Below are positions 1-64,000 of a stretch of 64,000 nt of DNA, piece by piece. A program made the position numbers and the translations under genes. Origin of the DNA: Octopus vulgaris. Taxonomy: Eukaryota. Position 1 is the stretch's first letter, and each line of letters opens with the position of its first letter. Under the pieces are notes generated by a model. The model ran no database searches. It was not told the DNA's origin and saw only the letters and a list, made by a program, of their open reading frames with translations. The stretch spans positions 14,694,001-14,758,000 of the forward strand of contig OX597817.1 in NCBI GenBank assembly GCA_951406725.2, given 5' to 3'.

Positions 1-8
1 TATATATA

Positions 9-850
9 TACTTTATTTAAAAGCAGCAGAAATATAACAAAAGCTGTTACTCAGAGTTTGTGTGTATATTTAGATCTTACATATATATTTCTGCATATGT
101 ATGCAGTCTGTATATATCCATGTGTATTTTCATGTATATATGTATATTGCTGGTTTAGTATGCATATATACTGTTGTAAAATATTTAAATTTTTAATATA
201 TTAATTGTATTAATTGAATTATATTTCATATATAATTATTGACAATATGTATTTTGAATCCACTCTTCGATTTAAGGTTTTTCCTGAATTTTTTGCAATA
301 GGATGAATTTATATTGAATTCATTTATTTCGTTTATTTTGTTTATCGCATGCTTAAGACCGTTATTTGAAAGGACCAATGAAACAAATCCATTTTTAAAG
401 GTGTATCCTTTAACTAGATTTGATCATATTGTTATATCTGTACTATTTTAACAAAACTGTCAAACAAACGGGAATGCGAAACTCTGAGTAACAGCTTTTG
501 TTATATTTCTGCTGCTTTTAAATAAAGCATATTACTCTACCACTGGTATTTGAGTACTCTTTTTTCCACCTTGTTTCACATCTATGTGCTTACTCCGGTA
601 TATATTTATATATATATATATTTCCTGCCAATTCATCATGTTGAACTATTAGCCCCTATACATTTTTTCTCTCTCCATTTTTTTTTTTTCATTCTCTCCC
701 CGGTTGTTTTTTTTCCTCTCAATCCTTTCTGTCGAAGAGTGTAAGCTTAAAACGTAAAAGACTTTTCCATTCTTCCCAAGCGTTAAACTAATACACCTCC
801 TTGTTGCTTCTTCATCTGCCTTCGTTTTTTTGTTTTCTGTAAATTTTAGC
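9..850. mobile_element. Degenerate Penelope-like terminal fragments
   Basis: 9-58 is the reverse complement of about 479-531; decayed hammerhead skeletons at 457-494 and 724-762; the second family recurs on the minus strand at about 31980-32160. Confidence 0.5.
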
Positions 851-1479
851 TATATATATATATATACACCTACATATGTATATACATAAATACATTTATA
901 CATATACATACATTTGTGTGCCTGTGTGTGTATGGAACTTTTCTATGGTGGCATGTTGTGGGGACTGAACCTGAAACCATGTGGTTGAAATGCAAAATTC
1001 TCAACCACACAGCCATGTCTGTCTATGAGTACATTTTTGTGTTTGTATGTCTGTGTGTGCAGGCATGCTTTATATAGAAGCCCTGTATGGCTGATTCCAT
1101 CTCTCCACATAAGCATGTCCAAGCTGTTTATTAATTACCTATTTGGAAGCAAGTGGGGACTGGAAACACAAAGTGCTTCTGACCATAGAAAACTCTACCC
1201 CAATGTACTTTCATCCGGCCCATGCGAACATGGAAAAATAGACATTAAAATGGTGATGGCAGGGAAGGGTGATCAGAGTTTAGGATTAGCTGGCTGTGGC
1301 AAGAACTACTATGTGGAATTAAATTATCTTAGTTTTGATATGATTTCTAAATGCAGAAAAAGGGAAAAATATTTTTTTGTAGATGAAATTGTTTGAGGAC
1401 AATTGTAAATAGTACTTAAAAGACGTGGGGCAATTTCTATAATTTCAGGTAGATATTTGTAGACACATGCAGTGCTAAG

Positions 1480-1905
1480 AGCACCATCTGAGCGTGATCG
1501 TTGCCAGAGAAACAAACTGGCTTCCGTGCCAGTGGCACGTTAAAAGCACCATCCAAGCATGATCGTTACCAGCGTTGCCTTACTGGCACATGAAAAAAAT
1601 ATTCGAGTGAGGTCATTGCCAGTTCCGCTGGACTAGCTTCTGTACAGGTGGCATGTAAAAAACACCACTTGAGCGTGGCTGTTGCCAATACTGCCTGACT
1701 GACCCTCGGGCCGGTGGCACGTAAAAGCACCCACTACACTCTCAGAGTGGTTGGCATTAGAAAGGGCATCCAGCTGTAGAAACTCTGCTAGATCAGATTG
1801 GAGCCTAGTGCAGCCATATGGTTCACCAGACCTCAGTCAAATCTGCCAACCCATGCAACTAGCATGGAAAGCAGACGTTAAACGATGATGATGATGATGA
1901 TGATG
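1480..1905 (+). mobile_element. RTE-type 3'UTR element with (GAT)n tail
   Basis: TGGCACGTAAAAGCACC sub-repeats, GGTTGGCATTAGAAAGGGCATCCAGC, GACGTTAAACGATGATGAT. Further copies at about 3598-3870, 11229-11420, 15730-15965, 37558-37907, 41348-41582, 46585-46890, 57412-57545 (plus) and 27890-28015, 35133-35430, 38443-38840, 41598-41915, 59924-60460 (minus). Confidence 0.8.
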
Positions 1906-2211
1906 ACACACATTTTATTGAATGACACAAAACAGGAATTACATAATCACCTTCATTAGCCTACAGCTGTTTCAGCTATAAGATGTTGCACAAACATTCA
2001 GCTCTGAGAACACTGCTTCTTATAACAGAAATTAATGAAATGAACCAATGAAGTTGATTACATGATTCCAGTTCCCTTGCCATTCAAGAACTTATGCTAT
2101 ACTCTCTCCTCCTCTAATGCTTTATTCTAAATCTCATGTATATTGAGTTCTAACAATTGGTCATTAGTATCTCTGCGCCTAAGGAAAATCATAAAAAGCA
2201 TACATATATAT

Positions 2212-2508
2212 GCGCAGGAGTGGCTGTGTGGTAAGTAGCTTGCTTACCAACCACATGGTTCCACGTTCAATCCCACTGCGTGACATATTGGGCAAGTGTC
2301 TTCTGGTATAGCCTCGGGCCGATCAATGCCTTGTGAGTGGATTTGGTAGACGGAAACTGAAAGAAGCCTGTCGTATATATGTATATATATGTGTATGTGT
2401 GTGTATATGTTTGTCTGTGTTTGTCCTTCTAGCATTGCTTGACAACCGATGCTGGTGTGTTTACGTCCCCGTCACTTAGCGGTTCAGCAAAAGAGACCGA
2501 TAGAATAA
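2212..2508 (+). mobile_element. tRNA-headed SINE family A, 3'-truncated
   Basis: GCGCAGGAGTGGCTGTGTGGTAAG head, B-box-like GTTCAATCCC, internal TA/TG microsatellite. Confidence 0.85.
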
Positions 2509-3016
2509 GGTGTGTGTTGTATGGTTTGAAAGGAACTGATGTGTCCAAGGACTGCATCAAACTCTGTCTGATTTGGCATGGTTTTTATAGTTAAATGTCC
2601 TTCTTAATGCCGACCACTTTACAGTGTAGATGGATGCTTTTTTTTCATGCCACCTGCACTGCTGAGGTTGCCATGCAGTTTGCAGGACTATGAGCCCTAA
2701 GGTTGGCTAGGAGGTGAGGGAATTACTATGAGAGAAAGGAGCAGAGCAGGTCCCTGCAAATGTATCTGCATGGCAGCTCCACAAAAGAAAAAGAAAAATA
2801 TCAGAGAGAAAATAATCAATTGGAACAGCAAGACATGGAGCTCATTACTTGCCTTGATAAAGTAAGATATCTCAGCAAAAGATAAGTTTAAATCAAGAAG
2901 AGTTCCGACCATTCATGTAAACATGAATTTGGAAAAACATTTCAACAGCTATTCTTATGAAATAAAGAAAACACAGAAAATAGGGGGAAATTTAGAGTAT
3001 AAACAGATATACAAAC

Positions 3017-3080
3017 CTCTCGTAGAGTAACATTTTCTAGGATGGTTCCAAATCCAGGTATTGTAGCAATTCTTACAGAA
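3017..3080 (-). CDS. RELCH: RELCH-like exon (64 nt), last seen in window
   Basis: ttctttttgtag acceptor, gtttgt donor; (V)SVRIATIPGFGTILENVTLRE (cf. RELCH SVRIATIPAFGTIMETVTQRE). Confidence 0.92.
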
Positions 3081-5063
3081 CTACAAAAAGAAAAATTTTT
3101 CAAAATATCAAAAATATAAATTACTTTCTACATATATGAATATACTAATATTTAAGAAAAAAAAACTTAATAAATATATGTAAATAAAGTCATTTAAGAT
3201 TGTTGAAATATTCCTGAATTTCTAATTTCCTTTCACATTATATTTTAAAGAATTTCAACTCAATATTTAATCATGTAGATATTCAAAAGCCAATCCCTTT
3301 CCATTAAATTCTGGATGAAAATGAAAACAAAGCTAATGATAAATAAATATTTCAATTCCAGTTATAGAAATTTTACTGGATTTTCGTAGAATCAATTCAA
3401 ATAATAACCTCTATAAGCAGCAGCAGTTTAGCCCTTGTGATACCAGTCTACCTGAGACCACTACAGATTCTATGATGCAAACTTCCTGCTCTGAAGCGAT
3501 CTAAATTAAATCAAAATTCCATCAAAATTTCATGTAAATTTGTGCCAAACACCAGCTTAATAATGACAATGCTATTTTCCTGAATTCTTCATTATTTTCA
3601 GCGCCGCCTTGGCTGGCTTCCGTGCCAGTGGCACGTTAAAAGCACCAACCGATCGTGGCCGATGCCAGACCCCCCTGGCACCTGTGCAGGTGGCACGTAA
3701 AAAGCACCCACTACACTCATGGAGTGGTTGGCGTTAGGAAGGGCATCCAGCCGTAGAAACACTGCCAGATCAGACTGGAGCCTGGTGCAGCCCCTGGCTT
3801 CCCAGACCCCGGTCGAACCATCCAACCCATGCTAGCGCGGAAAACGGACGTTAAACGATGATGATGATGAAACAAATGGAGTGTATTTCAACAGAAATGT
3901 GGGAACAAAAGAGTTAATATCCAGTTTTACCATGATGAAGTACCCACTCGGTTTTCTACCATCTATATCTATCCATTCATCTGTGATGTCTAACCTTTGA
4001 AACCCTAACCCAAGAAGCTTACACCATCTCCACCTTGACAACTCTCCACTATTAGCTCTTGTTACTTTCTTCACTTAATTTCACTCATTCAGTTTCATTA
4101 CCCTAAGTCCAACTTTCTTCACTCTAAGCCAACTACATCATTAACTGGGTTCTGAAGTGACCACATGGTTGTGAAGTGACCACACACACACACACACACA
4201 CACATCCACACACACACACACACACACAATCTCTAACTTAAAGCAAATGATGCATAAAAAGGAGATTAACTGAAAAATCAATGAAGGTAAGATAAAAATA
4301 TTGTCAATTATTCTTATGAATGCAGAAAAGCTTGACTCAGAACTAAATGGATTGCCATTAGAGAAGTTCAGCATCTCTCTCTCTCTCTCCCTCTCTCTTT
4401 CTCTCCCTCCCTCCTTTCTCTCCCTCACTCCTTTCTCTCTCATTTTTATTCATAATGATCTCTATAGAACTGAAATCAAACATCAAATTGACATTACAGG
4501 AATAGAATTGTGATACATCAGCAATGTTAAAGTGCATACCATGACTAAGTCAGAAAATTCCCCTTAAACAAAAACAAAAAGCTTTCAACAACTCTCTATT
4601 GTTATAAGGCTGTCAACCAGCCCTTTCCATATTGAAGAATAAAACAATTTTAGCCATTGATAAATGATGCCTCAAGCAAGACATATCTATGTATTTCATT
4701 ACTATAGCTTATCATCATATCATGTTAAAGCTATGATGGATGAGTACTGAACAACCATCAATATCCAGCCCAGATATTAGTTTAACATTAAGTCAAAGTT
4801 GGTTAGTTTGTACAAGTTAACATCATATGGCTTAATCCGGAAGAATTCAGAATTACTTTTAGTCACTTAATATCCACTATTTGATTGCTGCAAAAAAAAG
4901 ACTGTTCTTTTGTCAGTGGAATCAATTAATTACAAAACACAGTAAAATTTGCAAAATACTGGTAATAAGTAAAATAAATATATTTCATTGGAAAATGTAT
5001 GAAAAAAAAAGCTTCCGGTGATAATGAAAAATCCTTTATTATAGAAGAACTAAATGAAACATA

Positions 5064-5285
5064 TTACTCTCTTTTACTCTCTTTTACTTGTTTCAGTCAT
5101 TTGACTGCGGCCATGCTGGAGCACCGCCTTTAGTCGAGCAAATCGACCTCGGTACTTATTCTTTGTAAGCCCAGTACTTATTCTATCGGTCTCTTTTGCC
5201 GAACCGCTAAGTGACAGGGACGTAAGCATACCAGCATTGGTTGTCAAGCAATGCTAGGGGGACAAACACAGACACACACACACAA

Positions 5286-5316
<31 letters not shown>

Positions 5317-5487
5317 CATATATACGACAGGCTTCTTTCAGTTTCCATCTACCAAATCCACTCACAAGGCATTGGTCGGCCCGGGGCTATAGCAGAAGAC
5401 ACTTGTCCAAGATGCCATGCAGTGGGACTGAACCCAGAACCATATGGTTGGTTAGCAAGCTACTTACCACACAGCCACTCCTGCGCC
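5064..5487 (-). mobile_element. SINE family A, full length
   Basis: Family A head, internal microsatellite, LINE-like tail GGCGGTGCTCCAGCATGGCC and (AAAAGAGT)n. Confidence 0.9.
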
Positions 5488-6814
5488 TATGTACACTAAC
5501 AGGATCTAGAGTACATACAGTCAAAGGAAACATGGAATGCCAGTCTTTGGCAATCAAGGTAAAAGGTTGAAGTTAATCAGAAAAAATGAACAAAGGACAA
5601 AAGTTAAAGAGGGGCCATTTTATAAACCATATCAAATTATGCAATTATAGCAAAAGAAACAAAATAAAAATTGAATCAATTCAGTATTACTTTTCTATAG
5701 TATGGTTGTATACTGTCAATCTAACGTGACAGTAGGGGATTACACCACCATTGTTTAGCCCTAGGAAGCATCGACGCTTCCTGATGGCTTTGACACATTT
5801 TTTTCTGTGTCCTTATATATTTACGAAGGGGAGACAAACACCCCCAGCAGCCAGGCCTGCATCTAGAGACACGCGTGTTTCAGGATCTTTGTCCACCATC
5901 GGTTAATTACTTAATAATGAAGCGCCAAGTCAATTTTTTTATTTCTATATTCACAACAATACTAAGTCAGAAAATGAGTAAAATATCATTCAGATTTACG
6001 ATATGCTTTTCAAGAAATTCTTTCAAATGTAATATGCACATTTAGGAGTGCAGGATTTGATGTACGTGTGTGCAATGTTGGACAAAGAAATGAAAGGAAA
6101 TGTCAGGTATATGGTAGGAAAAATCCCTTGCACTGCATCTGGGTGTCTGTGATGAAAATGGAGAATGCAAGTAGAATGAAAAGAGACCGAGAAATGGTAG
6201 TGGGTAGGATGACCTGGGGCTATGATGTGTATTGTATAACATGTACATCCAACCCATGCCAACATGGAAAAACAAAATAACAATAGGCATGATGATGATG
6301 ATGACAATGACGACGGCGTCAACAATACACATGATATTAATAATGATGATGATGATGATGATGGCAATGACAATAACATCAACAATATCAGTGACAATGA
6401 TGATGGTGATGAGGATGATCGCAAAGACAGTCACAGCAATGAAGAGGAGAATGTACAAGATTATAACTTCCTGGACTATTAATCTTCTTATCTTTAGTAG
6501 ATATATTAAAACATTTACTTCTAAACTCTGTTTCAACAGACTTGTTCTGTGATTGTCATCAATTGCCTTATTCTTGATGTATTTGTACAAATTCTCAGAC
6601 TGGCTCCAAACTCGAAACCTAAGGATAGTATTCTCCTTAGGAATATGACATCCAGTGACAAATTAAACTCAACCAATCAAAATGTAATATAGATGTGAAT
6701 GATTTTAAAATACAATCTAAGGATAAGATTAACAGTGCAGAAAAATTATAATGAAAATTATTAAACAAAGCATTTTGAACATTTAAACAACAATCAGTGA
6801 GAATTGTTTATATG

Positions 6815-7246
6815 GGCGCAGGAGTGGCTGTGTGGTAAGTAGCTTGCTAACCAACCACATGGTTCCGGGTTCACTCCCACTGTGTGGCATCTTGGGCAAG
6901 TGTCTTCTGCTATAGCCCCGGGCCGACCAATGTCTTGTGAGTGGATTTGGTAGACGGAAACTGAAAGAAGCCTGTCGTATATATGTATATATGTATATAT
7001 ATATATATAAGTGTGTGTGTGTATGTGTTTGTTTGTCTGTGTTTGTCCCTCTAGCATTGTTTGACAACCGATGCTGGTGTGTTTACGTCCCCGTCACTTA
7101 GCGGTTCGGCAAAAGAGACCGATAGAATAAGTACTGGGCTTACAAAGAATAAGTCCCGGGGTCGATTTGCTCGACTAAAGGCGGTGCTCCAGCATGGCCG
7201 CAGTCAAATGACTGAAACAAGTAAAAGAGTAAAAGAGCAAAGAGTA
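6815..7246 (+). mobile_element. SINE family A, full length
   Basis: Same head, body and tail as the other family A copies. Confidence 0.9.
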
Positions 7247-9420
7247 TGATAAAATTATCATATACATTAAAATAATCTCATAGTAGAAACCTAATGGTTA
7301 ACAGCCCTATACAAGACTACTGAAGTTTTAATCACAAAGTAACCAACAGGTAAAGCAACAGAATCAAGTTTTCAAAAAATTTTCCAGTATACAAGATTTT
7401 TTTCTATGAAGTGCAGACTAACACCTGAATGTAGTAAGCCATAAAGAATTTTCAATCAAATGAAATTACACTTGTAATGAGGGGAAAAAAGTAATTAAAG
7501 TTAATGAGGATTCTTGGCAAGAAGGGCGAAAGAAAGAATTATCAGAATCGAGAGATTAAGTTTTACAGTAGTAATAAAACATTTGATAATTAAATATTTT
7601 CTCTTTAAGTATAAAAATAAATAAGAATTAATCGATAACAGATTTCAGAAACCTTGTTTGTTAGATCTAGAACTTTTTTATCTCCCACAAGAAGAAAGAA
7701 TATAGCAAATATACACATATTGTAACATTGAAATAGCATAAAACTATTATGGGAGAATTAAAACCAAGCAGTGTTATATGCAAGATGTTGACAATTTTTA
7801 ATTGGTAACAAATTTATAATTAATTAACGGTAAAATTGTAGCTTTCACTTGTATCTATGAATCTCATATATCATCTGTAAAAGAAGCAAAAATAACATCT
7901 TCCAATAAAACTAAAACTGAAATATGACATTAAAATTTATGATAAATTCAGTTTCTAAAATGCTTAATCAATTTTAATTAAAATTAATGCGATATACTTT
8001 TTTTACTCTGATTATTACACCTGTTTATATTTGAATGTTTTCCAGTTATATGTATGCATGTATTTGGCAACAAGTTGACTTCAACTAACTAAAAGTTTTG
8101 AGGTCAGGTGTAAAATTATCTGAATATGGATCTATATATTTAAAACATTAATCTAATGAACTTTTTTTAAAGATTAAGCTAGAGTTGATTAAATAATACA
8201 GTTTCATACTATGTTGAGTGCAACGTGTGAGAGGTAAGAAAGCAAACATCAAGCATAACTCTTCTTACCTGACACTTAAAAACATTTTTTTTTTATTCAA
8301 AAACACTTAAATTTTTTCACTGAATATAACCATGTCAAAATGGAAATAAATTGAATAGGTTTTCCCAATAATTTCAAAAACAATTCAAAGAACACAAATT
8401 ATTGCAGTTTAAACTCAACCAGATGGATTTTTAAATATTAAAATATAGTATGCCACAAAACTGGGACAAATGTAAAATCTTTCCTGAAAATGTTCATATT
8501 TAATCAAAATCAAAATATAGAAATACTTATAAATGTCAAGAATACTTTAGTTTTTGTATATAGATACTAAATTGCTAGTGCAACGTGCTGAAAGCCATTT
8601 TAAGCATTGCAACTCCTTTAAAACTTCAAAATGTCAAGATAAATACTTTTTGCTCTTTTGCTTAAGAATTAGTGCAAGGAGCAGATATATATAGTTATTG
8701 TTTAAGCTCAAGTCAATGATGACCAAGCAGACCTATGATTAAAAGTATTTCACGCATGACAAGCCAAGCATTCAAGTATAATGGAAAGTACATGTGCCCT
8801 GTACTAGTGAATATCACAAAGAAGTAATGAGGAGAGAGTCAGAATAGATGATGTGACAACTTTAGTTACCTTAACTGGAAGTACTCTAAGGTAAACCAAA
8901 AACGATCTACTACTATCTCCAATCATATTGAAAGCATAGCTCAGTTAGAACTGAGAAGAGGATGGAGTGAATGAGAGACAAGGAATAGATATGGATGAAA
9001 GGATGTAATGTATGGCAAACAGAAGACAATCAACAAAGGCATAGGGAAGAGATAGTGCAATGTGCAGGGAAGAGAAGAGAGATCCACTGCCATCCTTAGT
9101 TACACCTACAGCACAGTACAGTACGATTAATAAAAGTGGGGAGTGATTGAGAGATGAGTGATAGGATATGGGCACAAGAAGCAAGAGATAAAAAGGCATA
9201 GGTGAAAAGGATATGGGTAACAGTGGTATGATGGGTAATATACAGATGAGCGATGAAGATGTGCGATGTGAAGGACAAGAGATAGATGGGTAAGTGATGT
9301 GGGTATTAGAGAGGTGAGCGGGTATCAAGAGATCAATGATGTAGACTAGACAGTAAGCAGACATGCATGTATATGTATGCATATGTTCAGCAATAAATGT
9401 CTGTATATACAAAAATATGT

Positions 9421-9730
9421 GGAGGCGCAATGGCCTAGTGGTTAGGGCAGCGGACTCGCGGTCGTAGGATCGCGGTTTCGATTCCCAGACCGGGCGTTGT
9501 GAGTGTTTATTGAGCGAAAACACCTAAAAAGCTCCACGAGGCTCCGGCAGGGGGTGGTGATCCCAGCTGTACTCTTTCACCACTCTTTCTCCCACTCTTT
9601 CTTCTGTTGGCCTGCTCGCTTAGCCAGCGGGGTGGCGTCATTTGAAGGCTAAAACAATGCGAACGCATTGTGACCAGCGATGTGTAACTACATCTGATGG
9701 ACTGGTCGGTCACGTGATGGTGATGGTGAT
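9421..9730 (+). mobile_element. tRNA-headed SINE family C, tail type 1
   Basis: GGAGGCGCAATGGCCTAGTGGTTAGG A-box and GGTTTCGATTCCC B-box; ends in GGTGAT repeats; second copy at 57553-57850 minus. Confidence 0.85.
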
Positions 9731-10087
9731 ATACATAAATATAATAATTTTAATGCCTGTTTTACCACATCCTAGTGGGCAGGCAGCTTTATTCCCACAC
9801 AATCCCATCAGTTAACACAGTCCTTTTTATCATCTCTTCCATGAGGTGTAATGGCTTCAGATCTGTCTGCACTTCTTTATCTCAAGTCACCATTGGTATC
9901 CATCTTCCATAGATTCCATTTACTTCAAGACCATGACACCCCTTCATATACATCACATGCCCATGCAGTCTTCTATCTTCCACACTGAACCAGATTTCTC
10001 TTATGGAGCATGCCCATCTCATTTCTTTCTAGCCATTGCAAATCTTCTAAGATCAAGGCTCATGTCACATTACAATGTAGTAAGGGG

Positions 10088-10468
10088 GAAGCACTTCGTC
10101 GGTTACGATGATGAGGGTTCCGGTTGATCCGAATCAACGGAACAGCCTGCTCGTGAAATTAACGTGTAAGTGGCTGAGCACTCCACAGACACGTGTACCC
10201 TTAACGTAGTTCTCGGGGATATTCAGCGTGACATAGAGAGTGACAAGGCCGGCCCTTTGAAATACAGGTACAACAGAAACAGGAAGTAAGAGTGAGAGAA
10301 AGTTGTGGTGAAAGAGTACAGCATGGATCACCACAATCCCTGCCAGAGCCTCATGGAGCTTTTAGGTGTTTCCGCTCAATAAACACTCACAACGCCCGGT
10401 CTGGGAATCGAAACCGCGATCCTATGACCGCGAGTCCGCTGCCCTAACCACTGGGCCATTGCGCCTCC
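10088..10468 (-). mobile_element. tRNA-headed SINE family C, tail type 2
   Basis: Same about 170-nt head as 9421 but a different 3' half. Confidence 0.85.
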
Positions 10469-10996
10469 GTAGTATCACACTTGACACAGAAGTACTCTGA
10501 TGGAGAAGCCCTTTGCTACCAACAGGTATAACAGCTCTCAGATCTTTCTCCAACTGGTTATTACTCTGGCTTCTATGCTCTCAGAACACCTGCCCCTGCA
10601 ACAAATTAGATCTCCACAACAACAGAAGCTATCAATTACTTTTAGAGATCCACTAGGGCAGTGGATGGACTCTACTTTGCAAGTTCTCTTAGGACTTCAG
10701 GTTCTTGTACATCAGCTGCATGTGAAGTTTACATTCTGTTACCTTAATTATTTTCCCACTACACCTCTTATGCATTCACGGTTAGCACTGGGTGTACCAT
10801 ATAAAATTCCTGTCAATCTTTTTTTTACATACCATGCAAGGACATTTTCCTGATGGCAGCAGGGTCCTCCCAGATCAGATTGTTTAAGAAAATGCATAAA
10901 AGAGATCCTCTTAATAAACTACAAACTTAAGAATCCAGCTGTATGAATGCAAGTCATATCCATATGTATTTAGTATCAGTATCTAATTTGACCCTA

Positions 10997-11211
10997 AGGC
11001 AGTGAACAGGCAGAATCATTAGCATGCTGGCCAAAATGCTTAGCAGCATTTCGTCTGTCCTTACGTTCTGAGTTCAAACTCTACCAAGGTCAACTTTGCC
11101 TTTCATTCTTTCAGGGTCAGTAAAATAAGTACCGGTTGAGCACTAGGGTCAAAGTAATCAACTATCCCCATCCCCTAAAATTTCAGCCCTTGGGCCTATA
11201 GTAGAAAGGAA
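10997..11211 (+). mobile_element. SINE family B (Meta-domain-like core) with 17-bp TSD
   Basis: GAGTTCAAA B-box, GCCTTTCATTCTTTCAGGGTC..TAAGTACC core; TATCTAATTTGACCCTA at 10980-10996 and 11212-11228. Confidence 0.82.
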
Positions 11212-11619
11212 TATCTAATTTGACCCTATGCAGGTGGCACGTAAAAAGCACCCACTACACTCGCGGAGTGGTTGGCGTTAGGAAGGGCATCCAGCTGTAG
11301 AAACTCTGCCAGATCAGACTGGAGCCTGGTGCAGCCCCTGGCTTCCCAGACCCCGGTCGAACCGTCCAACCCATGCTAGCGAGGAAAACGGACGTTAAAC
11401 GATGATGATGATGATGATGAAAGGCCTTTTTGGTAGCTTGAAATAAGAATCAAACTGACCAGGTTTGATTCACCAAGGTTCGTTTATGTCTCTCTTCCAA
11501 GATACCAAGCAATAGTAACAAGACGCTACTTATGAAAAAGTAAACGAAACAGTGATTACTACAATTCATTATTATAATGATACAATAATGACAATCCAAC
11601 AACAATTACCTGAGTGATA

Positions 11620-11933
11620 CAGTTCTATATTCAAGAGATGAGGAATTATGTACATTATTTACATTTGACGGACATTTGTCCTCATCTTGATTGTTGTTAA
11701 CACATTTCGGCTGATATACCCTCCAGCCTTCATCAGGTGTCTTGGGGAAATTTCGAACCTGGGTTCTCATTCCTAAGGTATTTTTCAATGCTATTATTAT
11801 TACTATTGTTATTATTATTATTATTATTCAGGTCACTGCCTGGAATTGAACTCGGAATCTTGGGGTTAGTAGCCCGCACTCTTAACCAGTGGTTAAGAAC
11901 AAGGGCTACTAATCCCAAGATTCCAGGCAGTGA

Positions 11934-11975
<42 letters not shown>

Positions 11976-12198
11976 CAATAATAATAATAACAACAATAAT
12001 AATAATAACAACAACAACAACAACAATAGTAATAATAATAACAACAACAACAATAGTAATAATAATAACATAGAAAAATACCTTACGAATGAGAAATTTC
12101 CCCAAGACCCCTGATGAAGGCTGGAGGGTATATCAGCCGAAACGTTGTGCTAACAGCAAACAAGATGAGGACAAATATCCGTCAAATGTAAATAAAGT
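11620..12198. mobile_element. Head-to-head pair of an element with tRNA-like head, (AAT)n spacer and hammerhead-like tail
   Basis: Palindromic about CTTAACCAGTGGTTAAG (11881-11897); each arm has TGGTTAAG, (AAT/AAC)n and CTGATGA-a-ggctg..cagcc-GAAA. Confidence 0.7.
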
Positions 12199-12715
12199 AA
12201 ATTAGCTGAGTGCTGATAAAACATGGTTTGCAAATGAATAAGTATATAGAGTCATATTTATACTTATTTGGTACTAATGTGAAATAAGATCCCATGTGTT
12301 GCATTTTTGACAATTCTATTTACATTTTAACAAGTCACCCTCTGTAACTAAGGCTCAGCATCTTGGAAAGGAGAATTAAACAAATCCTGGTGAGTTGTTA
12401 AAAAAAAACAATATACAGCCAGTCAGCTCAATCTTAATCCAAGCTATTGGAAACGCACTCCGAAGTCCATATATTTAGCTATCCATGATCAATATTGTAT
12501 TAGTACTCTAGTATTAATACAATCTTTTCTTCTTTTACTTGTTTCAGTCATTGGACTGCAGCCTTACTGGGGTATCACTTTGAACAGTCTAGTAGAACAA
12601 ATCAAGACTAGTACTAATTTTACAAGTCTCTTTTTGCCAGACCTCTAGGTTACACGGACATAAACAAACCAACACCAGATGTCAAGGAGATGGGAGAGGA
12701 CAAACACAAATATAT

Positions 12716-12747
<32 letters not shown>

Positions 12748-12975
12748 CTGGCTCCCCCCCACACAGTTTGCATCTACCAAATTCACTCACAAGGAATGGG
12801 TTGGCCCAGTACTACAGTAGACAACATTTACGCAAGCTGCTGCAGAATGGAACGGAATCCAAAATGACACAGTTGTGATGCAAACTTCTTAACCATACAG
12901 CCATGTGCAGTTATAGTCAAGGTATTTGATTTATATCCTATGACCCAAAATTAAAAGAGAGCAGATATGGTATAA

Positions 12976-13213
12976 AAGGCGGCGAGCTGGCAGAAACGTT
13001 AGCACGCCGGGCGAAATGCTTTGTGGTATTTCGCCAGCCGCTACGTTCTGAGTTCAAATTCCGCCAAGGTCGACTTTGCCTTTCATCCTTTCGGGGTCGA
13101 TAAATTAAAGTACCAGTTACGCACTGGGGTCGATGTAATCGACTTAATACCTATGTCTGTCCTTGTTTGTCCCCTCTATGTTTAGCCCCTTGTGGGTAAT
13201 AAAGAAATAGGTA
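12976..13213 (+). mobile_element. SINE family B, young copy
   Basis: AAGGCGGCGAGCTGGCAGAAACGTTAGC head, GAGTTCAAATTCC, GCCTTTCATCCTTTCGGGGTCGATAAA core. Confidence 0.87.
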
Positions 13214-13469
13214 TATGCCTGTAGGGGAATATGAGGTGGAGTTAAAATTTTTCAAAAAATGTTTTGAAATATAGTCAGCTATCACCAAAAGGTGACTGAT
13301 ATAAATTATTTTTAAGAAGTGTTACAAAAAGTTAATAAAGGTAGCAAACATTGTCAGGAGATCAATATAAACCAAGATCAATAACCAAGGGAGGTTGTCA
13401 AGTTGTAGACAACCAACCAAACAACTAAAAACAGATTTGATGAATATTGGGAAAAGACCATAAATTTAG

Positions 13470-13739
13470 TTGTGTCTGGGGAGAGTCATTTTCTTTTTGT
13501 GCCTTATAATGTAACACACTCACTGATAAAATTTCCACTTATTTCTTATTTTTATGTTCCTTAAAATTTTCATTGCGTCTTGCAACCTTTTCAATAGTCT
13601 TGACTCTTAAGACTATTGAAAAGGTTGCAAGATGCAACGAAAATTTTAGGACAATAAAAATAAGAAATAAGTGGAAATTTTATCAGTGAGTGTGTTGCAT
13701 TATAAGGCACAAAAAGAAAATGACTCTCCCAGACATAAC
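13470..13739. repeat. About 270-bp fold-back palindrome
   Basis: Arms of about 130 bp reverse-complementary around ...AATAGTCTTGACTCTTAAGACTATT... Confidence 0.9.
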
Positions 13740-14344
13740 AGAATATGCTTCAACACACAAACTCATATAAAGAATCTTGCATACCAAATCCAAAAACGAA
13801 ACCATAAATATTTAAAGTGCCATTCTAATATGCAGAAAGTGTACATAAAATGAAAAGTCAACATTTAAAAGGTTTTGTCTATCATCCATAAAAACAATAA
13901 TATAAAGATTTAAAAAGCAAGGACAAAAAAACGATCTTCAATAGCATTTTGGCCGCTAAATATATTTACATATATTCATATTTCACCTAGTAGAATAATC
14001 ACCTGAAATAGAACCATGATGCAATAGAGAAGACTCCAAGTCTTGATTTCCAAGAAATCAACTTCTCTGGTTCTGACATACATGATAAACACACCTGTTC
14101 TATTCATTCAGAGCAGCTTGAACCACGGGGAATGAGAAAGTCTTCGCATGGAAGAACAATCTGCTGAGGCTGACGTTACTATGATAGGCTGATTTAACAC
14201 TATCCGAACAATTGGAATTAGACAAAGAATGCAGTTCATTGAAGAAAAGGAAAAAGAAAAACATCACAGAATACACAGGATAGGAATACTCGAAAACATT
14301 ATGTATTCAATGCATGCACATCCCAAAGGAGCATGGAGAAATAA

Positions 14345-14394
<50 letters not shown>

Positions 14395-14559
14395 GGTGGT
14401 GGTAGCAAACACAAAAGTCTTTTGTAAGTAGGAAGGCACAAATCACACATCTCTTCACATAGATGGCCCTGCTTGATTTGTAGAAAAGGCATAGATAAAA
14501 ACTCCATAAGATGTACCCGATGTAAGCTTTGGACATAAAAGTGGTGCGGCAATATCAAA

Positions 14560-15630
14560 GGAAAGTTAACGGAAAATAGCTTTTGTGTGTGGAAGATGCA
14601 CAGATACAATAAACACCCAAAATGTACAGAAAATAAACTCCATCAGCTGCCACTGGCGTAAGCTGGAGGTAGCAGATAGCTTCCGTTCTCTAGGTGACCA
14701 AGTTAGAAGTGGAGGTGGATGCTCCGAGAGCATAACTGTGAGAATAAGATTAGGTTGGGCAAAGTTCAGAGAGCTCCTACCTCTGCTGGCAGCAAAGGGC
14801 CTCTCTCTCAGAGTGAAAGGCAAACTGGATAATGCCTGTGTACAAATAACTATGCTACACAGCAGTGAAACATCGGCTATGACAGCTGAGAATATGCATA
14901 GACTTGAAAGGAATGAAGCCAGTATGCTTTGCTGGATGTGCAATGTCAGCATGCATGTTCGACAGAGTGTAAGCATCTTGAGAGAAAAGTTGGGCATAAG
15001 ATGTGATGTGCAACTGCACAGGTATGGTCATGTGATGCATATGGACAAGGACAACTATGCAAAGAAGTGCCAATCTCTAACTGTAGAGGTAACCTGTGGT
15101 AGAGATAGACCCAGGAAGACATGGGACGGAGTGGTGAAGCATGATCTCCGAACTTTGGGCCTCACAGAGGCAATGACTTGTGACTGAGATCTTTGGCAAT
15201 ATGCTGTGCTTAAGAAGACCTGTCAAGTCAAATGCAATGATAGTCATGGCTTGTGCTGGTGTCATGTAACTAGCACCTGTACCAGTGGCACGTAAAAAGC
15301 ACTTTTTGAGTGTTGGGCCTCATGGAGGCAAAGTGGTTGAGCTCCTTTCAAGTGTTGGGCCTCACGGAGGCAATGACAGAGACCTTTGATATTTTGTCGT
15401 GTAAAATTGCAGTCATGGCAGATACCAGTGTCATGCAAATGGCACCTGTGCCGGTGGCACATAAAAACACCCATTGCACTCTTAAAGTGGTTGGCATTAG
15501 GAAGAGCATCCAGCCGTAGAAACCATGCCAAATCAGACTGGGGTTTGATGCAGCCTTCCAGCTTGCCAGCCCTGGTCAAATCCTCCAATTAATACTGGCA
15601 TGGACAACGGACAATAAATGATGATGATCA
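14560..15630 (+). mobile_element. Decayed RTE-clade LINE 3' end (RT C-terminus + 3'UTR + (GAT)n)
   Basis: ORF 14585-15187 has FRSLG..RIRLGWAKFRELL..YGHVMHM..GRDRPRKTW motifs, then the GGTTGGCATTAGGAAG..CATCCAGC UTR and GAT tail. Confidence 0.85.
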
Positions 15631-16276
15631 TACAGACACACATACATATATGTGAATGTATGTGTGTATATATGCACACATGCACACACGCACGCATGCA
15701 CACACACACACACACAGATATACACAAGTATCCGATCATGGCCGTTGCCAGCCTCGCCTGGCACCTGTGCGGGTGGCATGTAAAAAGCACCCACTACACT
15801 CATGGAGTGGTTGGCGTTAGGAAGGGCATCCAGCTGTAGAAACACTGCCAGATCAGACTGGAGCCTGGTGCAGCCCCTGGCTTCCCAGATCCCCAGTCGA
15901 ACCGTCCAACCCATGCTAGCATGGAGAACGGACGTTAAACGATGATGATGATTATGATGATGATGATATAGAATGATAACAGCATACTTGCACTCAATGA
16001 TGTTGAAAAGAAAGCCATGGAAGGCTGTTGAATGTGGAGAATGCTCAGGAAAGAGGGTCTATTCTAAGTAGAGTCAATAGAAGCTATTCATGTTGACAGC
16101 CGTATAGTACATAGGATGATTAAGAATATGAAGGCAGAGAAAAACAGCTGGCCTATACGAGGTAGTCACTGAGATGCTTAAAATACTTGGCAAAGTAGGA
16201 TATAGATTAGAACCAAATGCATGGAGTTTTAAATATTGGTTGTATGTCACGATCAATAAACCTTATCACACAAATA

Positions 16277-16935
16277 TACACACACACACACACACACACA
16301 CATACACATATATGTATATACATGTTGAAAGGGAGAGAGAGAGAGAGAGATGTGCATGCATATAAACATACATACACACACATACACATATATGTATATA
16401 CATGTAGAAAGGGAGAGAGAGAGAGAGAGAGATATGCATGCATATAAACATACATACACACACATACACATATATGTATATACATGTAGAAAGGGAGAGA
16501 GAGAGAGAGATATGCATATAAACATACATACACACACAGGCACATATATATACTGAGAGAGAAAAAGAGACATGCATACAATCATACATATACACATCTC
16601 TTCACACAAACATACACACACACATATATGTATATACATGTAGAAAGGGAGAGAGAGAGAGAGAGAGAGATATGCATGCATATAAACATACATACACACA
16701 CATACACATATATGTATATACATGTAGAAAGGGAGAGAGAGAGAGAGAGAGAGATATGCATGCATATAAACATACATACACACACAGGCACATATATATA
16801 CTGAGAGAGAAAGAGAGAGACATGCATACAATCATACATATACACATCTATTCACACAAACATACATACACACAGATATAGGGAGAGGAAGAGACAGAGG
16901 CAGAGAGTGAGAGAGAGAGAGAGAATGAGAGAGAG
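16277..16935. repeat. Compound microsatellite-derived tandem array (about 75-80-bp unit of CA/TA/GA runs)
   Basis: Recurring CACATATATGTATATACATGTAGAAAGGGAGAGAG..GATATGCATGCATATAAACATAC with a larger duplicated block. Confidence 0.9.
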
Positions 16936-17335
16936 AATAGTCGCAACTACTTATGAAACATGCAAGGACGAAGGGGTATTTTGCATATCAGTACATTCAC
17001 TGCTGTTGTAAATAACTTAACCAAAATACCACCAAGTCAATGTTTTTGTGGACAATATCATTAAGTGACGCTACATGCATCTGTTTAATTGATGTACATT
17101 TTAGTCTTGCTGGCTCTTCCTGCAGAATGTAGTGATGGACAACTTGGCTAGTTTCGCTGGTACTCAGAACACATAATGGATTGTTCAATGCAGTTGAAAG
17201 GCCGTTATATCTAAGTGGCATTAATTCATTAATTCATCCTCGATGGCGACAGATATGCAAATGTCAAAAATTAAAAAAAAAAAATCCTTCGCATTTTTCA
17301 TAAGTAGCTGTAAGCTATGATTTCCTCCCACCTCT

Positions 17336-17379
<44 letters not shown>

Positions 17380-18303
17380 CTCTCTTACTGATAAAGTAAA
17401 ACTATCCTGATGAGCAGCCCATGTCCTTCCATCCATCTTACAGAGAGAGTTCAAAGGTTCAACCACTGTAAGGCTAAATCTACACTTACATGCATATGTA
17501 AGTCTATTTACATATCCAGAGACACACTATCACAGTACTATAATACCCTCACACACACACACACACACACACACATGCATATGTATGCATACACACACTA
17601 TTTATTTTCAGGGTTTTATAACGATTTTTTTATATTTGTCATCAAATTTATTTTATATCCAACTTATCTTCTCTCCTAAACCTTCCCCTACACCTCCACT
17701 GCTATCTTCAACAACAATTATCATCCACGCATTTGTTTTTCTCTATTCTGGCATAACTTAATCAGTTCTGTTTATAGAGGCCTCAATGCTGGCATGAACC
17801 AGGAAACTTCAGGCTAGGATTGGAAACGAAATAAATTATTGTCGATGAGAAAACTGAGAATAATGGCAGTAACAATTATTGTGACGATGTTGGCATCGTG
17901 TTTGACAATGTTTCTAAACACACACACACACATACATACACACACATACATACACACACACACACACACACATACACACACATATAGAAGAAAAATTTTA
18001 AATTTTTATTACCTTCACTTAAAAATGCTTGCTAATTTTAAACTATTTCAGCAAGCTAATTGAGAAATGAAAATCAAAGGCTTCATTGAATAATAAAATA
18101 CAAAATAATGACTGATAAAACAAATTTATATTCATGCTGGATTTCTTTTCCTCTCTTTTTTCCCCCTCTCCCTTACTCTTTCTTCTTCTTCTATCTTTCC
18201 TACTTCCAGTATATGATGGTGTATAAATTTATGATTCTATATCTAAATGTCTTGTGCAGCGCATGATGTATATAAAAACTGACAATGAAAAACATGAACT
18301 TAC

Positions 18304-18386
18304 ACCTCTGGGTCATTTGCCAAAGTAACGAGTCCTGGAACAACGCGGGTTGATATTAAAGTTTCACTGACACCCTGAATAAGTAA
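18304..18386 (-). CDS. RELCH: RELCH-like exon (83 nt)
   Basis: ttttccag acceptor, gtaagt donor; LLIQGVSETLISTRVVPGLVTLANDPE + 2 nt (cf. RELCH LLVKGVNETLVAQRVVPALITLSSDPE), HEAT-repeat pattern. Confidence 0.92.
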
Positions 18387-19444
18387 CTGGAAAATATATA
18401 AGAAAAATACAAAAAATATATATATATATATATAATTTAGATCTTTTATTTACTTTTTTTTTTTTTTTTTTGGCTTATAACTACTGTAAGGGAAGGGAGC
18501 AATTCAAAGAGGAACCATTCAAAAAGCATTATGAAGGGATAAGAGACTTGTCTGCAGCTGGTCATAGAACCTGATGCAAACAAAGAAAGCAATTTCACAC
18601 TAGCTGGTGTGCACAAAAGACAGTAATTCCACACCAACTGTGTATGTAAAAAAAGTACAAACATAGTTACTGGTGTTCAATGTGAGTGTTATATAAAAGG
18701 GACAGCAATTTAAATTTAGCAAAATGCATAGCATACAAGACAAGTATAAAAACTGAATGAAAAAAAATGAAAAGAAAAAATAATAAAAAAGAAAGGTTAA
18801 CTGCCTTCAATTGCATGGTAATAGCAGCAGAAAGGGAAAAAAAGATCAAGGCCAAGTGAATGATGCAGAGATAAAAAGACTGCGAAAACACCAGTCAGTT
18901 TAGAAAATAAGACAAAAGTATTTTCATAGCTTTTAATCAGGCATGACTGAATAGACGGAAATAAAACTTTTATTTTGAGAATTATCAACATTTCAGTGAA
19001 GATTATTACTTATTATTAGTAGAACTAATTGACTTTATTGTTACTTAATACAGTTATTTCAAAATGTTTCTGCAGATATATTTGGTAAATTAAATATATT
19101 ACAATAGATAGGCAAAATATAATTTAGAAAATAGGTGGATTAATTGAGAATAAACCTCTTGGCCGACAAAGGAAAACTTGGTAAAATTAAGTATATAATA
19201 ACACATATTTGCTTTTTAATTAATATGCACCACATAATAGCTAATCCTTGTATTCATAAAATCATTATCAGTCATTATCATCCTTTTAAGGTCCACTTTT
19301 CCATGCTTGCATGGACTGGGCAGAATTTGTGGTGGCAGAATTTCTATGGCCAGATACCTCTTCTATCACCAACCCTCACCTAATTCCAAGTAAGGTAATA
19401 TTTCTCCATGACCACATATTTTCACTTGATGCCAAGGCAAGGAG

Positions 19445-19476
<32 letters not shown>

Positions 19477-20297
19477 ACACACCTTTATATATGATTGGCT
19501 TTTTTCAGTTTCCATCCATCAAATCCACTCACAAGACTTTAGTCGGCCCAAGGTTATAGTAGAAACATTTTCCCAAGGTACCATGCAGTGTGACTGAACC
19601 CAGAACTTATATAGCTGGGAATCAAACCTCTTACCACACAGCGATGCCTCATAAAATCTGGACATATTTTATCTCTGTATAATTAAATTCTCTACTCATC
19701 ACTTCTATCAATTTATTTATATACTATACAATCATATAATCTATTGAAATATTACTTCCTTCCATAAATATATATCCCTTTAACATCACAAGCACTCGTT
19801 TACAAACCACATTATGTCTAGCATAAAAATAAATAAACTCTATTAACCCTCTGAGTGTTCTTTAATCACACATGATTTTTGTCTGGCATCCACACATCAT
19901 ATTTGAAACAGATTCCCAATTTATTTCAACCACCAAAAGTAATTTGGAACTTATGAAAGGAAAGTTTTATATTACTCAGAACCTATGTAACAAGGGCCAA
20001 CTAAAAGCCTGAAAACAGGCATGGACATTTAAGACAAACTTGTGAAAATACTTTGGACAGGCAAAGGGTTAAAGAGCTGAAGATATTAGAGAAAACCAAT
20101 TCATAGGATTCAAAAGTAAGTGTTGTACAACAATTCCATTCCCATTGTAAATACTTCCATTCTCAGAATGCAGATAGGGATTAATATAATAATCATTCCT
20201 GCTATAGGCACAAGACCTGAATTTTGTGAGGAGGGGCAAATTGATTACTTCGACCCCAAAAGGATGAAAGGCAAAGTCGATATTGGAAGATTTTTAA

Positions 20298-20690
20298 TGT
20301 GTGGTAAGTAGCTTGCTAACCAACCACATGGTTCCGGGTTCAGTTCCACTGCGTGGCATCTTGGGCAAGTATCTTCTGCTATAGCCCCGGGCTGACCAAT
20401 GCCTTGTGAGTGGATTTGGTAGATGGAAACTGAAAGAAGCCTGTCGTATATATGTATATATATGTATATGTGTGTGTATGTGTTTCTGTGTCTGTGTTTG
20501 TCCCCCTAGCATTGCTTGACAACCGATGCTGGTGTGTTTACGTACCCGTCACTTAGCGGTTCGGCAAAAGAGACCGATAGAATAAGTACTGGGCTTACAA
20601 AGAATAAGTCCCGGGGTCGATTTGCTCGACTAAAGGCGGTGCTCCAGCATGGCCACAGTCAAATGACTGAAAAGAGTAAAGAGTAAAGAG
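20298..20690 (+). mobile_element. SINE family A, slightly 5'-truncated
   Basis: Family A body and tail. Confidence 0.88.
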
Positions 20691-20752
20691 AGAAAAGTTG
20701 GGCATAAGAGGCATAAGATGTGAAGTGCAAGAGAGACGAATGTGCTAGTATG

Positions 20753-23668
20753 ATTGATTGATTGATTGATTGATTGATTCTAGTTTCAGCTTATGAGCTG
20801 TGGCCATGCTGGGGCACCGCCATTTGGTGTTGCTACTTGGTTTTACTTCATGGAGGCTTTCTAGCAACTGCTATTTGGTGCATGAGAGAGTTCGATGCAG
20901 CTGCCCTCATCTGCCCCTCCTGCCGTGAAGTTGGTTCATCTGGGACACCTGACAGGAAGAGATCCAGCTTCATTTTAAAGACATCTGTATCCACCCCATG
21001 CAGGTCTCTCAGGTTCTTCGGGAGGATATTGAAGAGCTGTGGGCCTCGGAAGCCCAGGCTATCACAGAATCTTGTCCTACATCTTGATGGCAGGTTTGGA
21101 GTCCTAGGCACCACGCAGTGGCGCCCAGTTCTGGCATTTGCGTAACTCTCGATGCCAAAGTTCAGGACACTTCCCTCCAGGATCTTCCAGATGTATATTA
21201 TGGCATATCTTTCCCGCCTACGCTCCAGGGAATATAATTTTAATCTCTTGAGTCTTTCCCAGTAGCTTACATTCTGCATAGAGGCTATCTTCTTTGTGTA
21301 GCTTCGTTGGATCGCCTCAAGTTCTGTGATCAACTTGACACTGGATGGTGACCATAGCTGAGAGCAATAGTCAAAGTGGCTTAGGACAAGTGTCTTCCAG
21401 AGGACCATCATGGTTTCTTGTTCTCTTGTTCTAAAGGTTCTAAGAATCCATCCAGCCAGCCGTCTACATTTCATTGTCAGTTTAGCAACATGTACATGAA
21501 AGGTCGCGTCATCACTCATGTGAATACCCAGGTCACGCACTGATTGTGCCTCTGGGATTGCAATCCCTCCGGGTCCAGTGTATTCATTGGGTATTGCATT
21601 CAGTTTTGCATGCTGATAGTATAAAGCTTGAAACTTTCCAGCATTGAACTGCATGCTATTCTTTTCAGCCCACTTGTATATTTCGTCCAGCTCACATTGC
21701 AGGTGTTTAGTGTCCTCAGGGTTCTGTATTGCCTGTGAAACTTTTGTATCATCTGCATAACTTGTGATCGTGGCTCTCTGCGTGGCTGAGGGCATGTCTG
21801 AGAGGGCCATTATGAACAGTAGTGGTCCCAGAACAGTGCCCTGCGGAACACCGCTCACTATTTGTGTGTTAATGGAGGTGGCCCCATTGGCTACTACCAC
21901 CTGACTTCTATCCTTCAGAAAGTCATGAAGCCATTCTCCCAGTTTTCCAACTATGTTGAGATCACGCAGTTTGTGACATATCATTCCATGATCGACTTTA
22001 TCAAAGGCCTTTGCAAAGTCGAGATATATCACTTCCACATTTGAGTGGTTGAGCAGCCGTTTCAGCACCCAGTCATAGTGTTGTAGGAGCTGAGTTAAAC
22101 AGCTTCTCCCTGGTCGGAAACCATGTTGGGTGTCGGGCAGCAAGTCATTCTCTTCAAGGAAGGTGATCAGCTTCCTTCTGACTATTCGTTCCATGACCTT
22201 GCTGATGTGTGAGGTCAGAGAGATAGGTCTATAGTTCTTGGCTTCCGCTCTGCTACCTCCTTTATGAATGGGGCATATTTTACCTTCCTTCAGTTTTCCT
22301 GGAAGTTTGCCAGCTGCAAGGAAGCTCTGAAAGAGGAACTGCAGTGGTCTTGCTAGGACTCTCTTACATGCTTTTAGGAGGATTGCCGGGAATCCATCGG
22401 GGCCAGTAGCTGAGTCTGTTTTCATTTCATCTATAGCCTTGGTTACATCGTCTTCCTTTATATCGATGTAATCTATCGTCGCCGCCTCTGATTTTATATC
22501 TGCAGTGGTAAAAAAGTCAGTTGGATTGGTGATTTGGAGATGCCCAAGGGGTGGAGTGAAAACACTCTTGAATTGCTCATTCAGTATTTCACTTACCCTC
22601 ATTGGTTTTCCTGTAAGTGTGCCATCCTTTTCGAGGAGTGGCCCTATTCTACAGTGCACTGTAGCTGTTTCTTTGGCATACCTGTAGAAAGCTCTGGGGT
22701 TAGATTTTATGTTTTCTATAGCCCAGGCTTCTTTGTCTGCTCTTTCTTTTTCATGGGAGAGTTGCAGACATTTTTCGATTTCCAACAGTTTTATTTTTAG
22801 GCGGGACTTTTCACTGCTTTCAATCTGTTTGTTTAGGCGATTTGAAAATTTCGTACGCCGTCTCATTAAAATTTTCCTCTCTCTGGGGATTTTGTTCTTG
22901 TGTACAGTGGCCTTTCTCTCTGGGACACATTTGTAGCATATGGCTTGCATTACAGACATGAATTGTTGAAGTTTCATGTCGATGTCTGGCGAGGAGAGAC
23001 ATTTAGGCCAGTTTTGTTTGAGGATCTCTTTCTCAATTTGTTTCCAGTTTGCCTTATGGTAGTTCAAGCTGGAAAGATTTTGAGGGTTTCTTGTAGGCTG
23101 CATGTCCGTGCTCTCTTTTGGCCCGTACATGGTCAGCTCTATCATGTTGTGATCCGAGAGTAGTGTCGGTGTCACTTTCACATTATGGATGAGATCCATG
23201 TCATTTGTGAAGCAGAGATCCAGTGTGTTACCTGCCCTGGTTGGTTGGAGTATTACCTGCTCCATGTACAGGGTGTTGATGAGGTTCAGGAGGGACCTCG
23301 CCTGTCCTCGTTCACATCTTGTCATTCCTGGGAGAGAAAGGCCCTCGGGCCATCTGACATTGGGCAGATTGAAGTCTCCCATAAGAAGCACACCTATGTG
23401 TTGTTCTAATGTGGTTAGAATTTCTTCTATTTTTATAAGGCAGTCTTCAAACTTGCCCACATGGCTTGGGGCATCTGGAGGGCGATATGTAGCACACACA
23501 ACTACATCAAGTTGCCTAATATGTACAATTAGTGTGTCACACACCGAGTTTGAGTATGACAAGAGGACCTGGGGTGTGAGGTCCTCACGGATGTACATAG
23601 CAACACCTCCATGGCTCCTTTCTTTCCTGTCGGTCCGTAGTACAGCATACTGTGGTATGTGTAACTAT
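20753..23668 (-). mobile_element. 5'-truncated CR1-group (CR1/L2/Crack-like) LINE, recent insertion
   Basis: Long EN-RT ORF, about 70 nt 3'UTR, (AATC)n tail at 20753-20778; GTATG on both sides (20748-20752, 23669-23673); splits an RTE remnant. Confidence 0.92.
20848..23661 (-). CDS. LINE ORF2: partial APE endonuclease + reverse transcriptase
   Basis: 916-aa ORF from 23598, open upstream to the truncation (HIPQYAVLRTDRKERSHGGVA). EN motifs YRPP, GDFN, TLDLCF, SDH; RT motifs NYRPISLTS, QHGFR, YLDFAKAFDKV, GVPQGTVLGP, YADD. Confidence 0.93.
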   Translation of the reverse strand, partial: HIPQYAVLRTDRKERSHGGVAMYIREDLTPQVLLSYSNSVCDTLIVHIRQLDVVVCATYRPPDAPSHVGKFEDCLIKIEEILTTLEQHIGVLLMGDFNLPNVRWPEGLSLPGMTRCERGQARSLLNLINTLYMEQVILQPTRAGNTLDLCFTNDMDLIHNVKVTPTLLSDHNMIELTMYGPKESTDMQPTRNPQNLSSLNYHKANWKQIEKEILKQNWPKCLSSPDIDMKLQQFMSVMQAICYKCVPERKATVHKNKIPRERKILMRRRTKFSNRLNKQIESSEKSRLKIKLLEIEKCLQLSHEKERADKEAWAIENIKSNPRAFYRYAKETATVHCRIGPLLEKDGTLTGKPMRVSEILNEQFKSVFTPPLGHLQITNPTDFFTTADIKSEAATIDYIDIKEDDVTKAIDEMKTDSATGPDGFPAILLKACKRVLARPLQFLFQSFLAAGKLPGKLKEGKICPIHKGGSRAEAKNYRPISLTSHISKVMERIVRRKLITFLEENDLLPDTQHGFRPGRSCLTQLLQHYDWVLKRLLNHSNVEVIYLDFAKAFDKVDHGMICHKLRDLNIVGKLGEWLHDFLKDRSQVVVANGATSINTQIVSGVPQGTVLGPLLFIMALSDMPSATQRATITSYADDTKVSQAIQNPEDTKHLQCELDEIYKWAEKNSMQFNAGKFQALYYQHAKLNAIPNEYTGPGGIAIPEAQSVRDLGIHMSDDATFHVHVAKLTMKCRRLAGWILRTFRTREQETMMVLWKTLVLSHFDYCSQLWSPSSVKLITELEAIQRSYTKKIASMQNVSYWERLKRLKLYSLERRRERYAIIYIWKILEGSVLNFGIESYANARTGRHCVVPRTPNLPSRCRTRFCDSLGFRGPQLFNILPKNLRDLHGVDTDVFKMKLDLFLSGVPDEPTSRQEGQMRAAASNSLMHQIAVARKPP

Positions 23669-24236
23669 GTATGGTCATGTGATGCATATGGATGAGGACA
23701 GCTGTGTAAAGAAGTGCTGACCTCTAACTGTAGAGGGAACCTGTGGCAGAAGTAGACCCAGGAAGACATGTAACGAGGTGGTGAAGCATTAGCTTCAAAC
23801 TTTGGGCCTCATAGAGGCGATGACTCATGACCTTTGGCGATATGCTGTGCTCAAGAAGACCCATCAAGCCAAGTGAAATTGTAGTCATGTCTGATGCTGA
23901 TGTCACGTAACAGGCACCCATCTTGGTGGCATGTAAAAATCACCTTTCAAGCACTGGGCCTCATGGGGGCAAAGTGGCTGATACCGAAGGCATGTGAAAA
24001 ACTCCTTTCAAATGTTGGGCCTCACACAGGCAATGACCAAGACCTTTGGCATTATGTCATGCTTGAGAAGACCCATCAAACCAAGTAAAATCACAGCTGT
24101 GGCAGATACCAATGTCATGCAAATGGCACCCATACCAGTGGCAAGTAAAAGCACCCATTGCTCTCAGAGTGGTTGGTGTTAGGAAGGGCATCCAGCTGTA
24201 GAAACCATGGTCAACAGACACTAAATGATGATGATG
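23669..24236 (+). mobile_element. Decayed RTE 3' end, downstream half (upstream half 20690-20752) split by the CR1-group LINE
   Basis: The joined halves are collinear with 14981-15630. Confidence 0.82.
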
Positions 24237-24254
24237 AACACAGTGTCAGGCAAA

Positions 24255-24678
24255 ATACCTATTTGTTTATTACCCACAAGGGGCTAAACACAGAGAGGAC
24301 AAACAAGGACAGACAAACAGATTGAGTCGATTATATCGACCCCAGTGCATAACTGGTACTTAATTTATCAACCCCGAAAGGATGAAAGGCAAAGTCAACC
24401 TCGGCAGAATTTGAACTCAGAACGTAAAGACAGACGAGATACCTATTTCTATTTCTTTACTACCCGCAAGGGGCTAAACACAGAGAGGACAAACAAGGAC
24501 AGACAAATGGATTAAGTTGATTATATTGACCCCAGTGCATAACTGGTACTTATTTAATCGACCCCGAAAGGATGAAAGGCAAAGTCAATCTCAGCGGAAT
24601 TTGAACTCAGAACGTAGCGGCAGATGAAATACCGCTAAGTATTTCACCTGGCGTGCTAACGATTCTGCCAGCTCATGA
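24255..24678 (-). mobile_element. SINE family B with tandemly duplicated 3' portion
   Basis: About 185-bp unit at 24255-24440 repeated at 24440-24625, followed by one head. Confidence 0.82.
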
Positions 24679-25936
24679 CTTTAAATGATAAGGTGAATAA
24701 GCAGAAAGGTAACTACTAGTAGTATGAGACTCCCTTTTCTAACAATGTTGCAAAATCTAGTGAGGAAACATTGTATTTCCTTTTCCATACTTGCATTTCA
24801 TAGAACTAGTAAGATCTCAGTCATCAAACTGAAGTCATACTGGAGCACCGCCTTGAAAGATTTAATCATAGAAATCCAACACAGATCCAACAAATCCAAC
24901 ACGAGCATATTTCAAAATCTGGTACTTATTCTATTGCTCTCTTTTGCTTCACCACTAAGATACATTGTAAACATATAAAAAGACCAATACCAAGTGACAA
25001 GCGGTAGGAAAGGTTGACAAACACAAAGACACACATGTACATATGTGGGCTTCCATACAGTTACCATTAATCAAATTCACTCACAAAGCATTGATTAGTC
25101 CAGGGATACAGTAAAAAAAAAACTTGCCGAAGGTGCCACACAGTGGAACAGAACACAGAACCATGTTATTGCAAAGTGAGTTTCTTAACCACACAGGCAT
25201 GCTTGCACCTTTATACTATCAAGATTTTTACAACAAAATCAGTATCACCATTATGTGATGGTTTGAAAATGTTTGCTGAAATACCACCACCACCGCTGAT
25301 GCTATATTGAAGCAAACTCTTTTAGATCTAACCATTTAATTCAATTTTTGTTTGAGCTACTTCAGTTTTGGCTAGCTTTTACTACAAACTCATATATCTT
25401 CTAATATGAGTTCATAACACTTAAGTATTCTCTCCTTAAATAGCTTCTTATGTCTATAAGTCACTATCAATTTCTTTATTCATCTAGATTCAGTCTTCCC
25501 TCGTAACTGAACGTTTTCGTTTGAATCATGAACTAACAACAGTTCTGACATACATCTTACAACCTGTCTTTTGATAACCAAACAAGAAAGTCACTAGATG
25601 TCTTCCAAGTAATTCAAACTAATCACTATATTGTCAAGGATGTCTACTGCCAACATTAATTAAGTCTTCAATACATCAGTGAAAAACAAAATAACATTTG
25701 GACTTTAAATTCCAAATCTATTGTTCTTCCTCTATTCATAAAGATATATATATACATACTTACATACATGTACACACACATTATGTGTACATACATACGT
25801 ACATACATACATAGGTGTATTTGTGTATGTGTGTAAACAATGCCTTGTTCAAGTGAATTAATATTTTAGTATTCATGCGTAAGTATTATTCAAATTTATT
25901 ATTTTTGTTATTATTATTAGTAGTAGTAGCAATATT

Positions 25937-26397
25937 AAGGTGGTGAGCTAGCAGAGCCCTTATCATGCCAAACAAAATGCTTAGTGGCATTTCAGTAATC
26001 TTTACATTTAGAGTTCAAAATCTGCTGAGGTCAACTTTGCCTCTCAGACTTTCAGGGTCAATAAAATAAGTACCTGTTAAGCACTGGGGGTCAATGTAAT
26101 TGATTTAGTTCCCTTCCACAAAATTTCAGCCTTTGTGCCTATAGTAGAAAGGATTATCATCATTATCATCATCATCTCCATATGCTTTTCTACTCTAGAC
26201 ACAAAGCCCGAAATTTTTGGGGAGGGGGCCAGTCAATTAGATTGACCCCAGCATGCAACTGGTACTTAATTTATCGACCCTGAAAGGATGAAAGGTAAAG
26301 TCGACCTCAGCGGAATTTGAACTCAGAACGTAAAGACAGACAAAATATCGCTAAGCATTTCACCCGGCGTACAAACGTTTCTGCCAGCTCACCACCC
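25937..26397. mobile_element. Two family B SINEs tail-to-tail (25937-26155 plus; 26185-26397 minus)
   Basis: Family B head and core motifs in opposite orientations. Confidence 0.8.
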
Positions 26398-27109
26398 TAT
26401 CATCATCTACTTATTGATACACTAAGGGTGAATGCATTACGCTATCACATGGTTAGTGGAAGGGAGAGAAAGAGTGAGAGAAAAAGAATGAGAGAGAAGT
26501 GTTAATGATGTGAGTGGTGGTGGTGGGGGGGGGAGTAATAGTCATTACATAGTTGAAAGGAGAGATGTAGAGAAATAGAGTCAGAAATACAATGTTTAGT
26601 AGAGAAATGATGTTCAAGTGATGAAGTTAAAGATGCACAAATAGGGAGAGAGAGAGAGAGGGGGAGGGCAGTTATATAGTGAGTGAGAGGCAGAAACAGA
26701 GATGTGATGCTATGCCAGTCAATGCAGTACGCTGTCATGTGGTAAGGAGGAGTGAGAGGCGAAGAGAAAGAGAGAAATGATGATGGTGTGAAGAGGAGAA
26801 TGACACGGTTAAAAAGTTTATTGAAGTAAGAAGTAGGGAGAGAAAAAGAGAGAAATGTAAAGTGTTTAAGAGAGGAAAATTTTAAATATCATATATTATT
26901 GCAACTGACAAGAATATAGCATTTTAATATTCAGTTTTTTTATATCTACTGTCAATCTAGTTATCTATTTATCCACATTGACAAATACATCAATGGCTGG
27001 ACAGAAGAAAGAAGGCTTAGACTAGATATAGTAATAATAAACTTATCACAGATAGAAAGAATTTTTTCAATGAAAGTGAAATAACTTAGTAAAATTGCTG
27101 AGGTTGTTA

Positions 27110-27143
<34 letters not shown>

Positions 27144-28671
27144 TTAAATTTGTTATTCGAACTTTGTATTGTCAGACTTGGTAGATACATTAACAGCAAG
27201 AAAAGTAACTATGAGACAAAATAATTGAAGAGAAATGAAACGAAATAAAAATAATCTTGATTGGCAAACAACGTAGATTGAGCTTTGTTACTGAAAACTA
27301 TAATGCTGTTGCTGCTGCTGCTGCTGGTGGTGGTGATGACAGTGGTGAGTGGATAATGAAAAGTGTAATTTTATTTTTATTGAACTAAATTTTTTTATAT
27401 TACCCATCATTTAACACATGCACATAACTGCAATCGTTTATTGTCGGCTCACTTGAAAATTGATATTTGTTTATAAAATATGGATGACAGATGACTTCGA
27501 CTAACGAGAGACAGAATGAGATAGGATAGGCAACGACATAAAGAGAAGCCGAGGGTTGTATCACTCACTACAGCAAGCATAGGAGAAGGGGAAATATGAA
27601 TAAAAGAGAATTTACAACAGATAAGAGAACATGTTTAAAACAGAATAGAAAATGAAAATGAGAGAGAGACCATAAAAAAAAATCTGCATTCTCTGTAATC
27701 ATTGTGAAGCCCTTGAATTTATAAAATGAAACTCTGAACTCCTGCCAGATTGGCAAAGTTGTGCTCCCTCAATTACAACTTTATCCAGAAAAACCAAAAG
27801 GTTTTTATTTTTTTATTTTTAATGAAAATAGTGCAGAACATACAATTTCAAAAGAATCACTAATTTTTATGGTTCTATATAAACTTCCATCATCATCATC
27901 CTTTAACATCCACTTTCCATGCTAGCATGGGTTGGACGATTTGACTGAGAACAGGCAAACTAGATGGCTGCACCAGGCTCCAATCTGATCTGGCAGAGTT
28001 TCTACAGCTGGATGCTCCAAATATTTAAAAAATGTATTTACCAAGGAACTTCCACAGATACTGCTAGTTATTATTTGATTTGACTTGGGTTTGTTCTTAC
28101 TCCTGATAGAATTTATATGAGTTCTTTCCCAGCATTCATTCATTTGCACACATTTTTGTTATAAAGTAATTATCTAAATTTATAAAGAATAGATGAATGA
28201 AGAAAACAAAAGCGTCGTTTCCAAGTTCCAAACTATGAATAAATACACTTTGTGAAACTATCATTGCAACACTTTACTCCAATGATTTAATTTACAAAAT
28301 ATGTTTAAAGACATTATATAAGTACAAATAATATAAGAGCTTTTCTAAAACTACGACAATCATGTTATGTTGCACTCACCAATTCACCCCATTTCTACTT
28401 CATCTTTAACTCAATAATCGATAAACAAGCCAAAGGAGGAAATTCTGTCATTATCATCATTGTTTTCATGTCCCACTTTCCCATGCTTACATAGGCCAGA
28501 CAGTACTTAAGAAAGAATTTTCTACACCTGGATGTCCTTCCTCTCACCAACTCTTATCTGTTTCCAAATAAGGTTATATTTCACTATCACCAGACATGTT
28601 TTCGTGGAAGATTGGAAATGGACACTGCTTGCATGATGCTGACAGCTGTTTGCAACTGTCATGCAAAATCA

Positions 28672-28709
<38 letters not shown>

Positions 28710-28843
28710 CAAAACTGAACCATATGCCTGGGAAGCAAACTTCTTACCAGACAGCCACACATACATCAAATAACCTGCTAGAAATAGCAGCCATAACTCT
28801 AAAATATAACCATACTCTCTTTTAAAAATGGAAAGTACACATA

Positions 28844-29265
28844 GGCGCAGGAGTGACTGTGTGGTAAGTAGCTTGCTAACCAACCACATGGTTCTGGGTT
28901 CAGTCCCACTGCGTGGCATCTTGGGCAAGTGTCTTCTGCTATAGCCCCGGGCCGACCAATGCCTTCTGAGTGGATTTGGTAGACGGAAACTGAAAGAAGC
29001 CTGTCGTATATATGTATATATATATATAAGTGTGTGTGTATATGTTTGTGTGTCTGTGTTTGTCCCCCTAGCATTGCTTGACAACTGATGCTGGTGTGTT
29101 TACGTCCCCGTCACTTAGCGGTTCGGCAAAAGAGACCGATAGAATAAGTACTGGGCTTACAAAGAATAAGTCCCGGGGTCGATTTGCTCGACTAAAGGCG
29201 GTGCTCCAGCATGGATGCAGTCAAATGACTGAAACAAGTAAAAGAGTAAAAGAGAGTAAAGAGTA
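28844..29265 (+). mobile_element. SINE family A, full length
   Basis: Family A head, body and tail. Confidence 0.9.
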
Positions 29266-29685
29266 TTAGGTAATGTAGTGCTGGATATACCATATCTGAA
29301 ATAAAAGACGGGATGTTCACCAGTGGATTGTCTTTGATCATAGTTCTGTTTGATCATGGCTGTCTAAAGGCAAAACAATGACAGGATATTAACTTCAGTG
29401 TTATTGTTTTCTACCTGAAACACTCATTTATGTTCTAAATGCATATTATGTTTAACATTCAGTTTTATAAACTTGAAAACAAATATCAGTCACATGAGAC
29501 AACTTGAAGTGAGGAGTTTCTCAAAATCAAAGCAAAGTCAATCATTTTACAATCAATCATTCTATAAATATTAATGTTCAAACAGAAAAACAAAGCCATT
29601 CTGCTCTAGAATGACTTTTAAAAACATACATAAAAAGTGTAATAATTCCCAAATTGCTAATTGTCAAATAATAAAAATCACTCAC

Positions 29686-29785
29686 CTCAAACAGTCGAGC
29701 AGCAGCAACACGGACTAAAGCTAATTTGTGTACAACTGCTTCCCATAATACACCGAGAAGTATTTCATGATTACTTGTACAGGCA
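29686..29785 (-). CDS. RELCH: RELCH-like exon (100 nt)
   Basis: ctttctttttaag acceptor, gtgagt donor; (S)ACTSNHEILLGVLWEAVVHKLALVRVAAARLFE (cf. RELCH HELLLTVLWYGVVHTSALVRCTAARMFE). Confidence 0.92.
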
Positions 29786-29829
29786 CTTAAAAAGAAAGAG
29801 AAAAAAAACAATTTTTCATATATAATTAA

Positions 29830-30137
29830 CTAGCAGTATCGCCCGGCGTTGCTCAGGTTTGTAAGGAAAATAACTATATAAGCATTTTTAGAGAGTTACT
29901 TCCTATATATAACCCGAGCAAAAATCATTAAAAATGCAGAAAAATTATGGTAAATTTTTTTTTTAAATCGTAGACTCATTGTAGATACACACTAATACCC
30001 AGAAGGGCTCGATATGAATGACGACTATAAGATACCCGCTTTTGGTTAAACTGCACCGCAAAATGTGGGAGTAGTTAGGAATCTAAATCGGAGCAGACAG
30101 AGTCTCACACACACAACTTCAATTTTATATATAAAGA
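29830..30137 (-). mobile_element. Non-autonomous Helitron
   Basis: Minus strand starts A|TC, ends CTAG|T with subterminal hairpin CCTGAGCAACGCCGGG; no TSD. Confidence 0.75.
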
Positions 30138-30665
30138 TTAACAGTTTAGATTTTTTGCAAATAACTTGCAGATGCAAGTGCTACCAACTGAAAGCTCAGC
30201 ATATTGGATGCTAGCAAGTTCATGAGGTCATCAGGAGAGAATGCATGCCATTTCAGGGCATATCTCTCAACAGCATCATAGTGCACCGGCCCTGCTCACT
30301 GAAATGAGGCCCTGCTTGCTAAATCAACTGTTATCAGCTTTCGCTCAATATTCTTCTAGCCATTGCTAATCTCTTTTTAACCAAATCCAGTGGCTTGCCT
30401 TTTCCACTGTAGTTTGGATATTATTCATGGTGGTACTTGGTTTATGATGAGTTAGGCCTAATGATAACAATAGTCGCCTACTGTTATCTAAATGCCATTA
30501 TGGACATGAAACTCAAATCAGCCATACTGATATTATTTAATACAAAATACCTAACATTATATGCCAACAAATATTCGTTTCCAGTAAAACAATTCTTGAG
30601 ACTCAAGGGTCAAGAAAATTTCCCTTCACCAATGATACCAATCATATATAGTCATAAAATAAGTT

Positions 30666-30885
30666 ATAAAGGGGTGCTGAAAAGCTCCTGGCTTTGACTA
30701 AAAGAAAATACAGGAGGATCAGTCAATTATGATTTTATTCAACATATTTCTCTCTCAGATTCACACACGTATAACATTGGTCCTTCAGTTTTTCTAAACC
30801 CTGTAAAAGAACCCAGAAGGTTGGGCCTCCAACTGGGCCTTTCGCAATACCCTTAAAGCCAGGGACTTTCCAGCACTCCTTTGTC
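30666..30885. mobile_element. Tc1/mariner-like MITE (decayed)
   Basis: AAAGGGGTGCTGAAAAGCTCCTGGCTTT vs AAAGCCAGGGACTTTCCAGCACTCCTTT inverted termini. Confidence 0.65.
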
Positions 30886-31930
30886 ACAGTTTCTAAATTA
30901 AAAAACAAAAAAAAAGAAGGAAAAAACCCATGTGGATTATCTACCTAACCTTACAAAGGGTTTGAAATATTTAGTGTATTCACACACACACACACACACA
31001 CACACAACACACAACACACAAACACACAAGTGTAAATACCCATGCTGGCAAATGAGTAAGCATGAAGGACAAGTTGGTCTTTGACTTAACAATAACCATG
31101 AAAAGCCATTCAATGAAACGTATCACGATTGCATCATCCTCATCATTGTCATTTTAATATCAACTTTTCCATGTTTGCATACCTTTAGATAAAGGTATGT
31201 TGGGACAGAGTATTCTATGACTAGGTGCCTTTTCCTATCACCAACCCCTAAAAATTTCCCAGTAAACAGCTTGGTTGTGTTTACATGGAGAACTGAATGC
31301 AAACACCATTGTAAGAACAAGCTTTTTGTTTACAAAGATCATGCAACATATCATCACGCATCAATGAACCCAGACATGGTTTCACAATGGACTACAAAAA
31401 TACATTGTTAGCAGTCATTGTCTACAACCAGGTGAGTAAAATACAAATTTACACAGACAAGCATGCACACACACACACACATACATACACACACACATGC
31501 ACACAAACAAATACACATATGCACACACACACACAATAGGTTTCTTTCAGTTTTCATCTACCAAATCAACTCACAAAACTTTGTTTGCCACAGGACTAGA
31601 GTGTCTGTCTGTCTGTGCGAATCCCTAAAACTCGAGAACTGTACAACCAATTTCATTCAAATTTTACACATGCCTTACTTAGGGTACATGCAGTGTCATG
31701 GGCCCAAAAAATTTTCAACTTCTTGCCCAATGCGAGCCCAGAGCAATCTCTTATCTCTTACACTATTTCAGTATTATGTGTCAAAAGTGAAACAACATCT
31801 CTATTGCAACGTGAGATACTTTTAGTTTCATAGTTTCACTATTAATACTAAAACTCTTAAAGTGAAACTATTATCTCACATACATATACATGCATACATA
31901 CATATATTATGTATATATATATCACATATG

Positions 31931-31975
<45 letters not shown>

Positions 31976-33045
31976 GGAGAATTCACAAAAAAATAAAAGA
32001 TGAAGACAGGTAGTGTAGACAAAAACAGATGTATTAGTTTAACGCTTGGGAAGTGAAAAAGTCTCTAACATTTCGAGCCTAAGCTCTTCCACAAAAAGGA
32101 ACACAGAAAGAAACAAAGAGAGAAAAATAAAGAATGTGTAATTGCTAGCGATCTATCATGGTGATTGCTGGACAGTGGGATCACACAGGAGTGCTAGGAA
32201 GAAGGGGAGATAATAAAGTACTGGTGATCCCAAAATGAAGATGTGCATGCGTGTGTATAAGAAAGAATGTGCGTGTGGAAGAGGGCTGGTGACCTTGACG
32301 TGTGCATGTATGTGTAGGTGTGTAGATGTCATCCTGGCCACTTCAAAAGCTTTCACTCCACACTCTACACTTTTGTCAATTCACATACGTATATACATAT
32401 ATATACATATATGAAAGAATGAGTAGAGATGGCCTTTTTGAGGGGATAATTTTTATTAAGATTAAAATAAAAATTATCCCCTCAAAAAAGTCATTTCTAC
32501 TCATTCTTTCAGATATATGTAATACTCTACCAAGCACTTTCTCTTCATTATTCTACTATATGCATGTGTATGTGCATACACTTACCCAAAGACCATTTCA
32601 AAGTAATTTATTGTTTGTCTTTTATTTTCCATATTTTTACAATATATATATCACCAATTGGCTATGAGTCATTACCACCAACATAATTGTTCTTGAATTC
32701 ATTAAATCTATCTTAATATCATAGCATGATTTCAACACACACACACATACACATACAAACACACACACAAACACACACACACACATTTATAGCACTCAAA
32801 CTGTTGAACACTTTAACTACTGCCTGCCAATTTTTGTCACATCAATAATTCCTTTAGTTAAAATGAAAATTCTAACATCCTGTAGATTGTGCTTTACATT
32901 TTTTATATTTCATTTCCACCAATATTGTTCTGCTGGCATAAAACAAGCTGGTTTCCTGCCCCCCCTCCTCGCTACTCATATCTTAGCCCATATGAAAAAA
33001 AGTCATCCTCATCATCATTCCTCTCAGCTTTGTTATCTAATGCTA

Positions 33046-33282
33046 TACTCTTTTACTCTTTTACTCTTTTACTTGTTTCAGTCATTTGACTGCGGCCATG
33101 CTGGAGCACCGCCTTTAGTCGAGCAACTCGACCCCGGGACTTATTCTTTTGTAAGCCCAGTACTTATTCTATCGGTCTCTTTTGCCGAACCGCTAAGTGA
33201 TGGGGACATAAACACACCAGCATCGGTTGTCAAGCAATGCTAGGGGGACAAACACAGACACACAAACATATACACACACACT

Positions 33283-33314
<32 letters not shown>

Positions 33315-33481
33315 TATACGACGGGCTTCTTTCAGTTTCCGTCTACCAAATCCACTCACAAGGCTTTGGTCGGCCCGAGGCTATAGTAGAAGACACTTGC
33401 CCAAGGTGCCACGCAGTGGGACTGAACCCGGAATGATGTGGTTGGTAAACAAGCTACTTACCACACAGCCACTCCTGCGCC
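33046..33481 (-). mobile_element. SINE family A, full length
   Basis: Family A head, body and tail. Confidence 0.9.
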
Positions 33482-33972
33482 TATATAGCACAAAAGTATC
33501 ATTTTCTCTATATTTTTTTACTGGTTCATACTAGTGTATGACTCATTACACACACACACACACACACATTAAAAGCAAATCTACGTCATAGAGCAAGTAA
33601 AATCTATAAAACCACTATATCTCCCATGCTATCTGAAATTGTTGATAGTCTCTAATGTAATGCCACTTCTGCCATAAAACATTGACAAAGGAGTGTCACT
33701 GACGTTCCTTTCTTAAATTCAAGAAAGCACACATCATAGAAAAATAGCTACATTTGAAGATAAATCAACACCATTTAACAGTCTCTTATATAAAATGTAC
33801 AGACAGCTCTGAGTCTGAAAGAATGATCTCTCTAATGTAAGATCTACAATAAACATGACTATCCAGTTTCAATTGTGTCTAATGTTATGATGATTATCCA
33901 GTCATGAAGCATTTATCAAAACCAACACATTTAAAACACCTTGCGATTTGATACAAAGGAAAAATTAAGATA

Positions 33973-34144
33973 GTGCAGGAGTGGCTGTGTGGTAAGTAGC
34001 TTCCTTACCAACCACATGGTTCCGGGTTCAGTCCCACTGCGTGGCACCCTGGGCAAGTGTCTTCTACTATAGCCTCGGGCCGACCAAAGCCTTGTGAGTG
34101 GATTTGGTAGACGGAAACTGAAAGAAGCCCGTCGTGTATATATG

Positions 34145-34179
<35 letters not shown>

Positions 34180-34377
34180 TTGTCCCCCTAGCATTGCTTG
34201 ACAACCGATGCTGGTGTGTTTACGTCCCCGCTACTTAGCGGTTCAGCAAAAGAGACCGATAGAATAAGTACTGGGCTTACAAAAGAATAAGTCCCGGGGT
34301 CGAGTTGCTCGATTAAAGGCGGTGCTCCAGCATGGCCGCAGTCAAATGACTGAAACAAGTAAAAGAGTAAAAGAGTA
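33973..34377 (+). mobile_element. SINE family A, full length
   Basis: Family A head, body and tail. Confidence 0.9.
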
Positions 34378-35429
34378 TAGAGAAAGAAAGAAATACAGAG
34401 AATTTCTAACATCAGTCATATTGCCCTGCTCTGCATCTAATTTATTTGTCCGTTCTACACAACTCAGTATTCCTTGTTATATTTTGTTTTCTTTATAGAA
34501 TAATAATTTTTATGATATTCAACACAGACACATGGCCATAAATGGTCAATTATAGTGACCCCCAGTACTTGATATTTTATCAACCTCCACAAAATGAAAG
34601 GCAATAAAAGCCTTCCCCTGATTCTTTGGTTGATGGGGAAAAGGGGAGATTTGTATTGTATATTGCATTACAAAATTATGTAATTAAATCAACCTCAGCA
34701 ACTAACTGATATTTATTTTATCAATTCTTGAAGCATCTGAACATAAACTATCATGTGGTAATTAAATACCAAGGAGTATTTAGCCCAAAGTTCTATCAAT
34801 TCTATCATCCACTTCTCTAATTTAGAAAACAACAATGGTTTCAAATTTGGCATGAGGCCAGCAGCTTTTGAGGGAAGGAAGAAGTCAATTACATCAACCC
34901 CAGTGCTTAATTGGTACTTATTTTATCCACCCCAAAAGGATGAAAGGCAATGTTGACCTCAAAAGAATTTGAACTCAGAAAGTAAAGACAGATGAAATGC
35001 CTCTAAGCATTTTGTCTGGCATGCTACCAATTCTGCCAGCTCATTGCCTTATATTTAGAGAATGATAATGAAAATAGGAATCATGAGGGTAAGTGGACCT
35101 ATAGACTTAAGTTATTTAATAAATATACTTGTCATCATCATCATCATCATCATCATTTAGCGTCCGCTTTCCATGCTAGCATGGGTTGGACGGTTCAACT
35201 GGGGTCTGTGAAGCCAGAAGGCTGCATCAGGCCCAGTCTGATCTGGCAGTGTTTCTACGGCTGGATGCCCTAACTAATGCCAACCACTCCGTGAGTGTAG
35301 TGGGTCCCTTTTACGTGCCACCCATACAGGAGCCAGACGGAGCTGGCAGACGGCCACGGACGGATGGTGCTTTTTACGTGCCACCCGCACAGGAGCCAGA
35401 CGGAGCTAGCAAACAGCCCGAAGCTGGCA

Positions 35430-35950
35430 AACTTGTGACTGAAAGAAATAAGAGAGAATGTTTAGTCACAAGCAACAGCCTATTAAGGAAAAGATTGGGA
35501 AATAAATGGACCTGGAGAACCCTAAGTACTCAGGACCAAAATGAGATCAATATACAACCTAATCAGTAAATGTCACATACTGCAGGATGTCATAGTTGCA
35601 TGTCAACACCAGCAATAACTATCACTTGCTACAGGCAAAGATTGTCATTGTTCAAATTAAAGAGGAAGGCAGAGCAGAACTTGCTGAAGAACCACTACAT
35701 CAAAATTTACAACGTGTAACAGGAAGGAAACCTGGAGTTAGCTTGAAGAAATAATTGAAAACTAAGATTCATTGATCCAGAAAATTCAAAGCTGCACATG
35801 AAAATCAAGAATTGTAAACACACAGGAATCAAATGCAAACATCTCAGAGGGAACAAGGAAAATACTGGAGAAAAGGAAAACTGTAAAAAGGAGCATGAAA
35901 GATCACTTTAGGTGTTACATTTTCTGCAAGGCGATTAGACAACATCTAGA
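35430..35950 (+). pseudogene. Highly decayed RTE-like endonuclease remnant
   Basis: NSLLRKRLGNKWTWRT..QNEI followed in other frames by ILQDV and YHLLQAKI, resembling the APE C-terminal KWTW..NEIDY..SDH region. Confidence 0.5.
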
Positions 35951-36333
35951 AATAGACTTCAAGAGCTACAGACATAAGAAGCTGCAGTGAAGGAAACATC
36001 TGAAGAGGTGCAGGAGTGAGATGGCACTAAAGATGTTTTACAGGGATGGGCAAAAGGCTAGTGAAGGAGGTCTGTGAAGCCTTTTACATCCATCTTTTTT
36101 AAAACATCAGTGATGCTCACTCTTCTACCATCACAATTCTTGGTTCCTTTGTAAAATCTTCTTCCCCAAGTTTTGGTATATGTAGTAGTTCAGTTATGAA
36201 TTCTAGATTTTCACTGCTACCACTGTACACGGAAACCCACTGGAATTTTTAGCCACATCTAAATTAGTTTTCTTGGACAAAGGGGAAATGCAACCATGAG
36301 TCCACTTCTCAATTGGGTTTTGATTTTATACTC

Positions 36334-36552
36334 CAGTGGTTTTCAACTAGGGTTCCGCGGAACCTTAGGGTTCCGCCAGTACAGTCCAGAGGATCTGCAA
36401 GAAGTTACAAAACTGCTAAAATCGGCAGTAATTTTTAATTCTCCTGTGCAAATATGTGTGCCTAAGACTATTAAATTATTGCACAGGGGTTCATCAAGCC
36501 AGTGGAATGTTTCCTTGGGGTTCCGCTCCAGCAAAAAGTTTGAAAAGCACTG
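36334..36552. mobile_element. hAT (Charlie-like) MITE
   Basis: TIR CAGTGGTTTTCAA / TTGAAAAGCACTG; 8-bp TSD TTATACTC / ATATACTC; internal GGGTTCCG repeats. Confidence 0.82.
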
Positions 36553-39500
36553 ATATACTCCATTACATTATTGAAGGAGGGTGTCACTGAGATTTATGGT
36601 GGTACATTATCAAAAACCAGCTGCCTTTCTATTTTTTTTTGGTTTCAGTGAGTTCATCTGATGAGGAATTGTCAAGTTTAATGTCAAGATCATGTTTTGA
36701 AGCAGTTTCTATGAATCTATATGGAATTGCTTGGGAATTACTGAGAAGGTGATGCAAATGTTCCTTCCACTTATTTAGTTATTCCTGAAGACTTGTGGCT
36801 TTTAGTTTTGAATTGTTTGTATTTTTCCTACTACTTATTTCAATGACAGTTTGCCATATCAGAGAAGAGTGTTTCTTCACTACTACATGCACAGTTGAAT
36901 CTATTTTATTTTCAATATAATTCTGTTATTCCAATTTCACCTTGCTGAGATGTTTTGAAGAATTTTGTAATATTGTTGTGAACGATTTAATTGACTTTCA
37001 ATGAGTGGCACTTATCAACTGATTGAACTTCTCAATAATAGCTTCAAGCTCCCATGAGACTTGATGCTTTATTTCAATCCTTGTAGGAAGGCGTCCTTTA
37101 ACAGCTTCTTGACGAGAAGTGACAAAATTGCTAAAATATGGTATATTCAGGGAATTGTTCAAAGCATTGAATCTGAGTTTGAATAAAACAATGAATGCAT
37201 TTTTGACAGATCATTTTGTTATTAAATACATACCTGTCACGTGAAAGACATTTTGAAGTTGTCAGTTTGCTGGTTTCTAAACTCAGTCAAATTCTAGTAG
37301 ACAGTATACAATGATCAGAATTGATTCATTTAACGGAATTATATTCTTTGTAGTTTAGCTTTCTGTTTTTCCACTTTTAATTTAAGAACTTGTTAATTTG
37401 AGCCATGACAGCACTGAAATAAGTGTGTGCTTACAGGATCCCTTCTGATGAGTATTGGTATTTAGGTATAGAAGGTTATTTTCAGTGATGAAATCCAGTG
37501 TGCTGATCGTTGTGACTGGTTAAATGGTGAAACATGATTTTTTTTTTATTGTTATCATAGCACCATCCGTTTGTGGCTGTTGCCAGCCTCGCCTGGCCCC
37601 CGTGCCGGTGGGACATAAAAGCACCATCCGTTCGTGGCCGTTGCCAGCCTCGCCTGGCCCCCGTGCCGGTGGCATGTAAAAATCAGCATCCGTCCGTGGT
37701 CATTTGCCAGCTCCGTCTGGCACCTGTGCGGGTGGCACGTAAAAAGCACCCACTACACTCACGGAGTGGTTGGCGTTAGGAAGGCATCCAGCCGTAGAAA
37801 CACTGCCAGATCAGACTGGGCCTGATGCAGCCTTCTGGCTTCACAGACTCCAGTTGAACCGTCCAACCCATGCTAGCATGGAAAGCGGACGCTAAATGAT
37901 GATGATGGCCTATCTGAAAGTTCATGCCTTCCCCAATCATTAGGACAGATGTTATACAGGGTGAGGATTGGGAGAGAGAGAGAGAGGGAACTCCTACATA
38001 GCAAGGTTCCCAGGGGACAACCAGAGGAACAGCTTCTAGATACATGTTAATGGTAACTATGAAAATAAAACTCCCAGAACAAAATACAAGTCACTTTTTG
38101 GGAAAGCAAAGAGCTGAAGAACTACAGGTAATACTATGGAAAACAACATATGAATGTGCAGTTTCTGTGAAAGAGTCACCTACTGACCAATGGCAACATT
38201 CACATGATGCTGAGTAATGTGAGAGTAGTGACCAGGATCACCGGATTCCTAAAGATGTTAGAAATAATGTCTGCTAAAATGATATCTTTATGTTGCATCA
38301 GCTATCATGCAGCTAGCTGAAAAATACTTTCTGCTGTGATACCAGCTGTGGATCAACTTTAAAAAGCCAAAGTAAAAACTCTCCATTGCTCAGCATCAAA
38401 AGTATTTCCATAATTTCAAACTTCAATGTGTGAACTCAAAATCATCATCACCTATTAATGTCTGTTTTCCATGCTGGCATGGGTTGGACGTTTAGACAGG
38501 AGCTGGCCAGATGAAGAGCTGTCCAGGCTCCAACTGTCTGTTTTGGCATGGTTTCTATGGCTGGATGCCCTTCATAACACCAACCACTTTACAGAGTATG
38601 CTGAATGCTTTTATACAGCACTGGCATGGGTGCATTTACATGGTACCAGTATAGATGCCATTTTATGTGGCACTAGCACCCACAAGCCCACAAGATTATG
38701 AACGCTCAGCTGGAGAGGTAATGTGGGGAACATGGTTGTATGCAAAGAGAACCATGATTTTTCTTAGCTTGACATGCCTTCTCAAGCATAGCAAACCACC
38801 TGGAGTTTCAGTGCCCTGTCATTCCCTCTGTGAGGTCAACTCTAAATCCCATTATCTGAACAAGAGATATCAACAGTTACTAGGGACATGATATGCATTT
38901 TACATAATGAATTGCTTTTACCATAATGAATTTACCCAGAATATCAAATAGTGGGAAAATACTGGACATTTATATTTGGTTCAGTGGGGGGAGGGGGACC
39001 ACAGCATAGCTGCGTGGTAAGAAGTTTGCTTCCCAACCACAAGGTTCCAGGTTCAGTCCCACTGCATGGCACCCTGGGAAAGCATTTACTACTAGATGGA
39101 CATGGAAAAGAAGCCTGTCATGTGTGTGTGTGTATGTTGCTACGCGCGCGTGTGTGTGTGTGTGTATGTTACTATGCGTGCCTGTGTATGTGTGCATGTG
39201 TGTGTGTGTGCATGCGCACATGTGTGTGTGTGCGTGTGCATGCGTGCATGTGTGTGTGTGTTTGTGTGTTTTGTCCACCACCACCACTCGACAACTAGTG
39301 TTGGTGTGTTTATGTCCCTGTAACCTAGAAGTTCAGCAAAAGTGACCGATAGAATAAGTACCAGGCTTTAAAAGAGTAAGTACTGGGGTTGATTCATTTG
39401 ACCGAAAATTCTTGAAAGCAGTGCTCCAGCATAGCCACTGTCTAAAGGCTGAAACAAGTAAAAGATAAAAAGAAAAGTAAAAGAACTGGAAGAGTAGGAA

Positions 39501-39700
39501 TTCAGCTTAGCCCTTGTGCACAAAAATCTCCCAAGAGTGTGGAGAAGATTCTTCCTAGAATGATCATCATAACATTTAAAGTAATCCTTGTTCCACAGTC
39601 ATCTCAGGCTACAGCAAAACCATTGTTATGAATCTGAAATCATGTCCTGTCACTATTGATAAATCCCAAAATACAAAGCATTTTGGAGAATGCCTTTCTA

Positions 39701-39905
39701 TGATTGATTGATTCTAGTTTCAGCTCATGAGCTGTGGCCATGCTGGGGCACCGCCATTGTACCTCTCAACCGGACGGGGCCCCGGGACGATAGGATCCCG
39801 GGGCCGCAATGTGCGTTCGAGGTGTCAATGTTCACTGAGTCCTGCAATTCGCATCAGTTCATGCGGATAGCCGCGCTCTTCATCGACAGACGAGCCGAGT
39901 GATCC
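39701..39905 (-). mobile_element. 5.8S rRNA head + CR1-group LINE 3' tail chimeric retroposon
   Basis: 39701-39758 matches the LINE end at about 20763-20824 with one mismatch, including (AATC)n; CTATGAT on both sides (39698-39704, 39905-39911). Confidence 0.85.
39759..39905 (-). pseudogene. 5.8S rRNA retrocopy (lacks about the first 13 nt), not an rDNA unit
   Basis: Minus strand reads GGATCACTCGGCTCGTCTGTCGATGAAGAGCGC...GAATTGCAGGAC...TCGAACGCACATTGCGGCCCCGGGA..TCCCGGGGCC, the conserved 5.8S motifs; no ITS, 18S or 28S flanks. Confidence 0.92.
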
Positions 39906-40031
39906 TATGATCCTATGCTGGTGATTGCTTCACAAAGCATGCTCAACCAACTCCATGAAACTCAGAAGGAAGTTCCTACAATATTTGCAGTTTATAGTGA
40001 TGAAACTAAGAAAAAAAACACGCAATCATTA

Positions 40032-40439
40032 GGCGCAGGAGTGGCTGTGTGGTAAGTAGCTTGTTTACCAACCACATGGTTCCGGGTTCAGTCCCACTGC
40101 GTGGCACCTTGGGCAAGTGTCTTCTACTATAGCCCCGGGCCAACCAAAGCCTTGTGAGTGGATTTGGTAGACGGAAACTGAAAGAAGCCCGTCGTATATA
40201 TGTATATATGTGTATGTGTGTGTGTATGTTTGTGTGTCTGTGTTTGTCCCCCTAGCATTGCTTGACAACCGATGCTGGTGTGTTTACGTCCCCGTTACTT
40301 AGCGGTTCAGCAAAAGAGACCAATAGAATAAGTACTGGGCTTACAAAAGAATAAGTCCCAGGGTCAATTTGTTCGACTAAAGGCGGTGCTCCAGCATGGC
40401 CGCAGTCAAATGGCTGAAACAAGTAAAAGAGTAAAGAGT
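40032..40439 (+). mobile_element. SINE family A, full length
   Basis: Family A head, body and tail. Confidence 0.9.
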
Positions 40440-40664
40440 TACCACTCAAGAGGCAGGCTACTGTAACAAGAGTTCTTAACAAAAAGCACACAACTCATCA
40501 TAACTCCAACAAATACTATAACCACAGTATGATAGACACCATTTTACAAGGGCCAGTACATTCCAGCCAGTCTATCATCACTCATCACCCAATGCCAAGA
40601 CTCTCTTTTTTTTGGGACAGGGGCTATCTACTCTCAACTATCAAAATTTGGAAGAAACATCTGG

Positions 40665-41070
40665 GGCTGTGTGGTAAGTAGCTTGCTAACCAACCAAATG
40701 GTTCCGAGTTCAGTCCCACTGCGTGGCATCTTGGGCAAGTGTCTTCTGCTATAGCCCCGGGCCGACCAATGCCTTGTGAGTGGATTTGGTAGACGGAAAC
40801 TGAAAGAAGCCTGTCGTATATATATATATATGTGTGTGTGTGTGTATGTGTGTGTGTTTGTGTGTGTGTGTTTGTCCCCCTAGCATTGCTGACAACCGAT
40901 GCTTTTGTGTTTATGTCCCTGTTACTTAGCGGTTCGGCAAAAGAGACCGATAGAATAAGTACTGGGCTTACAAAAGAATAAGTCCCGGGGTCAATTTGCT
41001 CGACTAAAGGCGGTGCTCCAGCATGGCCACAGTCAAATGACTGAAACAAATAAAAGAGTAAAAGAGTAAA
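40665..41070 (+). mobile_element. SINE family A
   Basis: Family A body and tail, first about 10 nt missing. Confidence 0.88.
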
Positions 41071-42663
41071 CTGTCTCAAAGGCCATCTCAGCTTCATAAG
41101 ATACAGGCTTTCAAAGGCTGAGTGCACAAACATCCCTTCAAACTGTCACAATCGAAAATACAATGAACCAATGTTTGGCCCCTTAAAAGCTTATAACCAA
41201 TGATGCTCTCAATCACAAATACATGACATAAAGAAAAAAAAATTCAGCCATTATGAAATCTATCACTCCCTTACAGAAACTTTTTGTGTCATGTACCTTT
41301 TATTTTATATAGGCTATGCCTTTCATACATATTTCCTCAAATTTTTCCCTGGTGGCACATTAAATGCACCAACCAATCGTGGCCAATGCCAGACACCCCT
41401 GGCACCTGTGCCGGTGGCACGTAAAAAGCACCCACTACACCCGCGGAGTGGTTGGCGTTAGGAAGGGAATCCAGCTGTAGAAACACTGCCAGATCAGACT
41501 GGAGCCTGGTGCAGCCCCTGGCTTCCCAGACCCCATCAAACTGTCCAACCCGTGCTAGTGTGGAAAACGGACATTAAACGATATAAATCAAACTGTACAT
41601 CATCATCATCATCATTTAACGTCCATTGTCCATGCTGCCATGGGTTGAATGGTTTGACCATGGCTGGCAAGCTGGAAGGCTGTACCAGGCTCTAGTCTGA
41701 TTTGACATGATTTCTACAGCTGGATGCCTTTCCAAACACCAAATACTCAAAGAGTGTAATAGGTACCTTTACATGCCACCAGCACAGGTGCCATTCGTGT
41801 GACACCAGTACCTGCCACAACTATTATTTCACTTGGCTTGATGGATCTTCTTCTCAAGCATGACATAATGCCAAAGGTCTTGGTCATTTGTCATTGCTTC
41901 CACGAGACCCAACATACTTCTGGCATTGGTCATATTCAAAAAAGGATCAAAGGTTCTTCTTGAGCCATGCATTCATAAGGCTAGTTTCCAGGATTCTGTA
42001 GTGTGTATATTTCACCATAGATTCACTCATTTTTACCAGCTGAGTGGACTGGGGTAACATGAAATGAAGTGATTTGCTTAGGAACACAACACATCACCTG
42101 ACCCAAGGATTGGGACCACAATCTTACAATGATGAGTGCAACGCCCTAACCACTTAGCCACGTATCTTGACACTGTACATATCAGACTGTTGCAAAGGGA
42201 GCTGGATCTCTGTCTCAAACATTTTTTTTATTTACATCTAGTTTATAAAAGCATAAATCACTGGATAAGAAAAACTAAATATATCTACACTTCTCATCAA
42301 AACAAGTGGAGAGGTTGAATAAAAACACTTGAGTTATCTTTAAGAAGTAAAATAAAGCAGAAAACAGTAACAAATTATTTGGCACTTTTATACCAAATAT
42401 AATTTGTTGAGTTTTTTTTTTTTTATATCTATAAGACACATGACCAACATCCACTTATAATCAGCATCATTATCATCATCGCCATTCCTCTCATTCTATT
42501 TACTCATTTGGTTTTTTTTGTATTGTTTGCTCGTGTTCTTTCTTGTCCATTTCAAAATAGACCTTATCAAATTGAAAAGAAATATCTCCTCAAAATAAAA
42601 GATAAAAATGTTTACAAAATTATGACTATAAAATAATAAATACATTATTAATGGAATACAAAC

Positions 42664-42770
42664 CTAAGTTCTTGGAATGCAGCCTGTATACTATCTAATG
42701 GTGCTTGACAAATTGCCAAAGTTGTAACAACATCTTGAAGGAATCTAAACAACTGGTTATGATCATCATC
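42664..42770 (-). CDS. RELCH: RELCH-like exon (107 nt)
   Basis: ttatttag acceptor, gtttgt donor; DDDHNQLFRFLQDVVTTLAICQAPLDSIQAAFQEL + 2 nt (cf. RELCH FLEDVMTLLSLSHAPLDSLKASFVEL). Confidence 0.9.
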
Positions 42771-43456
42771 CTAAATAATGTAGAAAAGAAAAAAATTAAA
42801 TACATAGCAAAACATCAAAGAAGTCAGGGTATGGAATAGCATAGAATTCTTTATCATTTGTAAAGTATTGTGCCTTACTGTTCTAAGTTCAAATCCTACT
42901 AATACTGACTATCTTTCATTCTGCTCGAGTTAATAAAATAAGTGCCATGCAGTATAAGGAGAAAAGTACAATTAACTTCTAGCTCATGTTATTACAAAAT
43001 TGTTCTTAATCAAAAGAAATTATCATAGTTCATTATTTTATTTTCTAGAAACATTCAACTTATGAGTGGTAAATGAAGAAAAGACGTAAGAGACTAAACA
43101 GAAGTGATAATTTCACATTGGTGGTGGCCAATTAACTATCACTCCAAACCAATTTCCTTCATGAGTTATATACGCAAACCGAAAGCTGACTTGTGATAAA
43201 AGAGATCAAAGTCAATAGTTATAAAGCTAGTTTTTGATTACCACACCCCCACGAGAATAAGCAGTGAAAATGATCCGCCCTTAATATGATAACACTATAA
43301 CCCTAATAGGCATTAATCAATGAGGAAAACGTAGTTTTGTACAGCATTCTTTTCATATGGGTTAATTTATTTAGTACTTTCTAGAAGAATCAATAAAGTG
43401 AGATGACTATAACAGGGAGCTAAATCATTAATCATTGATTTAGTTATGTGTTTACG

Positions 43457-43494
<38 letters not shown>

Positions 43495-43902
43495 GTAGTC
43501 ATTCTTTCTTTTCCTTTTAAAAAAAAAAAACTTGAGTCTGAACAATTGAAAATAATAAAAATGACAATTTTTGAACAGCTTTCTGAAAACTGAAGAAAGG
43601 AAACCAGAAAGAAAAAAGATACTGAGAATATTTCTATCATTGCTAAAACAAAATATAAATGATGTACAGCTTGAACTCTTTAAGGAATCAATTGTACAGA
43701 AATATGAAGAACAAAATGAAACAAAAAAAAATCAACAAAAGTCAATGAAAGTTGTTGAAGGAAAAACAGGAGTAAAATTATAACACTTTGAGCATGGTTC
43801 TACATCGAATAAAGGGGAAAAGTCCAGAGAGGCAGACTGTCAAGGGAATAGCATGTGTCATTACATATGCAAAAATATATATACATATATACACTCACAC
43901 AT

Positions 43903-43948
<46 letters not shown>

Positions 43949-44000
43949 CATGCTAGCATGGAAAACAGACGCTAAACGATGATGATGATGATGATGATGA

Positions 44001-44046
<46 letters not shown>

Positions 44047-44051
<5 letters not shown>

Positions 44052-44352
44052 CAAGATAAGGGCAGAAGAAAAATTCTAATGCCAGATACGCCGAAACAAA
44101 AAAAATGTCGATAACCATTAAATTTATGAGTCTCGAAACAAACCGATAGAAATCTCTAAAAAATTCGTTATTACCGTATTGGTCCAATTTCGGGGTTAAT
44201 TCACAACAAATTTTCCCCTCTTCAGCGGCACATACGCGAGATATAAATGAAATACTTATTCATACCCACGGAAGAAGTAAGCACCAAGCACCAATTTTTT
44301 TGTTTCGCCGTATCTGGCATTAGAATTTTTCTTCTGCCCTTATCTTGTAAAT
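44047..44352. mobile_element. Penelope-like non-autonomous fragment with about 58-bp inverted ends enclosing a hammerhead
   Basis: 44047-44106 is the near-perfect reverse complement of 44294-44352; hammerhead inside. Confidence 0.6.
44172..44230 (-). ncRNA. Type I hammerhead ribozyme motif
   Basis: tgccg-CUGAAGA-gggg(19 nt)cccc-GAAA-uuggaccaa-UA-cggua: intact core with stems I, II and III paired. Confidence 0.85.
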
Positions 44353-44435
44353 TATGTATAAATTTTACCTTCAAAGGCATTTTTTGATATGCTGGCCATT
44401 GATAAAATTTTTTTCCCGAAAAAATTATATATATA

Positions 44436-44818
44436 CTAGCAGTATCGCCCGGCGTTGCTCGGGTTTGTAAGGGAAATAACTATAAAGCATTTTTAGAGAG
44501 TTATAGCCAAAAAATAGCCAAAAAATGGGAAAAAAATTGTGGTAAATTTATTTTTGAGTTAAAAAGGTGGAGTTGCGTCCCCTAGACAGTCTGTGGTTTG
44601 TGTTTCTGATTCTCGACCCCATGTCGAATTTATCGATTTTTTTCAGAACTGGGGGAACTTTTCAAAATTTTCGCTGCGTTAGTTTTGAATTATGACATTA
44701 TGCTATGTGTGTGTTAAGTTTCATCAGAATCGGTTGAAAGCCTTGGTCAGGGTGAGGGTACAAGCTGACAGACACACAGAAACACGCACAGACAAACTGC
44801 CGTTTATATAGAGAGAGA
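44436..44818 (-). mobile_element. Non-autonomous Helitron (same 3' end as 29830, different 5' half)
   Basis: A|TC start, CCCGAGCAACGCCGGG hairpin, CTAG|T end; about 70 nt shared with the 29830 copy. Confidence 0.75.
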
Positions 44819-45004
44819 TATATACATAATGTATATATACACATAATGTACACACACACACACACACACACACTATATATATATAAACAAGAAAAGGTAA
44901 TAAACCTCATTAAGGGATCATAAATCCAATGAAAATACTGGTTAGTTACCAACCTGTAGAAAGTTCAACTATAAGGTAACCATGGTTCATATATTTATAT
45001 ATTT

Positions 45005-45343
45005 AAAGAATAAGGAGAAAATGGAGAGGTAATTGATAAAATTATTTATTAATTATAAAATATGACAACATCTCTGACACCTGTTTCGATTCGGAAATCT
45101 TTAGATAATTAATTTATAAAATTGATTAGTAAAGACGTACTGATTAGAAAGACATGTTGAGATAACAGCTAGAGGCCATTAACTCTTTACTACCTCTGAA
45201 GAGATTCCTCTTAAAATGATTTTTAATTTTATAAATTAATTGTCTAAAGATTTCTGAATTGAAACAGCTGTCAGAGATGTTGTCATATTTTATAATTAAT
45301 AAATGATTTTATTAATTACCTCTCCATTTTCTCCTTATTCTTT
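45005..45343. mobile_element. Penelope-like fragment with about 118-bp inverted arms
   Basis: 45005-45122 is the reverse complement of 45225-45343 with few mismatches; the right arm overlaps the hammerhead motif. Confidence 0.55.
45194..45276 (+). ncRNA. Hammerhead-like motif with long AT-rich stem II insert
   Basis: CTGAAGA(45196)-gattc...gaatt-GAAA(45261)-cagctg-TC-agag; palindromic stem III; stem I only about 2 bp. Confidence 0.55.
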
Positions 45344-45344
45344 A

Positions 45345-45812
45345 CATGCCTTGTTTCCCTGGGCATGGATTCACTGAAGCTCCGGCGTCTGGTGATGGAC
45401 TTGGTAAACAACCACAAAGTTATCAACCACCTCACCAACAACAACACTGAACACCTTTTTGATCTCCATGTGTCCAACACACGTGGACATGCCTACAAAG
45501 TCAGAAAACAGCAAGGCTCCCATGACTTTCGGAAACATTTTTTCATGCTCAGAGTTGCTGAAGCATGGAACAAACTGCCTGCGTCAGTTGTTGACTGCCA
45601 TGACACTGCATCCTTTAAGGCCCTCATGCTTTCCGAAATCCGCCGAAACTACACCTGATTGTCCCCCTTCCATACTCATACACATATGTGTATGTCATGA
45701 CTCATGCACTGTTCTTTTCCTGACGCTTGTACATTACCCTATGTACTATACATACACTTTAGATGAGTTGTAGTGCACCTGAGCACTGTACACAATGTTT
45801 TATTATTATTAT

Positions 45813-45815
<3 letters not shown>
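45345..45815 (+). mobile_element. CR1-type LINE 3' fragment with (ATT)n tail
   Basis: LKLRRL..TRGHAYKV..RKHFFMLRVAEAWNKLP C-terminal motif. Confidence 0.85.
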
Positions 45816-45852
<37 letters not shown>

Positions 45853-46889
45853 GTATGTGTGGTGCCTTTCAAATTAAAACTATATAAAAAGTTGCCATCG
45901 TTAAATGTATTTATTTCTTTGTAAATAATTGGAAAATTTTTTTTAGTCATTTTATCAATAACAACATGGATATTTTCGCAAATTTGGATATTCACATATT
46001 GCAGGAATGTTTGGTCTAAAGCTGCCATTTAACACCACCTAGTGGTTATGTATGAGCTCACGTAATGTGCTTAGGCCAAGACCAGAACACAGTAGTAGTT
46101 ATAGCAAGATTTAGTAATACAGTAGAAGTTGCAGTAAGAACATAGCAATCCATGTAGCTTAACATCACAGCAACTTTATCTGTAATAAATTGGACTACTG
46201 AAATATAAAGTCATATTCAGTGTAAATGCTTTCTAAAGGATAAACTACAACCTTAACCTTTTAGTATTTAAACCAGCCATATTTGGACAAAATATGCCTC
46301 CTGCTTTATGTTAAAACTGGTTTCTCAATTCTACCCTACATCATTATTCTAAAAAATGAACAGCTACATCATCAAAAGTCAATGAAAGTTGTTGAAGGAA
46401 AAACAGGAGTAAAATTATAACACTTTGAGCATGGTTCTACATCGAATAAAGGGAAAAAGTCCAGAGAAGCAGACTGTCAAGGGAATAGCATGTGTTATTA
46501 CATGGGCAAAAATATATATACATATTATACACTCACACATTATGTGTATATATATATATATATGTGTATATATATATATATATATGCCAGCGCTGCCTCG
46601 ACTGGCTTCTTTGCCGGTGGCACATAAAAAGCACCATCCGAACGTGGCCGATGCCAGCTCCGCCTTGGCTGGCTTCCGTGCTGGTGGCACGTTAAAAGCA
46701 CCAACCGATCGTGGCCGATGCCAGACTCCCCTGGCACTTGTGCCGGTGGCACGTAAAAAGCACCCACTACACTCGCGGAGTGGTTGGCGTTAGGAAGGGC
46801 ATCCAGCTGTAGAAACACTGCCAGATCAGACTGGAGCCTGGTGCAGCCCTGGCTTCCCAGACCCCGGTCGTTAAACGATGATGATGATG

Positions 46890-46920
<31 letters not shown>

Positions 46921-47023
46921 ACAAGTAATACTTATTTGTCACAAGTAATCTGTCACAAGTAATACTTATTTATTCACATTGTTTTAAATTAATCGTGCTT
47001 TATCTTGAAGCTTTGAGATTTTG

Positions 47024-47056
<33 letters not shown>

Positions 47057-47134
47057 ATAATATGAATGCCAACGGATAAAAGCTGTTGGCACCCTACTTT
47101 AACATTAGTAAGTTTTCATGAATCCATCCTAGAC

Positions 47135-47348
47135 TTTACTCTCTTTACTCTTTTACTTGTTTCAGTCATTTGACTGCAGCCATGCTGGAGCACCGCCTTA
47201 AATCGAGCAACTCGACCCCGGGACTTATTCTTTTGTAAGCCCAGTACTTATTCTATCGGCCTCTTTTGCCGAACTGCTAAGTGACGGGGACATAAACACA
47301 CCAGCAAAGGTTGTCAAGCAATGCTAGGGGTCAAACACAGACACACAA

Positions 47349-47401
<53 letters not shown>

Positions 47402-47566
47402 CACAATGGGCTTCTTTCAGTTTCCGTCTACCAAATCCACTCACAAGGCTTTGGTTGGCCCGAGGCTATAGTAGAAGACACTTGCCCAAGGTGCCACGCA
47501 GTGGGACTGAAACCGGAACCATGTGGTTGGTAAGCAAGCTACTTACCACACAGCCACTCCTGCGCC
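47135..47566 (-). mobile_element. SINE family A, full length
   Basis: Family A head, body and tail. Confidence 0.9.
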
Positions 47567-47942
47567 TATATTTTCTTATTTTCAATTTTTAAAATGTTCC
47601 TTCCATTATATAGAGTATAATTTCTATAATCCACATCAACATATCATTTCATCATTTTGTACATTTTAATGAAATCTCCACACAATTACAACATTTTTCA
47701 TGTCAATTAGTTCAAATCACTATTCACACAACTCAACTTAATGAACAAAATATTTGAAGTCTTCCAAATAAACCTTTTTTTACATTTATAGATATAGCAA
47801 TGGGCTACACTAAATACCCCAATATTAATAAATTTATAAATATTATTTAAAAAATATGATGACTGACAATTGGTAATATATAGATCTTCATACAATTCTT
47901 AAAGTGTGTCTACCTTATGTATTCTCATAAAAAGAACCTGAT

Positions 47943-49108
47943 AGTAATGAAATTTTATTTGCATTACTTTCTGACTGGTCCTTGTATATCCTGTATCATA
48001 TATTCTTTTCTACTCTAGGCACAAGGCCTGAAATTTTGGGGGGTGGGGCCAGTCGATTAGCTTGACCCCAGTATGCAACTGGTACTTTTAGAATCATTTT
48101 GGCTTGTTCTTTATTTCCATAATTTGTTTTAACCTTCACAACCAAGGCTATGCTGGAGATTTTTCATTCTTGATTATCCTTGTGAAATAAACATGGAAGC
48201 ATTTATGCTTCAATCACGATAGCCACTAGCTAAGTTATGCAAGAGACTCATAACATAATGGCAAGCTCCTCAGTGCAGGTGGTAAACTCATAACATTACA
48301 AGGTTTGTAAGACAGGCCCTATTCTCATTTATAACAATCTCTTTTAAGTTAGTAATTTCCATAAAGGATAAAGCTCAAGCAATTGATTTTATTTCCTACA
48401 GGGATAATTATTAATTTATCCTATCTCAGGTGAAAAATACACCAGAGATGCTTTGCTCCACAAAGAGACTGCAGGAGCCATTCAGAGCTATTGTAAGCTT
48501 TTCACGTGAATCCATTACAGGTCGAAAACCTTTCTGTGCCATCAATAGTCTATTTATTAAACCTCAATGACCGAGGGGTATTTACTTTATCAACCTCAGA
48601 AAGGATGAAATGCAAAGTCAGCCTTATGAAATCAGAATGCAAAGGGACATAATTAAAAACCAGAAGGCATTTTGTTTGATACGCAACCAATTCTGCCATC
48701 TCCCATTCAACATACACAATATATATGATAAACAATATACGATACACAATACAAAATATATGATACACAATGTACACTATATGATACACAATACAAAATA
48801 TATGATATACAATGTACAATATATGATACAGAATATATGGTATTAAGGTGGCGAGCTGGCAGAAGCGTTACCATAGCAGGCAAAATGCTTAGCGGTATTT
48901 CGTCTGTCTCTAATTCCACCAAGGTCAATTTTGCCTTTCATTCTTTCAGGGTTGATAAATTAAGTACCAGTTGCATACTGGGGTCAAGCTAATCGACTGG
49001 GCCCCCTCCCCCAAAATTTGGGGCCTTGTGCCTAGAGTAGAAAAGAATATATGATACAGGATATACAAGGACCAGTCAGAAAGTAATGCAAATAAAATTT
49101 CATTACTT
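47943..49108. repeat. About 145-bp inverted duplication (47943-48087 / 48962-49108)
   Basis: Includes a family B SINE 3' end plus about 60 bp of flank, reverse-complementary. Confidence 0.9.
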
Positions 49109-49688
49109 TGTGACTCACCCTTGTATTCTTTTATTCTTGTTGTTTCAGGAATTTGACTGTGGCCATGCTGGAGCACTGCCTTAAAGGGTTTTACTCAAAG
49201 AAATCGACCTCAAAACTTATTCTTTGTAAGCCTAGTACTTATTCTCTTTGCCAAACAGCATTGGTTGTCAAGTGATGGTTGGGAGACAAACACAGACACA
49301 AGGACACACACACACACATATATATACAACAGGCTTCTTTCAGTTTCTATCTACCAAATCCACTCACAAGGCTTTGGTCAGCCCATGGCTATAGTAGAAG
49401 ATATTTGCCCAAGGTGCAACACAAAGGGACTGAGCCCAGAACTGTGGCTGGAAAGCAAGTTTCTTACCACACAGTCATGCCTGCTCCTATCAATAAACTA
49501 TCCATTAATCTTCTGGTATTTTTTCCACAAGTCTCCATCAGGTCATAGGATAGAGACTGGGAAGCTAAACAATCAAAACATTAAGTAAATGGGAACCCTT
49601 AATCTCTGAGTTAATGAATCTGGATTATAAATGAGTGTGAGCTCACAAGTTCAAAACCTGTGGGTATCAAAATTATTTAATACATAAT

Positions 49689-49895
49689 TCTTTTACTTGT
49701 TTCAGTCATTTGACTGCAGCCATGCTGGAGCACCGCCTTTAGTCGAGCAAATCGACCCCGGGACTTATTCTTTTGTAAGCCCAGTACTTATTCTATCGGT
49801 CTCTTTTGCCGAACCGCTAAGTGACGGGGACATAAATGTACCAGCATCAGTTGTCAAGCAATGCTAGGGAGACAAACACAGACACACAAACATAT

Positions 49896-49926
<31 letters not shown>

Positions 49927-50096
49927 CATATATATGACGGGCTTCTTTCAGTTTCCGTCTACCAAATCCACTCACAAGGCATTGGTCAGCCCGAGGCTAT
50001 AGCAGAAGACACTTGCCCAAGGTGCCACGCAGTGGGACTGAACCTAGAACCATGTGGTTGGTAAGCAAGCTACTTACCACACAGCCACTCCTGCGC
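49689..50096 (-). mobile_element. SINE family A, full length
   Basis: Family A head, body and tail. Older diverged relatives at about 920-1020, 12530-12905, 19445-19650, 24810-25210, 49125-49487, 50345-50762 (minus) and 38998-39480, 51195-51835, 63640-63800 (plus). Confidence 0.88.
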
Positions 50097-50558
50097 ATAA
50101 TATTCCAGTTTTTTAGATAAGTATGGCAAGAGTTCTTAAATCCTTATAAATCCTATGGTTATTTAGATTAGGAGTAATAATTTAAACCCTTCAATAGTTC
50201 TAAATTATAATAAACTGAAGACATAATTGGAAATGAAATGACTTTGTTAACATTTTTAGCTATTTCGATTTTTGGAAAATTCATCTCAAAGACTTTTTTC
50301 TGCACAATCTATATCATATACAAAATAAACCATTTTAATGGTATTCTTGTATTTGCTTCAGTCATTTGACTGCAGCCATGCTGGAGCACCACCTTTAGTC
50401 AAACAAATCAACCCCAGGATTTATCCTTTGTAAGCCTAGTACTTATACTACTGGTTTCTTTCGCCAAACCACTAAGTTACAGGGACATAAACACACCAAC
50501 ACCGGCTGTCAAGCGGTGGAGGAGGTGGAGGGGGACAAACACAGACACACCTACATAG

Positions 50559-50609
<51 letters not shown>

Positions 50610-51270
50610 AAAGGCTCTTTCAGTTTCTCTCCACCAAATCCACTCACAAAGCTTTGGTTGGCCTGAGGCTAAAATGGAAGACACTTTCCCAAGGTGCCAC
50701 ACAGTGAGACTGAACCCGAAACCATGTGGTTGGGAAGCAAGCTTATTACACAGCCACGCCTGTGAAATTTTTCTTTTTTTTTATATTTCAGTTTCTATTG
50801 GATCCACTGCTCAACAACTAAGTCATTATCATTCTCTATTTGGTTGCTTTTGTAACCAGTTAATTGTATACACAGAATATAGTACTCTGCTTGTACATGA
50901 CTCAGAATCAAGAATAGGAAACAAATCTATGATTAGTCAGCCAAGAAAATGATACTTCGTTAGAACCTAATTAAAACTCAAAAGGAATTAGCTTCAAATT
51001 TGTGTAAGTAAAAGGAAAGATGGCCATAAACTAGAAATATTGGCATTTAAGATTGTTGGTCATATCTGCTGTTTTCTTTTTCCTTGTCAGGAATTAGGTG
51101 GATTATCTTCTTTCATCAACTAAGATATTTCTGTCGTTCACATGAGAGTGAGAGAAATAATTTAGTTCTCCTTATAAAAGAAAACGGTGGCTATAGGTGG
51201 AGGTGTATGGTAAGAACTTTGCTCTACAACCACATGGTTCCAGGTTCAATGAAACTGGGCAAGTGTCTTA

Positions 51271-51508
51271 CGATTTCATCTCAATCGAAGGAGAGGGGCT
51301 TTCTCCGTCCGGGTTTTGGATCCGTGGAATAAGCTGCCGGACGAGATGGTGAAGATGCCGACAACCGCTCAGTTAAAAGTCTCCCTTGACCACAAGTGGC
51401 CTGAACTCTTTACATGAACACCACCCTGTACATAACTCCATGTCCCCCTACATGGCCTTGCTTTTTGCTTTTTGAGCCAAAAAATTAACTAACTAACTAA
51501 CTAACTAA
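51271..51508 (+). mobile_element. Different CR1-type LINE 3' fragment with (TAAC)n tail nested in an old family A-like SINE
   Basis: FHLNRRRGAFSVRVLDPWNKLPDEMV..LKVSLDHKWPELFT* then short UTR and (TAAC)n. Confidence 0.75.
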
Positions 51509-52084
51509 TTATAGTCTTTTAGGCAAGTGTCTTGTATTACAGTCCCTTCTAGTGTAGTCTCTGGTCAACCAAAGCCTTGTGAATGGATTTAGTAAATGGA
51601 GACTGAAAGAATCTCATCATTTGTGTGTGTGTGTGTGTGTGTTCCCCACTACCACTTGACAACTGCTGTTGGTCTATTTACATCCCTGTAACTTAGCAGT
51701 TCAGCACACAAAAAAAAAAAAAAACAATAAGGACCAGGCTTAAAAAGAAGTACTAGGGTCAATTTGTTTGACTAAACCCTTCAAGTTTGTACCCCAGTAT
51801 AGTTGCAGTCTAATGACTGAAACAAGAATTAGATAAAGATATATTAAGAACAAACAAACATTTTATAGCTGCCAACCACTTTATGAAGAAAATTGATAAA
51901 GAAGATCCAAATGTTTTATTTTGGAAAATAGATTTAAAAAATAGATTAAAAAAATAGATTTAAAAAATAGATTTAAAAAAATCAAAAATAGATTTTAAAA
52001 ATTAAAAATTAAAATTAAAAAATTAAAAATACATTAAAAAAAGTTTAATGTTGTAAAGTAGAAAATATAAAAAGTAAAACTTAC

Positions 52085-52170
52085 TGAATTAAAAGAACAC
52101 AAAACACCAGCAGCATACACAGGAACAATACAAGTTGTTAAGGCTGTTTGCCCTATTGTCACACGGTTAT
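52085..52170 (-). CDS. RELCH: RELCH-like exon (86 nt)
   Basis: ctttttccctag acceptor, gtaagt donor; (D)NRVTIGQTALTTCIVPVYAAGVLCSFNS (cf. RELCH TVPIYATGVL). Confidence 0.9.
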
Positions 52171-52429
52171 CTAGGGAAAAAGAGCACAGGAGAAAATTAA
52201 TGCTATTCTTAAAAGAACCAAGATGTCATTAATACATCTGATAAAAGTTTTAATAATGTCTCTTTTAGCAATAATATCATCACCATTTAATGTCCATTGT
52301 CCATGCTAGCATGGGCTGGATGACGTGACTAGAGCTGGCAGCCAGAGATCTACACCAGACTACAGTCTGATTTGGCATGGTTTCTACAGCTGGATGCCCT
52401 CCCTTACACCGACCACTTAACAGTGTGCT

Positions 52430-53800
52430 GGATGCTTTTACGTGGCACTGCACAGGCACTTTTACATGGCACTGCACAGGCACTTTTAAATGGCATCATA
52501 GATGCTTTTACATGACACCACACAGGCACTTTTGGTGTGTCACCACAAAGGAACTTTTGCATGTCACCGCACAGGTGCTTTCACATGTCACCGCACAGGT
52601 GCTTTCGCATGTCACCGCACAAGTGCTTTCGCATGTCACCGCACATGTGCTTTCGCATGTCACCGCACGGGTGCTTTCGCATGTCACCACACAGGTGCTT
52701 TCACATGTCACTGCACAGGTGCTTTCGCACGTCACCGCACAGATGCTTTCGCATGTCACTGCACAGGTGCTTTCGCATGCCACCGCACGGGTGCTTTCGC
52801 ATGCCACCGCACGGGTGCTTTCGCATGCCACCGCACAGGTGCTTTCGCATGTCACCGCACAGGTGCTTTCGCATGTCACCGCACAGGTGCTTTCGCATGT
52901 CACTGCACAGGTGCTTTTGCATGTCACCACACAGGTGCTTTCACATGTCACTGCACAGGTGCTTTTGCATGTCACCACACAGGTGCTTTCACATGTCACT
53001 GCACAGGTGCTTTCGCATGTCACCACACAGGTGCTTTCACATGTCACTGCACAGGTGCTTTCGCATGTCACCGCACAGATGCTTTCGCATGTCACTGCAC
53101 AGGTGCTTTCGCATGTCACTGCACAGGTGCTTTCGCATGCCACCGCACGGGTGCTTTCGCATGCCACCGCACGGGTGCTTTCGCATGTCACCGCACAGGT
53201 GCTTTCGCATGTCACCGCACAGGTGCTTTCGCATGTCACCGCACAGGTGCTTTCGCATGTCACCGCACAGGTGCTTTTGCATGTCACTGCACAGGTGCTT
53301 TTGCATGTCACTGCACAGGTGCTTTTGCATGTCACCGCACAGGTGCTTTCGCATGTCACTGCACAGGTGCTTTCGCATATCACTGCACAGGTGCTTTCGC
53401 ATGTCACCGCACAGATGCTTTCGCATGTCACTGCACAGGTGCTTTTGCATGTCACTGCACAGGTGCTTTTGCATGTCACCGCACAGGTGCTTTCGCATGT
53501 CACTGCACAGGTGCTTTCGCATGTCACCGCACAGGTGCTTTCGCATGTCACCGCACAGATGCTTTCGCATGTCACCGCACAGGTGCTTTCGCATGTCACT
53601 GCACAGGTGCTTTTGCATGTCACAGCACAGGCGCTTTTGCATGTTGCCGCACAGGCACTTTTGTGTGTCACAGCACAGGTGCTTTTGTGTGTTGTCACAC
53701 TGGCGATTTTGCATGTTGTTGCACAGGCACTTTTACATGTTGCCACATGGACCCTTTTAAAAGTTGCTGGACGAGTGCTTTTATGTGGCACCGCTATTGG
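52430..53800. repeat. 24-bp minisatellite (GCATGTCACCGCACAGGTGCTTTC)n, roughly 55 units
   Basis: Direct tandem periodicity of 24; homogeneous centre, degenerate edges. Confidence 0.97.
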
Positions 53801-53957
53801 TGCTTTACACAACCAGAAGGCTCAGTCTTAACACTTCCGCTATAGGGTACAGTAGCATGCAGTTCTATGTTTTGTATATTTCTGGTGTTTCAGTTCCATG
53901 GAAGTCTTCCAGAAGCTTATATTTGGTTTCACTGTGTTTGTTTTCAAGTGACTAACA

Positions 53958-54107
53958 AAAATTGAAGGAGCAAAAAAAAAAAAAAAAAAAAAAGGAAAAT
54001 GACTGTTCCAAATTATTAAATTAGCATCACTATAATAATAGTGATGCTAATTTAATAATTTGGAACAGCCATTTTCCTTTTTTTTTTTTTTTTGCTCCTT
54101 CAATTTT
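53958..54107. repeat. About 150-bp near-perfect palindrome with polyA/polyT arms
   Basis: Centre ...GCATCACTAT-AATA-ATAGTGATGC... Confidence 0.92.
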
Positions 54108-56717
54108 CATCATTTGTCTTCAAAAATATAAATTGTTCACCAAGTATTTTTTTTTTCCTTTACTTGCTGAAGGTAGAAGATAACCTTTGTAGGTTTTCCA
54201 TGACTGGTGAGCTTGATGTTGTTAATGTTCTATTTAAACTGCTGCAGATCAACATTTGAAGGAAAGACATGAGCAGGGAGAAGATTCCAGAAGGTTGAAG
54301 TTCTAGACAAAAAGTACTAGATATGGTAGTTAACCCTTTAGTGTTCAGATTCTTTTCTTCTCTAGACACAAGGCCCGAAATGTTGGGTAAGAGGCCAGTC
54401 GATTAGATTGACACCAGTACGCAGCTGGTACTTAATTTATCGAACCCGAAAGGATGAAAGGCAAAGTCAACCTCGGCGGAATTTGAACTCAGAACGTAAA
54501 GACAGACAAAATATCGCTAAGCATTTCACCCGGCATGCTGACGTTTCTGCCAGCTTGCCACCTTCAGTGTTCAGATTACTTTTTTAAATGTAATAATTTT
54601 TCACTCAAATTGTTTTTAATTAATCATACATTATCTTACAGCTTGGAGGTTTCAATGATTGTTTATTTGAATATAAGACATGTAGAATATTTAGGCCAGA
54701 TATAGCCGGTATAAACACTAGTTAATGTTGGGGTCAGGTTATTAGCTATAGTGGAGTGGGCCAGGAGTAACTGAGAGGTGGAGGTATGAGACCAGCGAGC
54801 TTAAGAAACAATGGTCCAGGGATTAGAGCATGTCTGCTAGTGATTGAATGCCAGCCAGCTGAGAGACCCTCCTCTGAATACAATCTAGGATGTCTGTCTG
54901 CAGAACAGTAACACTGTCCCAGATGTGAGACTACACCCCCTTTTGTCAGTGCCACTTGAGCCTTATAGAATGAGTGTTGTTGAATGCGCAGCTAGTATAG
55001 AAACAAAGAATTATGGTGACATTATTCTTTCAGTGAGTTAAGTTAATGACCTCGTTACAGTTTATGATTGAAGCAATTTTGCTTCTCTTAAGTCACTAAT
55101 GTGTTCAGATAAAACAGTCACTACTTCTTTCGCCTCTCAAAACCTCTCAGCATGCTTGATCTTTTCTTAATTATTAATATTTATTCTTCTCATTCACACT
55201 GCACTAATTTGATATGCATATAATCAGGGACTTGTCACATACAGTAGAATGTTTTTGCTTGTAAAACTTCAAGTAAATTTTCAATTTACAAATTCAGCTT
55301 TTAAATTAGTTTCAAGTAAAAACAATTCCTTAAAATCCTTAAATCCGTAAAAATGTTTTAGCCCGAAGGCCACGGCCATGCTGGGGCACCACTGCTGAAA
55401 TTGTGTAATTTTCCAATGAAAAATTTTGTCTAATTCTATAAGGACATATTTACTCTGAACTGAAGATTTCAGTTTGTATTCAAAATTAATCACATAAAAG
55501 GCACCAGTGTTGGTGCCACATATAGAGCACTGCAATAGCAGTGGTGCTAATGGTACACAAAAAGCATCCAGTATACTTTGAAAAGTGGTTGGTGTTAGGA
55601 AGGTCATCCAGCTATAGAAACCATGCCAAAACAGCTGGTTGGCTCCTGGCAAACCAACCAACCTATGCCAACATGGAAAATGGAAATTAAATGATGATAA
55701 TAAAAAAACAAGGTCTCATATTCATCTCATATTCACAGGAGACAGATTATAAGGCTGCATAACATTTATAGCACCCTTTTTCAAGATAATTAGCACTTAA
55801 TGTGAAGTAAAATGTCTGCAACCAAAAATTGAAGCCAGAACATGAAATGAAAATAAATGTTTAATGTTTAATATAGAATTTATAATAGTAACAACAGCAG
55901 TTGAGAGTCAATTAATGTGGTTATTTAATCTTCTAGGAATAACAACCAAAACTCTCCCTCAAGCCACATCCTATCATCTTAAAAGAGGACTGATTAGATA
56001 ATGTATTAGATACACTATGCAGGAAAAAAGAAGGGATGGTCATGGCAGGAAATCCAATCATATGCTTGATTAGTGCTGAGTAAGAGCTAAACTGTAATAT
56101 ATTTATTAGTAAACAGCAGCAGCAGTAGGAGCAGTGCCAATTTCTGAGATCTAAATTACTGAAATCTTCCCGACCAAACAAATCTGAAATATTTTGCTCA
56201 GTTCTTGTAATAGACGAAAAGAAAAAACTTGTCTTTCACAAAGAGAAGAAAAAATTGTTGAAACTTTAAATACATAAAAAATTTTACTAAGAAATACCTA
56301 AGTTACAACTGATTAAGAATAATGAACAAGAGTTTTGTAGACGACAAAAAAAAAATTATTATATCAAAGAGAGATAATTCATGAATACTATTTTGTAACA
56401 CGCAGCAAAAACGTGTTAGTATAAAGGGAAATGGCAATATAAATTATTTCGAAAAATATATACCCTTCTATAGGCGACAGAAACTATTTTATAAGATTAA
56501 TATGAGAGAAAATTCTTATAAATTAAATAGAAAAATTAAAGACATTTATTCAAAGTCAAATGTTATATTAAAAGGAATGGTAGAAATAAGCGTTGGATGG
56601 GGGAGGAGGAAGGCACAATTATTTCAGGGGAGACTACTCTAGCTTGCCTTGCACCCAAGTTAGATATCGATGCCGTCCGCTAAGACATTAGTAGCGTAAG
56701 TGAGAGCTTTTAATACT

Positions 56718-56947
56718 TATTTCTTTACTACCCCTAAGGGGCTAAACACAGAGGGGACAAACAAGGACAGACAAACGGATTAAGTCGATTATATCGACCC
56801 CAGTGCGTAACTGGTACTTAATTTATCGACCCCAAAAGGATGAAAGGCAAAGTCGACCTCGGCGGAATTTGAACTCAGAACGTAACAGCAGACGAAATAC
56901 GGCTACGCATTTCGCCCGGCGTGCTACCGTTTCTGCCAGCTCGCCGC
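56718..56947 (-). mobile_element. SINE family B, young copy with 11-bp TSD
   Basis: CTTTTAATACT at 56707-56717 and 56948-56958. Other copies at about 34840-35050 and 54355-54564 (minus, the latter with AGTGTTCAGATT TSD) and 48845-49048 (plus). Confidence 0.87.
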
Positions 56948-57552
56948 CTTTTAATACTGCTTGTATATAATATTCAATGCAGTTAGGCTGACCACAACTC
57001 AGTGGCCTCTACCCACAAACAACCCCTAACAAAATCCTGCTGTTAAGAGTTAGATATATTGAGACAGAATCCTTAACATACACATGCAATATGTGTAACA
57101 CGGTAAACAAAAATGTCAAATACATTTTTCCATTTCTGAACACATCCTCATAAGATACGTCCTATTCAAGCTAGATATCTACCAGATGACGAGGAATGCC
57201 TCCTAGATGAGTTGAACTCCAACACATCTGCTGTCACACAAGGCCCGTAATCTGGATACAATAAGAACACAACCTGAAATAATTATGATTCTATGGTTTG
57301 GAACTGAGGGGCTCGAGAAGTTGCCATTTCTCATTCTTTTTTCCTAGGTCCACAGAGAATAATAATAATGATAATATATATATATGTAATGATATATACA
57401 TATATATACAGTCACGGAGTGGTTGGCGTTAGGAAGGGCCAAATCAGACTAGAGCCTGGTGCAGCCTCCATGGCTTACCAGACCCCGGTCGAATCGTCCA
57501 ACCCATGCTAGCATGGAAAACGGACGTTAAACGATGATGATGATGTTGACAT

Positions 57553-57850
57553 ATCACCGTGACCACCGTGACCGACCAGGCTATCAGATGTTGCTTCACA
57601 TCGCTGGTCACAATGCGCTTCGCATTGTTTTAGCCTTCATATGACCCTACCCTGCTGGCTAAGCAAGCAAGCCAACAGAAGAAAGAGTGAGAGAAAGTTG
57701 TGGCGAAAGAGTACAGCAGGGATCACCACTATCCCCTGCCGGGGCCTCGTGGAGCTTTTAGGTATTTTCACTCAAAAAACACTCACAACACCCAGTCTGA
57801 GAATCGAAACTGCAAGTCCACTGCCCTAACCAGTGGGCCATTGTGGCTCC
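57553..57850 (-). mobile_element. SINE family C, tail type 1
   Basis: Reverse complement of 9421-9730, diverged. Confidence 0.8.
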
Positions 57851-57857
57851 ACAAACA

Positions 57858-57958
<101 letters not shown>

Positions 57959-58874
57959 TTCCATTAGTCATGGCTGACCATGTAGCTTCACATGTATGCA
58001 CAAGCCTGGGCAAGATTTTTTTTAATAAGCCTGGCTTTTTCTCCATACATGAAAATCTCCCCACTCCATGTCACCAATGTTTATCCTACAGAATGACTAC
58101 TGATTTAGGCCAATACAACTATGGCATTGCAACAGTGGCTGTCAGGAGGTAAAGAACTACACAGATACTGCATGACATTTTGTCCTGACTCTCTGACAAT
58201 TCCACCAATCTGCTACTAGGGATTTATACTTTTTATTGACCTGAAGGGATGAAAGGCAAAGTTGAACATAGCATTGCCGTATTTACTATTAACAGCTAGA
58301 TAAGCTTGACTATTTGAAATACACACACACACACACACACACTAAAATATTTACATCCAAAAATTCACTTGACGGCTCTGAAGCAAGCAGCATACTATTA
58401 ATAAAAAAAAAAAGAACTGTTAATCAAGAGATAAAGAGAGAAGAGAGGGTTGATGGACAAGAACTGTGTTCATGATTTGTTATTTAAGACTGAAATACAA
58501 CTCAGTTTCTCTTATTAAGATAAATGCATCAACTCTATGAAGTCAATTATAATATTAAAAAAGGCATCGACATCTCAACAAAGAGTTTTGCATTTCTTGT
58601 TTTTATTTATTATATGAATAATCAAGCCAGCAAGAGAGCTTTTAAAGGTCACTCAAACTGCAAGAAACAGCAGTCAAATTTCCCTTTAATTTACTCCCCA
58701 CTGTCTTAACAAAAAAATGGAAACAGGATATTGCAGTCCTAGATACACTATGCCTTAAAATAAGATGAGAGGAACATGGCTAGAATACCTTTGATGATAG
58801 ATCTGCTTCTTCAGGCCTGACGTGGGGTTGAAAAAAACCCAATATAAATGGTAATATATTTATAGCCAACTTAC

Positions 58875-58920
58875 CTACCCCTTCAGGTATAACTAAGAGA
58901 TCTTGAAATTTAGGTTTCAC
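58875..58920 (-). CDS. RELCH: RELCH-like exon (46 nt)
   Basis: tttttttgcag acceptor, gtaagt donor; VKPKFQDLLVIPEGV + 1 nt (cf. RELCH VKPQFQEIL); phases fit both neighbours. Confidence 0.88.
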
Positions 58921-59029
58921 CTGCAAAAAAAGTGTTAATGTTTCAACAATTCTGAATTAGGTTTATTGTTAAAGGACATTTTCATTTCTCAGCAAGAAAA
59001 TATTCATACAAAAAAAGTAAAAGAAAATA

Positions 59030-59640
59030 CAAAAGCGGCTTTATATAGCTATGGTAAGACCTCACCTGGAATTTGCACCACCGGTCTGGAACCCCTATCT
59101 TTCCCAGGATATCAATCGTCTGGAAGCCGTTCAGCAACCAAAAGAATACCCTCCATCAGGCATTTGCCATATTCTGAACGCCTTATTTCCCTGGGCATGG
59201 ACACATTGAAACTCCGACGTCTGGCAGCTGACTTGGCAGACACCCATAAAATTATCAACCATCGTACAGACAACAACTCTGAGCACCTTTTCAAACTCCA
59301 CCCATCTAACACCCGTGGACATATTTACAAAGTCAGAATACAGCACAGCTCCCATGACTTCAGGAAACATTTTTTCACGCTGAGAGTTGCTGAAGCATGG
59401 CACAAACTGCCGGCATCAGTTGTTAGTTGTCGGAGCACTGCATCCTTCAAAACTTCCATGCTTCCTGAGATTCGCCAACACTACACTTGATTTTCTCCCC
59501 TCCTTACACACACAAGCATGTATCTGACTCATGTATTGTTCGCTTTCCAGACATTTGTACATTACTGCATATACTTTATATGCACTTTCTGACAAGTTGT
59601 GGTGCACCTGAGCACTGTATACAATAATATCATTATTATA
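59030..59640 (+). mobile_element. CR1-type LINE 3' fragment
   Basis: ATKRIPSIRHLPYSERL..TRGHIYKV..RKHFFTLRVAEAWHKLP; UTR shared with 45345 and 62670 copies. Confidence 0.87.
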
Positions 59641-61391
59641 ATGTTATGTTCTTTTACAAACAGTGCTATTTGTATAATTTCTGAAAAAATATTCGATGTT
59701 TTTTTTTAAGGGGTTTGTTCTGGGCTTTCTTTCTTTCACTGTCGTAAAATGAAAGATAGAAGATAAAGCTCATGGTTTTTAGCAATATCCCAAAAGTGAA
59801 GATGTGAACAAGCAGACAACAAACTTCTACATTACTCATAAAATAGAAGACAGCCTGGTTGATAAGAAAAGTTAGAAAACAATAATCTCTACTACTACCA
59901 CTACTACACACACATACATACACATCATCATCATCATCGTCGTTTAACGTCCGCTTTCCATGCTAGCATGGGTTGGACGATTTTGACTGAGGGCTGGCGA
60001 ACCAGATGGCTGCACCAGGCTCCAATCTTGATCTGGTAGAGTTTCTACAGCTTGATGCCCTTCCTAATGCCAACCACTCCGAGAGTGTAGTGGATGCTTT
60101 TTACGTGCCACCGGCATGGGGGAACAGTCAGGCAGTACTGGCAATGACCTCACTCGAATCTTTTTACACATGCCACCAGCGCAGGTGTCAGTAAGGCAAC
60201 GTTGGTAACGATCATGCTCAAAAGGTGCCACCTGCATGGAAGCCAGTTGGCTGCTCTGGCAACGATCACGCTCGGATGGTGCTCTTGGCACCCTACTAGC
60301 ACAGGCACAAGTGCCAGTAAGGCGATGCTGGTAACGATCACACTCAAATGGTGCCTTTTATATGCCACTGGCACAGAAGCTGGTTAGCCGCTCCATCGAA
60401 GATCACACTCGTATGGTGCTCTTTGCACCCCGCTAGCATGGATGCCAATCATCGAATTTGATTTTGATTTTGATTACATACATGCACGTAGTTATATGTT
60501 TATAAATAAACTTCATTTGTCAACAAGAGACATATAAAATATTTGTTATCTTGAAAGGGTCAGTCATCTGGCAAGCTAAGACTTAAAGATAACAGAAATT
60601 ATCACTGAGAAAAGAAACATGGTTAGTTAATAAGTCTTAACTCAAGCAGAAGTTAAACTTTGAGAAAATTTTTTAAAATGCAGAACTGGTTGAAAAGATT
60701 ACTGTCACAGAAAGACAAAAAAACCATGATTAAAAGAAAGCTTTGACATGGAGGCAAATAAAATGTTATGATTTCTTGGCTTGTGATTCAACTGTAAATA
60801 TGAACATCAATTCTGATTTCAAGCATCACTCAGTAGAAGAATTACTGGAACTTATTTGTTACTGTTGCATAAGGCACAGGCATGGCTGTGTGGTTAAGAA
60901 GCTTGCATCACAACTATGTGGTCTCAGGTTCAATCCCACTGCATGGCACCCAAATATCGATAATCATATCACTATTGGCTCCATCAATTTTTTTCTAATT
61001 TTTCTCTATTACTGCTGGCAACACCACCACTGCCATCATCATCATGATTGTTATTGGTTTACCATCTGGGAGACTCAAAACTGATGGGTAATTCAGCAGT
61101 TCCTTCTATCTCATATCCTTTAGATTCTGGTACAATATGGTTTTTGAGCAAGATATATATTTATTTCTTAGCTGATATAAAGCAGTAAGGCTAATATGAC
61201 TTTATTTTTTAAATAATTGTAAATTATTGCTTTAATATCGTACTTTCAACAGTACTTGAATTTATGAGAAATCAATGCAAAGGAAGTAATATAACAATAT
61301 ACCTTTCAAATATTCAAAATCATTAAGGAAGAAAATACTACTGAAATCTTAAAATAAAGACAGTATATGAATAATCTAATATGTTCCATAC

Positions 61392-61515
61392 CATTTTATC
61401 TACAAAAGTTCTGCCAAATGTCCGACATATTCTGTAAAAGTATTTGGAAAGTATACTGATTAAGACTGGAATGGTTAATCCAACACCTGAAACAACTTCT
61501 TGAAGTCGAGGTATT
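61392..61515 (-). CDS. RELCH: RELCH/KIAA1468-like (RAB11-binding LisH/coiled-coil/HEAT protein), first internal exon seen in window
   Basis: Pyrimidine tract + ttcag acceptor, gtatgg donor; 124 nt (1 nt + 41 codons) IPRLQEVVSGVGLTIPVLISILSKYFYRICRTFGRTFVDKM, resembling vertebrate RELCH 'FFWRLCRTFGKIFT' as I recall it. Confidence 0.88.
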
Positions 61516-61871
61516 CTGAAGAAAATATAAAAAGACAAAGATTTAGTGTTTGAAATCACAATAAGAACTTAGATGATTCAGTAAAATATTATATATTAAC
61601 AGCGGAGTTAAATTCTTCATTAGGGAAATAAATTTTGTGTTTCTTTAAGCTGATGAAAGTTTTGACAGCCAGTTGAAGAAGGCCGGCATGAAGCAAATAC
61701 TATCTGGTATTATTACACTGCAGGTTATTATGTTGTATCAATATATTATACTGAATACAAATATATAAATATCTAATATCACAAAATTTAAAGACACATG
61801 GCCAAGCGGTTAAGGTGTTTAGCTCATGGACATATGATCCCAATTCAACTCTCATACCAGGAAGCATGGAT

Positions 61872-62254
61872 GGAAGCACTCCGTCGGTTACGACGACGAG
61901 GGTTCTGGTTGATCCGAATCAACGGAACAGCCTGCTCGTGAAATTAACGTGTAAGTGGCTGAGCACTCCACAGACACATGTACCCTTAACGTAGTTCTCG
62001 GGGATATTCAGTGTGACACAGAGAGTGACAAGGCCGGCCCTTTGAAATACAGGTACAACAGAAACAGGAAGTAAGAGTGAGAGAAAGCCGTGGTGAAAGA
62101 GTACAGCAGGGATCACCACCATCCCCTGCCGGAGCCTTGTGGTGCTTTTAGGTGTTTTCGCTCAATAAACACTCACAACGCCCGGTCTGGGAATCGAAAC
62201 CGTGATCCTATGACCGCGAGTCCACTGCCCTAACCACTGGGCCATTACGCCTCC
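61872..62254 (-). mobile_element. SINE family C, tail type 2
   Basis: Highly similar to 10088-10468. Confidence 0.85.
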
Positions 62255-62669
62255 AACCAGGCAGCAAACTGTGTCCTTGAGCAAAGTACTTCATTTCACA
62301 CAACTCCAGTCTGCACAGCTGAAATGGGTACCAGTCAAGAGCAGCTCACTGTTCCTCCAGCAGTCATATCCAGGGTATTTCGATTAAGTCAAGGGTGAGG
62401 GGGCCAAGAGAGTGTACATGTCTATGTGTGACCACAAAGGCACCTAAAATACTTAGCAAAAGTATGGTACATGCTATCAAGTCATGCTCTCTTATGAATG
62501 ACGACTGTACTTTTACCACAAAATACCACCAACATGAAGTAGGGAAGCATTCAAAGACTAAAAAAAAAAATTCAACGTACAATGAAAGTAAACAACAAAG
62601 TTTGCTTTAGAAGCATTGAGATTTATTAGAAGCGTTGAGATACATCTCAACACTTCTCAATGCTTCAAT

Positions 62670-63056
62670 ACCATCGTACAAACAATAACTCTGAGCACCT
62701 TTTCAAACTCCACCCATCTAACACCCGTGGACATATTTACAAAGTCAGAAAACAGCACAGCTCCCATGACTTCAGGAAACATTTTTTCATGCTGAGAGTT
62801 GCTGAAGCATGGAACAAACTGCCGGCATCAGTTGTTAATTGTCGGAGCACTGCATCCTTCAAAACTTCTATGCTTCCTGAGATTCGCCAACACTACACCT
62901 GATTTTCTCCCCTCCATACACACACAAGCATGTATCTGACTCATGCATTGTTCGCTTTCCAGACATTTGTACATTACTGCATATACTCTATACGCACTTT
63001 CTGACAAGTTGTGGTGCACCTGAGCACTGTATACAATTATTTCATTATTATTATAT
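62670..63056 (+). mobile_element. CR1-type LINE 3' fragment
   Basis: Near-identical to 59260-59640. Confidence 0.87.
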
Positions 63057-64000
63057 TAATACATCTCAATGCTTCTAAAGCAAACTTTGTTTACTTTCAT
63101 AAGTTGAATTTAATGTTAGCATCTTATAAAGCTAGATTTATAAATCCTAAAATTGCAGAATAATTTGTCACTGGGCAGTTTAGCTTAAAGGTAAAGCACT
63201 TGATGCGTAACCACAGAGATGTGAGTTTGAGTCTCATGGCTGACTGCTGACAAATTTTTATGCAATATATCGATAGTTTATCCTGTTCATCCTATTGTAT
63301 TAGCATTATCCTGTGTTTGAGAATAAATTATTTCTGTATCTTTACAAAAAATGTTCTTTCAAGAACAATCATCATCATCTTTTATTTTCCAATTTTTCTA
63401 TGCTAGTATGGGTTAAATGCAATTTGTTAAAGCAGATTTTTACAGCTTGATGCTCTTACTGTTGCCAACCCCCAGTTCTTTTTCAAGCAAGGTATATTTC
63501 ATCTCACCAGTTTACACAAATCCACTGAACATTTGTTTATCGGCTACTGTAAACAATGTCACCATCTTTTACTCAGCTGTTAATATGGTTACAGAGAATC
63601 ACCAGTCACATGCAAACACACAAACACACATAAAATAAGCATAGACATGGTTGTGAGGGTAACATGCTTGCTTCCTAACCATATGGTCTTGTGTTTAGTC
63701 CCACCGTGCAGCATCTTGAGCAAGTGTCATCTACTAAGGCCTTGGACTGAGCAAAGCTTCATGGGTGGATTTGGTAGAAAGAAACTGAAAGAAGTACATT
63801 GTAGAAATGTGGGTGGGTTCTAAAAAGTGTTGGTTATAAAGAAGCATCACTGTCATACAAGTGATGTTCGTTTCCAGTCTTCCATGGAAAACACATTCGG
63901 ACATGGGAAAATATATCCTTACTTGGAAACAGGTGATGGCTGGTGACAAGAGCACCCAGCAACAGAAAATCTGCCTCAATAAATTCCATCTAATCTAAGC

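What the first reader, a model, noticed from the sequence alone, without database searches (positions are those of the whole stretch)
39698..39911. 5.8S rRNA fused exactly to a LINE 3' recognition tail: candidate 5.8S-headed SINE
Seen: about 147 nt of 5.8S rRNA, with the GC hairpin GGCCCCGGGA/TCCCGGGGCC intact, running to roughly the mature 3' end and joined to AATGGCGGTGCCCCAGCATGGCCACAGCTCATGAGCTGAAACTAG(AATC)n. That tail has one mismatch to the 3' end of the intact-ORF LINE at 20753. CTATGAT flanks both sides. The LINE-derived part starts right at the GGCGGTGC module also kept by SINE family A, i.e. the minimal conserved module. Established: SINE heads usually derive from tRNA, 7SL or 5S RNA, and one-off template-switch chimeras such as U6-L1 exist. 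I do not know of a well-characterised 5.8S-headed SINE family. 5.8S has no internal Pol III promoter, so amplification would need another route (upstream promoter, host transcript, or recurrent rRNA template switching or ligation). Inference: either a new SINE class or a CR1-group RT that captures 5.8S rRNA.
Basis: partly seen in the sequence, partly recalled or inferred. Interest (0 to 1): 0.85.

Follow-up and report, generated by a model that had tools for sequence, protein, structure and literature searches.

The report
5.8S rRNA captured by LINE tail
This is a single dead copy of 5.8S ribosomal RNA joined to the 45-base end-piece of a jumping gene, one of dozens of one-off RNA captures in this genome likely made when the copying enzyme hops between RNAs; the same end-piece carries a real, fast-spreading repeat family, so it may show how such families are born.

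Summary
The element is real, but it is not a 5.8S-headed SINE. Its junction pattern has 1 match in the 2.8-Gb genome. It is one of 46 dispersed 5.8S copies, among 93 loci examined, joined to a SINE or LINE tail. The 44 tabulated junctions all differ, partners vary, and target duplications bracket the whole chimera. U6 does the same: 61 U6/tail joins.

The larger finding is a fixed breakpoint. 53 of 90 sampled copies of this LINE tail begin 1-5 nt upstream of its 3' stem-loop. U6, 5.8S, 18S and a tRNA are grafted there. A young SINE with a tRNA-like head joins the tail at the same point: 721 matches, 97 of the first 100 with one junction. That is what amplification looks like, and 5.8S fails that test.

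Likely mechanism: reverse transcriptase reaches the end of a short template, adds untemplated bases and jumps to a U-ended RNA. This is a new variant of known U6/LINE chimeras. The scan noted rRNA/LINE and snRNA/LINE chimeras before in other genomes, none with 5.8S.

The parts
39762..39905 (-). 5.8S rRNA retrocopy, 144 nt, no ITS1 or ITS2; 4 substitutions against the rDNA array, all CpG transitions
39759..39761 (-). 3-nt untemplated linker beginning with T
39714..39758 (-). 45-nt LINE 3' module with two predicted hairpins; begins 3 nt before the recurrent GGCGG boundary
39703..39713 (-). (AATC)n terminal repeat of the LINE
39698..39702 (.). target-site duplication, copy at the 3' end of the element
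   Evidence: empty site
39913..39917 (.). target-site duplication, copy at the 5' end of the element
   Evidence: empty site
39906..39912 (.). extra letters at the 5' junction; with 39905 they form an 8-nt tandem repeat of target and 5.8S start, absent from the empty site
   Evidence: origin at insertion is inferred
20753..23664 (-). 5'-truncated APE-type LINE copy of the donor family; open frame 20848-23664 with endonuclease and RT domains, same 3' module
   Evidence: clade not determined (CR1/L2 group is a recalled resemblance)

Best explanation
The element is a single-copy 5.8S rRNA/LINE-tail chimera, inserted in one event and decaying, and likely made when a LINE reverse transcriptase jumped from the end of a very short LINE template to the 3' end of a 5.8S rRNA. 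Inferred steps: the LINE protein binds the 3' stem-loop, primes at a nick on the (AATC)n repeat and copies about 55 nt. It stops a few bases past the stem, either because the RNA ends there (a protein-protected remnant) or because the enzyme stalls. It then adds a few untemplated, mostly A, bases and continues on an RNA whose 3' end carries U, here trimmed 5.8S. The product has no internal promoter (established for 5.8S) and does not multiply; heads that bring a Pol III promoter can, and one joined at the same point did.
For: Single copy: 1 match for the junction pattern, control 0. Recurrence without shared ancestry: 44 of 51 ITS-free 5.8S loci have a SINE or tail partner (SINE B 29, C 5, D 4, A 3, tail 3), all with different junctions; 2 more by eye (L087; L300). 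One event: repeat score >=8 around the whole chimera in 20 of 44, around the partner alone in 3 of 44, shuffled pairs 2.4%; empty site in organism C. RNA origin: 44 of 51 start at positions 1-12 of the mature span. Jumps at template ends: most SINE partners begin at their first bases; 8 of 30 U6 loci join full-length SINEs and 2 join a second U6 5' end. RtcB ligation drops sharply with a 5' triphosphate (PMC6789731, passages), which Pol III transcripts carry (established). Linkers: first base T in 21 of 28 near-mature ends against 3 of 16 truncated ends, p=5e-4; 121 T of 203 letters. R2 RT adds mostly A and needs this to jump (PMC8857657, passages); L1 ORF2p also adds bases and jumps (PMC10830420, passages). 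Fixed boundary: 53 of 90 tails start 1-5 nt upstream of the stem, 7 of 90 in the next 95 nt; all 11 U6/tail joins among 30 U6 loci lie there. Positive control: 721 matches of a tRNA-like head on this tail, 97 of the first 100 with one junction, a private substitution in 29 of 30, 98.9% mean identity.
Against: All mechanism steps are inferred from DNA; no RNA run was laid. 24 of 44 chimeras have no repeat scoring >=8, and 7 of 51 loci have no partner in my small library. After the leading T run the linkers are mixed (83 T, 45 A, 24 C, 13 G); C over G is not significant, p=0.10, so RT-added and RNA-borne tails cannot be separated. PMC8857657 calls a 3-nt A overhang nonproductive for jumping under its conditions and attributes human L1 chimeras to prior ligation. 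Many bare tails sit in (AT)n, so target microhomology may sharpen the boundary, and the search for extra bases at bare tails was uninformative. The listed contigs cover the 3' flank/tail join but none shown bridges the 5.8S/tail join.
Confidence: 0.72

Rival explanations
1. RNA ligation first: the LINE RNA is cut just upstream of its stem-loop, leaving a 5'-OH fragment that RtcB joins to 5.8S or U6 ending in a cyclic phosphate; the fused RNA is then retrotransposed.
For: Shown for human U6/L1 (PMC6789731, passages). A defined cut would explain the sharp boundary. U6 is the commonest partner of the tail (61 matches).
Against: Does not account for joins to intact 5' ends of SINE RNAs or of U6, nor for mixed untemplated linkers, nor readily for a tRNA with a T-ended trailer (L160). 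Human U6/L1 junctions are variably placed with 4-8 T.
Confidence: 0.15
2. Sequential or DNA-level events: a 5.8S pseudogene was there first and a tail or SINE inserted beside it, or rDNA-derived DNA was patched in during repair of the insertion.
For: ITS-bearing rDNA fragments are scattered in this genome (about 30 of the 86 loci, array units included). 3 of 44 chimeras have a repeat around the partner alone.
Against: The empty site lacks both parts. Chimeras follow mature RNA ends and are all in sense orientation. Duplications bracket the whole chimera far more often.
Confidence: 0.06
3. A true but low-copy or nascent 5.8S-headed SINE, amplified from a master locus under a borrowed promoter.
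For: Three 5.8S/tail copies with the same tail start exist. SINEU shows that heads without internal promoters can amplify (PMC4494074, passages). My counts are lower bounds: patterns allowed 0-3 mismatches and the DNA search scored 40 of 689 candidates.
Against: No two copies share a junction or a diagnostic change. Kojima's test, an abundant LINE with the same 3' end making independent chimeras likely, points the other way: 1155 exact tail matches. A real SINE on this tail shows hundreds of identical junctions.
Confidence: 0.03

Closest known systems
U6/L2, U6/Mon-1 and U6/AnolisSINE2 chimeras of platypus and lizard (PMC4476161; section 10 read whole, other passages)
   Same: Small RNA in sense orientation upstream of a short piece of a stringent LINE or of its SINE; short target duplications; attributed to template switching.
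   Different: Partner here is 5.8S (0 mentions in that main text), mostly near full length. The LINE piece here starts at one fixed site, which the passages read do not report.
Human small-RNA/LINE-1 chimeras: U6, U3, 5S, tRNA, 28S, Alu (bioRxiv 10.1101/2025.02.02.635956, passages; PMC6789731, passages)
   Same: Recurrent independent events, U6 dominant, rRNA pieces included, one duplication around the pair.
   Different: 5.8S is not mentioned in either main text (supplements not seen). L1 junctions are variably placed. Ligation is the shown route there, whereas here joins to intact SINE 5' ends argue for jumping.
SINEU (PMC4494074, passages); SINE3 and SINE28 (as listed in PMC10946416, passages)
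   Same: Head from a structural RNA; SINEU lacks an internal promoter, as 5.8S does.
   Different: Those are families descended from master copies with shared structure. The 5.8S chimeras share no junction or diagnostic change. The review's table of rDNA in mobile elements, in the passages seen, names 5S, 28S and IGS, not 5.8S.
End-to-end template jumping by R2 and L1 reverse transcriptases (PMC8857657, PMC10830420; passages)
   Same: Untemplated addition beyond the template end followed by continued synthesis on another RNA fits the linkers.
   Different: Shown in vitro for other clades; not tested for this LINE.

Membership tests
SINE family (5.8S-headed) | Many copies with the same head/tail junction | tested here: not met
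   1 match; 44 of 44 junctions distinct; control SINE 97 of 100 identical
SINE family (5.8S-headed) | Diagnostic substitutions shared among copies and absent from the source gene | tested here: not met
   Only shared non-CpG change among the 30 commonest is also in old rDNA fragments
SINE family (5.8S-headed) | 3' end shared with a partner LINE | tested here: met
   57 of 58 letters
SINE family (5.8S-headed) | Own transcription from a promoter carried or borrowed | not tested
   No RNA run laid; 5.8S has no internal promoter (established knowledge)
SINE family (5.8S-headed) | Entry in Repbase, Dfam or SINEBase | not testable with these tools
   Libraries not held
Chimeric retrocopy (U6/LINE type) | Cellular RNA copy in sense orientation 5' of a LINE or SINE 3' part | tested here: met
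Chimeric retrocopy (U6/LINE type) | One target-site duplication around both parts | tested here: met
   Empty site; 20 of 44 against 3 of 44 and 2.4%
Chimeric retrocopy (U6/LINE type) | Independent origin of each copy | tested here: met
Chimeric retrocopy (U6/LINE type) | Route: template switch or RNA ligation | tested here: inconclusive
   Sequence favours jumping; no RNA or enzyme data
CR1/L2-group LINE (donor of the tail) | APE endonuclease plus RT, 3' stem-loop and short tandem-repeat end | tested here: met
CR1/L2-group LINE (donor of the tail) | RT phylogeny placing it in a named clade | not tested
   Atlas gave only generic RT clusters; no tree built

The most novel reading that the evidence does not exclude
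This LINE group routinely produces a bare ~45-nt recognition module with a defined 5' end (hundreds of genomic copies), likely a protein-protected RNA remnant, and its reverse transcriptase grafts onto it whatever U-ended RNA is near: U6, 5.8S, 18S, pre-tRNA, SINE heads. That would be a working SINE factory seen with both its failures (promoterless heads, one copy each) and a success (a ~700-copy young SINE joined at the same site), and would explain why SINEs share only the minimal stem-loop with their LINE.
Probability: 0.35. Interest if true: 0.78.

Novelty: new variant of a known kind. Interest (0 to 1): 0.56.

Why it matters
How SINEs acquire the 3' end of their partner LINE is usually explained by template switching, but the proposal rests on finished families. 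Here one genome holds the bare module, many single-copy grafts and one amplified graft at the same breakpoint, in at least four tail families for U6. That makes the proposal directly testable. 5.8S as a recurrent captured RNA was not found in nine literature searches, which cover open-licence papers only. The chimeras also record 5.8S 3' ends and an older rDNA allele. The single element itself is inert.

Tried and rejected
Position-127 change as a family marker: rejected, it is in 8 old ITS-bearing fragments. L104 as a fresh capture: rejected, it belongs to the amplified SINE and is not among the 53. Extra bases at bare tails: uninformative, only 12 of 55 gave a non-simple repeat of 6 or more and several look spurious. 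L165/L196 as a family: only those 2 matches genome-wide; their tRNA origin is recalled, Rfam did not call it. Rfam did not score the SINE heads as tRNA at E<=0.05, so 'tRNA-like' rests on A- and B-box-like motifs seen by eye. 18S 3' end as control: of 30 of 38 matches examined, 1 is on a tail (L249), 4 end at the mature end with no known partner, 25 continue into ITS1-like sequence. Folding: the 106-nt LINE end has z -1.23, the 58-nt module z -2.24, the SINE A end z -2.66, so the hairpins are modest predictions. Sequencing runs: only contigs were served; the four laid were DNA-guessed or untyped; zero depth at 39925-39999 in three runs is not evidence. Earlier-finding look-ups by sequence and by place returned nothing. 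Rows dropped before the count of 51: 32 loci set aside by hand as ITS-bearing or rDNA-like (three of them borderline: L053, L062, L082) and 3 that the first alignment missed (L085-L087).

Full report
Observation. The minus strand at 39762-39905 holds 144 nt of 5.8S rRNA (RF00002, 100.3 bits), 97% identical to an rDNA array on contig C20 (7 units about 18.4 kb apart). Then come a 3-nt linker, a 45-nt module matching the 3' end of the window's LINE, and (AATC)n. Its 4 substitutions are CpG transitions, as expected of a methylated, decaying copy. A contig of organism C crosses the site with only 8 letters between 39913 and 39689, the empty allele; contigs of organism A (two studies) and organism B run from the flank into the tail. 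The insertion is therefore real at its 3' join, shared by A and B and absent from C, with a 5-bp duplication. The host looks like an octopus (2.8 Gb, about 30 large contigs, repeat sequences recalled; not tested).

Is it a family? No. A pattern spanning the 5.8S 3' end and the tail has 1 match. Searches for 5.8S gave 93 loci that I fetched. I set 32 aside as rDNA-like, 3 were missed by the first alignment and 7 came later. Of the 51 tabulated, 44 are joined to a retroposon: SINE B 29, SINE C 5, SINE D 4, SINE A 3, LINE tail 3 (family letters are mine). L087 and L300 add two SINE B cases. Three partner calls are weak (L073, L083, L084). All junctions differ. Of 568 substitutions 292 are at CpG; the one widely shared other change is an old rDNA allele. 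Repeats bracket the whole chimera in 20 of 44, the partner alone in 3 of 44, shuffled pairs in 2.4%. These are independent single insertions.

The tail. Its 35-mer has 1155 exact matches. Among the first 90 listed (contigs C1 and C2, young copies only), 53 begin 1-5 nt upstream of the predicted stem (95% interval 48-69%), 7 begin 6-100 nt upstream and 30 run further into the LINE. A pattern from the 3' half, on a largely overlapping set of 30, gave 13 at the boundary, 3 cut 3-5 nt into the stem and none deeper, so the peak is not made by my pattern. On these bare tails sit U6 (L090, L109), a tRNA with a T-ended trailer (L160) and an 18S fragment (L204). An 18S 3' end sits on a sister tail (L249).

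U6 as comparison. The U6 3' end has 613 matches. Of the first 30 exact ones, 8 look like genes or have no partner, 11 join a tail at the stem base (four tail families), 7 join full-length SINE A, 2 SINE B (one weak) and 2 a second U6. Genome-wide, 61 U6/tail joins match exactly, with varied short linkers. 5.8S prefers SINE B (29 of 44) and U6 does not (2 of 20), p=3e-5. This is unexplained; age of the samples or different LINE machineries could cause it.

Positive control. A SINE C head joined to this same tail gives 721 matches; 97 of the first 100 share one junction 3 nt before the stem, and 29 of 30 share a private substitution, at 98.9% mean identity. Its head shows A- and B-box-like motifs by eye; Rfam did not call it tRNA. 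The junction has 5 nt of near-homology with the LINE, so it may have formed by annealing rather than a blunt jump.

Mechanism. Shown: RNA-derived heads, sense orientation, one insertion, joins at the first bases of SINEs and at a fixed tail site, T-rich untemplated linkers (T first in 21 of 28 near-mature ends, 3 of 16 truncated). Inferred: the enzyme copies to a template end or stall, adds mostly A and continues on a U-ended RNA, as R2 and L1 enzymes do in vitro (PMC8857657, PMC10830420; passages). Ligation by RtcB, shown for human U6/L1, needs a 5'-OH and is reduced by a triphosphate (PMC6789731, passages). It could serve the bare tail but hardly intact SINE or U6 5' ends (their 5' chemistry is established knowledge, not tested). 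Whether the T comes from uridylated 5.8S (seen in C. elegans, PMC7472701, passages) or from the enzyme is open. Whether the boundary is an RNA end or a stall is open too.

Comparison. It works like, and meets the tested features of, small-RNA/LINE chimeric retrocopies, closest to U6/L2 and U6/SINE chimeras in platypus and lizard (PMC4476161, section 10). It fails SINE membership by the criteria in PMC4494074 (passages). 5.8S is absent from the main texts of PMC4476161, PMC6789731, PMC4494074 and bioRxiv 10.1101/2025.02.02.635956 (supplements not seen and could list it). PMC5322556 used 5.8S as a query and, in the passages seen, reports no tailless copies of it. PMC4758252 names template switching as the proposed source of SINE modules (passages). 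Searches combining 5.8S with template switching gave 0 papers, as did one for a truncation hotspot at the stem-loop. Subscription literature, Repbase and Dfam were not searchable.

Verdict. The element is a one-off chimera, not a SINE: new variant of a known kind. Interest 0.56, carried by the fixed breakpoint and by the amplified SINE at the same site rather than by this copy.

Noticed in passing
L270-L299 (e.g. G000:C1:4180788); also L104: Young ~210-nt SINE: tRNA-like SINE C head on the same LINE tail, own (CAAAA)n-type end, 721 matches, 98.9% identity among 30.
   Followed up: yes
L210-L239: 613 U6 3'-end matches; 20 of the first 30 are chimeras with SINEs or LINE tails.
   Followed up: yes
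L227, L232: U6 joined head-to-tail to a second U6; L227 also has a tRNA-like end upstream. Suggests double jumps.
   Followed up: partly
L217-L223 (G000:C1:139422701-139429774): Cluster of 7 U6 gene-like copies spaced 1.0-1.4 kb.
   Followed up: no
L018:1501-1875: Three-part chimera: 5.8S, SINE C head, sister-family tail.
   Followed up: partly
L165, L196 (L307, L308): Two independent bare tails carry the same ~15-nt GC-rich piece plus different T-ended trailers; resembles a tRNA 3' end (recalled, not called by Rfam); only these 2 genome-wide.
   Followed up: partly
5.8S position 127 across L002-L084: Old rDNA allele shared by 31 chimeras and 8 old rDNA fragments; could date insertions.
   Followed up: partly
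5.8S and U6 loci: Partner bias: 5.8S mostly on SINE B, U6 mostly on SINE A and tails, p=3e-5; unexplained.
   Followed up: partly
L033, L063, L069, L081: Mature-ended 5.8S copies with unidentified partners; L063 has a short A/T-rich tail and an apparent duplication.
   Followed up: no
L089:2037-4679: 18S rRNA spans 2643 nt against a model of 1831.
   Followed up: no
L201: Two LINE tails lie head to head in opposite orientation across a short AT run.
   Followed up: no
window 52371-53845: Tandem repeat giving long repetitive open frames on both strands; probably not a gene.
   Followed up: no
window 63174-63245: tRNA-like match just above the Rfam cut-off (30.3 bits); may be a SINE head.
   Followed up: no
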